A stretch of DNA of 64,000 bases, taken from an uncultured bacterium (GTDB taxonomy: Bacteria; Caldisericota; Caldisericia; JAAYUI01). The stretch is taken from contig CBDUSO010000005.1 in assembly GCA_965370295.1 (NCBI GenBank), positions 7,580-71,579 on the forward strand, given 5' to 3'. A program made the translations under genes and the position numbers. This document shows, one piece after another, positions 1 through 64,000 of this stretch; positions within the stretch are counted from its first letter, which is position 1, and each line of letters begins with the position of its first letter. The notes beneath the pieces are model-generated. The model ran no database searches. It was not told the origin of the DNA and was given only the letters and a program-made list of their open reading frames with translations.

Positions 1-1590
1 GTGTTGTTGATTGGTGTAGTGTCCGCATGTGGACCAGCTGATGATGTTGTCGTTGATGATGAAATAACAACTGAACCGGAAACAGTATTGGGCGGAGTAT
101 TCAGATTCCCTCTTGCTCAGCCTGTGCCAACTATCGACCCTGCTCAGCTGAAAGACACAACAAGTCACGAAGTTGGAAAGCAGATTTTTGAAGGACTTGT
201 CACATATGACATCGACCTGAATATCATCCCTTCACTTGCAAAGTCATGGGATATTTCAGAGGATGGAACGATCTACACATTCCATCTCAGAGAAGTCAAT
301 TTTAACGATGGAACCTCATTTACAGCAGATGATGTAAAGTGGAGTTTCGAGAGAGTTCTCGACCCGGCAACAAAATCACCAAGAAAATGGATACTCGAAG
401 ATATTTCTGGTGCAAAAGATTACACTGATGGAATTGAATCAGAAGTAAACGGTATTGTAATCATTGATGAAAATACCATAATGATTACAATCAATGAGAT
501 TTCACCAGTGTTTATCCACAAACTGACTTACAGCTCTGCCTGGATTGTAAACAGAGATTCAGTCGAAGACAATGGTGATTTATGGTATGAGGAAAATCCT
601 ATTGGAACTGGTCCGTTCATCCTTTCAGAATGGATGAGAAATCAGAAACTTGTCCTGCTCCCAAATCCTGATTATTGGGGTGACAAGGCAAAAATTGATC
701 GTCTTGAGTATTATGTCCACACTGAGGATACAATTCGTCAGCAGGAGTATGAAGCAGGAAACATCGATTACAACGTGATTGCCGATGCTGATTTTGACCG
801 CATCAAAAACGATGAAATCCTGTTTGCTGATCTTCAAAAAATTGAACAGCTTGGTATCCAGTATATTGGCTTCAGAACAAATGTTGCACCATTCGACAAT
901 ATGAAATTCAGACAGGCATTCTGTTATGCGGTTGATAGGAATCGAATCATTGATGAAATCTACAACAACAGATTCAAACTGGCAACCGGTATCATTCCAT
1001 CTGCAATGCCAAATTTCTCAAGTGAAACCGATGCATACCCATATGACCCAGTCATGGCAAAAAACCTTTTGGAAGAAGCAGTTGCAGAGGGTCTTGAAGT
1101 TCCCGACACGATAACATTTGCCTACAACAAAGGAACCGCAACACACAAAAATGTTGCGGAATTCATACAAAATCAGATCCAAAACAACCTTGGAATCGAA
1201 TTAATTTTGGAAGAATACGAATGGGCAACTTACCTAGAAAAGATCGATAATGGTGAATTCCCAGTATTTAGACTTGGTTGGCTTGCAGATTATCCTGATC
1301 CAGACAACTTTCTTTGGGTTCTTTTGGATTCTGCGAATGCCGGTCGAAATGGTGGAGCTTCGTTCTACAGCAATCCCGATTTTGATGCACTTGTCAGAGA
1401 AGCAAAAACTCTAACCGATAACGCTGCCAGAATGGGACTCTATGCAAAAGCAGAAAAAATCGCCATGGATGAAGCTGTATGGATGCCAATCAACTTCCAG
1501 ACAAATTGGTATGTACTAAAATCAAACATAAAGGGACTTCGAATCACAGCAATGGGTACACTTCCACACAACTACGTTGAAATCCACTAG
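1..1590 (+). CDS. ABC transporter substrate-binding protein, family 5 (oligopeptide/dipeptide OppA/DppA-like); 5' end truncated by window edge, lipobox-like VSACG near N-terminus
   Basis: Long ORF. Family-5 SBP-like composition and length (~530 aa). Followed by two Opp/Dpp-type permease genes. Confidence 0.75.
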   Translation: MLLIGVVSACGPADDVVVDDEITTEPETVLGGVFRFPLAQPVPTIDPAQLKDTTSHEVGKQIFEGLVTYDIDLNIIPSLAKSWDISEDGTIYTFHLREVNFNDGTSFTADDVKWSFERVLDPATKSPRKWILEDISGAKDYTDGIESEVNGIVIIDENTIMITINEISPVFIHKLTYSSAWIVNRDSVEDNGDLWYEENPIGTGPFILSEWMRNQKLVLLPNPDYWGDKAKIDRLEYYVHTEDTIRQQEYEAGNIDYNVIADADFDRIKNDEILFADLQKIEQLGIQYIGFRTNVAPFDNMKFRQAFCYAVDRNRIIDEIYNNRFKLATGIIPSAMPNFSSETDAYPYDPVMAKNLLEEAVAEGLEVPDTITFAYNKGTATHKNVAEFIQNQIQNNLGIELILEEYEWATYLEKIDNGEFPVFRLGWLADYPDPDNFLWVLLDSANAGRNGGASFYSNPDFDALVREAKTLTDNAARMGLYAKAEKIAMDEAVWMPINFQTNWYVLKSNIKGLRITAMGTLPHNYVEIH

Positions 1591-1621
1591 AATTATCATC
1601 AAGAAAGGTATGAAAAATAAA

Positions 1622-1662
1622 AGCAGGAGATACGCTTAAGACAAGCTGACTCCTGCTTTTTT
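1622..1662 (+). terminator. Intra-operon hairpin plus T-tract (AGCAGGAG...CTCCTGCT TTTTTT) between SBP gene and first permease; likely attenuator that raises the SBP:permease expression ratio
   Basis: 8-bp GC-rich inverted repeat followed by T6, 5 nt before the oppB-like start. Confidence 0.5.
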
Positions 1663-1666
1663 AATT

Positions 1667-2605
1667 ATGCTACAATATATAATAAAAAGAATTGTTCAAC
1701 TGATACCTGTCATTATTGGAATAACATTTATTACGTTCATGTTATTCTTGGTTGTTCCGGGTGATCCTGTCAGAGTTTCACTCGGGCAACATCCTGACCC
1801 AGTTCTTCAGGAAAAAATAAGACATGAGTTGGGGATGGATCTACCCTGGCCTTTGAGATATGGAAAATATCTCTCGAGTGCTGTTCGTGGTGATCTTGGA
1901 ACTTCGCTTGATGTAAGTCATAGACCCGTGGCAGAAATGATTGGAGACGCATTCCCTGCAACACTAAAATTGGCAACATCAGCTATGATATTTGCAATAT
2001 TCATCGGGATACCAACTGGTATTATTTCTGCCACCAAACAGTATTCACTGGCGGACAACTCATTCATGTTCATGGCATTACTGGGCGTATCCACGCCAAT
2101 ATTTGTGTTAGGGCTGATACTTCAATTAATATTTGTTCGGTGGCTGGGCATGATACCTGGTGTTGGATATGGCACAGGAGGGTGGGATACCTTCCACCAT
2201 TTAATCTTGCCAACGATCGCACTTGGAACTATCCCGCTTGCAATGATCTCAAGAATGACAAGGTCGACACTTCTTGAACAGATGAAGTCTGACCACGTGA
2301 GAACAGCTCGGGCAAAAGGTGTGAGGGAGAGAGTTGTTATTTACAAACACGCCTTAAGAAACGCACTGATACCAATTGTAACGGTTATTGGTAATTATTT
2401 TGCAATGTTGATGGCGGGTGCAATAATCACAGAAAAGGTGTTCAGTTGGCCCGGACTTGGAACAACCATAATAACAGCAATAGAGAAACGTGATATGCCT
2501 GTTGTGATGGGGGTTGTCCTTGTTATGGCTTTAGTGTTTGTGGTCACAAACCTTATTGTTGATATTTCGTATGCGTATATCGATCCAAGAGTCAGGTTGA
2601 AGTAA
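1667..2605 (+). CDS. oppB: Oligopeptide/dipeptide ABC transporter permease (OppB/DppB family)
   Basis: 312 aa, polytopic. BPD-transporter permease motifs; the C-terminal tail is typical of OppB/DppB. Confidence 0.8.
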   Translation: MLQYIIKRIVQLIPVIIGITFITFMLFLVVPGDPVRVSLGQHPDPVLQEKIRHELGMDLPWPLRYGKYLSSAVRGDLGTSLDVSHRPVAEMIGDAFPATLKLATSAMIFAIFIGIPTGIISATKQYSLADNSFMFMALLGVSTPIFVLGLILQLIFVRWLGMIPGVGYGTGGWDTFHHLILPTIALGTIPLAMISRMTRSTLLEQMKSDHVRTARAKGVRERVVIYKHALRNALIPIVTVIGNYFAMLMAGAIITEKVFSWPGLGTTIITAIEKRDMPVVMGVVLVMALVFVVTNLIVDISYAYIDPRVRLK

Positions 2606-2606
2606 A

Positions 2607-3926
2607 ATGGCTGAAAAAAAATTCAACACCAATTTTATGCGTCGACTCTTCAAACACAAATTGTCTGTGATCGGTTTGACAATCATTCTTTTGATGATTG
2701 TTGTTTCATTGTTTGCAGGTGTGATTGCTCCTGATCCATACTCAATGAATCTTGATGCAAAGCTGATTCCCCCCATGAAAGAAATTCATGCTGCAAAATC
2801 AAAAACTGAATTTTTAACCAAAGAATATATCTATGAGGTATCCAAGTCTGAAGAATCATTTTCCAAAGAAGTCGGATTAAAATCTGAAACTGTTTTATTT
2901 GAAAAAATTGGTGTTGCTCTGGATGTAAGATTATCTGATGGTTCGAGAGCTGTTGTTCCGACAAACAGTGGGACTCTTCAGCCCGGAACAACTGTAGTCG
3001 GTGAATCGGATGAGTGGAATACATTCAGATCAAACAGATCTGTGGATATTCTAAAAAGCAGATTCCAATATGCACCAAAAGGAAAACATACCAAGTCCAC
3101 CAAAGAGGTGGTAGCAGGAGATATGGTTGATGTTGAGTGGGAAGATGCTGGAATTGCATATATTGTTGTTGACAGTGAAACAGGAAATAAGCGATTACAT
3201 GCAGAGGGCCAGGCTGATCTAACCCCCACCGAGATTGAGATTGGACCAATGAAAAGACCTCTACTTGGAACAGACAGTGCGGGTCGAGATATTGCTCAGA
3301 GGTTGATTCATGGAGCAAGAATCTCTCTGTATGTCGGTGTTGTTGTCATATTTATCTCTCTTTTGATAGGAATAACATTGGGTGCACTCGCTGGATTTTA
3401 TGGTGGATTGACTGATTCTGTTATCTCAAGATTCACAGATATTATGTTTGCATTCCCCGGTTTGCTGTTTGCGATAGCTGTCATGGCTGTTTTGGGACGA
3501 GACTTGGTTAACGTGTTTATTGCATTGGGATTGGTTGGTTGGCCACCGATTGTTAGAATTATTCGTGGTGAAATAATTGCGTTAAAAGAGTCAGAATTCG
3601 TAGAGGCTGCAAAGTCCATGGGTGCAAGGAATTCACGAATAATCATTAAACACCTCTTGCCAAACACCCTTGCACCGATCATTGTTTACTCATCGCTGGG
3701 AATTGCTGGTGCAATTATGTCGGAAGCCGGATTATCATTTCTGGGAATTGGTGTGAGACCGCCGATGCCATCCTGGGGTTCGATGATAAATGAAGGGTTT
3801 CAACATGCACTTGCCTCACCACATGTCTGGCTTGTACCAGGAGTTCTGATTGCAATAGTTGTGTTGGCATTCAACTTCCTTGGAGATGGACTTCGAGACG
3901 CCCTGGACCCAAAACTGAAAATATGA
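2607..3926 (+). CDS. oppC: Oligopeptide/dipeptide ABC transporter permease (OppC/DppC family) with ~140-aa insertion in the first periplasmic loop
   Basis: OppC_N-like N-terminus and TM1. LLGTDSAGRDIAQRL motif appears only at ~residue 220 (normally ~80-100). Conserved permease core downstream. Confidence 0.8.
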   Translation: MAEKKFNTNFMRRLFKHKLSVIGLTIILLMIVVSLFAGVIAPDPYSMNLDAKLIPPMKEIHAAKSKTEFLTKEYIYEVSKSEESFSKEVGLKSETVLFEKIGVALDVRLSDGSRAVVPTNSGTLQPGTTVVGESDEWNTFRSNRSVDILKSRFQYAPKGKHTKSTKEVVAGDMVDVEWEDAGIAYIVVDSETGNKRLHAEGQADLTPTEIEIGPMKRPLLGTDSAGRDIAQRLIHGARISLYVGVVVIFISLLIGITLGALAGFYGGLTDSVISRFTDIMFAFPGLLFAIAVMAVLGRDLVNVFIALGLVGWPPIVRIIRGEIIALKESEFVEAAKSMGARNSRIIIKHLLPNTLAPIIVYSSLGIAGAIMSEAGLSFLGIGVRPPMPSWGSMINEGFQHALASPHVWLVPGVLIAIVVLAFNFLGDGLRDALDPKLKI

Positions 3927-3994
3927 TGAACTTTCAACTTGACAGTCTTTTATTGATGCATAGAATAACTGAAAGGTAAGGGGGTTTAAATACG

Positions 3995-4510
3995 ATGCTA
4001 GTACCTCTTGATATACAACACAAGACGTTTAAGAGCGGTGTTTCTGGTTACAACAAGCAGGAAGTCCAGGAATTTCTCTCTCAGGTCGAAAAAGATTTTT
4101 CACAGCTTTATCGTGATAACAAAGAGCTTCAGGAAAAAGTCGAGCGATTATCTGAGGAAGTTGACAGATACCGCTCAACGGGACGACAGCTTGAACAAGC
4201 CCTGACCCTTGCTCAGAAAACTGCTGAGGATGTAAAAAATACCGCAAGGCACGAGGCAGAGCTGATAGTCAGTGTTGCAATATCCAAGGCAGAGCAACAG
4301 ACAAATGAAACTCGCCAGTTGATGCGTTCCATTACTGGAGCATATCTTGAATTCAAGAGTGAATTCCGAGCCTACTTAACAACATTTCTCAATCTTCTTG
4401 ATAACATGGATGTCTCACTTGTTGAGAAAACAAAAGAATCAAAAGCCAGATTTGAAAATATTCCTGAAATATCCGCTGAACAGCAATCGGAAGAAATTGG
4501 CGAATCCTAG
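3995..4510 (+). CDS. divIVA: DivIVA domain protein (cell-division/polar scaffold)
   Basis: N-terminus MLVPLDIQHKTFKSGVSGYNKQEVQEFLSQV matches the DivIVA lipid-binding N-domain. Coiled-coil remainder. GGGGG RBS. Confidence 0.8.
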   Translation: MLVPLDIQHKTFKSGVSGYNKQEVQEFLSQVEKDFSQLYRDNKELQEKVERLSEEVDRYRSTGRQLEQALTLAQKTAEDVKNTARHEAELIVSVAISKAEQQTNETRQLMRSITGAYLEFKSEFRAYLTTFLNLLDNMDVSLVEKTKESKARFENIPEISAEQQSEEIGES

Positions 4511-4540
4511 GATTTGTTAAAAAAATTGAACTAACCGAAT

Positions 4541-5020
4541 ATGAAAATTTCAAAACAACTCTTCTTAAGGTTGAGTATATCTTTTGCAGTGATAATATTT
4601 TTGGACCAGATTTCCAAGGTTCTTGTTTCAGTTTCTTTGAAATTGGGACAGAGTAAGCCGTTTATTCCAGGTGTAATTTCAATTGTAAAGGTTCATAACT
4701 ACGGAACAATCTGGGGTTTAGCCCAGGGTGGAAATATGATTTTTGCGATGCTTGCCGTAGTTGTGGTCGTTATGATAATCATATTTCTTCCAAAAATTGT
4801 GAAAGACAAGTGGAGTAGTATAGCGATTGGAATGATTCTTGGTGGTGCGGTTGGGAATCTGCTCGATCGTTTTACAAGAGGTTTTGTGGTCGATTTTATC
4901 CATTTAGATTTTTTTGATTTCCCTGTTTTCAATATTGCGGATATGGGTATAGTCATCTCTGCTTTAATTTTGGTTGTTGTCATGTTGGTCAGTGAAACAA
5001 AACAAGAAGCTTCCAAGTAG
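4541..5020 (+). CDS. lspA: Lipoprotein signal peptidase II
   Basis: 159 aa, 4 TM. Conserved VHNYG..WG and FNIAD motifs of LspA. Confidence 0.8.
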   Translation: MKISKQLFLRLSISFAVIIFLDQISKVLVSVSLKLGQSKPFIPGVISIVKVHNYGTIWGLAQGGNMIFAMLAVVVVVMIIIFLPKIVKDKWSSIAIGMILGGAVGNLLDRFTRGFVVDFIHLDFFDFPVFNIADMGIVISALILVVVMLVSETKQEASK

Positions 5021-5209
5021 TAAAATATCACCGCAATTTAATATTGTTTAGTCGTAGAAGGTGAATCAAAAAAGGAGAGGATTTAGGTTTGGGAGTGCTT
5101 TTTGCGACCGATGTGGTCTTAGATGAGACCCGCTACCTCTCCGCGAGCAGGTAACAACTAATATACAAATAAATCCTAGTTTGTCAATATTGTAAATATT
5201 AAACTAGAT

Positions 5210-6352
5210 TTAGTTAAGTATGCTGTTGTTCTCAAAGCTGTTGAATGCAAACAGATTCACTTCGAAGTAGGATTTATCACCCTTCATTGACAGTTTCACT
5301 GGGTATGTTTCCAAGTTACCATCAATTATCACCCAGAGCGTGACATCAAATGTTTCGTTGTCGCTATCTGTATACTTTGTTGAGTATGAAGAGCAACTGT
5401 ATCCTGACTGGTTTCCGATTGAATCTCCAAGCTTCATACCTTCAGTGCTTGAGATTTCATATCCAATATCATCAAGAAGAGAAAGCGAATCTTTGATCAT
5501 GCTGTCCAGTTCACTCATTTCTGATGCGTCGACATTTGAATATTCGGAGCTTGATTCATCAAATTTGCGGTACATACTACCACTATATTTGTATTTTCCA
5601 GCGGTAGATTCCATTTCATATGAAAACGGCAACATAAGAACTGTGCCAGAGTATGAACTGGAAATCTCATTTGCAGAACTTCCAACTAATATTTCCATTT
5701 TGAAAGAAACTAGATTTTTAAGGGATGAAACCAGGCTTTGCCCCTCGCCAACAACAGGTTCGATTTCAAAGTATTCAATAGTTTCACCTTTGGAAAGATT
5801 GTATGCCCTGGTGTATAGCTTGTAGCCGTCAGCAGTAATTGTGACTTTTTTTAATCCCGGTCTGAGGTATTTGATTTCAAAATTCCCCTCTTCATCTGTT
5901 GTTGCTGTTTTCCCATCAATTTCAATAACTGCATTGCTGATGAGTTTTTTGTAATCATTCTGGGGTTTTTTATTTTCTTCCCTCTGTGCAACCAGTCCAT
6001 GAATCCATGTCTTAACGATTGGCTCAACGGGAAGATCGTACTCCAACACACCATCCTCAACGGTGATCGGTTTGATGAATCTCTTGTAGTCCAGCTTATC
6101 ATCATCTGTCTCGATGCGATATCTTCCTGGTTCTACAGATATTGAATAGTAGCCATTTTTATCTGGTGTGACCTCAATGGCAGGTTTTCTCATATTGCCA
6201 AGGTCCTTCAGTATAATGGTAATATCGGTTATAGGATCACCGTAAACATTATCGTACACCCTTCCTTCGATACCCTGTGAAACTCCACAGGCAAGCACAA
6301 TAACAGCTGTCAGCAGAACCACAACAGTCAACGCGAGCATTCTTTTCATCAT
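5210..6352 (-). CDS. Hypothetical lipoprotein with carboxypeptidase-regulatory-like (beta-sandwich) N-terminal domain
   Basis: Start chosen at MMKRM (GGAGG RBS). Signal peptide with lipobox LAC. GRVYD..GDPITD..PGRYRIE resembles the CarbopepD_reg fold. Ser/Tyr/Glu-rich C-half. Confidence 0.5.
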   Translation of the reverse strand: MMKRMLALTVVVLLTAVIVLACGVSQGIEGRVYDNVYGDPITDITIILKDLGNMRKPAIEVTPDKNGYYSISVEPGRYRIETDDDKLDYKRFIKPITVEDGVLEYDLPVEPIVKTWIHGLVAQREENKKPQNDYKKLISNAVIEIDGKTATTDEEGNFEIKYLRPGLKKVTITADGYKLYTRAYNLSKGETIEYFEIEPVVGEGQSLVSSLKNLVSFKMEILVGSSANEISSSYSGTVLMLPFSYEMESTAGKYKYSGSMYRKFDESSSEYSNVDASEMSELDSMIKDSLSLLDDIGYEISSTEGMKLGDSIGNQSGYSCSSYSTKYTDSDNETFDVTLWVIIDGNLETYPVKLSMKGDKSYFEVNLFAFNSFENNSILN

Positions 6353-6471
6353 ATCTAACCTCCAAGTATAAACCAATATTAGCAAGGGTTGTCTAACATT
6401 CAACAGTACAATACAAAACCTTGAGTTGTTTCATTGAATGACTAGTATTTGTCGTTGGCAAATATGTTAAT

Positions 6472-6547
6472 GGGGCAGTAGCTCATCTGGCAGAGTGCAT
6501 CCTTCGCAAGGATGAGGTAGGGAGTTCGAGTCTCCTCTGCTCCACCA
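6472..6547 (+). tRNA. tRNA-Ala (anticodon CGC), CCA encoded
   Basis: Cloverleaf readable: acceptor GGGGCAG/CTGCTCC with diagnostic G3:U70 pair; anticodon loop TTCGCAA; T-arm GGTTCGAGTCC-like. Confidence 0.85.
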
Positions 6548-6566
6548 AAAAAAAATAGTCTGTGGG

Positions 6567-7025
6567 TTATTTTTTGTAATTTGCGATAATTACCATTATG
6601 CCAACAAAAACTAGTAGTGCCGGCCAGAAATATCGCCAAATCTTATCAAGATGCAACCAGCCAAATGAAACCGAAAGTGCGATTATGCCTAAGATAACAA
6701 GTATGATTCCGGCAGTATACGACATGTTAGTTCTCATAACTACGGGGTTATTCATCTGGGATTCTGAGTGTAGTTTGTCGTTATCATCGGAATCTGACTC
6801 AAACACATCCCCTGCCTTTTGTTTGCTGGTCGAAGATGTGTTTACAGGTTTTTCCGGGATAATAAAGATCGCAACTATATAGGCGAGTATTCCAACTCCA
6901 CCAAGAAAAACACAGATAACAAGAACAACCCGAACTAGGGTGGGATCAACATTTAGATAGTTGGCAATACCACCGCAAACACCAGAAATAATCCTGTCTG
7001 TTCTCGATTTGTATAGCCTTTTCAA
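6567..7025 (-). CDS. PspC domain-containing membrane protein
   Basis: N-terminal RIISGVCGGIANYLNVDPTLVRVVLVI is the PspC domain signature. Followed by TM segments. Confidence 0.7.
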   Translation of the reverse strand: MKRLYKSRTDRIISGVCGGIANYLNVDPTLVRVVLVICVFLGGVGILAYIVAIFIIPEKPVNTSSTSKQKAGDVFESDSDDNDKLHSESQMNNPVVMRTNMSYTAGIILVILGIIALSVSFGWLHLDKIWRYFWPALLVFVGIMVIIANYKK

Positions 7026-7031
7026 TAGATG

Positions 7032-7592
7032 CTAACTCCTCTTTGTGGCTCGTGTAATCAGGTGAATGAAGAGGTAAATAATGTATGCACCAAAAATCAT
7101 AATGAATGGCCAGAGAAGGATATGGATGAGTGCAGAAGAAACCTCCCAGTTCATTGGGGTAGCACCCTTATCTCTGAAGTACCACGTGGCAACTCCATTG
7201 AAGATTAGAACTTGAATGATTGCAGCAAGATAGAAGAAAAATATCTTTCCAATTGTGACAGAGATTGCAGAAACATTTTGAATCTTTAGTCTGTTGATGG
7301 TTCCGGTTTGATGTTCGTTGGTAAATGAAACTGGACCCAGATTCATCATGTAGAGGGATGAGGCAAAGATTACGAAATAAATCATGTAGTTTGGAAGTGC
7401 AGGTAAATAGCCCGTTGCATCAAAGAAGGAAAACATACCCTCTTTCAGGTAAGTACCTTGGAAGATTGCGAGCGTCACAAGGGCAACTATGATACCCAAA
7501 AAGATAAGGAAGAGAGAACGATTTTTGAACAGAATCTTGAAGTCTTTACCGGTTACAACCAGCCAGCTTGTTAGTGCATTTTTACCCATCAT
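7032..7592 (-). CDS. Polytopic membrane protein, probable permease partner of adjacent ABC ATPase (ABC-2-like)
   Basis: 186 aa, 4-5 predicted TM. 7-nt spacing to PspC gene and 14 nt to upstream ATPase gene, so an operon is likely. Confidence 0.4.
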   Translation of the reverse strand: MMGKNALTSWLVVTGKDFKILFKNRSLFLIFLGIIVALVTLAIFQGTYLKEGMFSFFDATGYLPALPNYMIYFVIFASSLYMMNLGPVSFTNEHQTGTINRLKIQNVSAISVTIGKIFFFYLAAIIQVLIFNGVATWYFRDKGATPMNWEVSSALIHILLWPFIMIFGAYIIYLFIHLITRATKRS

Positions 7593-7605
7593 ATCGCTCC
7601 TATCC

Positions 7606-8559
7606 TCAATCTCTCAACTCGCGACCGGCAAGTTTGTAAAAAACGTTTTCAAGGCTACCTTCGCTCAAACGAATATTTTTTACAGGAATACCAGAATCAC
7701 CGAGAGCCTCAAGGATAATTGAAAGTACCTCGGTTGTGGATTCAAGTTTGATGAGAAGTGTTGAGCCAAATTTTTCAAGACTCTCAATTGGTACAGAGCA
7801 GAAGAGTTGTTTTCTGATTACATCGGTTGGAATATTTTCAAGACCGTCCGCCTCAAGCTCGATCTGGTTTTGTTCACCAAAACAGTTCAGAATATTTTCA
7901 AGATAATCCAGGGCAAGTAATGTTCCCTTGTGCATTATGCCAACTTTTCTGCAGACACTTATGATTTCTCGGGTGTAGGTGGTTGTGATGATGATGGTTT
8001 TGCCTCTGTTTGAGAGAAGATTTAGACCATCTGTGATTATCCTTGCGGATCTGTCGTCGAGTCCTTCAGTTGGTGACTCAAGCATGATGATGCGGGGATC
8101 GGATAACATTGATATTGCAACTGAAAGTCTCTTTGCGTATGAATAGGGCAGTCGTTGGATTGGGATATGGGCTTCTGGTGTGAGCTCGAACAGGTCAAGA
8201 GCCTCCAGCATTATTTCGTTCAAACGACGTTTTTTTACGGTGTTGAAACTTCCAAAAAATTTGAGATTGTCGTGGGCGTTAAAGTCGGGGTAGAGTGCTT
8301 GGGTTTGAGGAACGAGAGAGATGAGTTTTCGAGCCTTGGCACCTGACAAGCCATACATATCAATACCCGAAATAGAAACACTGCCCTCGGATGGCTTAAG
8401 GATGCCGGCAAGAGTGTTTATCAGAGTGGTTTTTCCAGAACCCGCGGGACCAAGAATTCCAAAGCTCTCACCATCTGCGATCTCAAAGTTGAGATTTTCA
8501 AGAACCTTTGTGTTGCCGAAGCTCTTTGTCAGGTTTTTTACTTTAACCAGTGCGTCCAT
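7606..8559 (-). CDS. ABC transporter ATP-binding protein
   Basis: Walker A GPAGSGKTT, ABC signature and Walker B regions present. 317 aa with C-terminal extension. Confidence 0.8.
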   Translation of the reverse strand: MDALVKVKNLTKSFGNTKVLENLNFEIADGESFGILGPAGSGKTTLINTLAGILKPSEGSVSISGIDMYGLSGAKARKLISLVPQTQALYPDFNAHDNLKFFGSFNTVKKRRLNEIMLEALDLFELTPEAHIPIQRLPYSYAKRLSVAISMLSDPRIIMLESPTEGLDDRSARIITDGLNLLSNRGKTIIITTTYTREIISVCRKVGIMHKGTLLALDYLENILNCFGEQNQIELEADGLENIPTDVIRKQLFCSVPIESLEKFGSTLLIKLESTTEVLSIILEALGDSGIPVKNIRLSEGSLENVFYKLAGRELRD

Positions 8560-8570
8560 ATGTTAGCCCC

Positions 8571-9368
8571 CTACATTCCGGTGGGAACGGAGATAAATTG
8601 AGTCTCAATTCCAAGCCTTTTTGTTATTTCATCACCAACTAGTTTTATTCCAACGGTTTCAGTAGCCCAGTGTCCGGCGGATATTACGTTGATTTTGTGT
8701 TCCTTTGCGGTGTGGAAATCAGAGTGTCCAACCTCGCCCGTAACGAGAAGGTCAAGGTTCAGTTTCTTGGCATCTTCAATCGCGAATGCACCGCCACCAG
8801 AAACGATTCCAACGGTTTGAATGTCATCACATCCAAAATCCCAAAGCAAAGGATTGCAACTTGGCAGACTTTCACTGAGTCCAAGTGCAATCTCGTTGAT
8901 ACCCTTTTTATTTTTTATTTGACCGTACAGACCAATTGGTGAGCCGTGATAATCAGAGAACCCATGTCGATTATCGATCCCAACGATGTCTGCAAGACCG
9001 GCATTATTTCCAAATTTCGGGTGTCTGTCGATTGGGATGTGGCATGACCAGAGCGAGATGTTGTTTCTAATCAGGTAAGAAACCCTGCCACCCATCAGCC
9101 CGATAATCCTGTGTTCACCGCCACTCCAGTAGAGACCGTGGTGGGTGATGACCATCTGACAACCATTTTCTTTTGCAAGCTCGAACGTAGAGAGACAGGA
9201 ATCAACGGCAACTCCAACCTTTGTCACTGTTGTACCCGCATCAACTTGAAGACCATTCAAGGATTTATCCATCGGGTCAGCTGAATCTATCAGGAGTTTA
9301 TCCAGAAAGTTTGCAACTTCAATCGCAGTGCATTTGCTCTTAGTTTCTCCAATATCCACAATCATCAC
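8571..9368 (-). CDS. Nif3-family dinuclear metal centre protein (GTP cyclohydrolase 1 type 2 homolog)
   Basis: 265 aa. Conserved HH..YW and GE.GHSD metal-binding segments typical of NIF3/YqfO. Confidence 0.7.
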   Translation of the reverse strand: MMIVDIGETKSKCTAIEVANFLDKLLIDSADPMDKSLNGLQVDAGTTVTKVGVAVDSCLSTFELAKENGCQMVITHHGLYWSGGEHRIIGLMGGRVSYLIRNNISLWSCHIPIDRHPKFGNNAGLADIVGIDNRHGFSDYHGSPIGLYGQIKNKKGINEIALGLSESLPSCNPLLWDFGCDDIQTVGIVSGGGAFAIEDAKKLNLDLLVTGEVGHSDFHTAKEHKINVISAGHWATETVGIKLVGDEITKRLGIETQFISVPTGM

Positions 9369-9435
9369 AAACCATTTTATTGTTTAATAAGCAATATGTC
9401 AAATGCTATTTCATTTTAGCACAATTGAATAAGAC

Positions 9436-9464
9436 TTGACAAAAATACTCTATGTGTAAAAATG
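9436..9464 (+). promoter_or_regulatory. Candidate sigma70-type promoter (TTGACA, ~16-17 nt, A/T-rich -10 preceded by TGTG)
   Basis: TTGACA hexamer 50 nt upstream of the tlpA-like start; -10 is imperfect. Confidence 0.3.
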
Positions 9465-9491
9465 CTAAAATATCAGGAAAGGAAGTGAAAT

Positions 9492-10400
9492 ATGAAAAAG
9501 TGCGCACTCTTTTTTCTAGTTTTGTTGTTGGCGTTAGTATCGGTTGCAGGCTCTGTGACAGTTGCCGAAGAATGTTCTATTGAATGGAAGGTAAATTCAA
9601 AACTCATCACTGTTTGTGGTAAAAAATACAAGATGGATGTTGCTCCGATTCAGGGGTCTGACAATGTTTACATCCCACTTCGTGTTGTCTCCGAGTGGCT
9701 TGGTTTTGACGTTTCCTGGATAGCTGACGAAAGAGCAGTAACCATGAATAACGATAGTACACAAGTAAAACTCTGGATAGACAAAACAGAGATAGTCATC
9801 AATGATGAAACCAAACAACTCACCATCCCGCCGACCATCAAAGACTCACGGACAATGATTTCAACGAATGGTCTGGGTTTGATTCTTGAAAAAAGAGTAG
9901 ATGTTGATGGTAGATACCTTTCGATGAAAGTTGACCTGGACGAAATCTGTTACCGTTGGGTTGATTTTGAATATCCAAAGAATGAGAATCCTGATGAAAC
10001 TATCAAGTTTTCTGATTTAATTAATAAACCAACGACCAAAGCAGTCATCGTTCAAGTCTGGTACACAGAATGTCGACCATGCCACGACCAGCTTGAATTT
10101 TTTGGAGAATTATTCAGAAAATATAATGCTGATGGGTTGGAAATTATCGGTGTTTGTACTGATGGACCGGGGCTTGAAGCGGATAGAGAGGACCTTTTGA
10201 ATGATCTGAAAGTCGATTTCCAGATTGTGCTTGACGAGGACTATTCCATCCAGGCTACTTGGTTTGATCCAGTATTTCCAAATTTTTTCCTTGTGACACC
10301 TGGTGAAAAGTGTATCACGTGGTTCCACGAAAGATATTCAGAGGAAGCAAATGCAAAGCTCGAAGAAATGGTTAAGAGTATGTGCAATATTACTGATTAG
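9492..10400 (+). CDS. Secreted thiol-disulfide oxidoreductase, TlpA/ResA-like thioredoxin fold fused to N-terminal copper-amine-oxidase-N-like wall-associated domain
   Basis: Signal peptide. WYTECRPCHDQ (CxxC) thioredoxin motif; N-terminal IPLRVVSEWLGFDVSW-type domain. Confidence 0.7.
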   Translation: MKKCALFFLVLLLALVSVAGSVTVAEECSIEWKVNSKLITVCGKKYKMDVAPIQGSDNVYIPLRVVSEWLGFDVSWIADERAVTMNNDSTQVKLWIDKTEIVINDETKQLTIPPTIKDSRTMISTNGLGLILEKRVDVDGRYLSMKVDLDEICYRWVDFEYPKNENPDETIKFSDLINKPTTKAVIVQVWYTECRPCHDQLEFFGELFRKYNADGLEIIGVCTDGPGLEADREDLLNDLKVDFQIVLDEDYSIQATWFDPVFPNFFLVTPGEKCITWFHERYSEEANAKLEEMVKSMCNITD

Positions 10401-11265
10401 TTTCCTCGTTATCCCCACTGTGTTTGGTGGGATGGTCAAGATAATCTGGAGAAATGACTGGAGAAATGTCAGGGTTGGTGAGAAAACTTTCAAGACTGAC
10501 GTTGGTCCTCAGCTGGAGAACGGTGAGTATTACTTCCCGCTTCGTTTTCTTGCGGAGTTTATGGGTCACAGGGTATTCTGGTTGGATTATGAAAAATCGG
10601 CGGTTGTGAGGGGTCAGGGAAGAAACCTGAAAATCTGGATGGGTAAATCTGAGTATGAATCGGTGGGTGTGAAAAAGAAATTCAAGTATCCACCAATCAA
10701 TCTGAGATCAAGAATACTCGTCAGCCAGAATTTTATCAAAGAAGAATTTGGACTTGCTACAAAAGAGATTGAGCCGGATAAAGATGGTTATCATCTTGTG
10801 ATGGAGATTGATGAACGCAAACTTCTTCCACATGCACCTGATTTCACTCTTGCTACTGAAAGTGGTGGAACGTTGAATTTTTTGGAAGAATTGAATCGTG
10901 ATGATGTGAAGTGCATCCTGATAAATTTTTGGTCAACTCGATGTCTTCCATGCAACAAGGAGCTACCGGCACTTGTGGTGCTGTATGATAAATACAAGGA
11001 TGATGGATTACAGGTGTTGGGGGTTTGCACTGATTCAAGTCATATGGATGAAGAACGAGCTGACTTGCTGGAAAGGCTTGGAGTCAACTATCCAATTCCG
11101 CTTGACCCGATGGCAGAAACCTACTATACATGGGGTGGATTGGGTGTACCAAATATGACGCTTGTGAACAAAGAGGAGCTTATTGTTTGGCAACATGATG
11201 GATATTCTCCGGATACTCCAGCGGAAGCTGAAATAGAGATCAGGAAGTTGTTGGGGCTTGACTGA
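10351..11265 (+). CDS. Paralogous secreted TlpA-like thiol-disulfide oxidoreductase (tandem duplicate)
   Basis: Start chosen at MQSSKKW (GAGGAAG RBS, signal peptide). FWSTRCLPCNKELP CxxC motif. Same two-domain layout as the upstream gene. Confidence 0.65.
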   Translation: MQSSKKWLRVCAILLISFLVIPTVFGGMVKIIWRNDWRNVRVGEKTFKTDVGPQLENGEYYFPLRFLAEFMGHRVFWLDYEKSAVVRGQGRNLKIWMGKSEYESVGVKKKFKYPPINLRSRILVSQNFIKEEFGLATKEIEPDKDGYHLVMEIDERKLLPHAPDFTLATESGGTLNFLEELNRDDVKCILINFWSTRCLPCNKELPALVVLYDKYKDDGLQVLGVCTDSSHMDEERADLLERLGVNYPIPLDPMAETYYTWGGLGVPNMTLVNKEELIVWQHDGYSPDTPAEAEIEIRKLLGLD

Positions 11266-11378
11266 ATAATACTGGGGTAGGTTTGAAATCTGTCCTGATT
11301 GTAGTTTTTTCTGGAAAAAGAAAATAGCGAAATTCCAAATTTATAGTAAGGGTTGATACTTACAGGATCATAGTAATT

Positions 11379-11406
11379 GTAGGGAACGCAGATCTGCGTT
11401 CCCTAC
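11379..11406. terminator. Perfect 12-bp palindrome (GTAGGGAACGCA GATC TGCGTTCCCTAC) between convergent genes; bidirectional terminator or operator
   Basis: Perfect inverted repeat in the intergenic region between convergent genes; no strong U-tract. Confidence 0.4.
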
Positions 11407-11446
11407 GGAGATAGGATGATCCATGTCTTTCTCACGAAAGTGGGGG

Positions 11447-11902
11447 TCATTTCCACTCCTCTGCGTCATTCCCTTTGAGCCACTCTTTGATTGATTTTAA
11501 AATTTTATCTCGGATAGCTCGAAAAAGTTCTAAACAATTTTTTTCATCTGTGCAGTTTGCGGGATCGTTGAAAACCCATCGTAATCTTGAACCAACATCA
11601 CCATGAAATATTGGACATTCTGCTTCAAACTCAGAGCAAACAGAAATCACAAAATCGAATCGTTTTCCGTCATCTAAATCCTGCCAGTGCTTTGAATAGT
11701 GAGATGAAATATCTATTCCCAACTCTGACATAACCTCGACTGCATATGGATTCAAGGTTGATGGTTTTGAGCCCGCACTAAAGACTTCAAAACTTGAACC
11801 AGCAAGGTCTCGAAGGATAGCTTCTGCCATCTGAGACCTTGCTGAATTTGCTACGCAGAGGAATAAAACTCGTTTCCTCAATTTAGATATTTTTATTCCC
11901 AA
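11447..11902 (-). CDS. arsC: Arsenate reductase, thioredoxin-coupled LMW-PTPase family (ArsC-like)
   Basis: CX5R P-loop (CVANSAR) plus two downstream Cys (SVCSEFEAEC) spaced as in Bacillus/Staphylococcus ArsC. Closely collinear with B. subtilis ArsC. Confidence 0.7.
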   Translation of the reverse strand: MGIKISKLRKRVLFLCVANSARSQMAEAILRDLAGSSFEVFSAGSKPSTLNPYAVEVMSELGIDISSHYSKHWQDLDDGKRFDFVISVCSEFEAECPIFHGDVGSRLRWVFNDPANCTDEKNCLELFRAIRDKILKSIKEWLKGNDAEEWK

Positions 11903-13110
11903 TTCTCCGGGAATGGATGTGGCGGGAGGTCTTTTCTGATTGGTCTGTCTTTTCTGATTCCCAGCTCATAATCTGCACAGATCAATTGCTGAACCTCTCG
12001 TGAGCCTTCATAGATCACGGCACCCTTTGCATTCCTGTAGAATCGCTCTGCAGGGAACTCGTTTGAGTAGCCATATGCACCGTGAACCTGGACGCAGTCG
12101 GATGCGGCAACTTCGGAGGCATCACATGCAAACCATTTTGCAAGAGCGGTTTCCTTGGTGCAACGTTTTCCCTGATTTTTCAACCAGCCGGCTTTGAGAT
12201 TTAAAAGCATTGAGGCTTCATAGTTTGCTTTCATTTTTGAAATCATGGCTTTGACAAGTTGATGGTGACCGATTGGCACGCCAAATGTTTTTCGTGTGTT
12301 TGCATAGGAAACAGAGGCATCAAGACAGGCTCTAACAAGTCCAGTCGCTCCCCAACCAACGGTGTAGCGACCCTGGTCAAGACAGAACATCGCAATTTTA
12401 AATCCTTCACCCTCATGTCCGAGCATGTTTTCCTGGGGGACACGAACCTGATTCATTGAGATGGAACCGGTGTTTCCGGCTCTTACTCCAAGTTTTCCGT
12501 GGATGGATGCTGTCTCAAGTCCTTCCATTCCTCGTTCAAGAATGAATGCAGAAACTCCGGAGTGGTCTCTCTTTTTCATCTTATCAAGGTCTGTCCAGGC
12601 GATGATTATAAAGATTTCAGCAACATCCGACAGAGAAATCCACATCTTCTCACCGGAGAGAATCCAGTCATTTCCGTCTTTGACAGCTTTTGTTTCGAGA
12701 GCGATAACGTCTGTTCCAGCGTTCGGTTCTGTGAGACCAAATGCTCCCAGCCTCTTGCCTGTTGCCATGTCTGGGAGATATTTTTGTCGCTGATCTTCAT
12801 TTCCCCAGGTCAGAATTGGCATCTGGGCAAGCCCGATGTGAACGGACAGGGTTACTCGCATTGCGGTGTCGACGTACTCAAGTTCCTCACATGCAAGCCC
12901 AAGTGAGATGTAGTCAAAACCAGATCCACCATATTTTTCAGGGGTGCAAAGACCCATGATTCCCTGTCTTGCCATCTTTTCTGCTACAATTGGTTGCCAC
13001 TGTGCCTGTTCGTCCCACTCTTTTATGTGCGGGGCAAACTCTCTTGCGGAGAGTTCTCGAACCATCTTTGCGACCATTTTCTGTTCGTCGGTTAATCCAA
13101 AGTTTATCAC
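11893..13110 (-). CDS. Acyl-CoA dehydrogenase (short/medium-chain, butyryl-CoA dehydrogenase-like)
   Basis: 405 aa. ACAD N, middle and C-terminal domain motifs; catalytic Glu region YEGSREVQQLI near C-terminus. Confidence 0.85.
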   Translation of the reverse strand: MINFGLTDEQKMVAKMVRELSAREFAPHIKEWDEQAQWQPIVAEKMARQGIMGLCTPEKYGGSGFDYISLGLACEELEYVDTAMRVTLSVHIGLAQMPILTWGNEDQRQKYLPDMATGKRLGAFGLTEPNAGTDVIALETKAVKDGNDWILSGEKMWISLSDVAEIFIIIAWTDLDKMKKRDHSGVSAFILERGMEGLETASIHGKLGVRAGNTGSISMNQVRVPQENMLGHEGEGFKIAMFCLDQGRYTVGWGATGLVRACLDASVSYANTRKTFGVPIGHHQLVKAMISKMKANYEASMLLNLKAGWLKNQGKRCTKETALAKWFACDASEVAASDCVQVHGAYGYSNEFPAERFYRNAKGAVIYEGSREVQQLICADYELGIRKDRPIRKDLPPHPFPENWE

Positions 13111-13122
13111 TTTCAGCCTCCT

Positions 13123-14556
13123 TTAAGTATTGGAATTCTTCAGTAAATTTGCTATTTCAAATGCACTTCCTCGAATCTGTCCGGGAGGATGTCCACTCAG
13201 GAATATGACCTCATCTTTTTTCAAACCATCCAAAACAGTTCCTGGAATATCTCTGTAGGAATCAACAATATACACTTTGCATGTTGGGTTATTTTTAACG
13301 ATTGCATCTGAAATTCCATGTTTGTTTACTCCCCATTTGTTTTCGTCGGACGCAGATGCTGGGGATGCGATGTATCTGTCGTTCTCACCAAGATTTTCTT
13401 TGATGACCTTTGCATATTCATCAGCCAGGTAGAATACACGGGAGTAACGAACTGGCTGGTGAACGATGCAGAGCGGTTTGTTGGGATAATACTGTTTGAG
13501 TGTTTTTACTCCAGCAAGAAGCTCGCTTGGATGTCCTGCGTCATCATCAAAAATGATGTGACCAGAAACAACATCTATCGGTTCGATTCGTCTTTTTAAC
13601 CCGGAATAACTTGCAAGATGAGAGATTGCGTTTCTGATCGAAACACCAAATTGGGCAGAACCCGCAATCGCAGAGAGTGCATCCAGTACGTTGTGGTCAC
13701 CGGGAACAATTAGGTTAAGAGTTCCCATCAATCTGTCTTTGAAATAGATGTGAGTTTCGGTTTTTGTTCGGTATCCGTTGGTTGAGTGTTTTGTGATTCC
13801 TGCTCTCAGGTCAGCAGATTCACTTTTTCCGAATGTCAGTAAACCTGTACAGCCAGCAACAAGTTTCCTGGTGTTTTCATCATCGATATTCAAAATCTGA
13901 ACACCGTTATTTTTTATAGACTTTGAGACAAATTCTTTGAATTCAGATATGAGTTGATTCAAGTCAAAGTTGTAGAATTCCAGATGCTCCGGGTCGATGC
14001 ATAGTACCACACAGTTTTTTTCATCATACCTGAGAAATCCATGGTCAGATTCATCTGTTTCAAGGATTAACCATTCAGATTCTGTGTCCCAGTGGGCTTC
14101 AGGTGTTCCATCTCGCATTTCGGAGCCGAAGTACCAGGAAAATTTTATTCCCTCTTTTTTCAGGATATGGGTCAACATGCCGGTGGCTGTTGATTTGCCA
14201 TGAGAACCTGCAACAGCATGGATTGTTTTTGAGTTTGCAAGTTCTGCCATAGCTGTTGTTCTGAGAATCACAGGAATATTTTGTTCATAAGCCTTCATGA
14301 CCTCAGGATTTTCATCAGGAATAATTGCTGAGCGAATGACCAGCGATGGACTTTCAAGATTTTCTTTGCTGTGCCCATTGAAAACTTTTATTCCCAAATC
14401 TTCAAGATTGGTTACCGCCGGTCTGTCCGTGTTGATGTCTGAGCCTGTTAATTTGAAACCCATTTGATGAAGAATTAAAGCCAATGCCCGCATTCCAGTT
14501 CCACCAATCGCAATCATGTGGATGTGTGAACCTCTGGATAAATCAGCGATTTTCAT
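13123..14556 (-). CDS. murC: UDP-N-acetylmuramate--L-alanine ligase
   Basis: N-terminal IHMIAIGGTGMRALALIL Rossmann motif and GSHGKSTATGML P-loop. 477 aa. Confidence 0.85.
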   Translation of the reverse strand: MKIADLSRGSHIHMIAIGGTGMRALALILHQMGFKLTGSDINTDRPAVTNLEDLGIKVFNGHSKENLESPSLVIRSAIIPDENPEVMKAYEQNIPVILRTTAMAELANSKTIHAVAGSHGKSTATGMLTHILKKEGIKFSWYFGSEMRDGTPEAHWDTESEWLILETDESDHGFLRYDEKNCVVLCIDPEHLEFYNFDLNQLISEFKEFVSKSIKNNGVQILNIDDENTRKLVAGCTGLLTFGKSESADLRAGITKHSTNGYRTKTETHIYFKDRLMGTLNLIVPGDHNVLDALSAIAGSAQFGVSIRNAISHLASYSGLKRRIEPIDVVSGHIIFDDDAGHPSELLAGVKTLKQYYPNKPLCIVHQPVRYSRVFYLADEYAKVIKENLGENDRYIASPASASDENKWGVNKHGISDAIVKNNPTCKVYIVDSYRDIPGTVLDGLKKDEVIFLSGHPPGQIRGSAFEIANLLKNSNT

Positions 14557-14559
14557 TGG

Positions 14560-15882
14560 TCAGTCCACTCTTTTTATGTCCGCACCAAGTGAGCGGAGTT
14601 TGCTCTCAATATCTTCATATCCTCGTTCGATGTGTTCGATGTCTTCAACGATTGTTTCACCATCGGCGATAAGACCTGCGAGAATGAGACTCACTCCTCC
14701 TCGAAGATCAAATGATTTGACAACTGATCCCTTGAGTCCTGAAACTCCGTTTACCCTGATCGTTCTACCCTCAGACTCGATGTCAGCCCCCATTTTTACA
14801 AGTTCGGGAACCGAGCTGAATCTGTTTTCAAAAATTGTTTCAGTGATGACAGAAACTCCATCTGCAACCGACAACATGCTGGTCATCTGGGGTTGGAGAT
14901 CGGTTGGAAATCCGGGGTAGGGAAGGGTTCTGATGTTCATCGCTTTAGGTCTTTTCTTACCTTTTATCCTGATTCGGTTTCCACCTTCGACCCTGACTGA
15001 AATTCCTGCCTCTTGAAGTTTGAAGATTAGGGAATCTACATGGGACGGATTTATCGGACCGATTGAAATATTTCCACCAGTCATTGCCCCCGCAATCATG
15101 TATGTGCCGACTTCAATTCTGTCTGGCATTATGCTGTGGCTTGTGGGTTTCAGCTCTTTTCTTCCGATGATGTGAATTGTTTCTGTGCCTGCACCAGAAA
15201 TATTTACACCACAGGCTCTCAAAAAGTTTGCAAGGTCAACAATCTCAGGTTCTTTTGCACAGTTTTCGATTGTGGTTTCACCTTCGGCTCTGCACCCTGC
15301 AATCATGATATTTTCGGTTGCACCGACTGATGGAAAGTCCAGGAAAACACTTGCCCCCTTCAATCCATTCTCTGCCTTGATCTGGATTTTATTTCCAACA
15401 GTTTTAATTGATGCACCAAGAGCTTCAAATCCCTTGAAGTGCATATCCATCGGTCTTGCTCCAATACTGCAACCACCGAGAGACTCTAGAGTTACTTCAT
15501 TATTTCTGGCAAGCAATGCCCCAAGAAGAGTTTGGCTACCGCGGATTCTGTTGGTTCTTTCACCGGCAACGTCTGATTTTACCACCCCAGTTGCATCAAG
15601 AGACCATGAGTGTTTATTAATTTTTTTTACCCTCAAACCCAAGCTTCTCATCATGCCAAGCAACAGAACTGGATCATGTTTTGTTGGAACATTGTGAAGC
15701 GTGACTGTACCTTGAATCATGCAACAGGCAGTGATGATTGGCATTGCAGAATTTTTAGCACCGCTTGTTTCAATTCTTCCTGAGAGTTTTTTGCAACCTT
15801 TGATTACGAATTTGCTCAATTTATAACCCCCATCTGTTTGCGATGAAATTTCGGATTCTTTCTGATGCTTTTCCATCACCAA
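14560..15882 (-). CDS. murA: UDP-N-acetylglucosamine 1-carboxyvinyltransferase
   Basis: SGAKNSAMPI near N-terminus and catalytic Cys loop region. 440 aa with short N-extension; overlaps wecB end (start may be later/non-ATG). Confidence 0.85.
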   Translation of the reverse strand: MVMEKHQKESEISSQTDGGYKLSKFVIKGCKKLSGRIETSGAKNSAMPIITACCMIQGTVTLHNVPTKHDPVLLLGMMRSLGLRVKKINKHSWSLDATGVVKSDVAGERTNRIRGSQTLLGALLARNNEVTLESLGGCSIGARPMDMHFKGFEALGASIKTVGNKIQIKAENGLKGASVFLDFPSVGATENIMIAGCRAEGETTIENCAKEPEIVDLANFLRACGVNISGAGTETIHIIGRKELKPTSHSIMPDRIEVGTYMIAGAMTGGNISIGPINPSHVDSLIFKLQEAGISVRVEGGNRIRIKGKKRPKAMNIRTLPYPGFPTDLQPQMTSMLSVADGVSVITETIFENRFSSVPELVKMGADIESEGRTIRVNGVSGLKGSVVKSFDLRGGVSLILAGLIADGETIVEDIEHIERGYEDIESKLRSLGADIKRVD

Positions 15883-16936
15883 AAGGATTCACCTTTGGAA
15901 TCATTTCTGAGCGTTTGTTTTCATTGGTCAGAATTGATTTCGCCTCGTTGTAAACTCGTTGTTCATCTGTCCCAACAAGTTTGCAGATTCCGCAATCAAG
16001 AGCTTCCGGTCTTTCAGTTACCTCTCTCAAAAGCAAAACTGGAACTGAGAGTGATGCCGCCTCTTCCTGGATTCCACCAGAATCAGACAGTATCAGGTAT
16101 GAGTTACTCATGAGGTTGAGAAAGTGCTGGTAATCAAGTGGTTCGACCAGATGAACTCGGTCTAAACCAGAAAGAATCGGTGAGATTATTTCTCTGACTC
16201 TTGGGTTCAGGTGCCACGGGAAAACAAATCGAACATCTGGAAGCTCGGTGTGCAAACGAAGAATTGCACGACAAACTGATTGAAGTGGGTTGCCCCAGCT
16301 CTCTCTTCTGTGCATGGTGATGGTCACAAGTTTTTCATTTGATTTTTTCTCAACCGGAAGTGGGAGATTGTGGTTGATTCTGTTTATCTGGTGAAGTGCA
16401 TCAACAACTGTGTTGCCGGTGACGACTATGTTTTCAGAGGTAATCCCCTCTTTTAAAATATTGTTCTTTGCACTTTCGGTTGGGGCAAAGTGAAACTTGC
16501 AGAGGTGGTCGGTCAACACACGATTAACTTCCTCCGGGTATGGATTCATCGTGTTGTAGCTACGAAGACCTGCTTCAACATGACCACAAGGAATTGGAGG
16601 AGTAGCATAAAATGATGCCAAAGCCCCTGCAAAGGTTGTGGTTGTGTCACCGTGGACAAGGACAAGGTCTGGTTGCTCACCTTTCAAAATATCCTCAAGA
16701 CCAAGAAGAACTTTGGTTGTGATGCCACCCAAACTCTGTGCTTTTCGCATTATTTTCAGGTCATAATCAGGTTGAATTTTGAAGAGTTCAAGTACCTGAT
16801 CCAGCATTTCTCGATGTTGAGCAGTCACCACGACTACCGTTTCAAACCTTTTGTCAGATTCAAGAACCTTAACAAGAGGTGCCATCTTTATGGCTTCAGG
16901 TCTTGTGCCAAATATCAAAAGTATTTTCATATTCAT
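15821..16936 (-). CDS. wecB: UDP-N-acetylglucosamine 2-epimerase (non-hydrolysing)
   Basis: Start at MNMKILLIFGTRPEAIKMAPL (canonical epimerase N-terminus). The long ORF's N-extension is discarded. Confidence 0.85.
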   Translation of the reverse strand: MNMKILLIFGTRPEAIKMAPLVKVLESDKRFETVVVVTAQHREMLDQVLELFKIQPDYDLKIMRKAQSLGGITTKVLLGLEDILKGEQPDLVLVHGDTTTTFAGALASFYATPPIPCGHVEAGLRSYNTMNPYPEEVNRVLTDHLCKFHFAPTESAKNNILKEGITSENIVVTGNTVVDALHQINRINHNLPLPVEKKSNEKLVTITMHRRESWGNPLQSVCRAILRLHTELPDVRFVFPWHLNPRVREIISPILSGLDRVHLVEPLDYQHFLNLMSNSYLILSDSGGIQEEAASLSVPVLLLREVTERPEALDCGICKLVGTDEQRVYNEAKSILTNENKRSEMIPKVNPFGDGKASERIRNFIANRWGL

Positions 16937-16938
16937 TG

Positions 16939-17892
16939 TTACCTTATCACAAATACGTAGAGTGCAAGTGCCGAAAATATTGCAGTTATCGCGTAAAATA
17001 CAAGAACTACCCCTCGCACAGACCAACCTTTTTTTATCAACTGGTAGTGAAGATTATCCATATCTCCTTTGAACGGTGATTTCTTATTTTTTATTCGTCT
17101 GAGTGCTGAATAAAAAACATCAGCCATTGGGATGAACAAAGCCAGGAATGAAACACCAAGAACAACGGCTGTGGTTGCTTTTGCGGTTCCCCAGATTGCT
17201 GAAACTGCAATCAAGTATCCAATAAAATGGGAGCCGTTATCTCCAAGATAAATCTTTGCAGGTTCAAAATTAAAAGGGAGGAATCCAGCAGAAGCACCGG
17301 CAAGGCAGATGAGTAAAATGGCGGGAGCATACAACCCTACTGAAAGAGACACGATTGCACTTGTAATGCAGACAATCATGGTGATTCCGCTTGCCAGACC
17401 ATCAAGACCATCAATAAAATTGACAGCATTTACAACCAGAATAATCCAGAGATAGGTGAGTGGAATTGCCAACCAGCCGACAGAAAACCATCCAGAATTG
17501 ACAACATTTGTCAGGTATGCAATTCGATAACCTGCCAGGATTGGAGGGGTCGCGGCAAGAATTTGTCCGGCAAATTTTATCCATGGTGAGAGCTTGTATT
17601 TGTCATCGATGAGCATGAATACTGTGATGATGATGGCACCAGCAATGATACTCCACGATGAAAGATCAAACTTTGAAAATATCAGAAACGGGATGAATAC
17701 GGCAATAAATATACTCAAACCACCAGTTCTTGGAGTTATCTTCGAGGTTATCTTTGTCTGTCCGGATGGAGTTTTTTCACCTGACTTATCGGTTATTCCA
17801 AATCGTTTTCCAAACCAGATTGCAACTGGAGTCAGTACTGCACTAAAGCCTGCAGACACAAGGAAAATGAGTGGGAGAAGCCAATAATTCAT
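16939..17892 (-). CDS. wecA: Undecaprenyl-phosphate GlcNAc-1-phosphate transferase (WecA/TagO family, glycosyltransferase family 4)
   Basis: NAVNFIDGLDGLASG motif, polytopic, 317 aa. Lacks the MraY-specific HHH tail. Confidence 0.75.
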   Translation of the reverse strand: MNYWLLPLIFLVSAGFSAVLTPVAIWFGKRFGITDKSGEKTPSGQTKITSKITPRTGGLSIFIAVFIPFLIFSKFDLSSWSIIAGAIIITVFMLIDDKYKLSPWIKFAGQILAATPPILAGYRIAYLTNVVNSGWFSVGWLAIPLTYLWIILVVNAVNFIDGLDGLASGITMIVCITSAIVSLSVGLYAPAILLICLAGASAGFLPFNFEPAKIYLGDNGSHFIGYLIAVSAIWGTAKATTAVVLGVSFLALFIPMADVFYSALRRIKNKKSPFKGDMDNLHYQLIKKGWSVRGVVLVFYAITAIFSALALYVFVIR

Positions 17893-19142
17893 TACAGGTA
17901 GGAGACACCCTCGTAGAGTGGGAATTTATCTGTTAGGTTGGTGACTTCTTTTTTAAGAGTTGCCAGAACTTTTTCGTCATTCCTGTTTGCAACAGCTTTT
18001 GTTATGATGCCGGCAATCTGCTCCATGTCAGTTTCTTTCATTCCGCGGGTAGTGAGTGAGGGGGTGCCAAGTCTCATGCCAGATGGATTCATTGGAGGTG
18101 CAGGGTCAAATGGGATTGCATTTTTATTGATTGTGATTCCGATTGATTCACAGAGGTCTTCGGTCTCGCTTCCACCAATATCTTTTGGTCGAAGGTCAAC
18201 AAGCATGAGGTGGTTGTCTGTTCCACCAGAAACAATTCTGAAGCCGTTTGCAGCAAGTGAGTTTGCAAGTGCTGATGCATTCTTTACTGTCTGTTCCTGG
18301 TAAGCCTTAAAATCATTGTCCATTGCTTCTTTGAAGCATACTGCTTTGGCAGCGATAACGTGCATGAGAGGTCCACCCTGAATTCCAGGGAAAACTGCTT
18401 TTCTGACTTCTTTTCTCATGGCTTTTGTTGAGAGAATCATTCCGCCACGAGGTCCTCGGAGAGTTTTGTGGGTTGTTGTTGTAACGATGTCTGCATGAGG
18501 AATTGGTGATGGGTGAATTCCGACCGCAACCAACCCAGCAATGTGTGCCATGTCAACCATGAGATATGCACCGACACCCTTTGCGATTTTTGAGATTCGT
18601 TCAAAGTCAAAGAAACGAGGATAAGCAGAAGCTCCTGCCACGATGAGCTTTGGTTTGTGTTCGTTTGCGAGTCGTTCCATCTCGTCGTAATCAAGAATTT
18701 CAGTTTCTTTGTTTACGCCATATGGGACAACGTTGAACCATTTTCCAGACATTGTGATTGGGTGTCCGTGTGTGAGGTGTCCGCCGTGGTCGAGTTTCAT
18801 CCCCATGAATGTGTCACCGGGGCTGAGCGTGGCAAAGAATCCTGCCATGTTTGCCTGGGCTCCTGAGTGAGGTTGAACATTTGCATACTCTGCACCAAAG
18901 ATTTCTTTGGCACGTCTGATTGCGAGGCGTTCTGCAATGTCTAGGAATTCACATCCCCCGTAGTATCTTTTTCCGGGATAACCTTCGGCATACTTGTTTG
19001 TTGCCATTGAGCCAAGGGCTTCAAGAACTGCCTGGCTCACAAAGTTTTCAGATGCGATAAGCTCGATATTCCCTCGTTGACGACCCAATTCCAGCTCAAG
19101 AGAATCTGCAATCTCTGGATCAATTCTGTTTAATTCACTCAT
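17892..19142 (-). CDS. glyA: Serine hydroxymethyltransferase
   Basis: [13 protein letters not shown] and PLP-Lys region [11 protein letters not shown] conserved. 416 aa. Confidence 0.9.
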
Positions 19143-19591
19143 TCTTTTTCCTCCAGTTTTGTTATTTTGTCCACTCGTCTCTTATGACGACCACCTTCAA
19201 ATTCGGTTGAAATAAATTCTGAAACTATGTCTGTTGCAAGCACAGAACCGATTGTTCTTGCTCCCAGACAGAGAATGTTTGCGTTGTTGTGCTGGCGTGA
19301 AAGTCTTGCCATTGTTGTATTTGTGCAATTTGTTGCTCGAATATTTTTTATTTTATTTGCACTGATTGCCATTCCGATTCCAGTTCCACAGATAAGGATT
19401 CCAAAATCTGATTCATTTTTTGAAACATGACGTGCAACTTTTTCTGCAAAGTCTGGATAATCAACACTTTCATCGGAGTTTGTTCCAAAATCTGTAACTG
19501 AAAAATCTAAATCTTTCAGGAACTTGATAACTAAATCCTTGAGTTCAAATCCACCGTGGTCACTTGCAATTACAACAGATTTATTTTTCAT
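19139..19591 (-). CDS. rpiB: Ribose-5-phosphate isomerase B
   Basis: 150 aa. N-terminal [13 protein letters not shown] and [12 protein letters not shown] motifs. Confidence 0.85.
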
Positions 19592-19686
19592 CGAGTGTGA
19601 TATTAGTTTGAATACTACGAAATTTCAAGGTGAAAATTGATTTCTATTTGAGGGTGATTTTTTGGTTCTCATCTTTGTACCATCCT

Positions 19687-19836
19687 CGTCATTCCCGTGA
19701 AAACGGGAATCCAGGGTAGTAAAAAAGCGTGTGTGGAATTAAAAAAATCATAGTTCAACCTGAAACTTTCTCTGTCTTTTCAAAAATATTCACACGAATT
19801 CAAGAATCCTGGATTCCGCATCAAGTGCGGAATGAC
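19687..19836. repeat. Copy A of a ~140-150 bp hairpin-terminated repeat (MITE/REP-like) flanking the lipoprotein islet
   Basis: Shares 29/29 nt (CGTCATTCCCGTGAAAACGGGAATCCAGG) and a second block (CAAAAATATTCACACGAATT...CCTGGATTCC + hairpin) with a copy at 21893-22027. Middle segment divergent. Confidence 0.6.
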
Positions 19837-19853
19837 AAAAGGGGAGAAACGTC

Positions 19854-19985
19854 ATTCTGAACTTGATTCAGAATCTCCTTGTTCACACCCAAATCGAAAT
19901 AAATGAGATTCCGTGTTGTAGCACGGAATGATCCCTCTCTTTTTACCCCCCCCTTTTTTTTGAAGGGGGTAGGGGGGGTATGACG
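19854..19985. repeat. Additional ATTC-stem hairpins (19854-19874, 19908-19929) followed by C8/T8/G5/G7 homopolymer tracts
   Basis: attctgaa cttga ttcagaat and attccgtg ttgtag cacggaat perfect hairpins; then ccccccccttttttttgaagggggtagggggggt. Confidence 0.5.
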
Positions 19986-20223
19986 AGGGGAAAATCCAGA
20001 CATCACCATCATCCCTTTGCAATTAACATTAAATATGTATCAACAACTTGACGGGGGTGGGTAGCCTATTATAATTAATGATACCTTAACATAAGAAAAT
20101 TACCAAACTAGAAACTTTCTCAAGGTTAAGAGTAGTTAAGACCGGTGACAAAGGGGTGTCACCGATAGTGTGCTAAAATGGAGAGTGTCCATTGGACAAA
20201 ATTCTCAAAAGGAGAAAAAGGAA

Positions 20224-20778
20224 ATGAAAAGAATTGTAGCAATGATGCTGGTTGTGTTGATGGTTGGAACGATTGTGATTGGGTTGACGGGGTGTGGAAA
20301 TGATATCAAACTGGAAACATATAGTTGGAGATTTGAAGATGATGAGAATCTCGGTATTGATATCGGGATGCCCGAGGGTTTTTACTGTAGTCAATCACCA
20401 CCTTCTGACGTGGAACTTTATTGGGAGTTTGAAAATAAAAATGAATCCAATAAGCTCAAATTCTATTATTGGTTGAGTTTTGTGCCGGAATCTTCGATAT
20501 CAGATAAGATTGACAGTGCTTTATATGAATATGTGTGGGGGCTGGTGGGAGATTATTCTGATTCAAAAATCAAAGATAAAATAATTGAAGAAACAACAAT
20601 TAATGGATTACCTGTCCTGATTATTGACGAACCGGGAGCAGATTATGCTTGGTTTATACCCAGAGATGGTGCAGTTGTAAGTTGTTTTTTCGGCATAATG
20701 GAATTGGGTGTTGATTTTGATGATGAAGGGACTAGGGCGATAAAAGCAATAACAAAAAGCTTTAAAATCGTAAATTAG
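20224..20778 (+). CDS. Hypothetical acidic lipoprotein
   Basis: AAAGGAG RBS. MKRIVAMMLVVLMVGTIVIGLTGCGN signal with lipobox LTGC. No recognisable domain. Confidence 0.5.
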   Translation: MKRIVAMMLVVLMVGTIVIGLTGCGNDIKLETYSWRFEDDENLGIDIGMPEGFYCSQSPPSDVELYWEFENKNESNKLKFYYWLSFVPESSISDKIDSALYEYVWGLVGDYSDSKIKDKIIEETTINGLPVLIIDEPGADYAWFIPRDGAVVSCFFGIMELGVDFDDEGTRAIKAITKSFKIVN

Positions 20779-20840
20779 TATCACAAGTACCTAAACCAGA
20801 TAATTGCAATCGTCCCATTCAACTAATAGAAGGGAAAGAA

Positions 20841-21839
20841 ATGAAGGAAATCATGAAAAAATGGATAGTCTGTTCGGTCATTATTATATTATTGGCAGGT
20901 GTTTCAGGTTCGTTTGTTAGTTGTGGTGATGAAGAGTTTGCTACCCTCGTAAATACGGAAACAGAGACACAAGTTGTCGAAGAAACAGAGAAAGAAATCC
21001 CTGAAAAGCTAAAAGAAGTGATGAGTTTTTCAAATGACAATCAGGAGTATATGGGCGACGCATTATGGTGCAACCTTCCTGATGGTTGGAGTATTGATGA
21101 TAGTGAATTTATTGAGTTCGATATAATCTATATTGAAAAAGAAGATAGTGATAGTTGTTGGATAGATTATTGGAACTATATTGAATACAATGTGGATGAT
21201 TCATCTAAAGACAATCCAAGAATCTTGAGCTTCGATGAGGCTGTAGATGTTATGTATTCTGTGTTTATTGAATATAATATAGATGAAGGTAACTTTTCTT
21301 CGGCAGAGAGAATTTCGAATATTATTTTCAACGAACAAGAGTATGCACGATTTGTCATTTTGACCGATGGTCTTGAGTCTGTAGGTGTTTTACATATAAC
21401 CCAAGTTGAAGATGATATTGTCCAGTTCCTTACTTACTTTGAGCAAGATACTAACACAGAACCTATAGTGCAAGATTATTATACACAAGAGATTTTTGAA
21501 ATAATTACCTCAATAATACCAAATGATATGTATTGGGTCGCAGAAGATGCAGAAGAAATTGAAGAATCAACTGAGCAACCACCACTTGAAGAAATATCCA
21601 AACCTGAAACTACAACAACAACTTCTCAAGGCAACAAGGACTCCACCTTCGGCAGAGAAAATGTCGACAGCAACAGAAAAAATGAAAAACGGTATGTTGC
21701 GGGGAGCAACACGAACAAGTTCCACAACACAGATTGCCACCATGCAAAAAAGATTGAGCCTGGAACTGAGATTTACTTCTCGTCACGAGATGATGCAATT
21801 CGAAGGGGTTATGTTCCTTGCAAAGTTTGTGATCCATAG
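20841..21839 (+). CDS. Hypothetical acidic lipoprotein with C-terminal Ada-type zinc-binding-like motif
   Basis: Signal peptide plus lipobox (FVSCGD). C-terminus FHNTDCHHAKKIEPGTEIYFSSRDDAIRRGYVPCKVCDP is collinear with the Ada N-terminal metal-binding domain pattern (C-x3-C ... F/Y-F-s ... A...G-F/Y-x-P-C-K-x-C-x-P). Confidence 0.5.
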   Translation: MKEIMKKWIVCSVIIILLAGVSGSFVSCGDEEFATLVNTETETQVVEETEKEIPEKLKEVMSFSNDNQEYMGDALWCNLPDGWSIDDSEFIEFDIIYIEKEDSDSCWIDYWNYIEYNVDDSSKDNPRILSFDEAVDVMYSVFIEYNIDEGNFSSAERISNIIFNEQEYARFVILTDGLESVGVLHITQVEDDIVQFLTYFEQDTNTEPIVQDYYTQEIFEIITSIIPNDMYWVAEDAEEIEESTEQPPLEEISKPETTTTTSQGNKDSTFGRENVDSNRKNEKRYVAGSNTNKFHNTDCHHAKKIEPGTEIYFSSRDDAIRRGYVPCKVCDP

Positions 21840-21892
21840 ATTGTCATCAGGTAGTGTAGAGGTTGGTCGCGGCTGACCTCTACCTACGTCAT

Positions 21893-22027
21893 TCCCGTGA
21901 AAACGGGAATCCAGGGGATTATAAAATCGTATTCAAAACAAGAAAATAACAATTATCTAACCAGTCAAGATCATTGTTTCACAAAAATATTCACACGAAT
22001 TTCTAAAACCCTGGATTCCTGGTCAAG
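21893..22027. repeat. Copy B of the hairpin-terminated repeat
   Basis: See copy A. Terminal hairpins attcccgtgaaaacgggaat and ttcctgg tcaag ccaggaa. Confidence 0.6.
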
Positions 22028-22066
22028 CCAGGAACGACGGGGGTCTCATGGAATGATTGATGTTTG

Positions 22067-23473
22067 TTAAAGAGTAAAAACGGTCAGTTTTTCTTTGACA
22101 AGGTCTCTGATTGCCCAGGCTGGACCCTCTCTCCCAATTCCAGATTTTTTGATTCCACCATATGGCATCTGGTCTGTTCGGAAAATTGGGCTGTCACCAA
22201 TGATAACTCCAGCAACATCGAGGGCTTCAGATATTTTGATGGCTTTGGCAAAATCTTTCACCAGAACTCCAGCCTGAAGTCCGTACTCAGAATTATTTAC
22301 AAGAGAAACTGCCTCATCCAAGTTTTCAACTGGATTAATTGAGAGAACTGGGCCAAAAACTTCCTGACTGATAACTTTTGCAGATTCTGGAACATTTGCT
22401 AAAATTTGTGCTCCGAGTTTGACTCCACCTTCATCGGCACTGAACAACAAATTTGCACCAGAATCTGTTGCATCCTTCACCCATTCTCTGACTCGATTTG
22501 CTTCACTTAAGGAAACCATCGGGCCAATGGTTGTTTTTGGGTCGTGTGGATTTCCAATTATTAATTTTGAAGCGAGTTCAATAATTTGAGAGCAGACTTC
22601 ATCAAAAATATCTTTGGTTACATAAAGTCTTTGAAGTGAGATGCAAACTTGACCAGAATATGCCATGGATGCAGAAACTGCTTTCTTTGCAATCTCTGGA
22701 ATATCCCAACTAACATCAGCTATCATTGCAGAATTTGAACCGAGTTCGAGGGTTCTTCCGATTGATGGATTGAGTTTCACTAGATTCCAGCCAACTGCTG
22801 GACTTCCTGTGAAACTGATGTGTTTGCAATCTGGATGTGTGGCAATCGCCTCACCAATCTCTGAACCAGAGCCGATAAGGATTGCAAGTTGATCCTCTGG
22901 GAGTCCAGACTCAAATAAAATCTCAGCGAGCTTGAGAGCCACGAGCGGAGTTGTGCTGGCGGGTTTTGCGACAACTGGGCATCCCGCAGAAATTGCGGGA
23001 GCAATCTTGTGAGCAAGCAGGTTTAAAGGGAAGTTGAAAGGCGAGATTGCAGAAACCGTTCCGATGGGTTCATATGAGACAAATCCCCTTCGATTCACAC
23101 CCCATGGATGGGCGGGAAAGTTGATGGTTTTTCCTTCCATGGTTCGAGCGACTGATGCTGAGAATTTTAGAGTTTGGATGCATCTGTCCACTTCACCAAG
23201 TGCGAGTTTTATTGGTTTGCCAGCTTCAGAGCAGATTATATCTGTGAGCTCTTCTTTGTGTTCAGAAACTTTTATTGAGGCGGTATCAAGGATTTCAGCT
23301 CTTCTGTAAACGGGAAGAGTTTCTGATTTTTCAGCCAGCTCGAAAGCAGTTTCAACGTCATCTTGTCCTGAAATTGAAACACGGGCGATTATCTCGCCCG
23401 TGTATTTATCAGTTACTTCAAGAGTTTTGTCTCCATGCTTTCTCCCACCCACAAAAAATGGAAGTGTTTTCAT
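22067..23473 (-). CDS. NAD(P)-dependent aldehyde dehydrogenase family protein
   Basis: 468 aa. Catalytic Cys motif region (QVCISLQRLYV), Glu region (ELGSNSAMI) and GSxxxG nucleotide motif. Confidence 0.85.
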   Translation of the reverse strand: MKTLPFFVGGRKHGDKTLEVTDKYTGEIIARVSISGQDDVETAFELAEKSETLPVYRRAEILDTASIKVSEHKEELTDIICSEAGKPIKLALGEVDRCIQTLKFSASVARTMEGKTINFPAHPWGVNRRGFVSYEPIGTVSAISPFNFPLNLLAHKIAPAISAGCPVVAKPASTTPLVALKLAEILFESGLPEDQLAILIGSGSEIGEAIATHPDCKHISFTGSPAVGWNLVKLNPSIGRTLELGSNSAMIADVSWDIPEIAKKAVSASMAYSGQVCISLQRLYVTKDIFDEVCSQIIELASKLIIGNPHDPKTTIGPMVSLSEANRVREWVKDATDSGANLLFSADEGGVKLGAQILANVPESAKVISQEVFGPVLSINPVENLDEAVSLVNNSEYGLQAGVLVKDFAKAIKISEALDVAGVIIGDSPIFRTDQMPYGGIKKSGIGREGPAWAIRDLVKEKLTVFTL

Positions 23474-23488
23474 ACTATTTAGAAAATC

Positions 23489-24988
23489 CTATTCATCATC
23501 ACAGATACACTCTTCCTTACAGCAGAGTGAGTAGATGAGTCCGTAGTAATCATATTCTTTGGTCAACTTGGCTGGAAAGTCCTGGTTTTTGTGGACAAAA
23601 TAAAGTGTGTGTGTTCCTTTGGTAAGGAATATTGGGATTGTCATCAGCCTGCCACCCTGCATGTTTACGGCACTTCCAATGTGGTACGGGTTTGTTCCTG
23701 TTGCAGGAGAATTAATTAGTTGAGTTGAGTCAGTTGGTTTTATCAAATCGATGAATGGGTCAGCGTACACGTCTACGAGATCATTGGTATAAACAATAAG
23801 ATTTGCATTGCAATCTTTGTCAACTGAGAAAACCTGTCTATAGATATTTGTTTCCCATGCTCTGCAATGATTCCAGCCATTTGTTGGATCAGAAACTGTG
23901 TAAATCCAGTTTGCACATTTGTTGTAAAGTGTGTGCCATGGTGTTCCTCTGTAGTCTCTGCCCCATGCTTTTTTGTCTGCTTGATGATATGGAATAATGC
24001 TAACGGGTGCCCATTTTCCCAGAACATACTCAGTAGCACGATCAATTCCAACAGGTTCCCATGGAACTGTTGCACCTGAATTATCAATTATATTTACATC
24101 ATGCACAAGATATTCAGCAGAACTGTTGCTTGGAAGACAAGAGCAATCGCACTCATCAACTTCCCATCCACCTTCAGTTGTCTGACTGGCAAATGCTTTG
24201 ACAGAAAGAGTGTGCATCATACAGAATTGCTCAGCCTGGTTTGCAGCACGGTGGACAAAATAAAGACAATGGGTGCCACTGCTAATCTTGGGAATGCTGA
24301 TCGTAATTTTGGTGGGTTTGTTGTCATCGCCAACTCCACGACCGAGGTAGCAACGAGGTTTGTCACCCTGATTTGAGAGAAGGCGAGTTCCGTATGGTGG
24401 GTCCATATAAACATCTACATCGCCAACAATCCAGAGAGTGAGGGTACCAGTGGAGGCTTTTTTCAGTGTGAAGAACTGACGATAGATGCTGGGTAACCAG
24501 GATGAATCAATGATATTTTTGTTCACACCTTTTATGAGTGTTCGTTTATTTTCTGGAAATTCTAACTTGTTCCAACTGTAGGGTTTTTCAAGGTAATAAA
24601 TCCAGTCTGCCCCATAATTGTACATGTCTGCCCAATCATCCGAACCGATTTCTGATTCAACTTCATTCCTATCTGCAACCAGGATTTCATGCCAACCGCC
24701 CTGCATCCATTGTTCGGCATCCCAGGGTAAATCGTCGAGCTCCATGTTTAGATTGTTCCAGTCTGTCAGAGATGGATCAGGATTCTCCCAATCAAAACCT
24801 TCATCATAAAGAAACCATTTTTCAGGGTCTTGTTCAAGATATTCCATGGTGTTGTCAGATGTTAAAATCACAGTCTCACAAGAAATGAAATTATCTTTGG
24901 AAGTACCCTGTTCACCACTGTTTACAGAGCAACCAGTAATCAAAATCATTACAACAAGGGTAAGAGCCAGCAAACGTTTATATGACAT
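23489..24988 (-). CDS. Hypothetical secreted lipoprotein with internally duplicated ~130-aa domain and Cys-rich C-terminus
   Basis: MSYKRLLALTLVVMILITGCS lipoprotein signal. Two homologous segments (WIYYLEKP...GTHCLYFVH / WIYTVSDP...GTHTLYFVH). C-terminal CCKEECICDDE. Confidence 0.5.
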   Translation of the reverse strand: MSYKRLLALTLVVMILITGCSVNSGEQGTSKDNFISCETVILTSDNTMEYLEQDPEKWFLYDEGFDWENPDPSLTDWNNLNMELDDLPWDAEQWMQGGWHEILVADRNEVESEIGSDDWADMYNYGADWIYYLEKPYSWNKLEFPENKRTLIKGVNKNIIDSSWLPSIYRQFFTLKKASTGTLTLWIVGDVDVYMDPPYGTRLLSNQGDKPRCYLGRGVGDDNKPTKITISIPKISSGTHCLYFVHRAANQAEQFCMMHTLSVKAFASQTTEGGWEVDECDCSCLPSNSSAEYLVHDVNIIDNSGATVPWEPVGIDRATEYVLGKWAPVSIIPYHQADKKAWGRDYRGTPWHTLYNKCANWIYTVSDPTNGWNHCRAWETNIYRQVFSVDKDCNANLIVYTNDLVDVYADPFIDLIKPTDSTQLINSPATGTNPYHIGSAVNMQGGRLMTIPIFLTKGTHTLYFVHKNQDFPAKLTKEYDYYGLIYSLCCKEECICDDE

Positions 24989-25110
24989 GATACCCTCCTT
25001 TTTATGTTTTTTTATATGCATCTCTGATATATAAATAACCTATAAATCACTGTTCGTCAAGTGATTTCAGAATGAATACTGAATATGTCTATGTTTATAA
25101 AAAAATGAAA

Positions 25111-25755
25111 TCAGGAAACTCTAGCTATATCAAGAAACATTTTTATTTCATTCCAGGGAGTTGAACCCTCACGAAGCAGTTGAACTTCTTTTCCGGCAAG
25201 GGTTATCACGGTGGATGGTTTGGCAGATAGCTCAGCTCCTGAGTCAATCATGACATCTGCGAATCGGTAGTAAACTTCCCTGAGCTTTTCATGTGTGAGG
25301 TGTTCTTGACCTGAAATATTCACAGAGGACTGGAGGAGCGGGACACCAAGTTGAGATAATAAACTGCTTATTATTTTGGATTTTGGAATTCTAACTGCAA
25401 CGGTTGAGGGTTGGTCTTTTTGGGGAGTCAGCCAGAGGTTTGTGTTGCTTTTGAGATGAAAAACACAGGTAATATTCCCAGGCCAGATGTTTGAAAGAAA
25501 CTGCATAAACTGTGGTCTGACTTCGCAATATTTTTGAACTTGAGATATGTCACTCACAAAAATTCCCAGCGGTTTATTCTGCTCACGTTTTTTTGCAGAA
25601 AAAAGCCTTGTCACGCCAGCTTGTGATGTTGCTGATGTGCCGATGCCATAAATTGTGTCGGTCTGGAATACGGCAAGTTGACCGATTCGAATCATGTTGC
25701 TGATGGCTTTGATTAATTTTGGGTTTGGATTATTTGGATCAACTCGAATTAACAT
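25111..25755 (-). CDS. tsaC: L-threonylcarbamoyladenylate synthase (YrdC/Sua5/TsaC family)
   Basis: 214 aa. VFQTDTIYGIG and K..PL.IFVSD motifs of YrdC domain. No Sua5 C-domain. Confidence 0.8.
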   Translation of the reverse strand: MLIRVDPNNPNPKLIKAISNMIRIGQLAVFQTDTIYGIGTSATSQAGVTRLFSAKKREQNKPLGIFVSDISQVQKYCEVRPQFMQFLSNIWPGNITCVFHLKSNTNLWLTPQKDQPSTVAVRIPKSKIISSLLSQLGVPLLQSSVNISGQEHLTHEKLREVYYRFADVMIDSGAELSAKPSTVITLAGKEVQLLREGSTPWNEIKMFLDIARVS

Positions 25756-26347
25756 GAACTAGAGCCTTTTCACCTATCTTGTATTCCTCACCATCAACGA
25801 GCCTTCTGATGTTTGGAATGTGTTTCATGACAACGATTATTGCAATTCCGATCAGGGATAAAAATTGTAAAATATCAAAGTGGGTCAACAAAAATCCAAA
25901 CGGAATCAGCGAAATTGTGATGATGGATGCAAGGCTAACGAATTTCCAGACAAGAACGATAATCAACCAGACCACAGCACAGGCAAGCCCCAATCTCCAG
26001 TCCAGCGCAAGAACGATTCCAAGACTTGTTGAGATTCCTTTGCCACCCTTGAAGAGTAGGAAAACTGACCAGCAATGACCAAGGAAAACAGCCAGTCCGA
26101 TGCAAACCACTTGCCAGGGTTCAAATCCGAGAGAGCTTGCGACAAGCACCGGGACAAAACCTTTTGAAATGTCGAGAATCATCGATATGGAACCGGCTAA
26201 CCATCCAGCAGATCTGGTTACATTGGTCGCACCAATATTGCCTGACCCAGTGTTTCTAACATCCACCCCTCTGAGCTTCCCGATTATCAAACCGAAGGGA
26301 ATGCTTCCGAGCAAATATCCACCAATCAAATAGTATATCAGCGTCAT
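25739..26347 (-). CDS. plsY: Glycerol-3-phosphate acyltransferase PlsY
   Basis: GSGNIGATNVTRSAG and KGGKGISTSLG motifs; 202 aa polytopic. Confidence 0.85.
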   Translation of the reverse strand: MTLIYYLIGGYLLGSIPFGLIIGKLRGVDVRNTGSGNIGATNVTRSAGWLAGSISMILDISKGFVPVLVASSLGFEPWQVVCIGLAVFLGHCWSVFLLFKGGKGISTSLGIVLALDWRLGLACAVVWLIIVLVWKFVSLASIITISLIPFGFLLTHFDILQFLSLIGIAIIVVMKHIPNIRRLVDGEEYKIGEKALVHVNSS

Positions 26348-27351
26348 GATCCCATCCTCTGAGGAAATTCAAACAAATTAGTATCAATATCGGGTACTCG
26401 CATGTCAGGTATTATAGGACTTTTATATCGTGTTGGCAATTGAATATCTGCAATCGAGAGACCAAGCGAGCAGGAGAATGCACCAAATCTATTTATCAAT
26501 TCATCCATATTTGTGTATGTGCTTGAGATATTGAAAAATTCTCCCCACCTGATTGATGCGGTTCTCAGTCCAAGCTCTTTCCAGAGATTATGCTCCAGGC
26601 TGGTATCAGGTTTGCTGAGTCCAGCAAGAAAAATGGTTGGTGGCTCTGTGACAACGTTGTTCTTTTTGAATTTATCCAGAAAATTTGTGAATTCACTTTT
26701 CATCATGTCGTTGAATTTAACTTCACCACCAATATGAAAACTTGTAGTTTCAAGCTGAGAAAGGATTGAGTTTACAAAAATTGCCAGCTTGAGTTTTGGT
26801 GGAGCAAAGAGAGCTATCATCACAGGTGTGTTTTTAATTTTGTAACATTTGTTCACCAGGCGATAGATTGCAAGCATTTCAAGATCGGTTCCAACCAATC
26901 TGAGTCCAGCTTCCTTTGCCATCTCGCGGATTCTTGCAATGTGTTTTTTGTTGGTGATTGCAACAATCGTTGTGAGATCAATCCCATCCTTGTTTGCAAT
27001 TTTGTAGTCAAATGTCAAATCTTCGGGATGTTCAAATGCCATCTGGGAGAGTCTTGAGGCAATCACTCGGTCCAGGTTCGGTGATTCTTTTACGTTGATG
27101 AGTTGCACCTTCAGGATTTCACTTGGAATTGCAATCATTGCACGGTTGCCATAAAATTTTGACGAACTTATTGCACGTCCAACAATATCACCGAGAACCC
27201 TTGGAGTTTTTACGAAGCCATCTGAAATTGCTCCCTCCGGGGTTGGCATGCTTATCATTTCAGCCACTCTCAACTGTGTGTCATCAGAATAAACCTGTGC
27301 AATTTTTATCTTTTGGGAGCCAAGATGAACTCCAATTGGACCATATCTCAT
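26344..27351 (-). CDS. PilM-like actin-fold ATPase-family protein (type IV pilus assembly PilM/FtsA-like), no pilNOPQ partners in window
   Basis: N-terminal IGVHLGSQKIKIAQV, PTPEGAISDG and AKEAGLRLVGTDLEMLAI segments are collinear with PilM. Confidence 0.45.
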   Translation of the reverse strand: MRYGPIGVHLGSQKIKIAQVYSDDTQLRVAEMISMPTPEGAISDGFVKTPRVLGDIVGRAISSSKFYGNRAMIAIPSEILKVQLINVKESPNLDRVIASRLSQMAFEHPEDLTFDYKIANKDGIDLTTIVAITNKKHIARIREMAKEAGLRLVGTDLEMLAIYRLVNKCYKIKNTPVMIALFAPPKLKLAIFVNSILSQLETTSFHIGGEVKFNDMMKSEFTNFLDKFKKNNVVTEPPTIFLAGLSKPDTSLEHNLWKELGLRTASIRWGEFFNISSTYTNMDELINRFGAFSCSLGLSIADIQLPTRYKSPIIPDMRVPDIDTNLFEFPQRMGS

Positions 27352-27522
27352 ACTCCTCCTTTAACGGAACAGGCACCAACCAATCGAACATCGCAACCCA
27401 TAATTACAGACTTCACTCGAATAATTCCTTGTGGTATTTTTCCATTTGGACGTATGTTAGCACAAATAACCTAAAAATTCAAAGTAGTGTTTATACTGGT
27501 AAAGAATCTAGAAAAAATAGCT

Positions 27523-27972
27523 CTAGTATTCTTTTTCAGATTTGAAAATATCTTCCCCTGATGAGCCAAAACCTTTTTCTCCTCTGTCTGAAAATCCAAG
27601 AGTCTCCACCCATTCCACGCTCTCTGTTGAATGTGCAACAATAACGAGTTGGGCAATTCTTGTTTTTTTGGGAAGTGAAATATTTTGGTTACTGAGGTTG
27701 ATGAGGATAACGCCAACTTCACCACGATAACCAGAGTCGATTATCCCAGGTGAATTCAACACTGTGATTCCTTTTTTTGAAGCAAGCCCTGACCGAGGGC
27801 AAACAAGTCCAACGTGACCTGCTGGGATTTCAATAGAAAATCCCAGCATCACTTGAACTCTTTGGAGGGGAGCCAGTTCGATTGACTTGTATGAAACAAG
27901 GTCAAAACCGGCATCCCCAATGTATGCTTGTCTGGGAAGCTCTGCCTCCTTAACGAGTCTTTTGATTTTCAT
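27523..27972 (-). CDS. dut: dUTP diphosphatase
   Basis: GDAGFDL, PRSGLA and IDSGYRGEVGVILINL motifs. 149 aa. Confidence 0.85.
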   Translation of the reverse strand: MKIKRLVKEAELPRQAYIGDAGFDLVSYKSIELAPLQRVQVMLGFSIEIPAGHVGLVCPRSGLASKKGITVLNSPGIIDSGYRGEVGVILINLSNQNISLPKKTRIAQLVIVAHSTESVEWVETLGFSDRGEKGFGSSGEDIFKSEKEY

Positions 27973-29397
27973 CTAGTCAGTGTTTTTTGCTACTTTGATG
28001 TATTTGCCACCAAATTTTCCGAGGAATGCTTTGTAAGCAAGATAGGTGTTGTAGAGGTCAGCTTTGCTGATGGTTTCATTTGGTGCGTGCATTCCGACTA
28101 CAGCTGGTCCTGCATCAAGGGTGTCGATTCCACGGTCAGCGAGAAGATAGGCAACTGTTCCGCCACCACCGATGTCGACTGAGCCAAGTTCTGCGGTCTG
28201 GAAGTCGATCTTTTCATCTTCAAGGAGCATTCTGATTGATGCAACAAACTCGGCGGAAGCATCACTTGCTCCACCTTTTCCACCACTGCCTGTAAACTTG
28301 GTGAGGGTGATTCCTTTTCCAAGGAAGGAAGCGTTCTTTTCTTCGAATCTATCTTTGAAGTTTACGTCATATGCAGCGTTTACATCGGCACTTAAGCAGA
28401 ATGATTTCTGCATGATTGGCCAAAGCGGTTTGTTGTCTGCGAGGTTTGAGATGAAATATTCGAGGAACTGGTTTGCGGCACCAGTTGTGCCCATCGAACC
28501 GACCTCTTCTTTGTCAACAAGGTAAACAATTGCCGTGAGTTCTGGCTGTTCCTTGAGGTCAAGAAGTGCCTTTAATCCTGTGTATGTGCAGACTCTGTCG
28601 TCGTGGCCATAACCCATGATGAGAGATCTATCCAAACCCATTTCTCTGGCTTTGACGGCTGGAACGAGTTCAAGTTCTGAGGAGAGGAAATCAGCTTCTG
28701 TGATTCCGTATTTGTCGTTGAGAATTTTGAGCAGATAGAGTTTGACCTTGTCCTTCTCGTCCTCGTAATCTTTTCCAGTGAGAGGGATTGTTCCAGCGGT
28801 AGCATTAAGGTTTTCACCAGTGATGATTTTTCTTGCTGGTTGACTCATCTGGTCTTTGGAGAGATGGATGAGAATGTCACTGATAAAAACTGGTCCAAAT
28901 TCTTTGTCGTCCTCTTCACCCCAGGAAACTTCAACTTTTGTTCCATCTTTTTTGACGATTGTTCCATGGATTGCAAGTGGAATATTTGTCCACTGCCATT
29001 TTTTTATTCCACCATAGTAGTGGGTATCGAGCATGGCGTTTCCGCTGTCTTCGTAGAGTGGGACTTGTTTGAGGTCAATCCTTGGAGAATCTGTGTGTGC
29101 AATCACAAGTGTGAAACCTTCGGTGATTGGTTTTTTACCCATCTTTGCGGCGATTACAGATTTGCCTCGGTTTACTGAGAAAATCTTCTCACCCTTACCA
29201 TCTCTTTTGTAACCAGCTTTTTCAAGCAAGGCTGTTGCCCACTTGGCTACTTCGCGTTCAGTTTTATTTAGAGACAGGAAATCAATGTAAGGAATTGCAA
29301 ATTTCATAATTCCATCGTGAAGTTTTTCATTTTCCCAGATGAGGTTAGTTTTGTAACCTAACTTATCGTTTAATGTATCTTTTTTCTTTTCGGACAT
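27973..29397 (-). CDS. M18-family aminopeptidase (aminopeptidase I / aspartyl aminopeptidase-like)
   Basis: 474 aa. HTDSPRIDLK and GYGHDDRVC metal-binding motifs; family and length fit M18. Confidence 0.7.
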   Translation of the reverse strand: MSEKKKDTLNDKLGYKTNLIWENEKLHDGIMKFAIPYIDFLSLNKTEREVAKWATALLEKAGYKRDGKGEKIFSVNRGKSVIAAKMGKKPITEGFTLVIAHTDSPRIDLKQVPLYEDSGNAMLDTHYYGGIKKWQWTNIPLAIHGTIVKKDGTKVEVSWGEEDDKEFGPVFISDILIHLSKDQMSQPARKIITGENLNATAGTIPLTGKDYEDEKDKVKLYLLKILNDKYGITEADFLSSELELVPAVKAREMGLDRSLIMGYGHDDRVCTYTGLKALLDLKEQPELTAIVYLVDKEEVGSMGTTGAANQFLEYFISNLADNKPLWPIMQKSFCLSADVNAAYDVNFKDRFEEKNASFLGKGITLTKFTGSGGKGGASDASAEFVASIRMLLEDEKIDFQTAELGSVDIGGGGTVAYLLADRGIDTLDAGPAVVGMHAPNETISKADLYNTYLAYKAFLGKFGGKYIKVAKNTD

Positions 29398-29504
29398 GGA
29401 ATCCTCCTTTTTCTACAATCAATACTAGCAGTTATTGTTTATTTGAAAACTAAAGAACTTGTTATATTTATCGATTGTAAATATAATTTGAAACTCAAAG
29501 TGAG

Positions 29505-30494
29505 GTGAATGTGAACGACATATTTCTACTAATTGGTGCAGGATTTGCGATAAGTCTTGTGATTGGGTATCCGATCATACTGCTTTTGAAATCCTTAAAA
29601 ACAGGCTCAAAAGTAAGAACAGAAGCACCTGAAGGACACCAGAAAAAAGCTGGAACTCCTTCAATGGGTGGGTTCATATTCATGATTTCAGCAACCGCAA
29701 CCGCACTTATGCTTTCAAGATTCACAGGACTCATGACCGATTTTTCCATGCATTATATCAAGTGGGGATTGTATGCACTCTGGGGATTTGGTTTGATTGG
29801 ATTCATCGATGATGCAATCAAGGTTTTTTCAAATTCTCCTCAGGGGCTTCCCGGCAGATGGACAATCGGGCTTCAGATGATGGTTGCAATGCCATTCATC
29901 ATGATTCACTACCAGATTCTTCCTCCAGTTTTTGGAGCGGGAACTCCTGAGTCAATTTCTGCAATGGTTTATGTGGTCGCAATAATCGCCGTTGTAAATG
30001 CCGTTAATCTGGCAGATGGACTCGATGGACTTGCAGGTGGGGCAACCTCAATAACCCTCATCTCCCTAATCCCAATTGTGATGATGGTTGATAAAGGAAT
30101 TTCAATCGTTCCGCTTGCCGTAATTGGTGGATTATTAGGTTTCCTTGTATTTAACTTTCATCCAGCAAAGGTGTGGATGGGGAATATGGGATCGAATGCA
30201 CTTGGAGGAATCCTGGCTATTACAGCGATTTATTCCGGCCAGATATGGCTTTTCATAATTGGAGGATTCCTGTTTGTATTTGAAGCACTCTCAACCATAA
30301 TCCAAACAACATATTTTAAATATACAAAAAAAATCTCAAAAGATGGAGTAGGCAAGAGAGTTTTTCTTATGACACCAATTCATCACCACTTTGAACTTCT
30401 TGGCTGGTCAGAAAAGAAAATTGTTTTATCATTCTGGTTTGCTTCGGTTGTATTTGGCGGGTTGATGCTGGGGTTGTATTTTCTGCTGGCATAG
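29505..30494 (+). CDS. mraY: Phospho-N-acetylmuramoyl-pentapeptide transferase
   Basis: KKAGTPSMGG, NAVNLADGLDGLAGG and the MraY-specific MTPIHHHFEL.GWSE C-terminal motif. GTG start with GAGGTG RBS. Confidence 0.85.
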   Translation: MNVNDIFLLIGAGFAISLVIGYPIILLLKSLKTGSKVRTEAPEGHQKKAGTPSMGGFIFMISATATALMLSRFTGLMTDFSMHYIKWGLYALWGFGLIGFIDDAIKVFSNSPQGLPGRWTIGLQMMVAMPFIMIHYQILPPVFGAGTPESISAMVYVVAIIAVVNAVNLADGLDGLAGGATSITLISLIPIVMMVDKGISIVPLAVIGGLLGFLVFNFHPAKVWMGNMGSNALGGILAITAIYSGQIWLFIIGGFLFVFEALSTIIQTTYFKYTKKISKDGVGKRVFLMTPIHHHFELLGWSEKKIVLSFWFASVVFGGLMLGLYFLLA

Positions 30495-30507
30495 AAGACG
30501 ATATACT

Positions 30508-30543
30508 TAACTAATCTATAACGTAAAGGTAATTGTGTATAAT
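30508..30543 (+). promoter_or_regulatory. Candidate promoter for the peptide gene (TATAAT -10 at 30538-30543 preceded by TGTG; weak -35)
   Basis: Consensus -10 hexamer ~50 nt upstream of the peptide start codon. Confidence 0.3.
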
Positions 30544-30591
30544 AAAATGTCTGTTATGATGGAATCATCTAAATGAAAGGAGGCATGGGAA

Positions 30592-30783
30592 ATGCCATAT
30601 GAGCATGACGAGATGTCAAAGAAGGTAGCGTTGGATGAGGGTATGATCGACCCAAACGTAATGGAGTTGATCCCCCAAAAGAGGGTAGTCTGGATGGACA
30701 TGGAACACTTCGATCCAAATCAAATGGAGTTGTGTGGGTGCCCTAATTATCGATGTTGGCAGAACGGTTCCTTAATGCAGTAA
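30592..30783 (+). CDS. Candidate RiPP precursor peptide (63 aa): acidic leader with internal DPN(V/Q)MEL repeat and C-terminal core CGCPNYRCWQNGSLMQ
   Basis: Strong AAAGGAGG RBS 8 nt upstream of ATG. Small ORF immediately upstream of a radical SAM/SPASM enzyme. Three Cys plus Tyr/Trp/Asn clustered in the last 20 residues. Confidence 0.6.
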   Translation: MPYEHDEMSKKVALDEGMIDPNVMELIPQKRVVWMDMEHFDPNQMELCGCPNYRCWQNGSLMQ

Positions 30784-30809
30784 CCTTTTGTTGAGTTCAT
30801 TCTTATTGT

Positions 30810-30837
30810 GAGCGGGGAGCTGACTTGCTCCCCGCTC
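30810..30837 (+). promoter_or_regulatory. Perfect 11-bp stem hairpin (GAGCGGGGAGC TGACTT GCTCCCCGCTC) between precursor and maturase genes, no U-tract; probable partial terminator/RNA-stability element setting precursor:enzyme ratio
   Basis: Perfect GC-rich inverted repeat 27 nt after the peptide stop, 37 nt before the rSAM start. Confidence 0.5.
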
Positions 30838-30873
30838 ACCCTGTTGCAAATAGAGCGCGGTCGGAGGTATTGA

Positions 30874-32223
30874 ATGCGTTGGACAGAATATCTAGTTAGA
30901 AGTAATTTGGATAATGATAGAATCGTTCTTTTCTCAACTTTATCAGGTTCTGTGGTTGTGCTTGATAGTAAACTAATCCAAGCTATAGGTAACAAAAAAT
31001 TTCCGATGGAGACCCGTCTGGTAAATGATCTCAAGAAAACTGGATTTTTAGTTGAAGAAACATTTGGTGAAAAGGAATGGGCAACTGAACGTTTTCTACA
31101 TAAATTTAAAAATCCCGGAACTTTGGATATCGTTGTTGCTCCATCAATGACTTGTAACTTCGGTTGTCCGTATTGTTATGAGCGACGAGATAACCAAAAA
31201 CCTATGAGTGAATCAACTTTCCAGAATTTGTTGCAATTCATTGAAAAGAGAGCACAGACCTTAAAAGTAAAGAAAATTACGATGAGCTGCTATGGTGGAG
31301 AGCCACTATTGTACCCTGAGTATTTTGTAAGGATAAAGAAATTCATTGATAACAAATTCCCTGAGTTAAAACAATTCTGGGGAATAATAACAAATGGTTC
31401 ATTGATAAATGAAAGATTGGAATATCTACACTCTGAGATTGGACTTGACAGAGCACAAGTAACGCTCCATGGGAGTGAAGAATTCCATAATAAAGAGAGA
31501 CCATACTCTGATGGAAGTGCTTCCTACCAAGAAGTAGTCAATGGAATAAAAAAAGCAGTAAATCTTGGAATCAAAAACATTGAGATAAGAGTGAACGTTG
31601 ATAAGGAAAATGCAAACTCAATGGAGAAATTGCTTTCTGACCTCACCAGGCAAGGACTGGCAAACAAGAAAAATTTGCGTGTATATCCATATCCGATTAC
31701 CAAAATGACTGAGAATTCTGCTAAGTATGAAGTTGCTTGTATTCAGCAACACGATTATTTTGATAAACTCAGAGATTGGACGAAGATGATCACAGAAAAA
31801 GGTTTTGGTGGTTCTAATATTAAAAATTATTTTCGTTATTTGATTGCACCAATGTTATGTGGATCATATTCCAGAGGATTTTATGCAATAGGACCAAGGG
31901 GTGAAATTAATCCCTGCTGGGAGCACATCAACGAAACAAAATTCTTCGTTGGGAACGTAAACAATAATCCGACAATAGACCCAGAAAAAGAAAAGTGGTG
32001 GTTGGAAGGCGGTAGAAATAAGATACTTGACTGTGCCAAAAAGGATTGTGTCCTACTTCCGATATGTGGTGGGGGCTGTGCAGCACAGGCGATACATGAA
32101 ACCGGAGATATTTCTGGTAGATCATGCTTTAGAATGGTTGAAGATACTAAAAGATTCTTGAAACTCTATGCTGAATATGCAGAAAATACTGGAAATGTAA
32201 GAGAGGTTGATTACTCCAGATAA
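30874..32223 (+). CDS. Radical SAM enzyme with C-terminal SPASM domain (peptide-modifying maturase family; ~85-aa N-terminal extension possibly an RRE-type peptide-binding domain)
   Basis: CNFGCPYC (CxxxCxxC) at ~residue 95. C-terminal auxiliary-cluster cysteines: C...C...C-x2-C-x5-C-GGGC (SPASM pattern). GGAGG RBS. Confidence 0.85.
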   Translation: MRWTEYLVRSNLDNDRIVLFSTLSGSVVVLDSKLIQAIGNKKFPMETRLVNDLKKTGFLVEETFGEKEWATERFLHKFKNPGTLDIVVAPSMTCNFGCPYCYERRDNQKPMSESTFQNLLQFIEKRAQTLKVKKITMSCYGGEPLLYPEYFVRIKKFIDNKFPELKQFWGIITNGSLINERLEYLHSEIGLDRAQVTLHGSEEFHNKERPYSDGSASYQEVVNGIKKAVNLGIKNIEIRVNVDKENANSMEKLLSDLTRQGLANKKNLRVYPYPITKMTENSAKYEVACIQQHDYFDKLRDWTKMITEKGFGGSNIKNYFRYLIAPMLCGSYSRGFYAIGPRGEINPCWEHINETKFFVGNVNNNPTIDPEKEKWWLEGGRNKILDCAKKDCVLLPICGGGCAAQAIHETGDISGRSCFRMVEDTKRFLKLYAEYAENTGNVREVDYSR

Positions 32224-32231
32224 GTGTCAAG

Positions 32232-32585
32232 CTAGTCAGCGGGATAACCAATTTCAACAAGTTTTGTCTTGACGTCGTCAAGGGTTGTTTTTCTTTTATT
32301 GAAATCAACTGCAACAGTTTTTTTGTCGACATCAACGACAACTGATTCAATCCCGTCCATCTCGTAGATTGCTTTTTTTACCTTGTTTGCACAGTTCATG
32401 CACATGATTGAACTACAAGCTAATTCTGCTCTCATCTCGTCCTCCGGAGGAAAGCCTGCAATAGACATCTCATGTTCGATTCTCGTTAGAGACACTTGAG
32501 ACTCGTCAAAGTCCATCTCAAATGCACCGAAGAGAAGTTTTGAAACTCTGTTTATACCTTGTAAGAATCCGACCGATTCTTGCAC
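32232..32585 (-). CDS. Heavy-metal-associated (HMA) domain protein, CopZ-like ferredoxin fold with ~50-aa N-terminal extension (true start may be internal at MRAEL, ~32435)
   Basis: SIMCMNCANKVKKAI...VVVDVDKKTVAVDF matches the HMA M/C-x-C-x2-C metal-binding loop and fold. Confidence 0.65.
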   Translation of the reverse strand: MQESVGFLQGINRVSKLLFGAFEMDFDESQVSLTRIEHEMSIAGFPPEDEMRAELACSSIMCMNCANKVKKAIYEMDGIESVVVDVDKKTVAVDFNKRKTTLDDVKTKLVEIGYPAD

Positions 32586-32613
32586 CGTTTGGGCGCAGGC
32601 CGGTCACATACAT

Positions 32614-33291
32614 CTACGATTTTTGAGTGTTACTTTCAAATCTTTTCCTCCAGGGAATTAGTGTTTCTACAGATTGAACAACTGAAAAACAAATTATTGA
32701 ATACCAGATAATAAACAATGGTTGAACGATGATGCGTGTTGTGAAGAGAGCCATGAACGGTATATGAAGTAGCCCGGTGAGTCCCCAGGTTACAAATATG
32801 AAACCAATCGTTTTTGATACAACCACAGCGACAACAATTTGAATCAATTTTGTGGTTCTGCTTGAGTCCCACCTCTTCATCATTATCAAGCCAGCAACAA
32901 ATCCATACATCACTTGAGCTGTGAAGATGAGTGGATTCCAAGGAAGACCTGTTGGATTCCAAAACCAGAAACCAATCAAATCTGAAAGTCCACCAACTAG
33001 AGCTCCACCAATTGGTCCAAGAATCATACCAGAAATCATGATTATTGCGGGACCACCAGGATCAAATCGAAGTGACTGAATTGGGTAAAAGGTGAGTAAG
33101 CGGGTAACCGTCAAAGCCATTCCAGACATTATCCCAACCAATGAAATCCCGATTGGTGTGAACGGTCTCTTAAAAACTGTTCTCAATGTTTCTCGCATCT
33201 CTTTCCTCCGGTTCAATTCGTTACCAGACCAAGTGAAGCTATCACATGAAGTATTCAGAATCAACAATAATTGTGGAACTATTTCCGGCAC
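32614..33291 (-). CDS. Hypothetical polytopic membrane protein (possible small-substrate transporter component)
   Basis: 5-6 hydrophobic helices. Start probably internal (MRETLRTVF). No diagnostic motif. Confidence 0.35.
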   Translation of the reverse strand: MPEIVPQLLLILNTSCDSFTWSGNELNRRKEMRETLRTVFKRPFTPIGISLVGIMSGMALTVTRLLTFYPIQSLRFDPGGPAIIMISGMILGPIGGALVGGLSDLIGFWFWNPTGLPWNPLIFTAQVMYGFVAGLIMMKRWDSSRTTKLIQIVVAVVVSKTIGFIFVTWGLTGLLHIPFMALFTTRIIVQPLFIIWYSIICFSVVQSVETLIPWRKRFESNTQKS

Positions 33292-33913
33292 GAGTTATCG
33301 CAAGTGCATCAAGAAGGGTTATTCCCATTTTATGAAGAACACTTGCACAGCTATGAAGTGTGGAGGATGTTGTCATAATGTCGTCGATCAGCATGTAGTG
33401 AGTGTTTCTATTTATCTTTGCAAATGGATGTGGAGTAAAGGCATCCTTAACATTCTCTGCTCTATCTTCGAGATTTAGTTTGAACTGGGGGTCAGTGTTT
33501 TTTATTCTTTTGATTATTTTGCCACCATATTTCCAGCCAAGAAGTTTTGCAAGCCTTTTAGCAATCACGGCTGACTGGTTGAATCCACGAGTTCGGAGTC
33601 TGAACGGATGAATTGGGACTGGAATGAGTGTTCGTTCGCCAAGCCCTACAAGGTATGGGGCAGAGAGTTCTGCGAGTAAAATTCCAAATTCTTCATGACC
33701 TTCAAATTTCATTTTGTGGATGATCTCTCGGATTGCATCACCATATGGAAGGATCGTTAAAACATTAAACGGTCTTAGGGAGAATGTTTTTGGATGTGGT
33801 TCGAGCTGGGATAAACAATCGTTGCAGAGTGGATGTTTGCCTGGTTTTTCACAAACAAGGCAGTGTGGTGGATAAAAATAATCAAGGATTTCACTAAGGA
33901 ATTTCATGCACAA
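33242..33913 (-). CDS. comF: ComF-family protein (double zinc-ribbon plus phosphoribosyltransferase domain)
   Basis: N-terminal CxxC...CxxC and PRTase motif YMLIDDIMTTSSTL. Confidence 0.7.
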   Translation of the reverse strand: MCMKFLSEILDYFYPPHCLVCEKPGKHPLCNDCLSQLEPHPKTFSLRPFNVLTILPYGDAIREIIHKMKFEGHEEFGILLAELSAPYLVGLGERTLIPVPIHPFRLRTRGFNQSAVIAKRLAKLLGWKYGGKIIKRIKNTDPQFKLNLEDRAENVKDAFTPHPFAKINRNTHYMLIDDIMTTSSTLHSCASVLHKMGITLLDALAITRAGNSSTIIVDSEYFM

Positions 33914-34946
33914 ATTCTTTTAACAGGTCGATTGAAATCTGGGCTTTTTTTTGAAGTTTTGGTAGATTTGTTTTCAACGTTTTTTTTATGGGTTCAAGAT
34001 TTTTGAGGAAATTATCTATCGTTTGTTCAAAATCTGAATTTTCTAAAAATTCTGAACAGCCAATTTCTTTCCCAATCATTCGAACTTTTTCGTGATAAAC
34101 GATTGGAAGAAATGGAACATTTGCAAGTGTTGATGCAATCATCGAATGAAGCCTCATGGGAATGGAAAAATCCGCCATCTGGAAAATCCCGAATCCATCG
34201 TTCCAGCTTATGGGACTTGCGAGTGATAAAACATTTTTTGGAGGAAGAAGTTTGGATAGTTCAGAGATTATCTCATCGTCACGACCCGGGAAAAAAGGAA
34301 CAAGAATCAGAGAACCACCAGTTTTCTCCAAAATATATTTGAGAATTTTGACAATCCATGGAATATCTAATTTGTATTCGCTTGAGGTTGCCGGTGAGAA
34401 AATGATTTTTGGTCCTGCCAGATTTTGAATCTTTTGTCGAATTATTTTTGATGGTTCATCGGGACTTAGAAGGAATGCAAGATCAGATGAAAGAGTTGGC
34501 TTTAAGCCAAGTTTCTCAGCTGTTGAAAAGGATTGCTCATCTCGAACGGTTAAAAATTTTGCTTTTTTCAAACCAAATTTCACAAGTTTTTTTGTGGAGA
34601 ATCTTGAAAATGAACCAATCTGCTGACCGATTGCACAGTAGGGCTTTGAGAGAAACCTTGAAAGAATTGGTCCAGCCAGGTGATACCAAGTTCCTTTTGC
34701 ACTCTTTCTTTCGTGGAGAAGACCTCCAGGACCAAGAATGAATCCATCACTTTTTTTAGTTACACGAAAAAGATTTTTTGGTGAACGGGATTCAAGAACT
34801 ATGTTTTGAGAATTTTGAACCGAAGAAGTTTCACCTGAGAAAATGTGAACCTCTTCATTTTTCAAATGTGGTAGTACTGCTGAAAGTAAGGCTTCATCAC
34901 CCACATTTCCAAATCCAAAGTATCCCCAGAGTGCAAGTTTTTTCAT
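33894..34946 (-). CDS. csaB: Polysaccharide pyruvyl transferase (CsaB-like)
   Basis: Start at MKKLALWGYFGFGNVGDEALL (canonical PS_pyruv_trans N-terminus); ATGA overlap with upstream tagA-like gene. Confidence 0.65.
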   Translation of the reverse strand: MKKLALWGYFGFGNVGDEALLSAVLPHLKNEEVHIFSGETSSVQNSQNIVLESRSPKNLFRVTKKSDGFILGPGGLLHERKSAKGTWYHLAGPILSRFLSKPYCAIGQQIGSFSRFSTKKLVKFGLKKAKFLTVRDEQSFSTAEKLGLKPTLSSDLAFLLSPDEPSKIIRQKIQNLAGPKIIFSPATSSEYKLDIPWIVKILKYILEKTGGSLILVPFFPGRDDEIISELSKLLPPKNVLSLASPISWNDGFGIFQMADFSIPMRLHSMIASTLANVPFLPIVYHEKVRMIGKEIGCSEFLENSDFEQTIDNFLKNLEPIKKTLKTNLPKLQKKAQISIDLLKEFVHEIP

Positions 34947-35665
34947 CGACCCGAAATCAAAAGCGGAATAAAAACTCCAAGACTTTTGAATAATCTTGGA
35001 ATCCTTACGAATGGTTCGACCGCTGCTCTCCACAACCACTCCAGACCAATTCTGCACATCCATGCGGGGGCTCTTTTTTTTGATCCAGCCCAAACATCAA
35101 ATACTCCGCCAACGCCGATAAAAAACTTGATATTTTTTAACTGACTTCTATTTTTTGAAATCCAAAGTTCTTGTTTGGGAATTCCGAGTGCAACGAGGAG
35201 AATCTCTGCATTGGATTTGTTTATTGACTCAATAAGAGTATCGTCATCAAATTCATATCCAGACATAAAACCAACCACTTCAATGTTTGGGAATTTATTT
35301 TCAACCGATTCTTTTGCTTTTTTTACAATTTCATCTTTTGCACCAAACAAAAAAACTTTTGTGCTAGGTTTTGAAGTTTTGAGAATGCTCTCGGTTAATT
35401 CAATTCCGGGGATTCGTTCGGTTACTTTTTTACCAAAACGTTTCAACAGAATAACCGAACCGATTCCATCAGGGACAAGAATATCAGCTTGCAAGCAGGT
35501 ATTTAGAAATTCAGAATCCCTCTTGCAGAGGGTAACAGATTCCAGGTTTGCAGTGATAATAAACTTCGATTTTTTATCAAACGAATTCCCCAAATCTGAC
35601 GTGAGTTGTGGAATGCTACCCAGATACCAGTTTGAAGAATTCAGGAGTTGCGAGCTACCACTCAT
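34943..35665 (-). CDS. tagA: WecG/TagA/CpsF-family glycosyltransferase (N-acetylmannosaminyltransferase-like)
   Basis: 240 aa. DILVPDGIG..., LFGA..., VGFMSGY and LLVALGIPKQE segments typical of Glyco_tran_WecB family. Confidence 0.75.
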   Translation of the reverse strand: MSGSSQLLNSSNWYLGSIPQLTSDLGNSFDKKSKFIITANLESVTLCKRDSEFLNTCLQADILVPDGIGSVILLKRFGKKVTERIPGIELTESILKTSKPSTKVFLFGAKDEIVKKAKESVENKFPNIEVVGFMSGYEFDDDTLIESINKSNAEILLVALGIPKQELWISKNRSQLKNIKFFIGVGGVFDVWAGSKKRAPAWMCRIGLEWLWRAAVEPFVRIPRLFKSLGVFIPLLISGR

Positions 35666-38082
35666 GGATATTCTGCAATGATTTTGTCGCCTTCGAGTAT
35701 GATGGAGCCACCAAGAGATTCGACCACAAATCGGAGTGGCACGATTGGGTATCTATTCTTGAACAGGTATGTTGGGGAGTATGCTTCTATTTTCTCTCCG
35801 TCGAGATATGCTCTCTTTTCGTCTATGATTAACCTTAGTTTTTTCCCGTCCAGGTAGTAGTCTATTTTCTTCTCATCACGATCGTAATAGGCTGTGCCAC
35901 CGAGTTCTTCAACGATAAACCTGAAGTAAACGTAGTATCGATAATAATTTGTATCGATGTGCGGGGCAGGATAAACGTTTATTGTTTTGCCATTTGCTTC
36001 AACATTGTTATGACCCTGCCTCATGACAATCCGTTTAACTTTTCCATCAAAAAACTTTGATGTAACCGGTATTATTTGAATTCCACCGTTACAGATTATT
36101 GAGATGTTGCCCTCTCGTTGACCTTCTTTTGCGTTTTCACCAACCGCCCAAACTGTGACTTCAACCTCACCATTAAACTCTGATGGGACCACTTCGATCC
36201 AGTCAGTGTCGGTTGTGATTTTGCCAAAAATTGTTCCACTGCCGGTATTCATCAGATGGATTATGCGAGATCGTTTTGTGGAGAGAGGAACTTTTTCAAA
36301 AATGATTTCATCGGTGTCGACGAATAGTTTAGGTAGACCGCCAAAATTAGAGAGTGGGACTTTCAATATCCTGCTGTTTGCTGTGTCTGAGATGAAAACA
36401 GATAATCCAGAAATTGTGATTCCAGATGGCTGGTTTAAAAGTTCAAGATTGTCGTTGTCTGACAAAGATTTAAGGCTGGATAATGGTCCACCAAATTCAC
36501 CATAGCTGCCAAGTTCAAAGCCACTCTCAGAAAAGACTCGAATGTCTGATACCCCGGCATCACAAATAAAAACTCTTCCGAATTCGTCAATTGTGATTGA
36601 AGATGGCTTTGTGAAAGCAACACCCGCAAGCGATTCGATAAATTTTCCCTGTGGATCGAAGATGAGTACTTCACCTAAATCTTCGTCAACCACCCAGATT
36701 CTGTCCTGTGAGTCGATTGCAACATCAACAGGTGCCGATAGTTCGTCGTCAAATGAAAAAACCCAAGTGCCACTCATGGAAACTGATGCGACACGAGAAT
36801 TTCCTGTGTCTGCTACAAAGATATTGCCTGTTTTTTTATCGATGCCAATTCCCCGCGGTACTCTGAATTGACCTGCACCACTTCCCTCTTCTCCGAAGCC
36901 AAACAAATGATCACCAAACAGAGAATAGATTTGAATTCTGTTGTTTCCGGTATCTGCAACCACCAGATCGTCTCTTGTTGAAATATCACAGTCTTCTGGA
37001 TTTTTGAGATTTGTTGATTCGGTTCCCTGAGAACCAATGCTCTGAATGTGTTCACCAGTTTCAGTTGAATAAACATTTATGAAGTCGGAACTTGACTCTG
37101 AAACATAGATGTAGCCGTCCGCTGTTGTGATTCCTTTGGGCCAGAGTGAAACCCCTTTGAGTCCTATTGAGTAGAGTTGCTTGTTGCCGTCGAGTTTTAA
37201 GATTCGGTTATTTCCAGTGTCTGCCACCCACAAGATTCCGTTTGCGTCTACCACAAAGCCGGTTGGGTATCTAAATTGGCTTGAACCAATTCCATGTTCT
37301 CCAATTGTTTTTAATAGTTTTCCCTTTGGCGAGAATATTTGAATCTTGGAATTTCCAGTGTCTGAAACATAAACAGAGTTTCCTGAGATTCCAACACATG
37401 ATGGTGATGAAAGAATTCCATCACCGATAGTTCGGATGAAACTACCAACTCTATTAAAAACTGATACTCGATCGTTGCCGTTATCAACTACGTAAACGTT
37501 GTCATTTTCATCAACGGTTAAGTCAGTAGGATTTGCGAGTTCTCCATCTCTTGAGCCCTCTCGACCGATCGAATACAAGAAAACTCCGGATGAAGCAAAT
37601 ATTTTTACCTGGCAAGTTGCCTGGTCAAGAACAAGCATTTCTCCCTTGGAGTTGTATGCAAGCGAAACGGGTTTAATTACGCCACAATCAGGGTTGTCAG
37701 AGAAGTGCATGTTATCAAGAAATTTTCCACGTCTGTCAAAAAAAGAAATTTTCCCGCTTAAGGGGTCGCAGATGATATATCTGGAACCAGAATCCTTGAT
37801 AACTTTTGTGGGATAGATTGACATTCCATCGCCAAAAGAGCTGATGAATTCACCCTCTGTGTTGAGTATTTTAATCTGACCATTCCCGGTGTCGGCAATG
37901 ATTAGTTTTTTGGCATCAAGATCAACAAACAATGATCGCGGGTATTTGAAATGTGCTTTTTCGGAAAGAATTCCAATAACATCAATCTCGCTTACAGATG
38001 CTCTAATGGTAACAAAAAAAAGAATCATCGTCATTGCCAGGGACAGAGAGATAAAGGAGTGAATCTTGGAGTGTTTCTTCAT
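35662..38082 (-). CDS. Secreted NHL-repeat (six-bladed beta-propeller, multiple copies) protein with C-terminal copper-amine-oxidase-N-like wall-associated domain
   Basis: Start at MKKHSKIHSFISLSLAMTMILFF (ATGA overlap with upstream gene). >10 repeats of the V.D.G.I.V.D..N.RI/V pattern. C-terminal YPIVPLRFVVESLGG-type domain. Confidence 0.65.
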   Translation of the reverse strand: MKKHSKIHSFISLSLAMTMILFFVTIRASVSEIDVIGILSEKAHFKYPRSLFVDLDAKKLIIADTGNGQIKILNTEGEFISSFGDGMSIYPTKVIKDSGSRYIICDPLSGKISFFDRRGKFLDNMHFSDNPDCGVIKPVSLAYNSKGEMLVLDQATCQVKIFASSGVFLYSIGREGSRDGELANPTDLTVDENDNVYVVDNGNDRVSVFNRVGSFIRTIGDGILSSPSCVGISGNSVYVSDTGNSKIQIFSPKGKLLKTIGEHGIGSSQFRYPTGFVVDANGILWVADTGNNRILKLDGNKQLYSIGLKGVSLWPKGITTADGYIYVSESSSDFINVYSTETGEHIQSIGSQGTESTNLKNPEDCDISTRDDLVVADTGNNRIQIYSLFGDHLFGFGEEGSGAGQFRVPRGIGIDKKTGNIFVADTGNSRVASVSMSGTWVFSFDDELSAPVDVAIDSQDRIWVVDEDLGEVLIFDPQGKFIESLAGVAFTKPSSITIDEFGRVFICDAGVSDIRVFSESGFELGSYGEFGGPLSSLKSLSDNDNLELLNQPSGITISGLSVFISDTANSRILKVPLSNFGGLPKLFVDTDEIIFEKVPLSTKRSRIIHLMNTGSGTIFGKITTDTDWIEVVPSEFNGEVEVTVWAVGENAKEGQREGNISIICNGGIQIIPVTSKFFDGKVKRIVMRQGHNNVEANGKTINVYPAPHIDTNYYRYYVYFRFIVEELGGTAYYDRDEKKIDYYLDGKKLRLIIDEKRAYLDGEKIEAYSPTYLFKNRYPIVPLRFVVESLGGSIILEGDKIIAEYP

Positions 38083-38621
38083 ACTGGAATAATCACCTTC
38101 TGTTGTAGAAGTTTGCTTATCAATTGTGCACTGACCGCCGCACTCATCGGGCAATCATCGATTAATCGTTTGATTGTCCTTGTTCCGTCAACCAGAATTA
38201 AAAAATTCCATTCATTCGAATCAAGTTGAAGTTTATCTTGATTCTCAAGTCCAGCCTTGTTTACAATTAATTTTGTCTCCATCGGTGGAAGGTTTATCAT
38301 GATTTCGTGCGTTTTTGTTGCTTTTTTCAAGCCCTCTCTAATTAAAGTGCTGTTACTCTCTTTGATCGTTTGAGGGGGGATTGTTATTCCGTCACTGAAA
38401 ATTATTTGTCCTTTTGTCCATGAGAATAATTCCCAGATAGCCTTTGTACCTTGGTCGCGGCTTGTTGTTGCGTGAATAATTTGCCCTTTGCTGAAGTAGA
38501 TGGAGGCATGTTCACTGGTTTCAAGAAGTTGAATCTGTAATCTGCCTGAGCGACCCGCAACCTCAACAATCTGAATCAACTCAGCCAGAGTCGTTTCTCT
38601 AAGGTTTAATGGAAGATCCAA
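38079..38621 (-). CDS. DUF4388 domain-containing protein
   Basis: N-terminal LRETTLAELIQIVEVAGRSGRLQI pattern characteristic of DUF4388. Confidence 0.55.
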   Translation of the reverse strand: MDLPLNLRETTLAELIQIVEVAGRSGRLQIQLLETSEHASIYFSKGQIIHATTSRDQGTKAIWELFSWTKGQIIFSDGITIPPQTIKESNSTLIREGLKKATKTHEIMINLPPMETKLIVNKAGLENQDKLQLDSNEWNFLILVDGTRTIKRLIDDCPMSAAVSAQLISKLLQQKVIIPV

Positions 38622-38624
38622 TTG

Positions 38625-39389
38625 TTACCTCCACTCTGGTTCCTTTTTATCAAGGAACGCCTGCATCCCTATCTTTGCATCACCACGCTTGAAACAATCT
38701 CCAAATTCTTTTGCTTCCAGTCCGTACTGGAACTTTGGTAGTCCAGCTCTTCCAATCTTTTTGTTGGAAACTACTGCAGAAGGACACTTTGAAGCAATGA
38801 GTACAGCAATCTTGTTGACCTCTTCGTCGAGATTTTCAGGTTCAACGATTCTTGCTACTAGTCCCATTTGAAGTGCAACATCAGCTTTTATTATTCTACC
38901 AGTTGTGAGTAAGTCAATAGCGTTGCCGATTCCAACAAGATTCGGTAGTCTTTGAGTTCCACCAAAACCAGGAATCACTCCAAGGTTAACCTCTGGTTGA
39001 CCATACTTTGCTCTGCTTGAGCTGATTCGAATATCGCAGGACATGGCAAGTTCACACCCGCCACCAAGACAGAAACCATTCACGGAGGCAATCACGGGGA
39101 CATCAAGATTTTCAAGTCTGAGGAAAACATCCTGTCCAAACTTTGAAAACTCTTCAGCTTCTTTCCCTGTCATGTTTACCATGGCGGAAATATCAGCTCC
39201 GGCAATAAATGCTTTACCGGATCCCTTGATGACAACCACTCGAATTCCCTCTGTGCTCTCTATTGTTTTAAGTGCATGGTTCAACTCTTCCAGGGTGGCT
39301 CTGTCGAGTGCATTGAGTCGCTCTGGACGATTGAAGGTAATCGTGAAGATTCCGTTTTCGTTTTTGGTTTCTATCCCTGTGTATTCCAC
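38625..39389 (-). CDS. Enoyl-CoA hydratase/crotonase family protein
   Basis: 254 aa. NRPERLNAL, FIAGADI and GGGCELAMSCD crotonase motifs. Confidence 0.8.
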   Translation of the reverse strand: MEYTGIETKNENGIFTITFNRPERLNALDRATLEELNHALKTIESTEGIRVVVIKGSGKAFIAGADISAMVNMTGKEAEEFSKFGQDVFLRLENLDVPVIASVNGFCLGGGCELAMSCDIRISSSRAKYGQPEVNLGVIPGFGGTQRLPNLVGIGNAIDLLTTGRIIKADVALQMGLVARIVEPENLDEEVNKIAVLIASKCPSAVVSNKKIGRAGLPKFQYGLEAKEFGDCFKRGDAKIGMQAFLDKKEPEWR

Positions 39390-40486
39390 TCTGGTGCCTT
39401 TTCTCCGTATGTTGGATAAACAAGTGCATCTTCAGTACCCTTGAGAACTCTGAATGCTCCAGCTGAGAGTGCTTCAAGTTCATCTTCACCTGGGTATCTT
39501 ACAACCTTACCGAGGAAATCGATTCGCTCCTGCATAAGTTTCATTAAAAAGTCTGAGTATGCAAGACCGCCCGTTAAAACGATTGCATCAAGTTTTCCAA
39601 AGAGAACGGTTGAGTATGCTCCAATTTCTTTGGCTACCTGATAGATGAGGGCTTCGTAATGCTCGCGAGCTCTCTTGTCACCAGCGATTGCCATCTGTTC
39701 AACTTTTTGTGCTGAGTTTGTTCCAAGGTATGCAACGAATCCACCCTTACCCATGATCATCTTTTTTATCTGAGGAAGTGTATACTTCCCTGAAAAACAG
39801 AGTTCAGCAAATTGAATTGGGGGGAGGCTTCCTGTTCGTTCTGGGGTAAATGGTCCCTCACAAGTTGCGTTGTTGTTGTCGATCATCTTGCCACCAACAA
39901 CAGCAGAAACTGTGATTCCGCCACCCATGTGAACGACGATGAGTCTGGATTTTTCATATGGAATATTCAAATCTTTTGCGGCTTTTCTGGCGGTTGCGTG
40001 AACGTTTAAAACATGAGCAATGGACTTTCTTGGAATCTCAGGATGACCTGAGTAGAAGGATAAACGTTGATATTCACAAGTTGTGGTTGGGTCAACGATG
40101 TAGGAAGGACAGTTGCCAAATTCTTTTGAAATCTCATTTGCAAGCGCACAACCCAAGTTTGAGGCGTGTTCACCATAACGATTTGTTCTGGCATCATCTA
40201 ACATCTCTTCGTTGACGTTGTAGGTTCCTGAAACGATTGGCTTAAAGATGCCTCCTCTGCCAACGACAGCTGACAATTTTGTAATTCCTAATGGATGACT
40301 CTTGAGATAATCTACGATGACTTTTTTTCTGAAATCAAACTGATCCCAGATTCCTTTAAAATTTTTCAGTTCATCTCTGTCATGTCTCAATGTCTCTTCG
40401 AAAACCTTCTCTTCTCCTTTGAAGAGAGCCATTTTTGTTGATGTGCTTCCTGGGTTAACTGCCAGTATCAAGAATTCAGAACTCAT
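39371..40486 (-). CDS. buk: Butyrate kinase
   Basis: ILAVNPGSTSTKMALF N-terminus, HMGGGIT and ASKHT-family motifs. 371 aa. Confidence 0.85.
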   Translation of the reverse strand: MSSEFLILAVNPGSTSTKMALFKGEEKVFEETLRHDRDELKNFKGIWDQFDFRKKVIVDYLKSHPLGITKLSAVVGRGGIFKPIVSGTYNVNEEMLDDARTNRYGEHASNLGCALANEISKEFGNCPSYIVDPTTTCEYQRLSFYSGHPEIPRKSIAHVLNVHATARKAAKDLNIPYEKSRLIVVHMGGGITVSAVVGGKMIDNNNATCEGPFTPERTGSLPPIQFAELCFSGKYTLPQIKKMIMGKGGFVAYLGTNSAQKVEQMAIAGDKRAREHYEALIYQVAKEIGAYSTVLFGKLDAIVLTGGLAYSDFLMKLMQERIDFLGKVVRYPGEDELEALSAGAFRVLKGTEDALVYPTYGEKAPEWNTQG

Positions 40487-40614
40487 ATCAGCCTCCTTGT
40501 GTATGCCTCGTATTCTATATTAGTCTGTCGATTTGTCAAAGCAGTTATGTGAGTATTTGATCATAACCTTGAAATGATTCATGTGATTGGTAACATTCAG
40601 ATTAGTGGAAAGGG

Positions 40615-40839
40615 GTGAATATGCCTGTAGCTCAAGGAATGATAAAAATTGATGATGAGAGATGTAAAGCCTGTGGACTCTGCGTTGAAGTTTGCCCACC
40701 AAAGATTTTGGTGCTTTCAGACAAGATAAATTCAAAGGGATACCATCCTGTCGAGTGTACTGATCAGGACAAATGTATCGCCTGCACTTCATGTGCACTG
40801 ATATGCCCGGATATCGCAATAGTCGTTTATAGAAGATAG
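40615..40839 (+). CDS. 4Fe-4S dicluster ferredoxin
   Basis: Two CxxCxxCxxxCP motifs (CKACGLCVEVCP, CIACTSCALICP). 74 aa, RBS present. Confidence 0.8.
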   Translation: MNMPVAQGMIKIDDERCKACGLCVEVCPPKILVLSDKINSKGYHPVECTDQDKCIACTSCALICPDIAIVVYRR

Positions 40840-40868
40840 TAGCATCAATCTAAACAAAACTTGGCTTT

Positions 40869-40908
40869 GGCAGATTCGAGATAGAGTATCTTGAGTCTGC
40901 CTTTTTTT
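40869..40908 (+). terminator. Rho-independent terminator after ferredoxin gene
   Basis: GGCAGATTCGAGAT...ATCTTGAGTCTGCC stem followed by T7. Confidence 0.5.
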
Positions 40909-41095
40909 ATTGGACTTAGACTATTAATAGAATACCCGTCTTGTTGCAATCTCAAAAATAAAATGAAACAGAGAAGCAAAAATAAGCACGTTGTGTCATA
41001 GGATGGAAAAGTTGGTAGAGACAACACCAGGGTTGTCCCTACTTTTTATAATGGTTCATATCTTTTATGGAATGGATATTTCTTAGTTTGTTGCG

Positions 41096-42190
41096 TTACT
41101 CGATTACCATCAAATCTTTTGTTAGAAGTGTGAGAGGTTCACCGCCATGATCCTTAACAACAACGGTGTCTTCGATGCGAACTCCGCCCCAACCTTCCAG
41201 ATAGATTCCCGGTTCGTTGCTGGCAACCATGTTTTTTTCAAGCACCAAATCATCTCCTGCAAGGTGAGAAATTCCCGGTTTTTCATGAACATCAAGCCCG
41301 ATGCCGTGACCCAGTGAATGATTAAAATTCTTTCCAAATCCTGCCTTTTCAATGATTTCTCTTGCTTTCAAATCTGGAGTTTTACAGAGTGTTCCTGGCT
41401 TGAAAAAGTGCATTGCTGTTTCCTGGGCATTCCGGACTGTGTCGTAAATTTTTATATGTTTGTCGGTTGGTTCACCAATAACGATCGTTCGTGTGCAGTC
41501 AGAGTTGTAATGATTAATCGTTGCACCAAAATCCATTACAACGAAATCGCCATTCTCAAGTTTTTTGTCAGATGCCAAACCGTGTGCCATTGCCCCGCGT
41601 GCTCCCGATGCAACGATGATGGAGAATGATGCCTTCGATGCACCCCTTCTCTTCATCTGGTATTCAAGCTCGGTTGAAATATCTCGCTCGACTGCTCCCG
41701 CTTTGATGTGTTCAAGGGTTGCCGTAAACGCAGCATCTGAACATTGGCATGCCATTCGAAGCTTTTCAACCTCTTCGTTTGTTTTGACAATTCGTAGCTC
41801 TTCAACGATCCCGTCAGATTTTATCGGTTCAACGCCCTCAAGGCTACCGGTGAGTTTTGAATAAAAAGTGTGAGAGAGAATACTCTCCTCAAGACCAACA
41901 TTTTTCACACCGAGTTTGTTTATGAGTCCGGCAAGATTGTCAATCATGGGATATTTGATCAATTCAACTTCTATTCCCTCAACCGCTTCCTGTCTTGCCT
42001 GCTCGGGATAACGACCGTCAACGAGGAGAATAGCCTTGTCCTTTGTGACAACAAGAAATCCGTCCTCACCGGAAAAGCCGGACAGGTATAAAATGTTTTT
42101 TGAAACACGGTGTTCGTTGGTCTGCAGAAAAAGAGAACTAATCCCTTTTTTGTCCATTTTATTTCTTAGGTTATCTAATTTGATATTCAT
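41096..42190 (-). CDS. pepP: Xaa-Pro aminopeptidase (M24B family)
   Basis: Start at MNIKLDN. Creatinase-N-like half plus M24 metal ligands (HGIGLDVHE, NEPGIY, EDTV). Confidence 0.8.
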   Translation of the reverse strand: MNIKLDNLRNKMDKKGISSLFLQTNEHRVSKNILYLSGFSGEDGFLVVTKDKAILLVDGRYPEQARQEAVEGIEVELIKYPMIDNLAGLINKLGVKNVGLEESILSHTFYSKLTGSLEGVEPIKSDGIVEELRIVKTNEEVEKLRMACQCSDAAFTATLEHIKAGAVERDISTELEYQMKRRGASKASFSIIVASGARGAMAHGLASDKKLENGDFVVMDFGATINHYNSDCTRTIVIGEPTDKHIKIYDTVRNAQETAMHFFKPGTLCKTPDLKAREIIEKAGFGKNFNHSLGHGIGLDVHEKPGISHLAGDDLVLEKNMVASNEPGIYLEGWGGVRIEDTVVVKDHGGEPLTLLTKDLMVIE

Positions 42191-42195
42191 TTTTT

Positions 42196-43128
42196 TTACT
42201 CCTCTTTTAGTTCTGAGATGTATTTCCAAGCATTCATTGAAGCAATTGCTCCATCTGAAACTGCGGTTACAATCTGTTTGTGATCCTTCAACGATACATC
42301 ACCCGCAACAAAAACTCCAGGGATGCTCGTGGACATATCACGATTTGCGATGATGTAATTGTCTTTGTTAAGTTCAATGTATCCAGCTAAGAAATCAGTG
42401 TTTGGGATGAACCCGATGAAAACAAAAATTGCATCTGTGAAATGTTCTGTAACTTCACCTGTAATCTTGTTTTTGAGAATCAATCTTTCAACCTTCTCTT
42501 TCCCTCTGATTGACTCAATCACAGTATCCAGAATGAAATTAATCTTTGGGTTCTGCTTCGCTCTTTCAATATTTTTTGGAGCTGCTCGGAATCCTTGTCT
42601 TCTATGTATGATGTGAACCTGGCTTCCGAATTGGGTCAGGTAAGCCGCTTCTTCCAGGGCAGTATCTCCACCACCGGCCACCGAGATTATTTTATCCTTG
42701 AAGAAAGCACCATCACAGGTTCCGCAGTAGGAGACACCTTTGCCTCTTAGTCGTCCTTCGCTTGGAACATCGAGTTTTCTGCTTGATACCCCTGTTGCAA
42801 GAATTACCGCCTTAGCCCTGTATGTCACGCCAGCACCTTTGACTATTCTCCAGATGCCGTCGTTTTCTAAACCCCTTACCTCGTCGTAGATTATTTCTGT
42901 TCCGAAGTTTTGAGTCTGCTTAAGCATCCTTGCACCGAGTTCGTACCCCGGAAGTTCATCTGGAAAACCGGGATAGTTTGCAATACTGTCGGTGATATTC
43001 AGCTGACCACCGGTTCCTATTTTTTCGATGATCGCAGTTTTTAGGAGCGACCTACCACCGTATATTCCAGCTGAAAGCCCGGCAGGACCTCCACCGATTA
43101 TTATCAAATCAAACGTTCTTACATCCAT
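42196..43128 (-). CDS. trxB: Thioredoxin-disulfide reductase
   Basis: GGGPAG FAD motif, redox-active CGTCDG, GGGDTA NADPH motif. 310 aa. Confidence 0.9.
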   Translation of the reverse strand: MDVRTFDLIIIGGGPAGLSAGIYGGRSLLKTAIIEKIGTGGQLNITDSIANYPGFPDELPGYELGARMLKQTQNFGTEIIYDEVRGLENDGIWRIVKGAGVTYRAKAVILATGVSSRKLDVPSEGRLRGKGVSYCGTCDGAFFKDKIISVAGGGDTALEEAAYLTQFGSQVHIIHRRQGFRAAPKNIERAKQNPKINFILDTVIESIRGKEKVERLILKNKITGEVTEHFTDAIFVFIGFIPNTDFLAGYIELNKDNYIIANRDMSTSIPGVFVAGDVSLKDHKQIVTAVSDGAIASMNAWKYISELKEE

Positions 43129-43130
43129 TT

Positions 43131-43961
43131 TTACTTTCTCCTGACGATTGCAACTCTGGGTCTTCCAGAGATGTCATCTTCAATTTTTACATTCCAGCCT
43201 TGGAAAATACTCTTGACTTCATCCATAGTATGTTCGTTTTGTGATTCAATCTCAAGCAGGAGTATTCCACCACTTTTTAGAATTTTGTCAAGTCCTTTTT
43301 CGATTCGTTTGTAAATATCGTTTCCGTCCAATCCACCATCAAGTGCAAGCCTGGGTTCGTGTGAGATTTCAGTTTCAAGTTTTGCGATTGAATCTGTTGG
43401 AATGTAGGGCGGGTTACTCACAACGATGTCAAATTTACCGGAAATATTTTCAAACAAATCTGATTTGATGAGTTCAACATCAAGGTTGTGGTATGTTATA
43501 TTTTCATTGGCAATCTTTAGTGCTTCCTCGGAAATATCGCTTGCAACGATTGAGATTTCTGGATTTCGGGATTTCAATGCAACCGCGATGCAACCGGAAC
43601 CGGTGCAGAGATCAAGAATTTTTGAATTTGGTTTGAGATATTTCTCAGCAGCAAGAATGATGTGTTCTGTGTCTGGTCTGGGGATGAGAACTGCGGGGGT
43701 CACTTTTATTTTGTAGCCAAAAAAAGTTGTATAACCCAAAGCGTATTCGAGTGGATAATGTTCAGATATTTTCTTTGCAATATCGATGGCTAGATGAATA
43801 TTTTTTTCAGATACCTTCGATGAGAGAGATGAGATAATCTCTACTCGCTCCAAACCCAAAACGTGAGAAACTATCTCCTCAGCATCACGCCTTGGCGATG
43901 GACGATGTGATATAATTTTTGAAATATCATTTACTAGATGATGCAGACTTTGCGAGTTCAT
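43131..43961 (-). CDS. prmC: Release factor glutamine N5-methyltransferase
   Basis: DLCTGSGCIAV SAM motif and NPPY catalytic motif (VVSNPPYIP). Directly downstream of prfA. Confidence 0.85.
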   Translation of the reverse strand: MNSQSLHHLVNDISKIISHRPSPRRDAEEIVSHVLGLERVEIISSLSSKVSEKNIHLAIDIAKKISEHYPLEYALGYTTFFGYKIKVTPAVLIPRPDTEHIILAAEKYLKPNSKILDLCTGSGCIAVALKSRNPEISIVASDISEEALKIANENITYHNLDVELIKSDLFENISGKFDIVVSNPPYIPTDSIAKLETEISHEPRLALDGGLDGNDIYKRIEKGLDKILKSGGILLLEIESQNEHTMDEVKSIFQGWNVKIEDDISGRPRVAIVRRK

Positions 43962-45012
43962 CCAATTTTTTTTGCTCTTCTGCCTGGATTAAGGGCTTGA
44001 TGACAAGGTCGAGATTTCCAAGCATGATGTCGGGGAGTTTGTAGATTGTAAGATTGACTCGGTGATCAGAGATTCTGGATTGAGGGTAGTTGTAAGTTCT
44101 AATTTTTTCTGCACGGTCACCGGAACCAACCTGGACTCTTCTTTCCTCAGCATGTTCTTTGTCTTTTTTGGCTTGCTCAATCTCGTAGAGTCTGGAACGA
44201 AGGACTTTCATTGCTCGTTCTTTGTTCTGAAATTGGGATCGTTCATCCTGACAGGTAACAATCATTCCGGTTGGGAGGTGGGTTATTCTAACTGCTGAGT
44301 CGCAGGTTTGAACGCATTGACCACCATTTCCAGATGAACGATAAACGTCGATTCGAATATCCTCAGGTTTTATCTGAAGGTCGACTTCTTCTGCCTCCTG
44401 CATGACGGCAACCGTTATTGTGCTTGTATGAATCCTGCCACCGGATTCTGTCTCCGGGACTCGTTGTACACGATGAACGCCGGATTCATATTTCATGTAG
44501 CGGTATACATTTTTCCCGTTTATTGAAAAAACTATCTCTTTGAACCCGCCAATATCGGTTGCATGGGAGTTGATTACTTCAACTTTCCAGCCCTTTGATA
44601 TTGCGTATTGGTTGTAAACTCTGAAGAGTTCAGCGGCAAAAAGAGCGGATTCCTCGCCACCTGCGGCTGAACGAATCTCCATGATTACAGACTTTGCATC
44701 CCTGGGATCCTTTGGGATGAGGAGACGGTTCAGTTTTTTGTCGGTTTTTCTTAGCTCACCTTGGAGGCTTTCAAGTTCTGCCATTGCGAGTTCTTTCATC
44801 TCAAGGTCTGTGGTGTTCAATAGAGATTTTGTTTTTTCAATCTCTTCTTCAATCTGCTCAACCTCTTCTGCAGTGTTGACTATATCTGCAAGTTCCGATT
44901 GCTCCTTAGACAGGATTCTGAACTTGTTGTTATTTTTTATTACATTTGGATCGCTGAGCAACCCTATCAGCTCATTGTAACGCTCTATCAATTTCTCTGC
45001 TTTTCGAATCAT
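43927..45012 (-). CDS. prfA: Peptide chain release factor 1
   Basis: PxT-containing domain and GGQ motif (SGNGGQCVQTCDSAVRITHLPTG). Start at MIRKAEKLIERY. Confidence 0.9.
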   Translation of the reverse strand: MIRKAEKLIERYNELIGLLSDPNVIKNNNKFRILSKEQSELADIVNTAEEVEQIEEEIEKTKSLLNTTDLEMKELAMAELESLQGELRKTDKKLNRLLIPKDPRDAKSVIMEIRSAAGGEESALFAAELFRVYNQYAISKGWKVEVINSHATDIGGFKEIVFSINGKNVYRYMKYESGVHRVQRVPETESGGRIHTSTITVAVMQEAEEVDLQIKPEDIRIDVYRSSGNGGQCVQTCDSAVRITHLPTGMIVTCQDERSQFQNKERAMKVLRSRLYEIEQAKKDKEHAEERRVQVGSGDRAEKIRTYNYPQSRISDHRVNLTIYKLPDIMLGNLDLVIKPLIQAEEQKKLDELAKSASSSK

Positions 45013-45095
45013 ACTTAGAATTCTAACCACATTAATCAATTGGTCAAGAATTTCCTTGACAGTTTGCGTTGAAAATATACACTCGCTTGAGTTGT

Positions 45096-45168
45096 GGGTC
45101 GTTAGCTCAGGTGGTAGAGCATCTGCCTTTTAAGCAGAGGGTCGCTGGTTCGAGTCCAGCACGACTCA
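45096..45168 (+). tRNA. tRNA-Lys (anticodon TTT), no encoded CCA
   Basis: GGGTCGT acceptor, D-arm GCTCAGGTGGTAGAGC, anticodon loop CTTTTAA, T-arm GGTTCGAGTCC. Confidence 0.85.
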
Positions 45169-45189
45169 AAAAGATGGTTTGAAAATTGT

Positions 45190-45264
45190 GGCCCCATGGT
45201 CTAACGGTTAGGATGACACTCTTTCAAGGTGTAGGCAGGAGTTCGATTCTCCTTGGGGCTACCA
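45190..45264 (+). tRNA. tRNA-Glu (anticodon TTC), CCA encoded
   Basis: GCCCCAT 5' end typical of tRNA-Glu, D-loop TCTAACGGTTAGG, anticodon loop CTTTCAA, T-arm GGTTCGATTCC, 3' GGGGCTACCA. Confidence 0.8.
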
Positions 45265-45415
45265 GGTATCTCAAAAGATGTTTTTTAAAATACCACCCTC
45301 TTTGTGCACAGTGTGTGCAAATATTTCTCACTCCTCTCATTTTTTTGGTATTATTATGTTCTGAATTTATTTTTATTCGGTGTGATTGTCAAAAATCAAT
45401 CGCTGATCATGCTTC

Positions 45416-45443
45416 TTGACAACGAATATCCGTTTGCTATAAT
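45416..45443 (+). promoter_or_regulatory. Near-consensus sigma70 promoter (TTGACA, 16 nt spacer, TATAAT) driving the giant S8 peptidase gene through a ~145-nt leader
   Basis: TTGACA at 45416-45421 and TATAAT at 45438-45443 read directly. Confidence 0.55.
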
Positions 45444-45590
45444 TCTGGTTGTTTCAGAAGTAATTCTGTACACGAGAGACGTGCTGATTGAGTTTATATG
45501 GGATTTATCCCCGTCCCGGTGTCTCGCCGGTGCGTTTAGTAAAAATCCTCCTTATGGTGGCTCGCCGAGTTGCCTGGAAAGGAAAAGGTG

Positions 45591-48500
45591 ATGAGAAAGG
45601 TTAAGCTATTATCCGTATTGCTTGCCGTAATTATGGTCTTACCCATGGCGGTAGGCCTCGGAATGAGGGTCACAGCAGATGATGGCCCACTGATGGAGTT
45701 ACTAGTTTACGTAACGAATCCTGGTGACAGAAATACTTTTGAGAGTATGAAACTTCCTGATCTCACACACTATGCCTCAGGTTCAATACTCACTGAAGCC
45801 ACTGAGAGTCAGATGCTCACTCTCGCCAATAAGAATATTGAGTATATTGTAATTGGACGAGTGGACTATCGTAACATCAATGGCGTTGTGATGACTGTTG
45901 AAGACAAAAAACTCAAGATGGTAGACGAGCCCAAGGGTTGGTACGCCAAGTATGCTGATGCAACCTATGAAGGGTACGATTTTGCATATTATCTTGTTGA
46001 TTTTGTTGGACCACTCAAAAGGGCATGGATTGATAAGGTCACAAATATGGGTGGAAATATCATGGATACATACCCATTGTTTGAACAGACCTACCTGGTC
46101 CGAATGGATAAGGATAAGATTGCAGAGCTGACTCAGCTTGATTTTGTTAGAGCCACCTGCATTCACAGTCCAATTCATAAGACTAATATTTGGCCAAAAA
46201 ATGAAGACAGCACCTACATGCGTTCTGTCAACATAACAATTGCAGGAAATCTTCCCTATGCCGAACTTGAGGAGATTTCAATTCTGCTTAGGAATTTTGG
46301 ATGCAAGACTTTCCTCCAGGCAAAAATTGATAAGTTTGATGCAAACGAATCTCCACCTCGTCCAGAGGGAATGTCGGATGAAGAGTATGGGCAGATGGTT
46401 GATGTTTGGAATGAAGAGCATCAAATGGAGGGGGAGTATTACAGCTCGGCAATCGATGATGAGGGTCATACTGTAAGAGATGCTGCCCAGATAATTATGT
46501 TTGGTACTGTTGGACCAACAAAACCACTTGGTATCGAATTGAAGGATGAGGGTCCATACGAACTTGCTTTTGTAAGAGTTGTATGCCCGATGAGGTCAAT
46601 TGCAGATATTGCCCTTATCCCTCAAGTATTAGACATTGATATGTTTGCAGCTCCAGAAGCTCAGAACGATCTTGCCAACTGGCAGATTGGTTCATATGCA
46701 GCGTGGGCCGCAAACGAATCAACAGCCATTGTAACTGATCCTACCGATGCATTACCGCATGACAGACTTGATCACTTCGGTCTTCATGGTGAGTCTTTTA
46801 TTCCAACCACATGTTTTCTCCCAACAGTTTCAGATCCAAATAACCATGATCATTACAGACAGATTGTTGCAATCGTTGGTACCGGTCTTGATACCGGTGA
46901 TGTAGGCTCAACATACAGTATATCAACCCAATACTCAACAAATCCAGTTGGAGACTTTGCAGGTCGTGTGGTTGACCATCTTGCTTATGTAAGGCCAACC
47001 AACACAAATTTCTACAATACAGATCGTGATACCAGATGGCGTTGGAACCCAACAAACGGTGGTGGAACTCGAGTACCGAGATGGAATTGGGTTACAACCA
47101 GTTATTATAATGGTGCACAGGAAAACCCCGGTTTTGTTGGTTCAAGAGGGTATCCCTGGATGGATTGGGATGGGCATGAAACACACGTAACAGGTTCTGG
47201 TTTTGGTGATGGCTATTGGTCAATTGGACATACCCCTGACGACAGTTGGGATCAAGATGGACGTGAGCCATACGATCCAGGTACTGTTGGTGTTATTGCT
47301 GATGGTGTTCCCGGAACACCACACATGCCTCCAAACCTTCCTGCTCCATACGGTGTTCAACCAGCCGGATCAACACCTGCTGGTAACTGGGATTATCGAG
47401 GAGTTGCATATCGTGCAGGACTCGTTGTACAGAGAGTAACTGCGAACAATTTCTCAAGAGCTCGTGATAGTGGTCAGGGACAGAACGGTAACACAAATTA
47501 TTATTTCTGGGGCTACGCAGGTAGACCAACATATCTTGGTCTCTATCAAGTAATCGCACCGGGTCCGGGATACTGGTATCTAAGAGCACAGGATTCCATG
47601 TTCGCAATCATGAATGATGCCTACCTCGTTGGTGCACGTATTCAGGTAAACGCATGGGTTGTCCCACATCGTGGACGTTCTGCTGGTTGGGCTGCTTATC
47701 CAAATTCTTCTGGAGACAGAGAAATCAGCTATGATCCTGCAGTACACAATGCAAACGAATACAACTTCTTCTGCACTCAGATGGACAGATTCACCTGGGA
47801 ACAGAAAGACATGCTCCTGGTTCAAGCTGGAACAACAAACACACGTTTAGCAGCACCATTTATCTACGACTATGAATGGTACAATTATACACCAAGAACA
47901 TTACCAGATGGTGCCAGATGGGAACGAGATCAGAGTCCGACATATTATAGTTCTCCATGGTGTTATACCACCCCACCAACACATGATTGGTTTATGGGGA
48001 TTCCTTATCCAGTACTAACCCCCAACGTCGGTGTTTATTATCCACCAATCGGTGATACCTCAACAAACCTTCCTTTGGAGTTTAACTACTATTATCATCA
48101 GACAGTAAATTCGACTCAACCACCGACAACTCAGCAGTCATCATGGCCGATGGGAAATGCAGATGGAAAGGCAGATTTTGGAACATCCGCACTTTCACCA
48201 GCAACCGCCAAAAACCCAATTACAGTTGGTGCTTCCGAGTCATATAGAAACATTCGGACTGTTCAAACAATAATGCCAACCAACCCAACTGGTGGACCAA
48301 CCCCTCCTGTTGCTACAAACAGGGGACCTTGGACATATGGAAATGCTTATTCAGAAGTGGATCATATCAGTTGGTTTCCAGCTGAACCTCTCTTCTCAGA
48401 TAATACTGCAAACTCAGATTCACCTTACACAACCGATAACAATGGTGGCACGCTTCATGAGAGTGATTGGTGGCTTGGTGAAACAAATGGTGGCACATTC

Positions 48501-49733
48501 GGATACAGCCAACCAATACCAATAACAACCGGTTACGGTCAAGTTGCTGCATTCTCAGGAAGAGGACCAACACCAGACCTCGATTACTCACATGGTGATC
48601 CAGAACCCTCAACTTGGGAAACAGCTGGAAGATACAAACCAGATATCGTTGCTCCTGGTACTCAGATCATGTCCTCCGCTTCATATCTTACACTTCAAGA
48701 GATAGGTTATTATGATCCAACCACAAATGGCAGACGTTATACCGGAAACAACTATAATGGTCAAAGACAAGTCCAAGCTGGTGAGCAGGGTGGACCATAC
48801 CTAGGCAGACACACATCAACTGATAGCCCAACCGGTCGTGCTGATGGCAATATGTATAAACACTATGCACTCATGGAAGGCACATCTTGTGCAACCGGTT
48901 TTGTTGCTGGTGCTGCTGCTGTCACAAGACAGTTCTATGAAAACAGGGGACTCTATATGTATCCAAATCCTTCCTCTGCTCTCATCAAAGCAACCTTAAT
49001 CCATGGAGCAAGAAACCTCGGTGGACAACCTGGTTATGATGCTCAGGCACCAGGTGCAGGATACGGTGCATGGGAATGGCTCTCAGCCAAACCAAGCTAT
49101 AGTCAAGGCTTCGGAAGACTCGACATAAAGAGATCTCTATACCCAGATCCACCAACCTACACACTTTTTGAAGATCATGATAGTGGTATCACAACCGGTG
49201 AAAAACATTATTTCTACTATGATGTCACCGACAACACTGTCCCATTTGAAGCAACTCTTACTTACATCGATATGCCAAAACTTCCAAACCCACAGGTAGC
49301 ACTCGCAAATGACCTTGATCTCATTGTCATTGACCCAGGCGGAACAGAGTATCATGGTAACATCTATACAACCGACCCACACATTGACCAGCACACAAAC
49401 AAGTATGAATCTTGGGGTCGTACATCGGCTGCAAACCCAGGTGGAACCAACTTCGACAGAAGAAATAATGTTGAACGCGTTGTTATCCCACCAAACCAGG
49501 TTAAAGAGGGTCGCTGGACAATATCAATATCCGGTGCTCGCGTAGAACAGTCTTCCACAAACATTCCACAGCTCTATGCGTTCCTTGTTTCTGGTGGAAA
49601 CCTTGCTGTTGCCGTTGCTCCAGCTCCAGAAGTTCCCGCACTCACACCAATGTCACTCCTCCTCGTTATCCTTGGACTCATAGGAGTCGGTGCATTCTTT
49701 ATTATCAGAAAAAAGGCAATGATTGTTGCATAA
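45591..49733 (+). CDS. Giant secreted subtilisin-like serine peptidase (S8 family) with large insertions and C-terminal PEP-CTERM-like sorting signal
   Basis: Signal peptide. Asp box VAIVGTGLDTGD, His box GHETHVTGSG, Ser box MEGTSCATGFVAGAAAV. C-terminus PEVPALTP + 21-aa hydrophobic helix + RKK (tripartite sorting signal). ATG at 45591 with GGAAAGGAAAAGG RBS; the long ORF starts at an upstream TTG. Confidence 0.75.
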   Translation: MRKVKLLSVLLAVIMVLPMAVGLGMRVTADDGPLMELLVYVTNPGDRNTFESMKLPDLTHYASGSILTEATESQMLTLANKNIEYIVIGRVDYRNINGVVMTVEDKKLKMVDEPKGWYAKYADATYEGYDFAYYLVDFVGPLKRAWIDKVTNMGGNIMDTYPLFEQTYLVRMDKDKIAELTQLDFVRATCIHSPIHKTNIWPKNEDSTYMRSVNITIAGNLPYAELEEISILLRNFGCKTFLQAKIDKFDANESPPRPEGMSDEEYGQMVDVWNEEHQMEGEYYSSAIDDEGHTVRDAAQIIMFGTVGPTKPLGIELKDEGPYELAFVRVVCPMRSIADIALIPQVLDIDMFAAPEAQNDLANWQIGSYAAWAANESTAIVTDPTDALPHDRLDHFGLHGESFIPTTCFLPTVSDPNNHDHYRQIVAIVGTGLDTGDVGSTYSISTQYSTNPVGDFAGRVVDHLAYVRPTNTNFYNTDRDTRWRWNPTNGGGTRVPRWNWVTTSYYNGAQENPGFVGSRGYPWMDWDGHETHVTGSGFGDGYWSIGHTPDDSWDQDGREPYDPGTVGVIADGVPGTPHMPPNLPAPYGVQPAGSTPAGNWDYRGVAYRAGLVVQRVTANNFSRARDSGQGQNGNTNYYFWGYAGRPTYLGLYQVIAPGPGYWYLRAQDSMFAIMNDAYLVGARIQVNAWVVPHRGRSAGWAAYPNSSGDREISYDPAVHNANEYNFFCTQMDRFTWEQKDMLLVQAGTTNTRLAAPFIYDYEWYNYTPRTLPDGARWERDQSPTYYSSPWCYTTPPTHDWFMGIPYPVLTPNVGVYYPPIGDTSTNLPLEFNYYYHQTVNSTQPPTTQQSSWPMGNADGKADFGTSALSPATAKNPITVGASESYRNIRTVQTIMPTNPTGGPTPPVATNRGPWTYGNAYSEVDHISWFPAEPLFSDNTANSDSPYTTDNNGGTLHESDWWLGETNGGTFGYSQPIPITTGYGQVAAFSGRGPTPDLDYSHGDPEPSTWETAGRYKPDIVAPGTQIMSSASYLTLQEIGYYDPTTNGRRYTGNNYNGQRQVQAGEQGGPYLGRHTSTDSPTGRADGNMYKHYALMEGTSCATGFVAGAAAVTRQFYENRGLYMYPNPSSALIKATLIHGARNLGGQPGYDAQAPGAGYGAWEWLSAKPSYSQGFGRLDIKRSLYPDPPTYTLFEDHDSGITTGEKHYFYYDVTDNTVPFEATLTYIDMPKLPNPQVALANDLDLIVIDPGGTEYHGNIYTTDPHIDQHTNKYESWGRTSAANPGGTNFDRRNNVERVVIPPNQVKEGRWTISISGARVEQSSTNIPQLYAFLVSGGNLAVAVAPAPEVPALTPMSLLLVILGLIGVGAFFIIRKKAMIVA

Positions 49734-49788
49734 CAAGCTAACAGTGGAATATGTTAGCTAGACAGAGTCATTGATAAGAAATAAAAAA

Positions 49789-49817
49789 GGGAGTCTTTTA
49801 CGAGACTCCCTTTTTTT
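49789..49817 (+). terminator. Rho-independent terminator after S8 peptidase gene
   Basis: GGGAGTCT TTTAC GAGACTCCC followed by T7. Confidence 0.6.
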
Positions 49818-49888
49818 GTTGTCCTTGCAATTTATAAGGATTTTCTACACAATGTGTGGGGTTAGAAGCATTTAGTAAAAGGTGAAAT

Positions 49889-50491
49889 ATGAGCAACTTC
49901 GTTGAGAAAACTATAGACAACATAAGACAGTATAAATCCGTAATATTATGGATTATTTTCAGTGTATTGATAGCAATTGTACTGCAGATAATCACACACA
50001 TGAATATACCAACCCTGAACGTAATGGGGGTTCGTGAGGTATACCTGAATCCGATGCAAAAGGGTTTGACCTATGCTGTGAGTTTCCCGCTTATTGGAAT
50101 AATGAAAGTGTTTGGTGTTACGGCAAGTTTTGAATCGGTATTTGGTGGGATGAATGGAGCTTTTATAAATCTCAGCGGATTCAGGATGGAAGTAATTTAT
50201 GAGTGTACTGGAATTTATGCTTGGATAGTTTATTCAGCAGCAGTTCTTGCTTACCCGACAGGAAATTATCTAAAAAATATCTGGGGATTCTTGATTGGAT
50301 TCCCCGCAATATACATCGTTAATTTGTTCAGATTCATCATTCTTGGGCTCGTTGGTGCATACTGGCCAAATGCGTTTGATTTCATACATGCCTATCTGTG
50401 GCAACTAATTATGATCGGTTTCTTGATATTGCTTTTCTGGATATTTGTTTCAAAGGTTGTTAAAGAAGCACCACCAAAAAAGACCAAGTAA
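49889..50491 (+). CDS. Exosortase/archaeosortase-family transpeptidase, minimal ~200-aa form
   Basis: Polytopic. Conserved Cys in EC-T-G context (YECTGIYAW, C106) and Arg in N-x-x-R context (IVNLFRF, R148), ~42 residues apart as in characterised exosortase/archaeosortase active sites. Confidence 0.65.
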   Translation: MSNFVEKTIDNIRQYKSVILWIIFSVLIAIVLQIITHMNIPTLNVMGVREVYLNPMQKGLTYAVSFPLIGIMKVFGVTASFESVFGGMNGAFINLSGFRMEVIYECTGIYAWIVYSAAVLAYPTGNYLKNIWGFLIGFPAIYIVNLFRFIILGLVGAYWPNAFDFIHAYLWQLIMIGFLILLFWIFVSKVVKEAPPKKTK

Positions 50492-50495
50492 ACAC

Positions 50496-50984
50496 AAGAT
50501 GACCACAAGATCAGCGTTTATTTTAAGAATTTCTGTAACGACAGTAGTTGTATTCACGCTTTGGACGCTGGTTGCAAAATGGTATGCGTTATTGGTTGAC
50601 TCTGCCGTAAGTGGGATGATTTGGAATATTGGTTTTTATGTTGAAAGATCATCAGGTGTGGAAACATCACTTCTTAGTCCGTTGATACCGTTCATAATAT
50701 TAATGATCGGAACTTGGGGTGTCGAATTTATCTATAGAGATAGAAAACTAAACTACAAATTGTTGCTGTGGTTTATTTTTATCTGTCTGATGCTCTTGGG
50801 TTTTACAATCCTTGGGCAGTACCTGGCTGTTTATATGGCAGTTTCAAACACCTTTTCACAAACAATGTTGAACATGACAAGCTTCTTTATCGCAACGGTT
50901 CCATTGCTTGTTCCCGTTGTTGCATGGTATGGCTTGTCAAAAGAAAAACTGAACCAAATAATGTCAAAAAAACCTGCAAAGTAA
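50496..50984 (+). CDS. Small polytopic membrane protein, candidate exosortase-system-associated partner
   Basis: Start chosen at MTTRSAF, just after the exosortase stop. 4 TM helices. Adjacent, same strand, no intervening terminator. Confidence 0.4.
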   Translation, partial: KMTTRSAFILRISVTTVVVFTLWTLVAKWYALLVDSAVSGMIWNIGFYVERSSGVETSLLSPLIPFIILMIGTWGVEFIYRDRKLNYKLLLWFIFICLMLLGFTILGQYLAVYMAVSNTFSQTMLNMTSFFIATVPLLVPVVAWYGLSKEKLNQIMSKKPAK

Positions 50985-50990
50985 GCTAAA

Positions 50991-51566
50991 TTATTTTGTA
51001 AATCTTGATCCGGGTGAATTTATTGGAACACCATCTTTGCATAAAGGGCATTCGTCAGGGTTGTAAGTTTTCACTTCCATACTGATGAGTGGAGTGAATT
51101 TCCAAGGAAAACTTGCTTTTCCACCTGACCTGTCGACAAGCGAACAGATACCAACAACATTTGCACCAAGCGATTCGGCGACCTTCCCAACTTCGGCAAC
51201 TGAGCCACCGGTTGTTACAACATCCTCACACAGAAGGACACGTTCACCTTTTTCAAGTGAGAACCCCCTTCTAAATGTCATCTTGCCGTCTCTTCTTTCT
51301 GCAAAAATATTTCTCACGCCAAACGCTCGACTCATTTCATACGCAAAAATTATTCCACCAACTGCAGGACCAATGATCGTTTGGACATCGAGATTCCCTA
51401 GTTTTTCTTTTAATAGTTCGCATAAAAGCTGGCTTTTTTCTGGGTACTGAAAAACTTTTGCACACTGAATGTATGTTCCAGAGTGTAAACCAGATGAGAG
51501 TTTGAAGTGTCCGGTTGTAATTGCGGATGTTGATTTTAAGATTTCCATTGGGTTGTTATTTGGCAT
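50991..51566 (-). CDS. pyrE: Orotate phosphoribosyltransferase
   Basis: GHFKLSSGLHSG and PRPP-binding VLLCEDVVTTGGS. Start at ATG with GGAGA RBS (MPNNNP). Confidence 0.85.
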   Translation of the reverse strand: MPNNNPMEILKSTSAITTGHFKLSSGLHSGTYIQCAKVFQYPEKSQLLCELLKEKLGNLDVQTIIGPAVGGIIFAYEMSRAFGVRNIFAERRDGKMTFRRGFSLEKGERVLLCEDVVTTGGSVAEVGKVAESLGANVVGICSLVDRSGGKASFPWKFTPLISMEVKTYNPDECPLCKDGVPINSPGSRFTK

Positions 51567-52278
51567 TTTCCATCTCCTCAATTATTTGTTTTGCTTCAGT
51601 AGCAGGATTGTCACTTTGGTAAATTGGTCTTCCGACAACGATGTGGCTTGCTCCGGATTTGATGGCAAGCCCTGGGGTCATCACTCTTTTTTGGTCGCCA
51701 AGGTCGTCAGTTTTTCTTCTGATTCCAGGGGTTACCACAAGGAAGTCATTCCCAAATGTTTCCCTGAGCATGGTGAGTTCTTTGGCAGAACAGACCAGTC
51801 CATCACATCCATTTGTGAGTGCAATTTCTGCAAGCCTTTTCACGGCTGTTTCGATGTTGTTGTCAGGAATTCCGATTTCATTCAAACTGTTAGTGTCGAA
51901 TGATGTTAAAATGGTAACTCCGAGGAGTTTCGGTTTATCTCTTCTGGTTTTTTCTGCCCAATTGTTGATTCTCTCACGAGACTTTTTTATCATCTCAGCT
52001 CCACCTAAGGCATGCAGGTTGAACATTGAAACTCCGAGCTCACAGGCTACCTCACAGGCATCTGCGACCTGGTTTGGAATATCAAAAAACTTTAGATCAA
52101 GGAAAATATTCCTGCCCATGGAGGAGATTTCTCTGACAATTTCTGGTCCGGATGAGTTGAATAATTTCAATCCGATCTTGACCATCACATCAGCAGGAAG
52201 ATTTTTTGAAAGTGATAATGCCTGTTCTCTTGAGACATCAAGTCCAACAATCAACTTTTTGGCTGGATTACTTTCCAT
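51556..52278 (-). CDS. pyrF: Orotidine-5'-phosphate decarboxylase
   Basis: LIVGLDV, DLKFFDIPNQ and catalytic Lys region. 240 aa. Confidence 0.85.
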   Translation of the reverse strand: MESNPAKKLIVGLDVSREQALSLSKNLPADVMVKIGLKLFNSSGPEIVREISSMGRNIFLDLKFFDIPNQVADACEVACELGVSMFNLHALGGAEMIKKSRERINNWAEKTRRDKPKLLGVTILTSFDTNSLNEIGIPDNNIETAVKRLAEIALTNGCDGLVCSAKELTMLRETFGNDFLVVTPGIRRKTDDLGDQKRVMTPGLAIKSGASHIVVGRPIYQSDNPATEAKQIIEEMENAK

Positions 52279-53185
52279 GTGCGACTCCTGTTATTTCAGA
52301 AAAATTTGAGAATCCATTATCATTTGCCCAAATGCTCATCTCGTCTGCAATCTCTTGCATAGCCAGTGGATTCTTCATGGTTGCAGTTCCAACTTGAACC
52401 ATGGAGGCACCTGCCATGAGGAATTTTATTGCATCCAATCCAGTTGAAATTCCGCCACAGCCGATGATGGGAATTTTGACCTCTTTGTAGATTTCCCAGA
52501 CACAACGAAGAGCAAGCGGAAGGATTGAGGGTCCGGAATAACCCCCCGTGATATTTCCAAGTGTTGGTTGTCTTTTGTTTATGTCGATGTCCATTCCAAC
52601 AAATGTATTTGAAACTGTTACCGCGTGTGCTTTGCCCTCTTTGGCGGCTTTTGCAATTGAAACAATATCTGTGACATTGGGACTCAACTTGACGATTATG
52701 TGTTTGTTGGTTCTAACTCTGATTCGAGATGTTAAGGATCGAACCTGGTCGGCTGATGTCCCAAATCTCATTCCCCCAATCGAAACATTTGGGCAGGAAA
52801 CATTGATCTCAAATCCAGCTATCATTGGGTGGTTGCCGATGGTTTCGATGATATTGATATATTCTTCGGGGCTATTACCCGAAACATTCACCCAAATATT
52901 GCAGTCATATTTTTCAAACTGGGGTAATTTATTCTCAATGAAATTTGCTAAACCTTCGTTTTCAAGACCGATGGAATTGAGGATTCCACCGGATATTTCA
53001 ACAATTCTTTGACCAGGATTTCCAGCCCTCGGGCTTGATGTGACAGCTTTTGTGACAAAACCACCAATCTTGCTGTAATCAAGAATATCCTTGTAAATCT
53101 CACCACAACCAAACGTTCCGGATGCGCCAAGAACAGGATTGCTGTACTCTGTTCCGAGGAAGGTTGTTACAGGATCAAAGAACAT
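52268..53185 (-). CDS. pyrD: Dihydroorotate dehydrogenase catalytic subunit (class 1B)
   Basis: NPVLGASGTFG, FMN-binding GGI.TG motifs. Start at MFFDP with GCGAGG RBS; the long ORF's N-extension is discarded. Confidence 0.8.
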   Translation of the reverse strand: MFFDPVTTFLGTEYSNPVLGASGTFGCGEIYKDILDYSKIGGFVTKAVTSSPRAGNPGQRIVEISGGILNSIGLENEGLANFIENKLPQFEKYDCNIWVNVSGNSPEEYINIIETIGNHPMIAGFEINVSCPNVSIGGMRFGTSADQVRSLTSRIRVRTNKHIIVKLSPNVTDIVSIAKAAKEGKAHAVTVSNTFVGMDIDINKRQPTLGNITGGYSGPSILPLALRCVWEIYKEVKIPIIGCGGISTGLDAIKFLMAGASMVQVGTATMKNPLAMQEIADEMSIWANDNGFSNFSEITGVAHGK

Positions 53186-53936
53186 CAGAGACCTCGCTTG
53201 CCGGGAAAACCGGACCATCAGTGCATACATGCTTTTGACCGGATTTTGTTTGAATCTGGCAACCCAGACAGGCACCAATTCCACATCCCATGTATGCTTC
53301 AAGACTGAATTCGACTTGGGTATTCCAGTCTTTCACCAAATTCCAGAGAGCCTTCAGCATGGGTTTTGGACCACATGCAAAAACGTGTGCAGGTGGAATT
53401 AATTTCTGTTGCATAAGTTCGATGACATTTCCATAAAATCCGACAGAACCATCATCGGTTGCAATTTCAGAGTTCTCAGGGAGAAAGTTAATTTCTGGAA
53501 GAAAGTCTTTTGAGCGACCACCGAGATACAAGGTTGAATTGATTTTATCCTTCAAATAGTTTGAGAGAAACAGAACCGGAGCAATCCCAGTTCCACCACC
53601 AACAAGATAACAATTCTCTGAATCTGGAAGAGTGAAACCGTTACCGAGAGGACCAAGAACGGTGACTATCTCCCCCTCGTTCATCCTGGATAAGGTTTCA
53701 GTTCCTTTGCCAACAATCTGGTATAAAATCTCGACCAGTCCAAACTTTTGGGTGTTCATTATCCCAAAGGGTTTTGGTAAAACACATCCTGGAATTCCAA
53801 GTTCCACGAACTGTCCAGGTTTACCTGTGAGTGCAATTGTCGGTTCAAAAAAAGTCAGGAGTTTGAGTTTGCTTCCGGGGATTTCAATGTTTGAAACAAT
53901 CTCAACTCGACTAAATATCTGCTTGGATTTTTCCAT
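53175..53936 (-). CDS. pyrK: Dihydroorotate dehydrogenase electron-transfer subunit
   Basis: FAD/NAD-binding ferredoxin-reductase fold plus C-terminal 2Fe-2S Cys cluster (CGIGACLGCQ). Confidence 0.85.
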   Translation of the reverse strand: MEKSKQIFSRVEIVSNIEIPGSKLKLLTFFEPTIALTGKPGQFVELGIPGCVLPKPFGIMNTQKFGLVEILYQIVGKGTETLSRMNEGEIVTVLGPLGNGFTLPDSENCYLVGGGTGIAPVLFLSNYLKDKINSTLYLGGRSKDFLPEINFLPENSEIATDDGSVGFYGNVIELMQQKLIPPAHVFACGPKPMLKALWNLVKDWNTQVEFSLEAYMGCGIGACLGCQIQTKSGQKHVCTDGPVFPASEVSDVL

Positions 53937-55206
53937 CCAGATAAACTGTCCTTCCAGAAACGATTGTGGCGTGAACCTTGCCCTTCAGCTTTCTGCCACT
54001 AAGTGGTGTATTTTTTCCTAAAGAGTGGAATTCGTTTGGATTTACTGTCCATTCTTTGTTTGGATCAATGATTGTGATGTCTGCTTTTTCTCCAACTTTG
54101 ATTATTGGTTTTTTCAGACCCATGACCTTTGCGGGACCGATTGTCATTTTTGAGAGAATCAATTCTGGCGAAACGATTCCTGTGTGAACAAGTTCGTTGA
54201 AGAGTAGCCCGATTGCAGTTTCAAATCCGCTGATACCAGGAGGTGCAAGATCAATCTCAACCTCTTTGTCTTCGCGTGCATGTGGGGCGTGGTCGGTTGC
54301 GATGCAGTCGATTGTGCCGTCAAGAAGAGCGTTGCGACATGCTTCTACATCTTTACTATTCCTAAGTGGGGGGTTCACTTTGCAGTTTGAGTTGTAGGTT
54401 CCAAGCAATTCGTCGGTCAGGGTCAGGTGGTGAGGGGTAACCTCGCAGGTTACTTTTGTTCCCTGGGCCTTGCTCTGCTTGATGAGTTCCACAGACCAGT
54501 TGGTTGAAACGTGGAGGATGTGAAGTCTTGCATCTGCTTCATGAGCCAGGATTAAGTCTCTTGCGACCATGGTTTCTTCGGCAGATTTTGGGATTGGATT
54601 CAGTCCGTAGAGTGTTGCAAAATATCCCTCACTGCAGACACCTTTTCCAGACAAGCTCAAATCTTCACAGTGGTTTGCAACCAGAAGGTTGTATGCCTTG
54701 GAATATTTGAGAGCAAGAAGCATGAGGTTTGCAGATGAAATTGGTGAGCCATCATCGGTGACCATTTTGACACCAGCTCTTGCGAGCCCGCCCATCTCAG
54801 CGAGGAATTTGCCCTCTCGATTCCTGGAGATGCATCCGATTGGCTCAACATTTACGATGCCCATGTCTTCCGTGCGTCTCTTGATGTAAAGTGCGGTGGC
54901 TTCGTTGTCGCAAGGGGGTTCGGTGTTTGGCATTGCAAAGATGGTGGTAAATCCACCGGCGGCTGCCGCTCTTGTCGCAGTTGCAATTGTTTCTTTGTGT
55001 TCGAAGCCGGGTTCACGAATGTGGGCATGAATGTCAATCAGTCCAGGACTGATGAGCATCCCCTTGCAATCAATGGTTTCATCACCAGAGAGATTGCTTC
55101 CGATTTTTGAAATTTTTCCATTTTCAATCAGGACATCACTCTCAAGGCTCTCAAGTTTTTCGACATCAACAATTTTTCCACCTTTAAGCACTGTGGATTT
55201 ATTCAT
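53911..55206 (-). CDS. pyrC: Dihydroorotase
   Basis: DIHAHIREPG (HxH), carboxylated-Lys region, DHAPH motif. Start at MNKSTVL with GGAGGTG RBS. Confidence 0.85.
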   Translation of the reverse strand: MNKSTVLKGGKIVDVEKLESLESDVLIENGKISKIGSNLSGDETIDCKGMLISPGLIDIHAHIREPGFEHKETIATATRAAAAGGFTTIFAMPNTEPPCDNEATALYIKRRTEDMGIVNVEPIGCISRNREGKFLAEMGGLARAGVKMVTDDGSPISSANLMLLALKYSKAYNLLVANHCEDLSLSGKGVCSEGYFATLYGLNPIPKSAEETMVARDLILAHEADARLHILHVSTNWSVELIKQSKAQGTKVTCEVTPHHLTLTDELLGTYNSNCKVNPPLRNSKDVEACRNALLDGTIDCIATDHAPHAREDKEVEIDLAPPGISGFETAIGLLFNELVHTGIVSPELILSKMTIGPAKVMGLKKPIIKVGEKADITIIDPNKEWTVNPNEFHSLGKNTPLSGRKLKGKVHATIVSGRTVYLDGKIQADI

Positions 55207-56125
55207 TTGATTCACCTCCAAGCAGGAGATATAGAACTGCCATTCTGATTGCCACTCCGTTTGTAACTTGCTCTGTGATTGTGGCGTTTTTTGATTCTGC
55301 AACACCCGGGTCAATCTCGATTCCTCGGTTCATTGGACCGGGGTGCATTATCGTGAGGTCTGGGTGTTTTGCCAGTCTGGCATTGGTCATTCCGTACTGT
55401 TCATAGTATTCGTGAGAGGTTGAGAACATTCCTTGTTTTTGTCTCTCAAGTTGGATTCTAAGAATGTTCACAACGTCATAATCAGGGAGTGCCTTGTCGA
55501 GGTTGTAGTGAACTTTCACTCCCAAATCCTCAATATTTTTTGGGAGCAAGGTTGGGGGGGCACATAGTCCGACTTCTGCACCCATCGCCTTCAAGCCAAA
55601 AATATTTGATCTTGCGACTCGTGAATGTCTTACATCGCCAAGAATCAGAACACGTTTTCCTTCGATGCTTCCAAGCCTCTCTTTGATTGTGTAGAGGTCG
55701 AGAAGTGCCTGTGTCGGGTGTTCGTTGACACCATCACCAGCATTTAAAACATGTCCACCGAAGAATGTTGAGATGAAGTGAGGAGCTCCGCACATTGACG
55801 TTCTGATTACGATGTAATCAGCACCAAGTGCGGTCAGGGTGAGAACGGTATCCTTCAAACATTCACCCTTTTGAACAGCTGAGGTTGAAGCATTTATGTT
55901 GATAACATTTGCGGAGAGTGTTTTTGCAGCCAGCTCAAAACTTGTTCGTGTTCTTGTTGATGGCTCCATGAAGAGGTTTACAACTGTTTTACCACGTAGC
56001 ACTGGAGCTTTTTTTATTTCACGACCAAGCAGTTCCTTGAAGCTCTCAGCAGAATCCAGAATCAGGCTTATCTCATCCCGACTCATATCCTTGAGTCCCA
56101 GCAGGTGTTTTCGTTTCAAACCCAT
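55199..56125 (-). CDS. pyrB: Aspartate carbamoyltransferase catalytic subunit
   Basis: STRTR, HPTQ and HPGP motifs. Start at ATG (MGLKRKHL) with GGAGG RBS. Confidence 0.9.
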   Translation of the reverse strand: MGLKRKHLLGLKDMSRDEISLILDSAESFKELLGREIKKAPVLRGKTVVNLFMEPSTRTRTSFELAAKTLSANVININASTSAVQKGECLKDTVLTLTALGADYIVIRTSMCGAPHFISTFFGGHVLNAGDGVNEHPTQALLDLYTIKERLGSIEGKRVLILGDVRHSRVARSNIFGLKAMGAEVGLCAPPTLLPKNIEDLGVKVHYNLDKALPDYDVVNILRIQLERQKQGMFSTSHEYYEQYGMTNARLAKHPDLTIMHPGPMNRGIEIDPGVAESKNATITEQVTNGVAIRMAVLYLLLGGESNE

Positions 56126-56224
56126 CTTTTCCAACCTCCTTGACTATCTCTTTTTCTAGTTTTTCTCAAAAAAAAACCCTGGCAACGATACAAGCCAGGG
56201 TCTGTTATTTCAGTTTGTAGATTA

Positions 56225-56773
56225 TCAATCTACCTTCTCTCCAATAATCACACGATCTTGACCATCGATTTCTTCAACCATAACCTCAACCACCTCGGAG
56301 AAAGATGTTGGAACTTGCTTGCCAACATAATCTGCACGAATTGGAAGCTCTCTGTGTCCACGGTCAATGATTACAGCGAGTTGAATTTTTTTGGGTCTTC
56401 CAAGGTCTGTGAGTGCATCCATTGCAGACCTGATCGTTCGACCGGTGAAGAGAACGTCATCAATGAGTATTACAACGCGACCCTTGATGTTGAAGTCAAC
56501 GGAAGTTCTATGGACCTTTGGTGTTTCATAGAGAAGGGAGAGATCATCACGATAAAGTGTGATGTCAAGTTCACCAACAAGTGGTTTTTTGCCCTCAGTT
56601 TCTTCAATCTTTTTTGCAATTCGGTGGGCAAGTGGAACACCACGCCGGTGAATACCGATGAGTGCAATCCCTTCAACCCCACGATTGTTTTCAGTAATTT
56701 CATGTGAAATTCTAGCAATGACCCTACCGACATCCTCTTTTTCCAGCAGAATTTTTTTGATCTTTAGTTCCAT
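56225..56773 (-). CDS. pyrR: Pyrimidine operon regulator / uracil phosphoribosyltransferase PyrR
   Basis: 182 aa. PRTase motif ILIDDVLFTGRTIRSAMDAL and characteristic PyrR N-terminus. Confidence 0.85.
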   Translation of the reverse strand: MELKIKKILLEKEDVGRVIARISHEITENNRGVEGIALIGIHRRGVPLAHRIAKKIEETEGKKPLVGELDITLYRDDLSLLYETPKVHRTSVDFNIKGRVVILIDDVLFTGRTIRSAMDALTDLGRPKKIQLAVIIDRGHRELPIRADYVGKQVPTSFSEVVEVMVEEIDGQDRVIIGEKVD

Positions 56774-56813
56774 TACTCAAAAATTATAGGGAATTAAAAA
56801 ATATAGTCAATTG

Positions 56814-56854
56814 AAAAAGGGAGTGAGATGGATTTCAAGCTCGCTCCCTTTTTT
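56814..56854. terminator. Bidirectional rho-independent terminator (GGGAGTGAG...CTCGCTCCC flanked by A5 / T6) between AIM24-family gene and pyrR
   Basis: 9-bp stem with one G-U wobble; U-tracts on both strands. Confidence 0.5.
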
Positions 56855-56863
56855 ATAAAAAAT

Positions 56864-57538
56864 CTATTTCTTTGCTATAAACGGGCTAAGAATCTTTGCA
56901 AGATCTCCTGCACACATGCTTCTCAACCAGACTTTTCCAGGTCCGGTCAGCTTGGCAAGGAATAATCCTTCACCACCAAGGAACATGTTTTTGAAGCCTT
57001 TCAATCTTTCAACTTCAAATGTTACAGATGGCTCTAAAACTGCAACGTGTCCAGTGTCTACTTTGAGAACTTCACCTTCTGCAAGGTCTTTGACCGTGAG
57101 TGCACCGTCAATCTCAAGGAAAACATGGCCAGGTCCTGAAATTTTGTTCATGATGAAACCCATTCCGCCAAACAGTCCAGCCATCAGTTTCTTTTTGAAG
57201 AACATCTCAAGTTTGATTTCGTCATCACCAGCTAAGAATGTTCCTTTTTGGGCGATGATATGCTGTCCTTCTTCGAGTTTCATGGCTAAAATCTGACCTG
57301 GGAATGATGAAACAAATGCAATTTCATCATCACCTTCGGCTGTGAATATGTTTACGAATGCACTTTCACCAGAGAGACTTCTCTTGAATCCCCCCATCAA
57401 ACCACCCTTCATTGTGGTTTCCATTTTGATTCCTGGTGTCATCCAACTCATTCCACCGGATTCAGACATCATTTTCTCGCCTGCCTTCATCTTGCAAACA
57501 ACCAACGGCAACTGACCACCTAATACTTCAAATTCCAT
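56864..57538 (-). CDS. TIGR00266/AIM24-family protein
   Basis: Start at MEFEVLGG with AAAGGAG RBS. Conserved AIM24 beta-rich pattern. Confidence 0.65.
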   Translation of the reverse strand: MEFEVLGGQLPLVVCKMKAGEKMMSESGGMSWMTPGIKMETTMKGGLMGGFKRSLSGESAFVNIFTAEGDDEIAFVSSFPGQILAMKLEEGQHIIAQKGTFLAGDDEIKLEMFFKKKLMAGLFGGMGFIMNKISGPGHVFLEIDGALTVKDLAEGEVLKVDTGHVAVLEPSVTFEVERLKGFKNMFLGGEGLFLAKLTGPGKVWLRSMCAGDLAKILSPFIAKK

Positions 57539-57750
57539 ATCTAACTCCTTTGTCATTTTTTCTGTTTCTGATGATAACATAAAAACGTCTGTATGCAATA
57601 TTGATGATATATGTATGTATATGTAAGATATTCTGAACTTGCCAAACGGAATTTCTTTGTTATATTGCATTCGTTGGCATCATGAATTTTCTGAGCCAAA
57701 CAAAAAATGGAGGCTTCCACCAAAGTCAAAAGGGGAAGACCTAGAAGGAG

Positions 57751-58506
57751 TTGAACAAGATGTTCAAATTGACAACAAAACAGATTACTTTAGCGGGTGT
57801 TCTTGGAGCATTGATGATTATCATGGGGTTTATTGGAGGACTTGTCCCGGTTCCAAATTTGGCAGGAGCCATGACTCTCTATCACATACCAATTATTATT
57901 GGTGCAATCCTCTGTGGTCCTGTGGTTGGTTTATCGCTTGGTGTGATATTTGCGACAATTGTGACAATACAGTTTGGTGCAATATTCCCACCGTATGTCC
58001 TTATTCCAGCAAGACTTTTGATTGGACCCTTTGCATGGCTCGCATATGTTGGAATTAAGAAATTGTTTGGCAAAGAAGAAAATATTAATCCAACACTAGC
58101 TTATACGATTGGTGGAATCGTGATTGCTGGCATTTTAGTTGTTGGTTACAACACATTTGTCTCAGCACCTGCACCATTTGGTGCAAATGGTATCATGTTC
58201 ACAATCGCACTTGCATTTGCATTTGGAATTCCTGGAATTCTTTCACTTTTGAAGATGAAAAAAATAAGTACTGCCACCACAGTTTCTGCAATTGTTGGAA
58301 CAGTCACAAACACTGTTTTAACCCTTGGTCTTGGTGTTGTATTCCCAACAATCCTTGGTGAAACCATGAAAAGCAGATTGGTAATGGCAACGGGAATTGC
58401 CGCAACAAATGGCGTAATCGAATTAATCCTCGCAGTAGTCCTTTGTCTCGCAATTGTTCCACCTCTCATTGAACGATTTGGAACATCAGATTCTAAAGCT
58501 GTGTAA
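57751..58506 (+). CDS. ECF-transporter S component-like membrane protein, putatively pantothenate-specific (PanT-like) by linkage to coaX
   Basis: N-terminal TTKQITLAGVLGALMIIMGFI typical of ECF S components; 6 TM; immediately upstream of type III pantothenate kinase. Confidence 0.5.
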   Translation: MNKMFKLTTKQITLAGVLGALMIIMGFIGGLVPVPNLAGAMTLYHIPIIIGAILCGPVVGLSLGVIFATIVTIQFGAIFPPYVLIPARLLIGPFAWLAYVGIKKLFGKEENINPTLAYTIGGIVIAGILVVGYNTFVSAPAPFGANGIMFTIALAFAFGIPGILSLLKMKKISTATTVSAIVGTVTNTVLTLGLGVVFPTILGETMKSRLVMATGIAATNGVIELILAVVLCLAIVPPLIERFGTSDSKAV

Positions 58507-58522
58507 AATAGGAAAAATAAAC

Positions 58523-59314
58523 ATGAAAATTGGCTCCCTGATACTCGTTGTTGATTGTGGAAACACCAACATAAAAGTCGGTGTGTTCGATGGTGATGAG
58601 ATGATGGCACAGTTCCGAATCTCAACCGATCCCGGAAAAACTTCTGATGAATATGTTGTACTTCTTAGAAGCCTCCTCCAGGCAGAAGACATCGACCCAT
58701 CCGAGTTTCAGGGAGCTATCCTTTCGTCGGTTGTGCCCCCCATTCTCCCTCTTCTGGAAAGGGCAATCGAAAAAACCCTTGGACACACTTGCATCACTGT
58801 AAAACCTGGAATAAAAACGGGGATTGCAATTGGTGCAGAAAATCCAAAAGAACTAGGTTCAGACCTCCTCTGTCTGGCTGTTGGTGCCAAGGAAAGACAT
58901 GAATTGCCAGCAATTATTGTTTCGCTGGGGACCGCCACTGCTTTTGTTGCAGTTTCTGACAAGCCTGAAATTTCTGGTGTTGCAATTGCCCCCGGAATTT
59001 TGACTGCTGCAAAGTCTCTTGCAACAGGTGCTGCAAAGCTCCCCCAGATTGAACTAGCAAAACCAAAATCAGCACTCGGAAAAAACACAATTCAATCAAT
59101 GCGAGCTGGAATTGTGTTGGGGTTTGCAGGACTTGTCGACAGAATCTGCATGGAGATGGCAAGAGAGATGAAAAAGCAGCCAATTGTGATTGCAACCGGT
59201 GGACTGCTAAACATCATCTCCCAATCAACCACATCAATCAACCGCTACGACCCATTCCTTTCGCTCTATGGCTTGAAGGCTCTCTACGACAAAAATGTGG
59301 AAAATAGCAAATAA
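58523..59314 (+). CDS. coaX: Type III pantothenate kinase
   Basis: MKIGSLILVVDCGNTNIKVGVF N-terminus (ASKHA fold) and GTATAF..., ATGGL motifs. Confidence 0.85.
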   Translation: MKIGSLILVVDCGNTNIKVGVFDGDEMMAQFRISTDPGKTSDEYVVLLRSLLQAEDIDPSEFQGAILSSVVPPILPLLERAIEKTLGHTCITVKPGIKTGIAIGAENPKELGSDLLCLAVGAKERHELPAIIVSLGTATAFVAVSDKPEISGVAIAPGILTAAKSLATGAAKLPQIELAKPKSALGKNTIQSMRAGIVLGFAGLVDRICMEMAREMKKQPIVIATGGLLNIISQSTTSINRYDPFLSLYGLKALYDKNVENSK

Positions 59315-60272
59315 AACCATCCAGGGAAAAACAATCCTTGCACCACTTGCTGGAGTTGGCGATTCGGTTTTCAGAAAAATAAATCGCAAATATGGTGCAG
59401 GTCTCATCTACACTGAGTTTATCTCGGCTCTTGGACTCCTGCACAAAAATAAAAAAACTTTCAAAATGATAGACTTGGCAGAAGAAGAAAGCCCTGTAAC
59501 GATTCAACTTTTTGGAAGAGAGCCAGAAGACCTTGCTAATGCTTGCAAATATATCGAACAGACTGGTGCTGATTTTGTTGACTTAAACTGTGGATGCCCC
59601 GAACCAAAGATTGTAAAAAGTGGAGCTGGTTCTGCCCTTCTTTCCGACACGGACAGAATTGCGAGAATCGTCTCTGCAATGGTTAAATCGGTAGCAATCC
59701 CGGTCACCGTGAAAATCCGAATGGGTTTAACCCAAGACAAACCAATTTATTTGAAACTTGCAAAGATGGTTGAGGATGCTGGTGCCAGTGCTTTAGCCAT
59801 CAATTGTTGTTTTGCAAGTCAGCAAAAAAAAGGTCCATACCAATGGGAAATTCTTAATGAATTGGTTAATGAACTAAATATTCCAGTCATCGGGAACGGC
59901 GGGATAGATACACCAGAAGATGCTGTAGAAGTTATGAAAACCGGAGTTTCTGCTGTGATGATTGGCAGAGCTTCTCTTGGAAATCCCTGGATTTTCAGAG
60001 AAATAAACTCAGCTTTAGATGGACTCCCAATTCCTGACCGACCAACCATTGATGAGAGATTCTCCGTGATGGCGGATCACCTGAGAGAAGAAGTCAAACT
60101 CCTGGGAGATTATTTCGGAGTCGCCTCAATGCGAAAACACTGGGCATGGTACGTGAAGGGTTTGCCCGGTGCATCCTCATTTCGCGGGCAAGCAGTCCGA
60201 GCTGGTACTATTTCTGAGATGTTGGGGTTGCTTTCTGGATATCGTAGTTATCTAGTTTCAAAAAAATATTGA
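59295..60272 (+). CDS. dusB: tRNA-dihydrouridine synthase
   Basis: LAPLAGVGDSVFR, DLNCGCP (catalytic Cys) and TIM-barrel FMN motifs. 325 aa. Confidence 0.85.
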   Translation: MWKIANKTIQGKTILAPLAGVGDSVFRKINRKYGAGLIYTEFISALGLLHKNKKTFKMIDLAEEESPVTIQLFGREPEDLANACKYIEQTGADFVDLNCGCPEPKIVKSGAGSALLSDTDRIARIVSAMVKSVAIPVTVKIRMGLTQDKPIYLKLAKMVEDAGASALAINCCFASQQKKGPYQWEILNELVNELNIPVIGNGGIDTPEDAVEVMKTGVSAVMIGRASLGNPWIFREINSALDGLPIPDRPTIDERFSVMADHLREEVKLLGDYFGVASMRKHWAWYVKGLPGASSFRGQAVRAGTISEMLGLLSGYRSYLVSKKY

Positions 60273-60336
60273 TTGGATACGTCACTTGAAAAAAATACTT
60301 TCTGATGATACACTCGAAATGTATAAAAGGAGTCAA

Positions 60337-61134
60337 ATGAAACCTTTTCTGAAATGGCCAGGAAACAAATATAGAATTATTGATAGAATTCAAAAAGTGT
60401 TACCACGTGGGGAAAGACTAATAGAGCCATTTGTCGGTTCGGGTGCTGTTTTCTTAAATACAGATTTTGATGAGTATTTGCTTGCAGATTCAAATAATGA
60501 TCTAATAAATCTATTCAACTTAGTGAAACAGGAAGGAATGGAGTTTATTGCGTATACAAAGGAATATTTTAAAGGAAATAACACTGAAAAACGATTCTAT
60601 GAATTAAGGGAAATCTTTAATTCTATAAATGACGTAGTGAAGAAGTCTGCAATATTCCTGTACTTGAACAAGCATGCATACAATGGTCTGTGTAGATACA
60701 ATAAAAGCGGAAAATTTAATGCTCCTTTTGGTAGGTATAAAAGTCCATATTTTCCGTTTCGTGAATTGAAATATTTTTTAGCTAAGTCTTCTCAAGCCAC
60801 TTTTATCGTGAGTGATTTTAGGGAAACAATGTCAAAAGCAGTTGATGGCGATGTACTATATTGTGATCCACCGTATGTCCCCTTGTCCAAAACTTCCAAC
60901 TTTACAACTTATTCTGCTGGTGGATTTGGGCAAAACGAACAATCTGAACTTGCTGGCTTGGCAAAAAAGCTTTCAAAAAGAAATATACCTGTTGTGATTT
61001 CTAATCATGCGACCGAATATACTTGTAATGCGTATAGATCTGCAAAAGTTGATTCATTTGATGTAAGACGTTTTATTAGTTGTAAGGGATCAGAAAGAAA
61101 CAAAGTGAAAGAACTTATAGCAATATTTTCATAG
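60337..61134 (+). CDS. dam: DNA adenine methyltransferase (Dam family, alpha-group N6-MTase)
   Basis: FLKWPGNKYRII, SAM motif EPFVGSGAVFLN, catalytic DPPY (LYCDPPYVP). AAAGGAG RBS. Confidence 0.85.
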   Translation: MKPFLKWPGNKYRIIDRIQKVLPRGERLIEPFVGSGAVFLNTDFDEYLLADSNNDLINLFNLVKQEGMEFIAYTKEYFKGNNTEKRFYELREIFNSINDVVKKSAIFLYLNKHAYNGLCRYNKSGKFNAPFGRYKSPYFPFRELKYFLAKSSQATFIVSDFRETMSKAVDGDVLYCDPPYVPLSKTSNFTTYSAGGFGQNEQSELAGLAKKLSKRNIPVVISNHATEYTCNAYRSAKVDSFDVRRFISCKGSERNKVKELIAIFS

Positions 61135-61144
61135 GAGCTAGTGT

Positions 61145-61636
61145 ATGTCAGAACAGGGAACGAAAGCAAACAAACAAGGAAAAATACTCGAAGGTACAGT
61201 TAAGTCAGTATTTTTAGCTAAAGGATTCTGTATTGTAAAGTACAAAGATTGGTACAAAAAGCCAGAGAAATATGGTGAGGAATTATTGATAGAGGACGCA
61301 CCCTATGAATCAATATATAACCATAAAGGTAAGATGGAATTTCTAATAATTTCAAAAAAGTATGATCAGCGATTTCGGATTGAGTGTAAATGGCAACAAG
61401 TTGGTGGAAGTGTTGATGAAAAATATCCGTATCTCTATCTTAACTGTATTGAGAAATTAGAAGAGAGTTTAGCAATTATCATTATTGATGGGAAGGGTGC
61501 GAGACAGGGAGCTGTTGATTGGCTGAAAAAAGTTTCGGAAAACAAGTTATACACAAATGATAAAAATAATCACAAAGAAGTGAAAGTTATGAGTTTAGCT
61601 GAATTCATGGTATGGGCTAACAAAATTTTTAATTAG
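61145..61636 (+). CDS. Small hypothetical protein with PD-(D/E)XK-like motif; candidate restriction endonuclease partner of the Dam-family MTase
   Basis: 10-nt spacing after MTase gene, GGAG RBS. ...D...(E/D)-x-K-like IED...EFLII...RIECK pattern. No other recognisable family. Confidence 0.35.
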   Translation: MSEQGTKANKQGKILEGTVKSVFLAKGFCIVKYKDWYKKPEKYGEELLIEDAPYESIYNHKGKMEFLIISKKYDQRFRIECKWQQVGGSVDEKYPYLYLNCIEKLEESLAIIIIDGKGARQGAVDWLKKVSENKLYTNDKNNHKEVKVMSLAEFMVWANKIFN

Positions 61637-61746
61637 GATGCTTTAAGTGAATCTTTCAATTTACAACCCCACCAATAATTGGTGAGGTTGTGTTATAAGG
61701 CTATATTATATGATTCCAATTCAAAAATCTGATGAATTATTAACCA

Positions 61747-62505
61747 CTACTTCCCAAGAAATTTCCCAATAACATCCTGGAATGCAATCGGAGTTTCAGT
61801 TTTACCCTGTGGTGGAATGAACCAGCTATGTTCAATAACCACGCCAACCTGGAACGGAAGCTCTTCGCTGATCATGAATGAGAGCATGTCGACAGTGAGT
61901 CCATCAATATCTTTTGGGGTTTCAAATTGCAGGCTGTTGTCCTGAATTGGGGACATGATATCGGTGGTACCAAATATCTTGCCGTCTATGATTAAATCAA
62001 ATGTGATGGGGGTTTCAGGGGTTGCTGAGCTTGTCGCTTCGGTGAGGCGGGAGGCAACGTCTTCAATTCCTCTGACATACAAACCGAGAGTTTGTAGTTC
62101 ATCATCGAAGAAAATCGAACGAACTCCTTCGATGTCCTCTGATGTCAACATGCTGTTCTCACTGTTTCGATCTTTGATGACGATGTGAAGGGGGGTGATG
62201 AGCAGGGAGGCTGTGATGTTTGGGTCGCTTGCCCCTGTGATTTCAACGATGGCCTCACTGCCATCTTTTGAAATCTGGAAGATTCGCATGTCTGCTAGAT
62301 CGTATAGGCGTTTTCTGAAAACATCTTCAAGTTTTACCCAGTCAACGTTTTCAGTTTCGGGTGGTGTGACCAGGGTCATGTGTGTGAATGAGAGCTGGTT
62401 GCCATCTCCACTTTTTCTTTGACAGCTTCCAGAGGAAAATAAAAAGAAAATTCCGATAACGAGGATGAAAATTATACCAAGTGTGATTACTAAATTTTTT
62501 GACAT
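61747..62505 (-). CDS. Hypothetical membrane-anchored/secreted protein
   Basis: Start at MSKNLVITLGIIFILVIGIFFLF (signal anchor). No recognisable domain. Confidence 0.4.
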   Translation of the reverse strand: MSKNLVITLGIIFILVIGIFFLFSSGSCQRKSGDGNQLSFTHMTLVTPPETENVDWVKLEDVFRKRLYDLADMRIFQISKDGSEAIVEITGASDPNITASLLITPLHIVIKDRNSENSMLTSEDIEGVRSIFFDDELQTLGLYVRGIEDVASRLTEATSSATPETPITFDLIIDGKIFGTTDIMSPIQDNSLQFETPKDIDGLTVDMLSFMISEELPFQVGVVIEHSWFIPPQGKTETPIAFQDVIGKFLGK

Positions 62506-62506
62506 G

Positions 62507-62899
62507 TTACTCTTGCTCCAGTTCCAGCAGGACTCCGCCGGTTGATTTTGGGTGGACAAATGCGATTGGTTTTCCGCCTGCACCGATTCTTGGCGTGGTG
62601 TCTATCATGCGAATTTCCTTTTTTTGGAAATTTGCGATTGATGCCTTTACGTCGGGTACTTCGATGCACATGTGGTGAATTCCAGGGCCTTTTTTCTCCA
62701 TGAATTTTGCGATGGGTGAATCGTCGCTGGTTGGTTCGAGAAGTTCTACAACCAGATTGTGATAAACCATCTTTGCAACCTTTACCTTCTGGTCAGCCAC
62801 TTCGCTCTCGTGGTCACAGGTGAAACCCATGAGTTCCCAGTTCTTTTTGCTCTCTTTAATACTTTTAACAGCAATTCCGATGTGTGAAAGTCCATTCAT
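62507..62899 (-). CDS. mce: Methylmalonyl-CoA epimerase (VOC/glyoxalase-fold)
   Basis: 130 aa. LSHIGIAVKSI...HHMCIEV...GVLLEL pattern of VOC family; adjacent to methylmalonyl-CoA mutase. Confidence 0.7.
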   Translation of the reverse strand: MNGLSHIGIAVKSIKESKKNWELMGFTCDHESEVADQKVKVAKMVYHNLVVELLEPTSDDSPIAKFMEKKGPGIHHMCIEVPDVKASIANFQKKEIRMIDTTPRIGAGGKPIAFVHPKSTGGVLLELEQE

Positions 62900-62914
62900 C
62901 TTCTTACTCCTTCT

Positions 62915-64000
62915 TTAACCAGCTGTGTACTCGCCCCAAATTTTACGCATGAGTCCGCAGATGTCTCCAAGGGTTGCATCTGCATTTACGCACTCAATGA
63001 TTGGTTCCATGAGGTTTCCTTCACCTTCACAGATTTCTTTGAGGTTGTTTAGTGAGTCATTCAGTTTCTTTTGGTCGCGATTCTTTTTGAAATTTTTCAT
63101 TTCTTCAAGTCGAACTACTTCGTCGATTCCAGCTCTCGGGTTGTCTGGCATTGGTTCTTCCTGGGTCTGGAATTTATTTACACTGACAACAACTTGATCA
63201 CCGGACTCGATGTCCATCTGGTACTTGTAGGCTGATCTTGCAATCTCGCTCTGGAAGTAACCCTGCTCGAGTGATTTGAGCGTGCCTCCCATCCGTTTGA
63301 TTCTACCCAGATAGTCATACACTTCATTTTCGATTTTGTTTGTCAGAGATTCAACGTAGTATGAACCGGCAAGCGGGTCAACAGAATCTGTGACTCCGCT
63401 TTCAAAAGCAATCAGTTGCTGTGTTCTTAGGGCGATTGTTACGGATTCTTCGGTTGGGAGTGAGAGGGCTTCATCGAAAGAGTTTGTGTGGAGACTCTGG
63501 GTTCCACCAAGGACTGCAGCCAGTGCCTGGAATGCAACTCGGACAATGTTATTTTTTGGTTGTTGGGCGGTGAGTGTTGAGCCACCAGTCTGTGTGTGGA
63601 AACGAAGGAGGAAGGATTTTGGATCCTGGGCGTTGTACTTTTCTTTCATCATTTTTGACCAGATTCTTCTTGCTGCTCTGAACTTGGCAACCTCTTCGAG
63701 GAGGTTGTTGTGAGATGCAAAGAAGAAAGAGAGTCTTGGAGCAAATTTGTCAACTGGGATTCCACGACTTATCAGTTCGTCAACATATGCAAAAGCATCT
63801 GCAAATGTGAACGCTAGTTCTTGGGCGGTTGTTGATCCAGCCTCACGGATGTGGTAGCCAGAAATTGAGATTGTGTTGAATTTTGGGAGGTGATTTGAGG
63901 CGTATTCGACGAGGTCGCAGTTGAGTCGCATGGAGGGTTCAACTGGGTAGATATAGTTTCCTCTGGCAACAAATTCTTTCAGGATGTCGTTTTGAACAGT
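62915..64000 (-). CDS. Methylmalonyl-CoA mutase, large (substrate-binding TIM-barrel) subunit; N-terminal part lies beyond window end
   Basis: Reading frame open to position 64000. Translation ...TVQNDILKEFVARGNYIYPVEPSMRL... and FTFADAF, GGTQSLHTNS match the methylmalonyl-CoA mutase catalytic domain. Confidence 0.85.
   Translation of the reverse strand, partial: TVQNDILKEFVARGNYIYPVEPSMRLNCDLVEYASNHLPKFNTISISGYHIREAGSTTAQELAFTFADAFAYVDELISRGIPVDKFAPRLSFFFASHNNLLEEVAKFRAARRIWSKMMKEKYNAQDPKSFLLRFHTQTGGSTLTAQQPKNNIVRVAFQALAAVLGGTQSLHTNSFDEALSLPTEESVTIALRTQQLIAFESGVTDSVDPLAGSYYVESLTNKIENEVYDYLGRIKRMGGTLKSLEQGYFQSEIARSAYKYQMDIESGDQVVVSVNKFQTQEEPMPDNPRAGIDEVVRLEEMKNFKKNRDQKKLNDSLNNLKEICEGEGNLMEPIIECVNADATLGDICGLMRKIWGEYTAG

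Follow-up and report, generated by a model that had tools for sequence, protein, structure and literature searches.

An acidic lipoprotein operon between NIME-like hairpin repeats at a variable rpiB-ALDH site in Caldisericota

NIMEs (neisserial intergenic mosaic elements) were reportedly described by Parkhill in 2000 as dRS3-RS-dRS3 units and arrays of such units, and REPINs are said, following Bertels and Rainey, to be mobilised by RAYTs (REP-associated tyrosine transposases, Y1 HUH type). NIME arrays and repeat-flanked surface genes have long been treated as a Neisseria speciality, and NIME arrays have been reported as not observed outside that genus (PMC1797815); the definitions of NIMEs and of minimal mobile elements used here, and their association with surface-protein genes, are those of Bentley 2007 (PMC1797815). 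A 2025 study linked the hairpin core to a family of single-strand DNA nucleases that is widespread (Chenal 2025, PMC11893778), and we take the motif definitions of SRM, NTS (Neisseria Transformation Sequence) and dRS3, as well as their link to Ssn, from it. SRMs are target sites of GIY-YIG single-strand DNA nucleases such as SsnA, which cleaves only with GTC (3 nt) on the 5′ side of the palindrome and binds only with a C directly on its 3′ side, and ssn is a single-domain GIY-YIG gene (cd10448) that is typically flanked by SRMs (PMC11893778). The effects of Ssn demonstrated so far are the cutting of ssDNA and lower transformation, not DNA movement (PMC11893778). The dRS3 repeat is also a known target of phage integration, at which the Nf phages of Neisseria use an IS110/Piv-type recombinase (PMC11893778, PMC1797815), and it has been treated as the REPIN of a group 2 RAYT (bioRxiv 10.1101/2021.07.10.451892).

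In the 64-kb stretch of Caldisericota DNA analysed here (the window), two repeat units of about 150 bp each, A and C, enclose two genes for acidic lipoproteins (the islet), with rpiB to the left and an aldehyde dehydrogenase gene (ALDH) to the right (Table 1). Read antisense to these two neighbours, the operon consists of its own sigma-70-like promoter, a leader hairpin, the two lipoprotein genes and a 3′ hairpin, which resembles a terminator without a T tail. Two exact copies of the 29-nt block CGTCATTCCCGTGAAAACGGGAATCCAGG start at 19687 and 21887 and are the only ones in the window; 100 shuffles gave 0 matches. The 20-nt block CAAAAATATTCACACGAATT likewise has exactly two copies, at 19781 and 21982, and from start to start there are 2200-2202 bp between the copies in A and those in C. 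The original prediction had taken these blocks as the identical termini of a ~140-bp element present in two copies. Both blocks do recur exactly, but the 20-nt block is internal, the real right end of each unit is a second, inverted hairpin, and the right-end hairpins of A and C are only about 74% alike, with compensatory changes in their stems. The element had been drawn too short, its end at 22027 cutting off the right-end hairpin of C, and the count of two copies, correct for A and C, had overlooked a third related unit, B.

Both ends of each unit are inverted hairpins of the form GTCATTCC-loop-GGAATCC, and the right-end ones (ATTCCG..., 21-22 nt) have CTTGA loops. The two hairpins of a unit stand about 92-95 nt apart in A and C and about 30 nt apart in B, which lies side by side with A. 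The terminal inverted repeats are imperfect (about 45 nt including the hairpins), and the centres, of which the A-type differs from the C-type, are rich in AT and have an additional inner stem. This architecture folds well (z -3.7 to -5.5), and the REP-like hairpin character originally assigned to the elements is supported; the homopolymer-rich region 19936-19995 gave no significant fold (z +0.19), and Rfam, searched at gathering and at permissive thresholds, held no relevant family. No further copies of the units were found elsewhere in the window. A CRISPR-like array was rejected because spacing is not regular, and integron attC was rejected because the core sites are wrong (RYYYAAC and GTTRRRY are needed, whereas the units begin with CGTCATT... 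and finish with ...AATGAC); a Pfam scan of six ORFs showed no integron integrase.

TABLE 1 Features of the rpiB-ALDH site, numbered by position in the window
Feature	Coordinates	Strand	Details
rpiB, left conserved flank	19139..19591	-	Pfam LacAB_rpiB, E 2.3e-60; syntenic in all relatives
rpiB promoter-like site	19600..19628	-	TTGAAA-17-TAATAT, 9/12 matches; spacer conserved with L126 and L127
Unit A	19687..19836	+	NIME-like dRS3-RS-dRS3; SRM hairpin on the left, inner stem CCAGGG...CCTGG, centre of A-type, inverted hairpin on the right
Unit A, DNA fold	19687..19836	+	-22.3 kcal/mol, z -4.2
Left-end SRM/NTS-type hairpin of A	19687..19714	+	Exact dRS3 ATTCCC-N8-GGGAAT at 19691-19710
Right-end hairpin of A	19808..19836	-	Minus-strand reading GTCATTCC-GCACTTGATGC-GGAATCCAGG, CTTGA-loop type
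Unit B	19850..19935	+	Shorter; two inverted hairpins, ~30-nt spacer; fold z -3.7
Homopolymer-rich tract	19946..19980	.	C8, T9, G5, G7; separates unit B from cargo promoter
Sigma-70-like promoter, lipoprotein operon	20048..20075	+	TTGACG-16-TATAAT, 11/12 matches
5′ leader hairpin	20143..20164	+	CGGTGAC-N8-GTCACCG; partly conserved upstream of P0134
Lipoprotein 1	20224..20778	+	184 aa, pI 4.28, D+E 17%, lipobox LTGC
Lipoprotein 2	20841..21839	+	332 aa, pI 4.10, D+E 21%; novel acidic N-domain, linker, C-terminal Cys/His domain
GC-rich hairpin 3′ of lipoprotein 2	21851..21887	+	Fold -9.7 kcal/mol, z -3.1; adjoins unit C
Unit C	21887..22038	+	NIME-like; left hairpin identical to that of A, C-type centre; fold -25.5 kcal/mol, z -5.5
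Left-end SRM/NTS-type hairpin of C	21887..21914	+	SRM match; exact dRS3 at 21891-21910
Right-end hairpin of C	22009..22038	-	Minus-strand reading GTCGTTCC-TGGCTTGACCA-GGAATCCAGGG
ALDH, right conserved flank	22067..23473	-	Pfam Aldedh, E 1.5e-128

The left hairpins of A and C both contain an exact dRS3 (ATTCCCGTGAAAACGGGAAT). A search of the 64 kb with the SRM motif HGTCWYN(0-2)YYVSBRHN(0-5)WNVSBRGN(0-2)RNCYNB returned exactly two matches, these same two hairpins, and first-order Markov simulations gave a mean of 0.17 matches and a maximum of 2. The NTS pattern (CGTCATTCCCGCGMAVGCGGGAATCYRG, at most one mismatch) does not cover CGTCATTCCCGTGAAAACGGGAATCCAG, which has two mismatches, C12T and G17A; they form one compensatory stem pair and are its sole difference from the 28-nt NTS consensus. 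Of the six hairpins of the three units, five have the flanks that SsnA requires in the right orientation, GTC on the 5′ side of the palindrome and C on its 3′ side; the exception is the right hairpin of B, with ATC in place of GTC. The right-end hairpins fall outside the strict dRS3 and SRM patterns. The original prediction had overlooked that the hairpins belong to a described class, the dRS3/NTS of Neisseria and the pan-bacterial Ssn-related motifs.

Both cargo ORFs have a signal peptide and a lipobox cysteine, and together with their low pI this agrees with the two acidic lipoprotein genes that had been predicted between the repeats. They were also said to contain no known domain apart from a zinc motif at the C terminus of the second protein, and this stands: no Pfam family was found above threshold for either lipoprotein, and the sole Pfam match in the cargo is a sub-threshold one to Ada_Zn_binding in the C-terminal Cys/His domain of lipoprotein 2, which is 'sunset'/Ada-Zn-like. 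The only homologue of lipoprotein 2 is P0131, encoded on another contig (L252) and 71% identical across the C-terminal 98 aa, and the C-terminal domain of lipoprotein 2 shares 35-40% identity with hypothetical proteins of Clostridia phages. Nothing in the islet beyond this zinc-type domain matched phages, and the islet DNA had no match among plasmids. Lipoprotein 1 has no Pfam or NCBIfam family, and its only convincing relative is P0134 (36% identical, E 8e-5), which is encoded at a different locus (L253) of a family-level relative, with a similar promoter upstream and no hairpins around it. AlphaFold single-sequence models of lipoproteins 1 and 2 were of too low quality for a structure search (pLDDT 33 and 48); a PsbP/DcrB-like fold is suspected. 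The horizontal acquisition that had been proposed for the islet was not supported, as the GC content of the cargo (37%) is slightly low but lies within the 33-48% spanned by the ORFs of the window, and lipoprotein 1, its promoter and its 5′ leader have homologues in the family-level relative. The lipoprotein 1 family is native to the lineage.

The rpiB-ALDH junction was compared in six relatives, four distant and two close (L126 and L127, about 90% DNA identity); the ALDH protein of the window is 100% identical to P0001, on an NCBI/ENA contig. The two lipoprotein genes are absent from the junction in all six, and the islet is a real presence/absence polymorphism. In the distant relatives (L001-L005) the ALDH-rpiB gap is 20-65 bp and contains no unit. 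The junction is 267 bp long in L126, where it holds one unit, and 531 bp long in L127; in the window it spans 2475 bp and two genes. L126 has a single orthologous C-type unit without cargo, its left hairpin degraded, and L127 has an orthologous A-type unit, also without cargo, and about 280 bp of extra sequence in its spacer, with a C9 tract. The A-type copies, including a further one in L252, are 87-88% identical, and the right end of the L127 unit matches the A-type copy of L252. In L252, which has a different flanking context, the A-type unit and a truncated B-like copy lie 3′ of P0131, with hairpin remnants upstream of the gene, and the units follow the order B′ then A, against A then B in the window; this contig may or may not represent a second type of cargo at the rpiB-ALDH site. 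L127 and L252 also have the right-end hairpin of C, as does L126 at another locus, where a decayed hairpin cluster lies at L126:19800-19920. The repeat is thus not confined to this locus, as the A-type unit of L252 and the L126 cluster show. L126 and L127 are 97.6-100% identical across ALDH and only about 94% on the rpiB side, and this sharp change of relatedness among three compared sequences supports a putative recombination breakpoint at or near the site, in line with the recombination that had been predicted there.

The hairpin class is pan-bacterial, occurring in at least 120 viral stretches and at least 120 GTDB stretches, mostly as convergent doublets. In a GTDB scan with the 23-mer hairpin, the matches listed came from dozens of phyla, and no Caldisericota were among them. 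A constrained motif whose variation is limited to about three stem pairs and the loop should give exact cross-phylum 23-mer matches, and we therefore did not take them as recent transfer. In five of the six fetched loci that hold one, a GIY-YIG (PF01541) ORF is located 21-54 bp away from such hairpins, and one of these ORFs, in an Oculatellaceae MAG (L241), is flanked by four copies of the hairpin variant of the window (24 nt compared). A tblastn search for Ssn with two hairpin-adjacent GIY-YIG ORFs gave no match in the window, L001-L005, L126 or L127, its scope being the window and about 160 kb of related Caldisericia loci, with L253 and L254 left out, against a genome of about 2.2 Mb of which less than 10% was covered. 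With a single query, the E. coli TnpA-REP of PDB 4ER8, tblastn at E<=0.1 found no E. coli-type RAYT in the window or in 254 loci (2.26 Mb), and ORF clustering around 240 hairpin loci yielded no recurrent transposase. A metagenome scan with the unit-specific right end gave only 4 unrelated matches, in a collection that does not include the L126 and L127 samples.

The locus adds a distant new case to a known arrangement and is no new mobile element, and we consider it probable that this is a variable site kept by homologous recombination at NTS/NIME-like repeats, as in the minimal mobile elements of Neisseria. The hairpin motif is constrained and conserved across phyla, and the RS-like centre is free to vary (A-type, C-type), so that A and C are not recent duplicates of each other. 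Homologous recombination would be the likely driver of islet gain and loss, and transposition of the unit itself would not be required. Crossing-over between direct units could delete the cargo and leave one unit, which would account for the C-type unit in one close relative and the A-type unit at the same site in the other, and uptake of DNA followed by allelic exchange via the flanking genes could be a second route; to our knowledge, natural transformation is not known for Caldisericia. The L127 unit was considered as an A/C hybrid left by deletion, and this was rejected on its right end. Since that unit resembles the A-type of L252, the deletion scenario comes without a diagnostic chimeric junction, and the extra sequence in the L127 spacer is not explained by a simple A x C deletion. 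By analogy with Neisseria, the hairpins would probably act as ssDNA sites for an Ssn-type GIY-YIG nuclease, as recombination substrates, or as both, and as recombination substrates they would modulate the exchange of adjacent surface-protein genes.

The units could instead be ordinary REP-like intergenic structures, such as mRNA-end stabilisers or insulators, that build up in any long spacer and flank an islet gained and lost by unrelated events, so that the arrangement has no mechanistic meaning. The hairpins do sit exactly at the divergent (rpiB/lipoprotein 1) and convergent (lipoprotein 2/ALDH) junctions made by the antisense operon, decayed hairpins occur in other spacers of the relatives, and no hairpins surround P0134. 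However, the cargo-free close relatives still have a unit at this site, so the units do not result from the operon, and with the candidate breakpoint mapping here, the association recurring at the lipoprotein 2-related gene in L252, and the parallel with the NTS-gene-NTS pattern of Neisseria, we find this explanation unlikely. A composite transposon, in which ~150-bp non-autonomous elements mobilised both genes, or creation of the site by insertion of a MITE, would fit the small (<300 bp), non-coding units with their long imperfect terminal inverted repeats, the related units in at least two genomic contexts, and the variable presence between relatives. Still, no shared direct repeat that could be a target-site duplication was found at the flanks of A (..catcct / aaaagg..), C (..ctaccta / gggggt..) or B, or around the whole islet; there is no transposase in the islet and no recurrent one near 120 hairpin-bearing genome loci; the flanking units differ in their centres and so are not copies of one element; and the right-end pattern was all but missing from the metagenomes scanned. 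Neither a matching autonomous partner nor evidence of many near-identical copies was found, and we regard such a transposon, or the MITE-type insertion that the original prediction had put forward, as very unlikely.

In a site-specific process, the hairpins would be recombination or cleavage sites on which an Ssn-type nuclease, an IS110/Piv-type recombinase or a RAYT acts in trans, and 'SRM-genes-SRM' segments would be excised and inserted at other hairpin arrays. The islet boundaries are indeed same-strand SRM hairpins with an identical 29-nt core, the SsnA-critical positions are largely kept, phages are known to integrate at dRS3, and the lipoprotein 2-related gene of L252 also has A/B-type units after it and hairpin remnants before it. 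We nevertheless judge such a process distinctly unlikely, as neither a recombinase gene nor a nuclease gene was found in the islet or close to it, no clean hybrid hairpin was seen at a junction left by excision or at an empty site (the left hairpin of L126 is degraded, not recombined), and Ssn has been demonstrated only to cut ssDNA and lower transformation (PMC11893778). It is highly improbable, in our estimate, that SRM/NTS units define exchangeable cassettes across Bacteria, cut as ssDNA by Ssn-type nucleases and re-inserted at other arrays. The A/B units near the L252 gene, the conserved 5′ module of the lipoprotein 1 family and the abundance of the hairpins in phage contigs are compatible with it. 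If true, it would amount to a new, nuclease-guided mobility of ssDNA cassettes that goes beyond recombination at repeats, and would shuffle the variable lipoprotein genes of the lineage between hairpin arrays.

The full arrangement of hairpin units with variable centres around a strain-variable lipoprotein operon, together with a putative recombination breakpoint, is present in a deep-branching, uncultured anaerobic lineage, the Caldisericota. This supports the idea that NTS/SRM repeats organise envelope-gene variation generally, and the three alleles of one site make a compact natural test case for how such repeats act.

Like REPINs, the units have two inverted REP-like hairpins less than 130 bp apart that form a larger hairpin, but they have no GTAG-type 5′ tetranucleotide as in classical REPs, the pan-phylum spread of the hairpins is unlike that of vertically inherited REPIN-RAYT pairs, and the TnpA-REP search brought up no RAYT, either in the window or in 2.26 Mb around such hairpins. 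The likeness to Neisseria dRS3/NTS and to SRMs is closer, given the exact dRS3 in the left hairpins, the SRM match and the oriented CGTC...C flanks, and as in Neisseria the repeats are intergenic and bracket envelope or surface-protein genes in the order NTS-gene-NTS. The differences are a host in Caldisericota, not Pseudomonadati, a low local copy number, and right-end hairpins (CTTGA loops) outside the published SRM pattern; the link to Ssn is putative here, and no ssnA homologue was found in the sequence searched. The three units also have the make-up of NIMEs, with inverted hairpins of the 20-bp class, the right ones dRS3-like, around a variable 'RS' centre of about 50-150 bp. A and B adjoin one another, the order of the units is shuffled in L252 and the arrays are dynamic between relatives, and they stand next to variable surface-protein genes, although there are three units here and not long arrays, and the centres are AT-rich with the extra inner stem. 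Only one cargo type has been seen at the rpiB-ALDH site, which sets it apart from minimal mobile elements, but it shares with them conserved housekeeping flanks, alternative or absent content at a syntenic position in relatives, a cargo of at most three genes, and an exchange that is explicable by homologous recombination in the flanks.

The two-gene islet between rpiB and the aldehyde dehydrogenase (ALDH) gene is best read as a variable site comparable to a minimal mobile element, one that homologous recombination keeps in flux at repeat units resembling the NTS and NIME elements of Neisseria. The feature described in the original prediction is real, and its interpretation was partly correct. 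Exactly two copies each of the 29-nt and the 20-nt block are present in the window, shuffled sequence yields essentially none, and the unit centres are indeed divergent, being AT-rich and different in A and C. The units measure ~150 bp instead of the ~140 bp first claimed, the 20-nt block taken as a terminus is internal, with each unit closing with a second, inverted hairpin, and a third, shorter unit (B) had been overlooked.

Features of the rpiB-ALDH region in the window
Feature	Positions	Strand	Status
glyA	17892-19142	-	Pfam-confirmed
rpiB	19139-19591	-	Pfam-confirmed
95-bp spacer	19592-19686		
Unit A	19687-19836		
Unit B	19850-19935		
C/T/G homopolymer tract (C8, T9, G5, G7)	19946-19980		
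Promoter-like site TTGACG-16-TATAAT	20048-20075	+	
Lipoprotein 1	20224-20778	+	
Lipoprotein 2	20841-21839	+	
GC-rich hairpin	21851-21887		
Unit C	21887-22038		
28-bp spacer	22039-22066		
ALDH	22067-23473	-	Pfam-confirmed

Every unit begins with CGTC-ATTCC(stem-loop)GGAAT-CCAGG and closes with its inverted counterpart, CCTGG-ATTCC(stem-loop)GGAAT-GAC, and the two ends are paired by an inner stem, CCAGGG...CCCTGG. Folded as single-stranded DNA, the units are much more stable than shuffled controls (z = -4.2 for A, -5.5 for C and -3.7 for B). Between the right hairpins of A (GCATCAAGTGC) and C (TGGTCAAGCCA) the differences are compensatory, indicating that structure is kept rather than sequence. 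No further copy of the unit was found elsewhere in the 64-kb window. The inner motif ATTCACAnGAATT beside the right hairpin was also seen in two unrelated metagenome contigs (L248 and L250, GC ~0.52), a hint that one portion of the inner repeat, a short ATTC..GAAT palindrome, is conserved outside Caldisericia.

Units A and C both have a left hairpin that is an exact copy of dRS3, the classical Neisseria repeat ATTCCC-N8-GGGAAT, which has been extended to the 28-nt Neisseria Transformation Sequence (NTS), CGTCATTCCCGCGMAVGCGGGAATCYRG (Chenal et al. 2025, PMC11893778); a single compensatory stem pair sets these left hairpins apart from NTS. The same study reported that SsnA, a small GIY-YIG nuclease, binds and cuts NTS only as single-stranded DNA, and defined a degenerate Ssn-related motif (SRM) present across phyla. 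In the 64 kb the SRM is matched only by the two left hairpins of A and C (simulated mean 0.17), and five of the six hairpins in A, B and C have the positions reported as critical for SsnA (GTC 5′ and C 3′ of the palindrome).

The ALDH protein places the lineage in Caldisericia. At the rpiB-ALDH junction of four distant genomes (L001-L005; ALDH protein 67-72% identical), the two genes are 20-65 bp apart, with neither a unit nor a lipoprotein gene. Two relatives with ALDH ~90% identical at the DNA level each carry one unit: C-type with a degraded left hairpin in L126 (267-bp spacer), and A-type in L127 (531 bp), followed by ~280 bp of tandem half-hairpin repeats and a poly-C tract. A unit at this site is thus common to the whole species cluster, and the two-gene islet is absent from all these junctions, which, across the genomes compared, restricts the ~2.2-kb cargo to the lineage of the window. 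L126 and L127 are 97.6-100% identical to each other across ALDH (window 22060-23550) and ~94% on the rpiB/glyA side (17930-19660), where the three sequences are roughly equidistant; this shift marks a recombination breakpoint at or beside the variable spacer. Along 12 kb, identity swings between 89% and 100%, a mosaic typical of frequent homologous recombination in the species cluster.

After its single unit, L127 has about four tandem CCAGGAATGACAATATG.. copies (L127:9290-9410), each made up of the right hairpin's 3′ half and its flank, a pattern implying that the hairpin underwent local slippage or was repaired repeatedly. The window's homopolymer tracts, which sit ~70 bp 5′ of the lipoprotein promoter, could be slippage-prone, and neither fold nor function was detected for them; the L127 spacer has a C9 tract (L127:9150-9200). 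Next to ALDH, a predicted 510-aa lipoprotein (window 23489-25021, minus strand; lipobox ITGC) has no family in Pfam or NCBIfam, and in all relatives its position is taken by a similar-sized gene without a Pfam family. The flank is at its most divergent within the window's lipoprotein gene (23551-23841, ~82% identity).

Each islet protein starts with a signal peptide that carries a lipobox cysteine, and both are acidic as predicted (pI 4.3 and 4.1). Neither has an above-threshold Pfam family, NCBIfam gave only a weak "sunset domain" match, and the predicted zinc motif at the C-terminus of lipoprotein 2 corresponds to a sub-threshold Ada_Zn_binding match (E = 0.003). The one convincing relative of lipoprotein 1 is P0134 (36% identity; L253:6565-7158), encoded in a genome related at family level, where its gene occupies another locus between queH and rph and has no hairpins around it. 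The promoter, a leader hairpin (window 20143-20164) and the signal peptide are partly conserved between the two. The signal peptide MKRIVAMMLVVLMVGTIVIGLTGCG (window 20224-20300) is near-identical in P0134 and P0138, the mature parts being otherwise unrelated or distant, which suggests, from sequence comparison, a lineage-specific family of variable lipoproteins sharing a conserved 5′ module. A search of 5.8 billion clusters found no full-length relative of lipoprotein 2. Over its C-terminal 98 residues it is 71% identical to P0131, whose N-terminus, read by eye, appears DUF1232-like and whose C-terminus is homologous to lipoprotein 2. The suggestion that the islet was horizontally acquired was not borne out, given a cargo GC of 37%, only ~1.6 SD under the window's ORF mean, a lipoprotein 1 relative within the lineage and no match of the islet DNA to plasmids. 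Resemblance to phage proteins was limited to the zinc-type domain of lipoprotein 2, and the cargo genes look native to the lineage, not foreign.

P0131 also bears on whether the repeat is unique to this locus. On its 1,067-bp contig (L252), hairpin remnants (GGATGAC|ATTCC; L252:1-130) precede the gene, and behind it come a truncated B-like unit and then a complete A-type unit that matches unit A at 87% identity (L252:730-1000). The repeat is therefore present in at least one further flanking context, again near a lipoprotein 2-related gene, and the refuting case set out in the original prediction, a repeat confined to this locus, does not hold. P0131 may be an alternative cargo at the same site or part of a second array. 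In L126, the spacer after the LMWPc gene (L126:19800-19920) contains a cluster of hairpins in decay, with one GTCATTCCTGGCTTGACCAGGAATCCAGGG still intact, and the orthologous window spacer (11266-11446) retains only "..AATGAC" remnants. Gain or erosion of the units also takes place at other sites.

A crossover between the direct units A and C would remove the cargo and leave one unit, with the crossover point deciding whether its centre is A-type or C-type, which matches the single units of L127 (A-type) and L126 (C-type). Equally possible would be allelic replacement via rpiB and ALDH, with which the mosaic identity profile is compatible. Rival explanations are transposition as a MITE or composite element, site-specific mobility of a cassette, and incidental REP-like structures. 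Transposition is opposed by the lack of target-site duplications beside A, B or C. Bertels and Rainey (bioRxiv 10.1101/2021.07.10.451892) regard the Neisseria repeat ATTCCCGCGCAGGCGGGAATC as a REPIN, meaning two REP hairpins in inverted orientation, that a group 2 RAYT (REP-associated tyrosine transposase) mobilises; the E. coli RAYT as a query gave no match in 2.26 Mb of sampled hairpin loci. The analysis demonstrates the repeat class, the synteny, the alleles and the breakpoint. Recombination at the NTS/NIME-like units is the reading we favor, its route being inferred, and an Ssn nuclease may have a role in the Caldisericia host.

The hairpin is widespread. The degenerate pattern GTCATTCC-N9-13-GGAATCCAGG matched at least 120 viral contigs (GC 0.42-0.70). 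Exact matches to the window's own 23-mer came from at least 120 stretches of genomes across dozens of phyla, a Neisseria genome among them. In these loci the hairpins are mostly paired as convergent doublets 4-50 nt apart, with no recurrent neighbor gene. In six of the sampled hairpin loci there is an ORF of ~90-100 aa, all six belonging to one family, and in five of these loci it lies 21-54 bp away from a hairpin; both ORFs scanned against Pfam matched GIY-YIG (PF01541), and in an Oculatellaceae MAG one such ORF has four copies of the hairpin variant seen in the window on its flanks (matching across the 24 nt compared). IMG/VR viral contigs are rich in NTS/SRM-type hairpins (at least 120 stretches, L006-L125), often directly 5′ of a ribosome-binding site and ATG. 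Four of them have Ssn-like GIY-YIG ORFs, 32-54 bp from a hairpin in three (L006, L087 and L123) and 3.4 kb from the nearest in L039.

In Neisseria, membrane-protein genes are surrounded by NTS clusters, and transformation by NTS-gene-NTS DNA is poorer when SsnA is present (Chenal et al. 2025, PMC11893778). NIMEs, 50-150-bp RS elements flanked by dRS3 inverted repeats, cluster in dynamic arrays near variable surface-protein genes, and such arrays had not then been seen outside Neisseria (Bentley et al. 2007, PMC1797815). Units A, B and C share this layout, with dRS3-type inverted repeats around an RS-like center. The arrangement is thus already known in kind, a strain-variable envelope-protein islet flanked by NIME-like units built of NTS/SRM hairpins, here in a phylogenetically distant host.

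Follow-up and report, generated by a model that had tools for sequence, protein, structure and literature searches.

In a 64,000-nucleotide stretch of DNA from an uncultured bacterium of the phylum Caldisericota (hereafter, the window), a 63-residue open reading frame (ORF) directly precedes the gene for a 449-residue radical SAM (rSAM) enzyme. This arrangement raises two questions: whether the two genes form a cassette for biosynthesis of a RiPP and, if so, which reaction the enzyme would catalyze on the peptide.

Organization of the Locus

Both ORFs were found where a preliminary description of this DNA had placed them, with the peptide ORF upstream and 90 nt between the two. The genes and the expression signals around them are as follows.

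30538..30543, + strand: TATAAT, predicted possible -10 element of the peptide gene (sequence reading)
30576..30583, + strand: Shine-Dalgarno sequence AAAGGAGG, 8 nt 5' of the peptide ATG
30592..30783, + strand: precursor peptide gene, 63 codons and a stop codon (ORF list, orthologue, pS/pN, family profile)
30808..30839, + strand: intercistronic hairpin, perfect 13-bp G+C-rich stem and 6-nt loop, without a T-tract
30863..30867, + strand: Shine-Dalgarno sequence GGAGG, 6 nt 5' of the rSAM ATG (sequence reading)
30874..32223, + strand: gene for the radical SAM/SPASM peptide maturase, 449 codons and a stop codon (ORF, HMM and structure matches)

The strong Shine-Dalgarno sequence claimed for the peptide gene was confirmed as one of five copies of AAAGGAGG in the window, three of the other four being located directly upstream of the starts of long ORFs. 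The TATAAT element was also present, but an acceptable -35 element was not found before it and a sigma-70 promoter scan did not report the site. The intercistronic hairpin showed a z value of about -4. Hairpins with unrelated sequences separate the rSAM gene from the last of the precursor genes in loci L002, L096, and L011, while none was found at this position in L001; such a hairpin was present in four of five lineages. It probably increases the amount of precursor transcript relative to that of the enzyme. A cluster look-up of the window proteins returned no names.

A Small, Uncatalogued Family of Precursor Peptides

Comparison of the peptide gene with its orthologue, which encodes a 71% identical peptide, indicated that the ORF is coding, since synonymous sites were saturated (pS 0.94) while pN was only 0.20. 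These values, together with linkage to the enzyme gene in every locus examined, argue that the ORF is more than a chance occurrence. A profile of the peptide family had a single match in the window, the gene at 30592-30783. About a dozen distinct family peptides were recovered from a search of 1.8-5.8 billion proteins, and a metagenome scan with a narrower peptide alignment added two loci. Two profile hits, P0127 and P0135, were discarded as spurious translations of repeats. In NCBIfam and Pfam, including the precursor models for SCIFF, CefA, the Clo7bot peptide, and Nif11/NHLP, no family matched the peptide at E <= 1. The family is small and uncatalogued, without a Pfam or NCBIfam model, and its identifiable hosts are Caldisericota.

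In the alignments, a strongly conserved putative leader of 47 residues is followed by a variable putative core. Because the cleavage site is not known, the boundary was placed where conservation ends, after residue 47.

30592..30732, + strand: putative leader, residues 1-47 (alignments A1, A2, and A6)
30733..30780, + strand: putative core, residues 48-63, CGCPNYRCWQNGSLMQ (conservation limit)

Conserved blocks of the leader are MPYxHN..SIKV, (I/V)DPxxMExIP, (R/K)VVW(M/I)D, and FDPNxME; an hDPxxME motif occurs twice, and W34 and D36 are invariant among 17 peptides. The peptide as a whole had been described as rich in Cys and aromatic residues, a property that proved to be confined to the C-terminal 16 of its 63 residues. 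C55 is the sole invariant residue of the core and C50 is nearly invariant; the third core Cys is C48. All type-A relatives, even the distant P0134, retain the motif C-x-x-Y-R-C-W-x-N-G, and the type-A core is near-identical across lineages whose enzymes share only 37-60% identity. Among core Cys residues, a spacing of five is dominant (24 of 48). Relative to these Cys residues, Thr, Asn, or Tyr is found at position +3 and Tyr or Phe at +4; in type-B cores, most Cys residues are preceded by an aromatic residue.

Linkage and Inheritance of the Cassette

At every locus with enough flanking DNA, representing at least seven genomic contexts (L001; L002-7/L017/L039/L100/L101; L008-10; L011-15; L096; L098; L099), a family peptide was encoded immediately 5' of an rSAM gene belonging to the one enzyme clade, and neighboring genes differed between contexts. 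The linkage in other genomes on which the preliminary description had made its reading depend was thus conserved, and always involved this enzyme clade. Some loci contained two to four tandem precursor genes, and type-B loci carried two to four different ones. The peptide gene has the properties by which a RiPP precursor is recognized: it is small, coding, and subject to purifying selection, its leader is conserved and its core variable, and it is linked to a maturase gene.

As had been remarked for the locus in the window, no protease, transporter/exporter, or immunity gene was conserved near the cassette across the contexts examined. The designation as a minimal locus was upheld, because only the peptide and the enzyme were conserved across contexts. 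In L008-L010, an alpha/beta-hydrolase/peptidase S9-like gene was observed 3' of the rSAM gene on the same strand. A gene for a heavy-metal-associated protein, convergent with the rSAM gene, was rejected as a partner since it occurred only in two syntenic genomes and in no other context.

Genes flanking the cassette were 50-90% identical to those of OY771555.1 and occurred in the same order. The enzyme P0005 (34% identity), which would have made the peptide appear far better conserved than its maturase, was rejected as the syntenic orthologue, as it belongs to L098, a paralogous second locus of the genome concerned; identity to the true enzyme orthologue is 60%. The cassette is vertically inherited among housekeeping genes and diverges like its neighbors.

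Domain Structure and Relatives of the Enzyme

Three regions were distinguished in the enzyme.

30874..31110, + strand: N-terminal RRE-like domain, residues 1-79 (AF2 models, Foldseek)
31153..31176, + strand: CxxxCxxC motif (C94, C98, C101) for binding of the SAM-cleaving [4Fe-4S] cluster (motif and PF04055)
31858..32127, + strand: SPASM region (seven Cys invariant across 120 homologues, TIGR04085)

The CxxxCxxC motif recognized earlier was located at C94/C98/C101, and with a score of 67.7 bits against PF04055 (Radical_SAM; cut-off 29.5) the enzyme belongs to the radical SAM superfamily. The seven invariant Cys residues of the C-terminal region (C329, C348, C387, C392, C398, C402, and C418) form an auxiliary-cluster pattern C329...G343x4C348...C387x4C392x5C398x3C402...C418. 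The region aligned with the SPASM domain of CteB and passed TIGR04085 (SPASM; 49 bits, cut-off 27), while the Pfam SPASM model PF13186 remained below threshold (14.4, cut-off 21.5). The SPASM domain given in the preliminary description was therefore present, but its pattern "CxxCxxxxxCGGGC" was slightly wrong, because the first gap comprises four residues and not two. Despite this Cx4C instead of Cx2C spacing and the miss of PF13186, the enzyme falls within the SPASM subfamily.

An N-terminal extension of about 85 residues had been compared with RRE domains. In agreement with this proposal, AF2 models (pLDDT 94.3 for the full-length enzyme and 89 for the N-terminal domain alone) predicted a beta3-alpha3 fold, with strands at residues 7-11, 16-21, and 26-31 and helices at 32-39, 48-55, and 66-79. 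In Foldseek, the domain by itself best matched the RREs of TbiB1, the TigE N-terminus, LynD, CteB, and lasso B1, with weak E-values of about 0.01 and TM-scores of 0.37-0.40 for TbiB1 and 0.70 for TigE. No PqqD/RRE Pfam match was found in the enzyme; by its predicted fold, it counts as an RRE-containing RiPP maturase.

Among NCBIfam models, the enzyme best matched RiPP maturases that act on Cys-rich peptides, namely TIGR04463 (199.5 bits, cut-off 525), CefB (NF038107; 190 bits, cut-off 600), Clo7bot (TIGR04334; 162.1 bits, cut-off 600), geopeptide (TIGR04280; 157.3 bits, cut-off 400), PapB (NF047865; 114.6 bits, cut-off 340), and the SCIFF maturase (TIGR03974; 74.6 bits, cut-off 425). The FlmE/OhkG model (NF052473) scored 145.6 bits (cut-off 500). 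Since the closest families all scored less than half of their equivalog cut-offs, equivalog transfer of function was barred, and by these profile scores the enzyme is a relative, but not a member, of each of these seven families. Outgroup enzymes with 25-30% identity were all encoded downstream of Cys-rich peptides.

By structure, the AF2 model of the enzyme best matched CteB (5wgg/5why; E 1e-18, TM 0.71), followed by TigE, anSME, ChlB, and SuiB; CteB was also the best PDB sequence match of the family profile (E 2e-24). CteB is a thioether synthase. The earlier interpretation as a precursor with its radical SAM/SPASM maturase was supported.

These data bear on the alternative that the small ORF and the enzyme are unrelated, the latter being of the anSME/QhpD/PqqE/MftC type or a metabolic rSAM enzyme with its substrate encoded elsewhere. 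The housekeeping genes around the locus, the lack of an adjacent protease, transporter, or immunity gene, and the presence of anSME among the good structural matches would be in line with such a situation. However, where flanks sufficed, the peptide was never found apart from the rSAM clade in at least seven contexts with differing neighbors, and the predicted RRE-like domain would provide the enzyme with a peptide-binding site. An assignment of the enzyme to anSME, PqqE, or MftC, named beforehand as fatal to the RiPP interpretation, was not obtained: the anSME model scored 68.6 bits against a cut-off of 349.45, QhpD scored 58.3 bits against 453, and PqqE and MftC were absent from the 25 best NCBIfam matches. 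The statement that sulfatase, PQQ, and mycofactocin genes are not nearby was also correct, as neither sulfatase nor qhp, pqq, or mft genes occurred in the neighborhood. We therefore regard an unrelated pair as highly improbable.

Proposed Reaction of the Maturase

For the chemistry of the pair, we lean, though only slightly, toward a two-gene RiPP cassette in the Caldisericota chromosome that yields a thioether-cross-linked, ranthi- or sactipeptide-like product. In the proposed sequence of events, the RRE-like domain at the N-terminus of the downstream enzyme would bind the 47-residue leader of the 63-residue precursor, and this would bring the short Cys-bearing core CGCPNYRCWQNGSLMQ into the radical SAM active site. 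Cleavage of SAM at the CxxxCxxC cluster would then generate a 5'-deoxyadenosyl radical that takes a hydrogen atom from an acceptor residue of the core. A Cys thiolate, probably placed on an auxiliary SPASM cluster by analogy with CteB, would capture the carbon radical and close an intramolecular thioether ring. Both the binding of Cys at the open site of one of the CteB auxiliary clusters and thioethers that join Cys to Thr, Asn, or Asp have been described (PMC8326336). The conserved C50 and C55 are the likeliest thiol donors. The likeliest acceptors lie three positions C-terminal to each Cys, where family members have Thr, Asn, or Tyr; in the present core this would be N58, after C55. Conservation of the core Cys residues and the relatives of the enzyme indirectly suggest that Cys is the reactive residue.

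The same precursor-maturase pair might instead carry out a modification other than thioether formation, which we consider possible but rather doubtful. Options include a cyclophane-type C-C link from Trp56 or Tyr53, for example a three-residue cyclophane in W56-Q57-N58, a Tyr/Arg or Trp/Arg link as formed by RrrB or WprB, epimerization, or a different radical reaction; the Cys residues would then form disulfides or act as metal ligands. Y53, R54, W56, and N58, kept in every type-A core including that of P0134, would suit an aromatic C-C cross-link, as would the aromatic residues before most Cys of type-B cores. Good structural matches also include SuiB, TigE, and ChlB, none of them a thioether synthase; the cyclophane-forming YhhB and AmcB were present among the HMM matches, and full-length similarity is known to mispredict chemistry in this superfamily (PMC10288494). 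On the other hand, type-B cores, which have the same leader and are served by the same enzyme clade, contained neither W-x-N nor Y-R, so that only Cys is universal. Moreover, YhhB and AmcB scored 49-54 bits against 115-200 bits for maturases of Cys-rich peptides, and precursors at all outgroup loci were Cys-rich.

Comparison With Known Systems

One of the closest known systems is the ranthipeptide system SCIFF (CteA-CteB; TIGR03973/TIGR03974; PDB 5WGG, 5WHY), which likewise consists of two genes, for a precursor and for an rSAM/SPASM enzyme with an RRE fused to its N-terminus. Of the solved structures, CteB best matches the enzyme by both sequence and fold, and its seven-Cys SPASM motif aligns; SCIFF, too, lacks a dedicated protease or exporter and is vertically inherited within its lineage. 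However, CteB and the enzyme share only 18% identity. Furthermore, the SPASM motif is Cx4Cx5Cx3C instead of Cx2Cx5Cx3C, the peptide is unmatched by the SCIFF model, and its putative leader is long (47 aa) and conserved and its core variable, which is the opposite of SCIFF. The six CteB positions considered in catalytic site proximity profiling (PMC10288494), F112/F152/T186/S210/H363/Q364, map to Y102/Y140/I172/T197/W349/E350 of the enzyme.

TIGR04463 ("rSAM_vs_C_rich") and CefB, the two top matches, cover nearly the full length of the enzyme, and CefB is the best match to the SPASM region alone. The Cys-every-fifth spacing of the CefA/CefB system (NF038107) recurs in the cores of the present family, but scores for CefB and TIGR04463 are about one third of their cut-offs and the peptide matches no NCBIfam precursor model. 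The Clo7bot system (TIGR04334) of Clostridium and Paraclostridium has a related enzyme (26-27% identity) and, like the type-B loci, tandem Cys-rich precursors directly upstream of the rSAM gene. In contrast, the leaders of the Clo7bot system (MKYIIKP...) comprise only about 12-15 aa and bear no relation to the 47-residue leader, and Clo7bot cores are far richer in Cys (4-8); a leader profile from the Caldisericota family found no match in Clo7bot loci. Searchable literature contained nothing on the chemistry of OhkG, FlmE, CefB, or TIGR04463, and no occurrences of Clo7bot, Cys-every-fifth, or geopeptide.

Local motifs of Cys with a nearby polar acceptor are also found in short-ring beta-thioether ranthipeptides (PapB/freyrasin, NxxcB/NxxcA), and the present core contains N52-Y-R-C55 (NxxC) and C55-W-Q-N58. 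NxxC is not conserved in the family, since N52 is replaced by Ser in P0134; PapB lacks the first ~90 residues of the enzyme, and CxxxD repeats are absent here. Triceptides, three-residue cyclophane peptides of the YhhB, AmcB, and XncB type, are made by rSAM/SPASM enzymes as well and follow an aromatic-x-polar pattern. W56-Q57-N58 fits this pattern, but type-B cores do not contain it, and the triceptide enzymes YhhB and AmcB reach just 49-54 bits.

Possible Role and Significance

Because the cassette is passed on vertically in a housekeeping neighborhood, and because protease, exporter, and immunity genes are not conserved with it, a SCIFF-like physiological or signaling role would be at least as likely as an antibiotic one. 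Alternatively, and tentatively at best, the product may be an exported antimicrobial (a bacteriocin-like sactibiotic) whose protease, exporter, and immunity functions are encoded elsewhere, a role compatible with either chemistry. Strong differences in core between lineages would favor this role, as would the two to four different tandem precursors of type-B loci, typical of diversifying bioactive peptides, and the hydrolase gene of L008-L010. It is harder to reconcile with the near-constant type-A core in combination with enzymes of 37-60% identity, with the syntenic locus that diverges as housekeeping neighbors do, and with the lack of conserved exporter, protease, and immunity genes across contexts. 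It was this pattern that spoke against an antibiotic role for SCIFF (PMC8326336). Neither a leader peptidase nor an exporter was found, so that any release of a mature core is hypothetical.

The cassette is genuine and its peptide family uncharacterized, while the overall design is familiar: precursor-plus-rSAM/SPASM cassettes run to thousands, so that no concept is changed. With its two genes, the cassette is a clean and minimal target for expression in a heterologous host and could assign a reaction to a whole branch of rSAM/SPASM enzymes that comprises TIGR04463, CefB, Clo7bot, geopeptide, and relatives in Collinsella and Clostridium. The family brings a new type of leader and, after SCIFF, a second cassette that is inherited vertically and lacks exporter and protease, which bears on what "housekeeping" RiPPs do. 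To our knowledge, essentially a single species of the phylum Caldisericota has been cultured; a description of a RiPP from this phylum was not found in the literature.

The suggestion of a possibly new class was not supported, since there was no sign of chemistry outside the sacti/ranthipeptide kind. It is unlikely that the family represents a Caldisericota-restricted RiPP class that combines a cross-link or ring pattern not described before, a recruited leader module, and a conserved physiological role. The pattern may, for example, consist of four-residue rings, Cys(i)-Thr/Asn(i+3), repeated along the "Cys every fifth" scaffold, or of a Cys/aromatic link. The leader component derives from a separate observation: larger, bactofilin-like proteins, whose genes do not adjoin any rSAM gene, carry two copies of the same leader module at the N-terminus, and the unusually long, internally duplicated leader would therefore be a recruited autonomous module.

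Layout and Expression Signals of the Cassette

The preliminary description had proposed a cysteine- and aromatic-rich peptide gene followed by a radical SAM (rSAM)/SPASM enzyme gene, and both ORFs were found where it had placed them, in the following arrangement:

30592-30783, + strand: precursor ORF, 63 aa, MPYEHDEMSKKVALDEGMIDPNVMELIPQKRVVWMDMEHFDPNQMELCGCPNYRCWQNGSLMQ
8 nt before its ATG: Shine-Dalgarno sequence of the peptide gene, AAAGGAGG
30808-30839: intercistronic hairpin, perfect 13-bp G+C-rich stem without a T-tract
6 nt before the ATG of the enzyme gene: Shine-Dalgarno sequence, GGAGG
30874-32223, + strand: enzyme ORF, 449 aa

The window contains five copies of AAAGGAGG; of the four besides this one, three directly precede starts of long ORFs, which indicated that it is a strong ribosome-binding site of the host genome. 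The TATAAT proposed as a -10 element is present at 30538-30543, but a convincing -35 element is absent and a promoter scan gave no call there. Strong hairpins (z -3.9 to -4.7) separate the last precursor gene from the rSAM gene in four of the five lineages compared, locus L001 having none between its peptide and rSAM genes. Their sequences are unrelated among lineages, and two are followed by U-rich tails. Such intercistronic hairpins occur in other peptide operons, e.g., sboA-albA; here the hairpin would favour a surplus of precursor mRNA.

The peptide and rSAM ORFs share a reading frame in three lineages (window, 30592/30874; L001, 10001/10220; L002, 3889/4156), with start-to-start distances of 282, 219, and 267 nt, respectively. 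In L008 and L096 they are out of frame, and the shared frame is probably a coincidence.

Conservation and Linkage of Peptide and Enzyme Genes

The peptide matched no model in Pfam or NCBIfam, and its family has no curated model. Six clusters similar to it were found in 5.8 billion proteins. When 1.84 billion representatives were searched with a profile, 11 matches were obtained, including five additional small peptides (P0128-P0131 and P0134) and two larger proteins; P0127 and P0135 were discarded as translated repeats. Between the peptide gene and its L001 orthologue, synonymous sites were saturated (pS 0.94) while pN was only 0.20, which points to clear purifying selection at the protein level.

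At all loci open to inspection, one or more peptide genes lay immediately upstream of an rSAM gene of the same clade.

Peptide and enzyme genes at the loci compared
L001: peptide upstream of same-clade rSAM; syntenic with the window
L002-L007, L017, L039, L100, L101: peptide upstream of same-clade rSAM; one common context, unlike that of the window
L008-L010: peptide upstream of same-clade rSAM
L011-L015: three precursors upstream of same-clade rSAM
L096: peptide upstream of same-clade rSAM
L098: four precursors upstream of same-clade rSAM
L099: three precursors upstream of same-clade rSAM, whose N-terminus lies at the contig end

It can practically be ruled out that peptide and enzyme have nothing to do with each other. 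Since neighboring genes change from context to context, the conserved unit consists of the peptide and the enzyme only. When the window and L001-L099 (100 sequences) were scanned with a leader profile, the leader was detected in all Caldisericota-type loci, once in the window, and in none of the outgroup loci with enzymes of 25-30% identity. In L011, a third, divergent precursor (504-704, 66 aa, MEPDENKVKV...VVGCSKTYCVATYCQGGFTEIA) without the N-terminal MPYxHN block lies 250 nt upstream of two 69-aa precursors.

Leader and Core of the Precursors

The family follows the usual RiPP design, in which a conserved leader precedes a variable core. The leader (residues 1-47) is strongly conserved in the blocks MPYxHN..SIKV, (I/V)DPxxMExIP, (R/K)VVW(M/I)D, and FDPNxME, with W34 and D36 invariant in 17 peptides. 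It contains the motif hDPxxME twice, a sign of a possible internal duplication.

The C-terminal 16-25 residues form a variable core of two types. Type A (window, L001, the L002 group, and L096) carries the motif (C)-x-C-x-x-Y-R-C-W-x-N-G/N, which persists in P0134 despite an overall identity of just 39%. Type-B cores (L008, L011, L098, and L099) contain three cysteines and usually belong to several different tandem precursors. C55 is the sole residue invariant over all cores, and C50 is nearly so. Because a Cys-to-Cys spacing of five dominates (24 of 48), with Thr, Asn, or Tyr at position +3 and Tyr or Phe at +4 relative to Cys, the repeating unit is C-x-x-(T/N)-(Y/F); in the window core it reads C50-PNYR-C55-WQNG. 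This spacing recalls the 'Cys-every-fifth' in the name of CefB, the second-best enzyme family.

Domains and Relatives of the Enzyme

The enzyme matched the Pfam models Radical_SAM (67.7 bits) and Fer4_12. Its C-terminal 130 residues passed the NCBIfam SPASM model TIGR04085 (49 bits, cut-off 27) and missed Pfam SPASM (14.4, cut-off 21.5). Seven cysteines (C329, C348, C387, C392, C398, C402, and C418) are invariant among 120 homologues. The full SPASM pattern previously described is thus present as C...Gx4C...Cx4Cx5Cx3C...C, in which the element first read as CxxC is actually Cx4C.

An AlphaFold model based on the 120-homologue alignment (pLDDT 94.3) gave as best solved-structure match the thioether synthase CteB, the SCIFF maturase (E ~1e-18, TM 0.71, full length), followed by TigE, anSME, ChlB, and SuiB. 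CteB also ranked first among solved structures by sequence match. The N-terminal extension had been likened to a RiPP recognition element (RRE), and the structural comparison agreed: residues 1-79 form three strands and then three helices (pLDDT 89 when modelled alone), and the best Foldseek matches, although with weak E-values, were the RREs of TbiB1, the TigE N-terminus (TM 0.70, rmsd 3.1 Å), LynD, CteB, and lasso B1.

Among 66 matching NCBIfam families, the best were all peptide maturases: TIGR04463 'rSAM_vs_C_rich' (199.5 bits), CefB 'Cys-every-fifth' (190), Clo7bot (162), geopeptide (157), FlmE/OhkG (146), and PapB (115), all far below their cut-offs of 340-600. Of the known branches, that of TIGR04463, CefB, and Clo7bot lies closest to the enzyme, which stays under each of their membership cut-offs. 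Scores for anSME (68.6 bits, cut-off 349) and QhpD (58, cut-off 453) were much below those of the best maturase families. The domain matches, structural relatives, and sub-cut-off scores indicated that the enzyme is an RRE-rSAM-SPASM peptide maturase outside every curated equivalog family. In the literature, no paper was found on Caldisericota RiPPs or on the chemistry of the enzyme's nearest families.

Proposed Chemistry

The cassette would work in the manner of SCIFF/ranthipeptide systems, with the leader bound by the RRE-like domain; in CteB, the leader lies as a strand along beta3/alpha3 of its RRE (PMC8326336). A 5'-deoxyadenosyl radical formed at the radical SAM cluster would take a hydrogen from a core residue, and a Cys thiolate, possibly on an auxiliary cluster, as a Cys is held in CteB (PMC8326336), would trap the resulting radical as a thioether. 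Thioether formation in the core is judged slightly better than an even prospect, because Cys alone is common to all cores, because the relatives with the highest scores are maturases that either take their names from Cys-rich targets or are known thioether makers, and because all inspected outgroup enzymes lie downstream of Cys-rich peptides (among them the Clo7bot arrays of Clostridium and Paraclostridium and loci of Collinsella, Saccharibacteria, Blautia, and Bacteroidales).

The main rival, an aromatic C-C cross-link via the conserved Y53/R54/W56/N58, is considered less likely, though not remote. Comparisons over the full length are known to be misleading in this enzyme superfamily (PMC10288494), but these residues are missing from type-B cores, which the same enzyme clade serves. 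For thioethers, short local rings seem more plausible than sactipeptide hairpins, since most cores have only 6-9 residues after the last Cys. A Cys(i)-Thr/Asn(i+3) ring would fit the positional statistics of the cores and resembles the known Cys-Thr link of CteA, the SCIFF precursor, and the Asn-Cys link of NxxcA (PMC8326336).

Leader-Like Modules in Larger Proteins

Two larger proteins carry two consecutive leader-like modules at the N-terminus, hDPxxME motifs included:

L102, 6522-7208: P0132, 228 aa
L097, 2375-3577: P0133, 400 aa

In both, the modules precede a DxYG-repeat region that is weakly bactofilin-like (PF04519, 20 bits, under cut-off). No rSAM gene lies near either. The RiPP leader may therefore be a module recruited from an autonomous protein, an origin earlier proposed for Nif11 and NHLP leaders. 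The most novel interpretation, in which a ring chemistry not seen before is joined to leader recruitment and to a physiological role peculiar to the phylum, is improbable.

Genomic Context and Possible Role

The window is collinear with OY771555.1, a 2.23-Mb 'Caldisericia bacterium' MAG chromosome, over 12 consecutive genes of 50-90% identity. The peptide (71%) and enzyme (60%) fall within the range of flanking genes, so the cassette is inherited vertically among housekeeping genes. Where other hosts are named, they are MAGs of Caldisericales or Caldisericota. P0005 (34% identical) was ruled out as the enzyme's orthologue; it is the 454-aa rSAM of a paralogous second locus in the same genome (L098 6001-8235; OY771555.1, ~0.95 Mb), preceded by four different tandem type-B precursors, one of which (6219-6428, GTG start) is absent from existing gene calls. 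The 64-kb window contains no comparable second locus.

No protease, exporter, or immunity gene was conserved across the cassette contexts compared. In this, as in vertical inheritance and a near-constant type-A core, the cassette resembles SCIFF, whose wide conservation has been taken as an argument against an antibiotic role (PMC8326336). Type-B loci with multiple precursors are more reminiscent of bioactive peptides undergoing diversification. Only in L008-L010 does an alpha/beta-hydrolase/peptidase S9-like gene follow the rSAM gene; in L008 (2635-3822) and L009 (2632-3819) it lies directly 3' on the same strand (BD-FAE, Abhydrolase_3, and Peptidase_S9 matches) and possibly encodes a leader peptidase. 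In L096 (51-6983), the most distant of the type-A loci, a SLATT_4 protein is followed by a same-strand run of genes without Pfam match, and the cassette lies inside this run, with products of 537, 192, and 85 aa encoded upstream of it and one of 580 aa downstream; these are possibly lineage-specific partners.

In the window, the cassette is flanked upstream by an MraY-like transferase gene and downstream by a convergent heavy-metal-associated (HMA) protein gene (32232-32585, - strand, CMNC motif), only 8 nt from the rSAM gene; in L001 the 3' end of the HMA gene overlaps the rSAM stop codon. Since no genomes other than the two syntenic ones retain it, a link with the cassette is improbable. Further downstream, ORFs 32614-33291 (-) and 33242-33913 (-) overlap by 50 nt, and 33894-35093 (-) and 34943-35665 (-) by 150 nt; these mechanical ORFs exceed the called L001 orthologues by 33-48 aa, and their real starts probably lie further downstream. 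The longest ORF of the window, 1387 aa (45570-49733, + strand), follows tRNA-Lys and tRNA-Glu genes (45095-45264, + strand).

Follow-up and report, generated by a model that had tools for sequence, protein, structure and literature searches.

The 64,000 nucleotides analysed here (the window), part of a Caldisericia-like genome, contain the gene of a 63-residue cysteine-containing peptide and, directly downstream, the gene of a radical SAM/SPASM enzyme, which very probably constitute a RiPP precursor/maturase pair. As best explanation of all findings we lean slightly towards a self-contained two-gene RiPP cassette, in which the duplicated leader of the peptide would guide thioether formation. 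With this pair the radical SAM/SPASM RiPPs gain a small precursor/maturase family that was not catalogued before, and this family is confined to Caldisericota, a phylum known almost solely from metagenomes. A RiPP-type precursor was already claimed in the first-pass annotation of this DNA, and both the leader/core architecture and the dedicated radical SAM/SPASM enzyme gene bear this out.

Translation of the plus strand reproduces the claimed open reading frame of 63 codons with its leader motifs and CGCPNYRC-WQN (Table 1). C48, C50 and C55 are the only cysteines of the precursor and W56-Q57-N58 follows directly after them. The reading frame is a real gene, as it possesses a ribosome-binding site and has homologues in several other genomic contexts, with a radical SAM/SPASM gene next in line at all loci that have enough downstream sequence; GGAGG also precedes the start codons at homologous loci. 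The TATAAT hexamer further upstream was not picked up by the consensus promoter scan, which needs both hexamers. Neither in Pfam nor in NCBIfam does any model match the precursor peptide, and a literature search with core and leader sequences as strings gave no match. The GC content across the cassette (0.36-0.41) is like that of the flanks, so horizontal transfer or a compositional island was rejected.

Table 1. Features of the precursor/maturase cassette (positions are those of the window)
Feature	Position	Strand	Details
Putative -10 element, perfect TATAAT	30538..30543	+	~50 nt 5' of precursor start; poor -35; weak evidence
Precursor ribosome-binding site AAAGGAGG	30576..30583	+	8 nt before ATG; sequence reading
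Precursor peptide gene	30592..30783	+	63 aa plus stop; translation MPYEHDEMSKKVALDEGMIDPNVMELIPQKRVVWMDMEHFDPNQMELCGCPNYRCWQNGSLMQ
Leader repeat unit 1, residues 12-26 VALDEGMIDPNVMEL	30625..30669	+	contains IDPNVMEL, 30646-30669 (residues 19-26)
Leader repeat unit 2, residues 33-47 VWMDMEHFDPNQMEL	30688..30732	+	contains FDPNQMEL, 30709-30732 (residues 40-47)
Core region, residues 48-63 CGCPNYRCWQNGSLMQ	30733..30780	+	alignment and codon comparison
Intercistronic hairpin	30808..30839	+	13-bp perfect stem (GTGAGCGGGGAGC / GCTCCCCGCTCAC), 6-nt loop, without U-tract
Maturase ribosome-binding site GGAGG	30863..30867	+	sequence reading
Radical SAM/SPASM peptide maturase, 449 aa	30874..32223	+	co-oriented, 90 nt 3' of precursor gene
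CX3CX2C motif, C94/C98/C101	31153-31176	+	in maturase gene
SPASM cysteines C329, C348, C387, C392, C398, C402, C418	31858-32127	+	in maturase gene

The precursor family comprises about ten protein clusters among the 1.84 billion representatives searched, and all named genomes that carry it belong to Caldisericota. Relatives in genomes were found by a scan with the precursor alignment, and a genome scan queried with the radical SAM protein confirmed no relative. The metagenome scan yielded only two further loci, both of the P0124 type; the HMMER matches P0127 and P0135 were discarded as repetitive non-homologous sequences. In at least five genomic contexts a radical SAM/SPASM gene adjoins every Cys-core peptide of the family with enough downstream sequence, and a more distant enzyme homologue is likewise found beside Cys-containing peptides. 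The window precursor is 71% identical to a relative whose genome also encodes the enzyme P0007 (34% identical). P0007 was rejected as ortholog of the window enzyme since it is a paralog from another locus, where four precursors of the second core type (type B, see below) stand in tandem; the true syntenic ortholog of the window enzyme is 60% identical, which agrees with the 51-90% of the neighbouring genes. A CopZ-like HMA gene lies convergently just 3' of the cassette and a MraY-like gene is also adjacent. As neither of them is conserved at the other family loci, a functional link to these neighbours was rejected. The cassette comes without a linked protease or exporter.

An internal tandem duplication makes up the leader (residues 1-47) and exceeds chance. 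Its repeat of about 16 residues, V-x-Φ-D-x3-Φ-D-P-N-x-M-E-Φ, recurs with an offset of 21 residues and also takes in a hydrophobic strand-like segment (KVALD / VVWMD). In composition-preserving shuffles the best 8-mer self-match of the precursor was equalled in 1 of 3000, the best 16-mer in 4 of 3000 and the best 21-mer in 1 of 3000, and a profile-profile comparison of the two halves across the family (hhalign) matched them in register over 16 columns (probability 95.3%, E = 2.2e-8). The duplicated element of the first-pass annotation is present as described there and conserved. Its description as a heptad holds insofar as IDPNVMEL and FDPNQMEL both occur, but the true unit is bigger and amounts to a tandem duplication of about 16-21 residues. 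Both copies are kept in almost all Cys-core precursors of the family. Among 13 family sequences W34 and D36 are invariant – both carried by repeat unit 2, which directly abuts the core – and M24, E25, D41 and M45 are near-invariant; conserved repeats with these two invariant residues fit a binding function of the leader. A "recognition helix" was suggested for the duplicated element as well. Here the duplication stands but a helix remains conjectural: in the AlphaFold2 model of the peptide alone (pLDDT 46, thus of low confidence) residues 9-13 and 32-36 form strands that pair with each other, and neither DPNxMEL is helical.

Behind this shared leader two types of family cores are found. Type A, to which the window peptide belongs, reads C-x-x-Y-R-C-W-x-N, and type B has Cys at each fifth residue in a C-x4-C-x4-C array and ends with GGG-Y or x-x-G-Y. 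The alignment of homologues that had been recommended for judging the conservation of Cys, Trp and Asn was run: across the 13 family members C55 is invariant and C50 near-invariant, and cysteines are the only core residues conserved family-wide. Of the three-Cys core described earlier C50 and C55 are therefore conserved, but C48 is limited to a subgroup. Every type A core retains Y53, R54, W56 and N58. W-x-N occurs in all four distinct ones (WQN, WQN, WTN and WSN), including P0134 with its strongly diverged leader, and W56 and N58 are absent from type B cores. The loss of conservation at Cys, Trp and Asn that the first-pass annotation had named as refuting evidence was therefore not observed. 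With W56-Q57-N58, or W-[QTS]-N in type A generally, the core shows the aromatic-X-X motif of triceptides. The window, P0002 and P0124 share N52-Y-R-C55, but in P0134, a distant type A member, Ser replaces N52. The window core itself has a single C-x4-C interval (C50-C55) and Ser at position 60. Between the window and the syntenic ortholog all 9 codon differences in core residues 48-60 are synonymous, compared with 13 synonymous and 16 non-synonymous ones in the leader; the core is under strong purifying selection.

The maturase matches Radical_SAM PF04055 (E = 1.9e-18), and its SPASM cysteines are arranged as C329-x13-G-x4-C348, C387-x4-C392-x5-C398-x3-C402 and C418, the C387-C392 spacing being x4 instead of the canonical x2. 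In 109 homologues the cysteines of CX3CX2C and SPASM are invariant, save C101, which is kept in at least 90% of them. The N-terminus (about residues 1-80) is predicted to be an RRE-like beta3-alpha3 domain, as three strands and then three helices are found at residues 7-79 of the AlphaFold2 model (pLDDT 94); this domain in isolation gave no PqqD/RRE HMM or other Pfam match even at E = 10. An eighth conserved Cys, C289, is invariant in the family enzymes and aligns to Leu in CteB. Auxiliary cluster I of CteB takes a substrate Cys as ligand, and with C289 this cluster might already have all its ligands in the present family, in contrast to CteB, a point that counts against the thioether reading given below.

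Among the named families of NCBIfam there is none whose curated cut-off the maturase reaches. Its closest models, both with near full-length matches, are TIGR04463 "rSAM_vs_C_rich" (199.5 bits, cut-off 525) and CefB (NF038107, 190 bits, cut-off 600), and as these scores are far under the cut-offs the maturase is not a member of either. All seven family enzymes match these two models (best E ~1e-60), far more weakly than at cut-off level. Lower scores were obtained with the models of the ranthipeptide maturase PapB (114.6 bits, cut-off 340), DynA (87.4 bits, cut-off 450, full-length match), the SCIFF maturase (74.6 bits, cut-off 425) and DarW (56.8 bits, cut-off 650); YhhB (53.7 bits, cut-off 445) and AmcB (49.4 bits, cut-off 425) match only residues ~85-255, i.e. 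the radical SAM core. The nearest solved structure is the thioether-forming CteB (sequence E = 1.4e-10), with a near full-length fold match (Foldseek E = 3e-19, TM 0.68-0.72, 16-18% identity). ChlB, presumably a cyclophane-type enzyme, is ranked by Foldseek below CteB, TigE and anSME. Within the family the type A enzymes group in a separate subclade: the other three are 60, 40 and 36% identical to that of the window, and type B enzymes 31-33%. The enzymes of the two types differ at 19 positions; the four type A enzymes all carry Glu at position 350, where type B enzymes have Asn or Ser. The six positions in proximity of the catalytic site that are used for profiling in PMC10288494 correspond to Y102, Y140, I172, T197, W349 and E350 of the window enzyme. 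In the literature no relevant papers on CefB, Clo7bot, TIGR04463, OhkG or FlmE were found, and a paper in which the names OhkA and FlmA appear does not describe the radical SAM enzyme.

In the mechanism that we suggest the radical SAM/SPASM enzyme, whose gene lies 90 nt downstream, would act on the 63-residue peptide. We infer that the strand-like leader segments bind to the N-terminal RRE-like winged-helix domain, chiefly through the V-V-W-x-D that is invariant in unit 2, and that the second DPNxMEL, just before the core, sets the register in which C50 and C55 are fed into the active site. The 5'-deoxyadenosyl radical would then take hydrogen from an acceptor residue, and the Cys thiol, with an auxiliary Fe-S cluster helping, would close a thioether ring of the sactionine or ranthionine type. 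Candidate pairings are N52-x-x-C55 or C55-x-x-N58, both as Asn beta-thioether in the manner of NxxcB, or Cys with alpha-carbons in the C-terminal tail. NxxcB forms such an Asn beta-thioether and strictly needs Cys (PMC9389541). For an uncharacterised radical SAM enzyme the chemistry is, according to PMC10288494, unpredictable unless its identity to a known example is very high. From the maturase families and the solved structure closest to the enzyme as well as from the conserved cysteines, Cys thioethers as the shared modification are nevertheless the likeliest chemistry, to which we give an even chance or marginally better. As no protease or exporter is linked, the biological role may, as for SCIFF, differ from that of a classical secreted bacteriocin.

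Chemistry at the cysteines alone leaves the type A conservation of Y53, R54, W56 and N58 unexplained. The type A core could instead be defined, alone or together with thioethers, by a three-residue cyclophane in which a C-C bond joins the W56 indole and the N58 beta-carbon, although we regard this as rather unlikely. Such Trp-Asn Csp2-Csp3 links are made by the SPASM maturase of dynobactin (PMC10288494), and the DynA model is matched over its full length. W-x-N is retained in every distinct type A core including that of P0134, and the separate type A subclade with its 19 differing positions makes a subtype-specific chemistry possible. However, type B lacks W-x-N despite having the same leader and belonging to the same enzyme clade, so a three-residue cyclophane cannot be the chemistry shared by the family. 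Moreover, the 87 bits of DynA are well under the 190-200 bits of the Cys-peptide maturase families, YhhB and AmcB (49-54 bits) cover only the radical SAM core and ChlB, the presumed cyclophane-type enzyme, is a less similar fold than CteB, TigE and anSME. Thioethers and cyclophanes had both been offered as options by the first-pass annotation; family-wide conservation speaks for the cysteines of the former, and the motif of the latter is restricted to type A. Another radical cross-link on Y53-R54-C55-W56, either a WprB-/RrrB-like Arg-Trp or Arg-Tyr C-C bond or a Cys-Arg thiomorpholine as in enteropeptin/KgrC, appears very unlikely. All four residues are invariant in type A cores, Glu350 of the type A enzymes could pair with R54, and there are precedents, namely Trp-Arg links by radical SAM enzymes (PMC11851443) and a thiomorpholine from Cys and the adjacent Arg alpha-carbon (PMC12703449). 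Against this, the top NCBIfam matches include no specific similarity to WprB/RrrB/KgrC-like families, the residue order R-C-W is unlike the W-P-R motif, and the E350/R54 correlation is one of 4 versus 3 sequences and confounded by phylogeny. It is finally conceivable, though distinctly improbable, that one SPASM enzyme forms a Cys thioether as well as a C-C bond between Trp and Asn (or Arg/Tyr and Trp) on the 11-residue block C-x-x-Y-R-C-W-x-N, with its duplicated-leader modules engaging the RRE and the entrance of the catalytic barrel. The product would then be a compact hybrid thioether-cyclophane peptide, and the switch from type A to B with E350 changed to N/S would amount to nature's own experiment on how SPASM chemistry is reprogrammed. 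To our knowledge such a hybrid peptide would be the first RiPP described from Caldisericota. Titles and abstracts of literature that names Caldisericota together with RiPPs and biosynthetic gene clusters contained no RiPP from this phylum.

The role of the leader can be questioned too. The DPNxMEL duplication might have nothing to do with recognition by the maturase and reflect descent of the leader from a small repeat-containing domain, its repeats then having a role in folding or solubility or forming twin protease sites, which we consider unlikely. The larger Cys-free proteins P0132 (228 aa) and P0133 (400 aa), whose genes are not adjacent to a radical SAM gene, indeed carry two tandem copies of the complete leader module N-terminally, and the low-confidence peptide-only model pairs the strand segments with each other. 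Nevertheless, nearly all Cys-core precursors conserve both copies, with W34 and D36 invariant, and the NHLP and Nif11 leaders, although derived from protein domains, still act in recognition. That the peptide is an unmodified small Cys peptide, binding metal or forming disulfides and merely situated beside a radical SAM gene, seems extremely improbable. The convergent CopZ-like gene and the lack of protease and exporter in the cassette would suit such a function. Yet peptide and radical SAM gene are adjacent at every locus across contexts while the CopZ neighbour is not conserved, and the leader/core conservation pattern combined with an RRE-like domain is typical for RiPP systems.

Considering a thioether-forming two-gene cassette as the preferred reading, a close organizational counterpart is SCIFF with CteB/ScfB, the ranthipeptide system of Clostridia, which likewise combines a short Cys precursor with a radical SAM-SPASM enzyme; this enzyme bears an RRE, and an RRE-like domain is predicted for the window enzyme. 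SCIFF cassettes are also located among housekeeping genes with lineage-conserved synteny and lack protease and exporter; their precursor, however, is unrelated, has 6 Cys compared with 3 here and belongs to another phylum, and the leader here is 47 residues long and duplicated. TIGR04463 (radical SAM enzymes with Cys-rich peptides) and CefB are the best-scoring enzyme families, and type B cores are themselves arrays with Cys at every fifth residue, but the type A core of the window differs, with a single C-x4-C interval and with its Y-R-C-W-x-N block. None of the NCBIfam precursor models matches the family precursors. As far as we know, the chemistry of the TIGR04463/CefB families is uncharacterised. 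With the streptococcal NxxcA/NxxcB system (Asn-Cys beta-thioether) the window core has in common N52-Y-R-C55 and also C55-W-Q-N58, but leader and taxon are unrelated and Ser takes the place of N52 in P0134; no NxxcB-specific model was among the best 25 of 63 NCBIfam matches. Triceptides, dynobactin and darobactin share aromatic-X-Asn (W-Q-N) with type A but not with type B, and the similarity to their maturases is weak and in all cases below cut-off. The sactipeptide system StsA/StsB (CxCxC...GxGxG) likewise has a C-x-C core start and possible C-terminal acceptors, an analogy that is confined to how the cores are laid out; the hairpin logic of sactionines is described in PMC10288494. Like the NHLP/Nif11 leaders, the long leader found here (~47 residues) is apparently related to a domain of larger non-precursor proteins. 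It differs from them by unrelated sequence, by its internal tandem duplication and by a far smaller family in one lineage.

With two genes and a core of about 16 residues that contains a strictly conserved 11-residue block, the cassette offers a compact test system in which thioether and cyclophane motifs overlap within one short core, and in which natural sister cores of type A and type B come with diverged enzymes. The duplicated leader is a testable case for the number of leader contacts needed with an RRE-SPASM enzyme. Knowing the chemistry of this enzyme clade would furthermore aid annotation of the large uncharacterised TIGR04463/CefB-like neighbourhood.

A further feature of the cassette is the hairpin between the two genes, which has a folding z of -3.9 with an equally good fold in 0 of 200 shuffles. 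Rfam gave three tRNAs and no other match across the window, so that a known RNA family was rejected for the hairpin. It may stabilise the mRNA or terminate transcription partially, and so increase the amount of precursor transcript relative to enzyme transcript. Each of the three remaining type A loci likewise has a hairpin at this place, with unrelated sequence.

The cassette is best assigned to a lineage-restricted radical SAM/SPASM RiPP family with a tandem-duplicated leader and, in type A members such as that of the window, a core of the pattern C-x-x-Y-R-C-W-x-N. Its precursor and maturase very probably constitute a RiPP pair; the two genes are inherited together throughout, across five or more genomic contexts, and the maturase carries three Fe-S cluster motifs. 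The systems closest in function and architecture are the two-gene SCIFF/CteB cassettes and likewise the TIGR04463 and CefB Cys-peptide systems, the latter two to our knowledge uncharacterised. The precursor falls into no catalogued family: none of the family peptides is matched by a Pfam or NCBIfam model, and a literature string search with core and leader sequences gave no match. What the first-pass annotation had observed was confirmed, its interpretation in part, and no finding so far sets the cassette apart from established RiPP logic.

Features of the cassette and its surroundings (window coordinates unless a compared locus is named)
Feature	Position	Strand	Remarks
MraY-type phospho-MurNAc-pentapeptide transferase	29505-30494		TIGR00445, 227 bits, above cut-off
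Ribosome-binding site AAAGGAGG	8 nt before precursor ATG	+	sequence reading
Precursor ORF	30592-30783	+	translation MPYEHDEMSKKVALDEGMIDPNVMELIPQKRVVWMDMEHFDPNQMELCGCPNYRCWQNGSLMQ
Intercistronic hairpin	30808-30839		perfect 13-bp GC-rich stem, no U-tract; z = -3.9
Type A hairpin, L001 (syntenic locus)	~8206-8235		
Type A hairpin, L002	~4087-4140		
Type A hairpin, L012	~3791-3819		
Radical SAM/SPASM maturase, 449 aa	30874-32223	+	90 bases downstream of precursor
Maturase W349-E350	31918-31923	+	CteB alignment
Terminator-like stem + T-run	32267-32283	+	just past maturase stop
830-aa protein	35662-38154	-	
tRNA genes (three)	6472-6544, 45096-45168, 45190-45261		sole Rfam matches in window

The first-pass annotation had described two copies of a DPN-containing heptad in the leader as a possible duplicated recognition helix. 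Both IDPNVMEL and FDPNQMEL are present (residues 19-26 and 40-47) and the repeat is not a product of chance. In composition-preserving shuffles the best non-overlapping 8-mer self-score was equalled once in 3000, the 16-mer score four times and the 21-mer score once in 3000. Because of these longer self-scores, together with the alignment at an offset of 21 residues that pairs VALDEGMIDPNVMELI with VWMDMEHFDPNQMELC, the repeat must be regarded as longer than the heptad. No helix is predicted on either DPNxMEL in a peptide-only structure model of low confidence (pLDDT 46), which places strands at residues 9-13 and 32-36; computation thus lends the recognition-helix reading no support. All members share the leader start M-x-Y-x-H-(N/D)-x-x-S-(I/L)-(K/R), and a module comes next in two copies, each comprising a hydrophobic strand-like segment ending in Asp or Asn, three variable residues and Φ-(D/N)-P-x-x-M-E-Φ. 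In an alignment of 13 sequences W34 and D36 are invariant, as are the start Met and the core C55, and M24, E25, V32, D41 and M45 are nearly so. Profiles of the leader halves (12 sequences each) align in register by hhalign over 16 columns (probability 95.3%, E = 2.2e-8). This match and the conservation show the leader to be an ancient tandem duplication, retained by almost the whole family; most of unit 1 is lost in the distant type A member P0134. Two larger proteins without Cys, P0132 (228 aa) and P0133 (400 aa, with a weak, sub-threshold bactofilin match), also carry two tandem copies of the complete module N-terminally, and neither has an adjoining radical SAM gene. The presence of the module there suggests that the leader was derived from, or donated to, a small protein domain; NHLP and Nif11 leaders are likewise related to protein domains. 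P0132 is encoded at L013 (6001-6687), with an S8 peptidase and a 370-aa protein of unknown kind close by.

Two core types sit behind this one leader. Type A has the pattern (C/S)-x-C-(P/G)-(N/S)-Y-R-C-W-x-N-(G/N)-(S/A) and occurs in the window, in its ortholog, in the widespread Caldisericia clade P0124 (CACPNYRCWTNNAMV) and in P0134 (SGCGSYRCWSNGSGVV). Type B shows a Cys at every fifth residue, usually with an aromatic residue just before it, e.g., CGCKQIFCASTYCGGGY and YCQSNFCNIGFC. The only Cys residues of the window's precursor are C48, C50 and C55, the last directly followed by W56-Q57-N58, as had been noted. In the homologue alignment C55 is invariant and C50 almost invariant across both types, C48 is confined to a subgroup, and W56 and N58 are kept in type A and absent from type B. 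Over the 13 core codons compared, window and ortholog differ by nine synonymous and no non-synonymous changes, as against 13 and 16 in the leader; therefore the peptide sequence of the core is itself under selection. Type A loci contain a single precursor and type B loci three or four in tandem. Such tandem copies, diverged and placed before one maturase, occur at L011 5131-5986 (the second locus on OY771555.1) and L024 504-1380, and the L011 copy at 5349-5555 was missed by the source's gene finder. A cassette of each type is present on the one Caldisericia chromosome OY771555.1.

The maturase has a Radical_SAM domain (PF04055, E = 1.9e-18) with the motif C94-x3-C98-x2-C101 and a complete SPASM Cys set (C329-x13-G-x4-C348, C387-x4-C392-x5-C398-x3-C402, C418). 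In an alignment of 109 homologues these cluster cysteines are invariant with the exception of C101 (kept in at least 90%). From the same alignment a confident AlphaFold2 model (pLDDT 94, pTM 0.91) was obtained, which predicts three strands and three helices in residues 7-79, i.e. an RRE-like N-terminal domain, which no PqqD HMM matches. The nearest solved structure is CteB, judged on sequence (E = 1.4e-10) as well as on fold (Foldseek E = 3e-19, TM about 0.7), followed among structural matches by TigE, anSME, ChlB and SuiB. The enzyme stays below the curated cut-off of every NCBIfam family and under the membership threshold of all named enzyme families (bits/cut-off: TIGR04463, paired with Cys-rich peptides, 199.5/525; CefB, Cys-every-fifth, 190/600; Clo7bot 162/600; geopeptide 157/400; FlmE/OhkG 146/500; PapB 115/340; DynA 87/450; SCIFF maturase 75/425). 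By sequence identity to the window maturase the enzymes sort into the same two groups as the cores (type A 60, 40 and 36%; type B 31-33%). Six positions in proximity to the catalytic site of CteB, F112, F152, T186, S210, H363 and Q364, are defined in PMC10288494, and in the CteB alignment they correspond to Y102, Y140, I172, T197, W349 and E350. All four type A enzymes carry Glu at position 350 and the type B enzymes Asn or Ser, and core Arg54 is invariant in type A and replaced by Phe, Tyr or Leu in type B, which suggests a possible E350-Arg54 charge pair in a sample that is small and confounded by phylogeny. An eighth conserved cysteine, C289 (31738-31740), is invariant in the seven-member enzyme family and Leu in CteB. 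A distant homologue (27% identity) at L021 (1167-1358, 4399-4798) is accompanied by an ABC transporter and by Cys-containing peptides with long Lys-rich tails, apparently a different, also uncatalogued precursor type.

In the proposed mechanism strand segments of the leader, V-V-W-x-D above all, would join the RRE sheet, and the second DPNxMEL, which abuts the core, would set the register. The maturase would then close one or more thioether rings from C50 and/or C55, plus C48 where present, with N52 (N-x-x-C) and N58 (C-x-x-N) as candidate acceptors. Cys thioethers are favoured as the shared chemistry of the family, at about even confidence, because Cys is the sole core feature common to all members, the two top-scoring curated enzyme families partner Cys-rich peptides, the best structural match CteB makes thioethers, and a more distant enzyme homologue also stands beside Cys-containing peptides. 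The candidate acceptors have a precedent in NxxcB, which makes an Asn beta-thioether for which Cys is strictly required (PMC9389541). PMC10288494 cautions that the chemistry of a radical SAM enzyme cannot be predicted unless its identity to one already characterised is very high.

A W56-N58 cyclophane in type A, alone or alongside thioethers, remains a live alternative, as W-x-N is kept even in the very diverged P0134 and SPASM enzymes form Trp-Asn bonds in dynobactin (PMC10288494). However, it cannot be the family-wide reaction, and the maturase is only weakly similar to cyclophane formers in NCBIfam (YhhB and AmcB, about 50 bits, over the radical SAM core only). The invariant Y-R-C-W block of type A cores would also allow Arg-Trp, Arg-Tyr or Cys-Arg (thiomorpholine) chemistry. 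The cassette offers a small, clean system for asking whether the products of this enzyme clade are thioethers, cyclophanes or a combination of the two.

The family has very few members. Among 5.8 billion proteins a word-indexed search returned only the precursor itself and one 71%-identical homologue, a profile search added four further clusters, and HMMER, run exhaustively over 1.84 billion representatives, gave 11 matches at E <= 1e-3. Two of these 11 were repetitive sequences and were discarded. Across 185,579 scanned species genomes and JGI metagenomes the family occurred only in MAGs of Caldisericota, Caldisericia or Caldisericales. The locus of the 71% homologue, on the 2.23-Mb Caldisericia chromosome OY771555.1, is fully syntenic with that of the window, with neighbour genes 51-90% and maturase 60% identical; the window thus almost certainly stems from a related genome of the Caldisericia.

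Between precursor stop and maturase start all four type A loci show a strong perfect hairpin (12-21 bp), whose sequences are unrelated between lineages, so that structure is kept and sequence is not; type B spacers (14-26 nt) are without hairpin. Its probable role is to tune the ratio of precursor to enzyme transcripts. The neighbours on either side are housekeeping genes, namely MraY-type transferase, M18 aminopeptidase and dUTPase upstream and, on the opposite strand downstream, a CopZ-like HMA protein, an ECF S-component, ComF, CsaB and TagA. The base composition of the cassette equals that of its flanks, and it has no linked gene for a protease, an exporter or immunity. The MraY-type gene adjoins the M18 aminopeptidase, an arrangement also seen in the syntenic chromosome, and no cell-wall synthesis gene was among the neighbour ORFs scanned. 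The terminator-like stem falls within the 3'-terminal part of the convergent CopZ-like ORF (32232-32585, -), whose stop codon is 8 nt from that of the maturase. The L001 ortholog of the 830-aa protein has NHL/SGL-type beta-propeller matches and a Cu_amine_oxidN1 domain, and related Cu_amine_oxidN1 proteins stand beside the cassettes of L002 and L011, too. The ComF-like gene of L001 (10608-11269) aligns to the window ComF as two overlapping segments in different frames, which suggests a frameshift or an assembly error.
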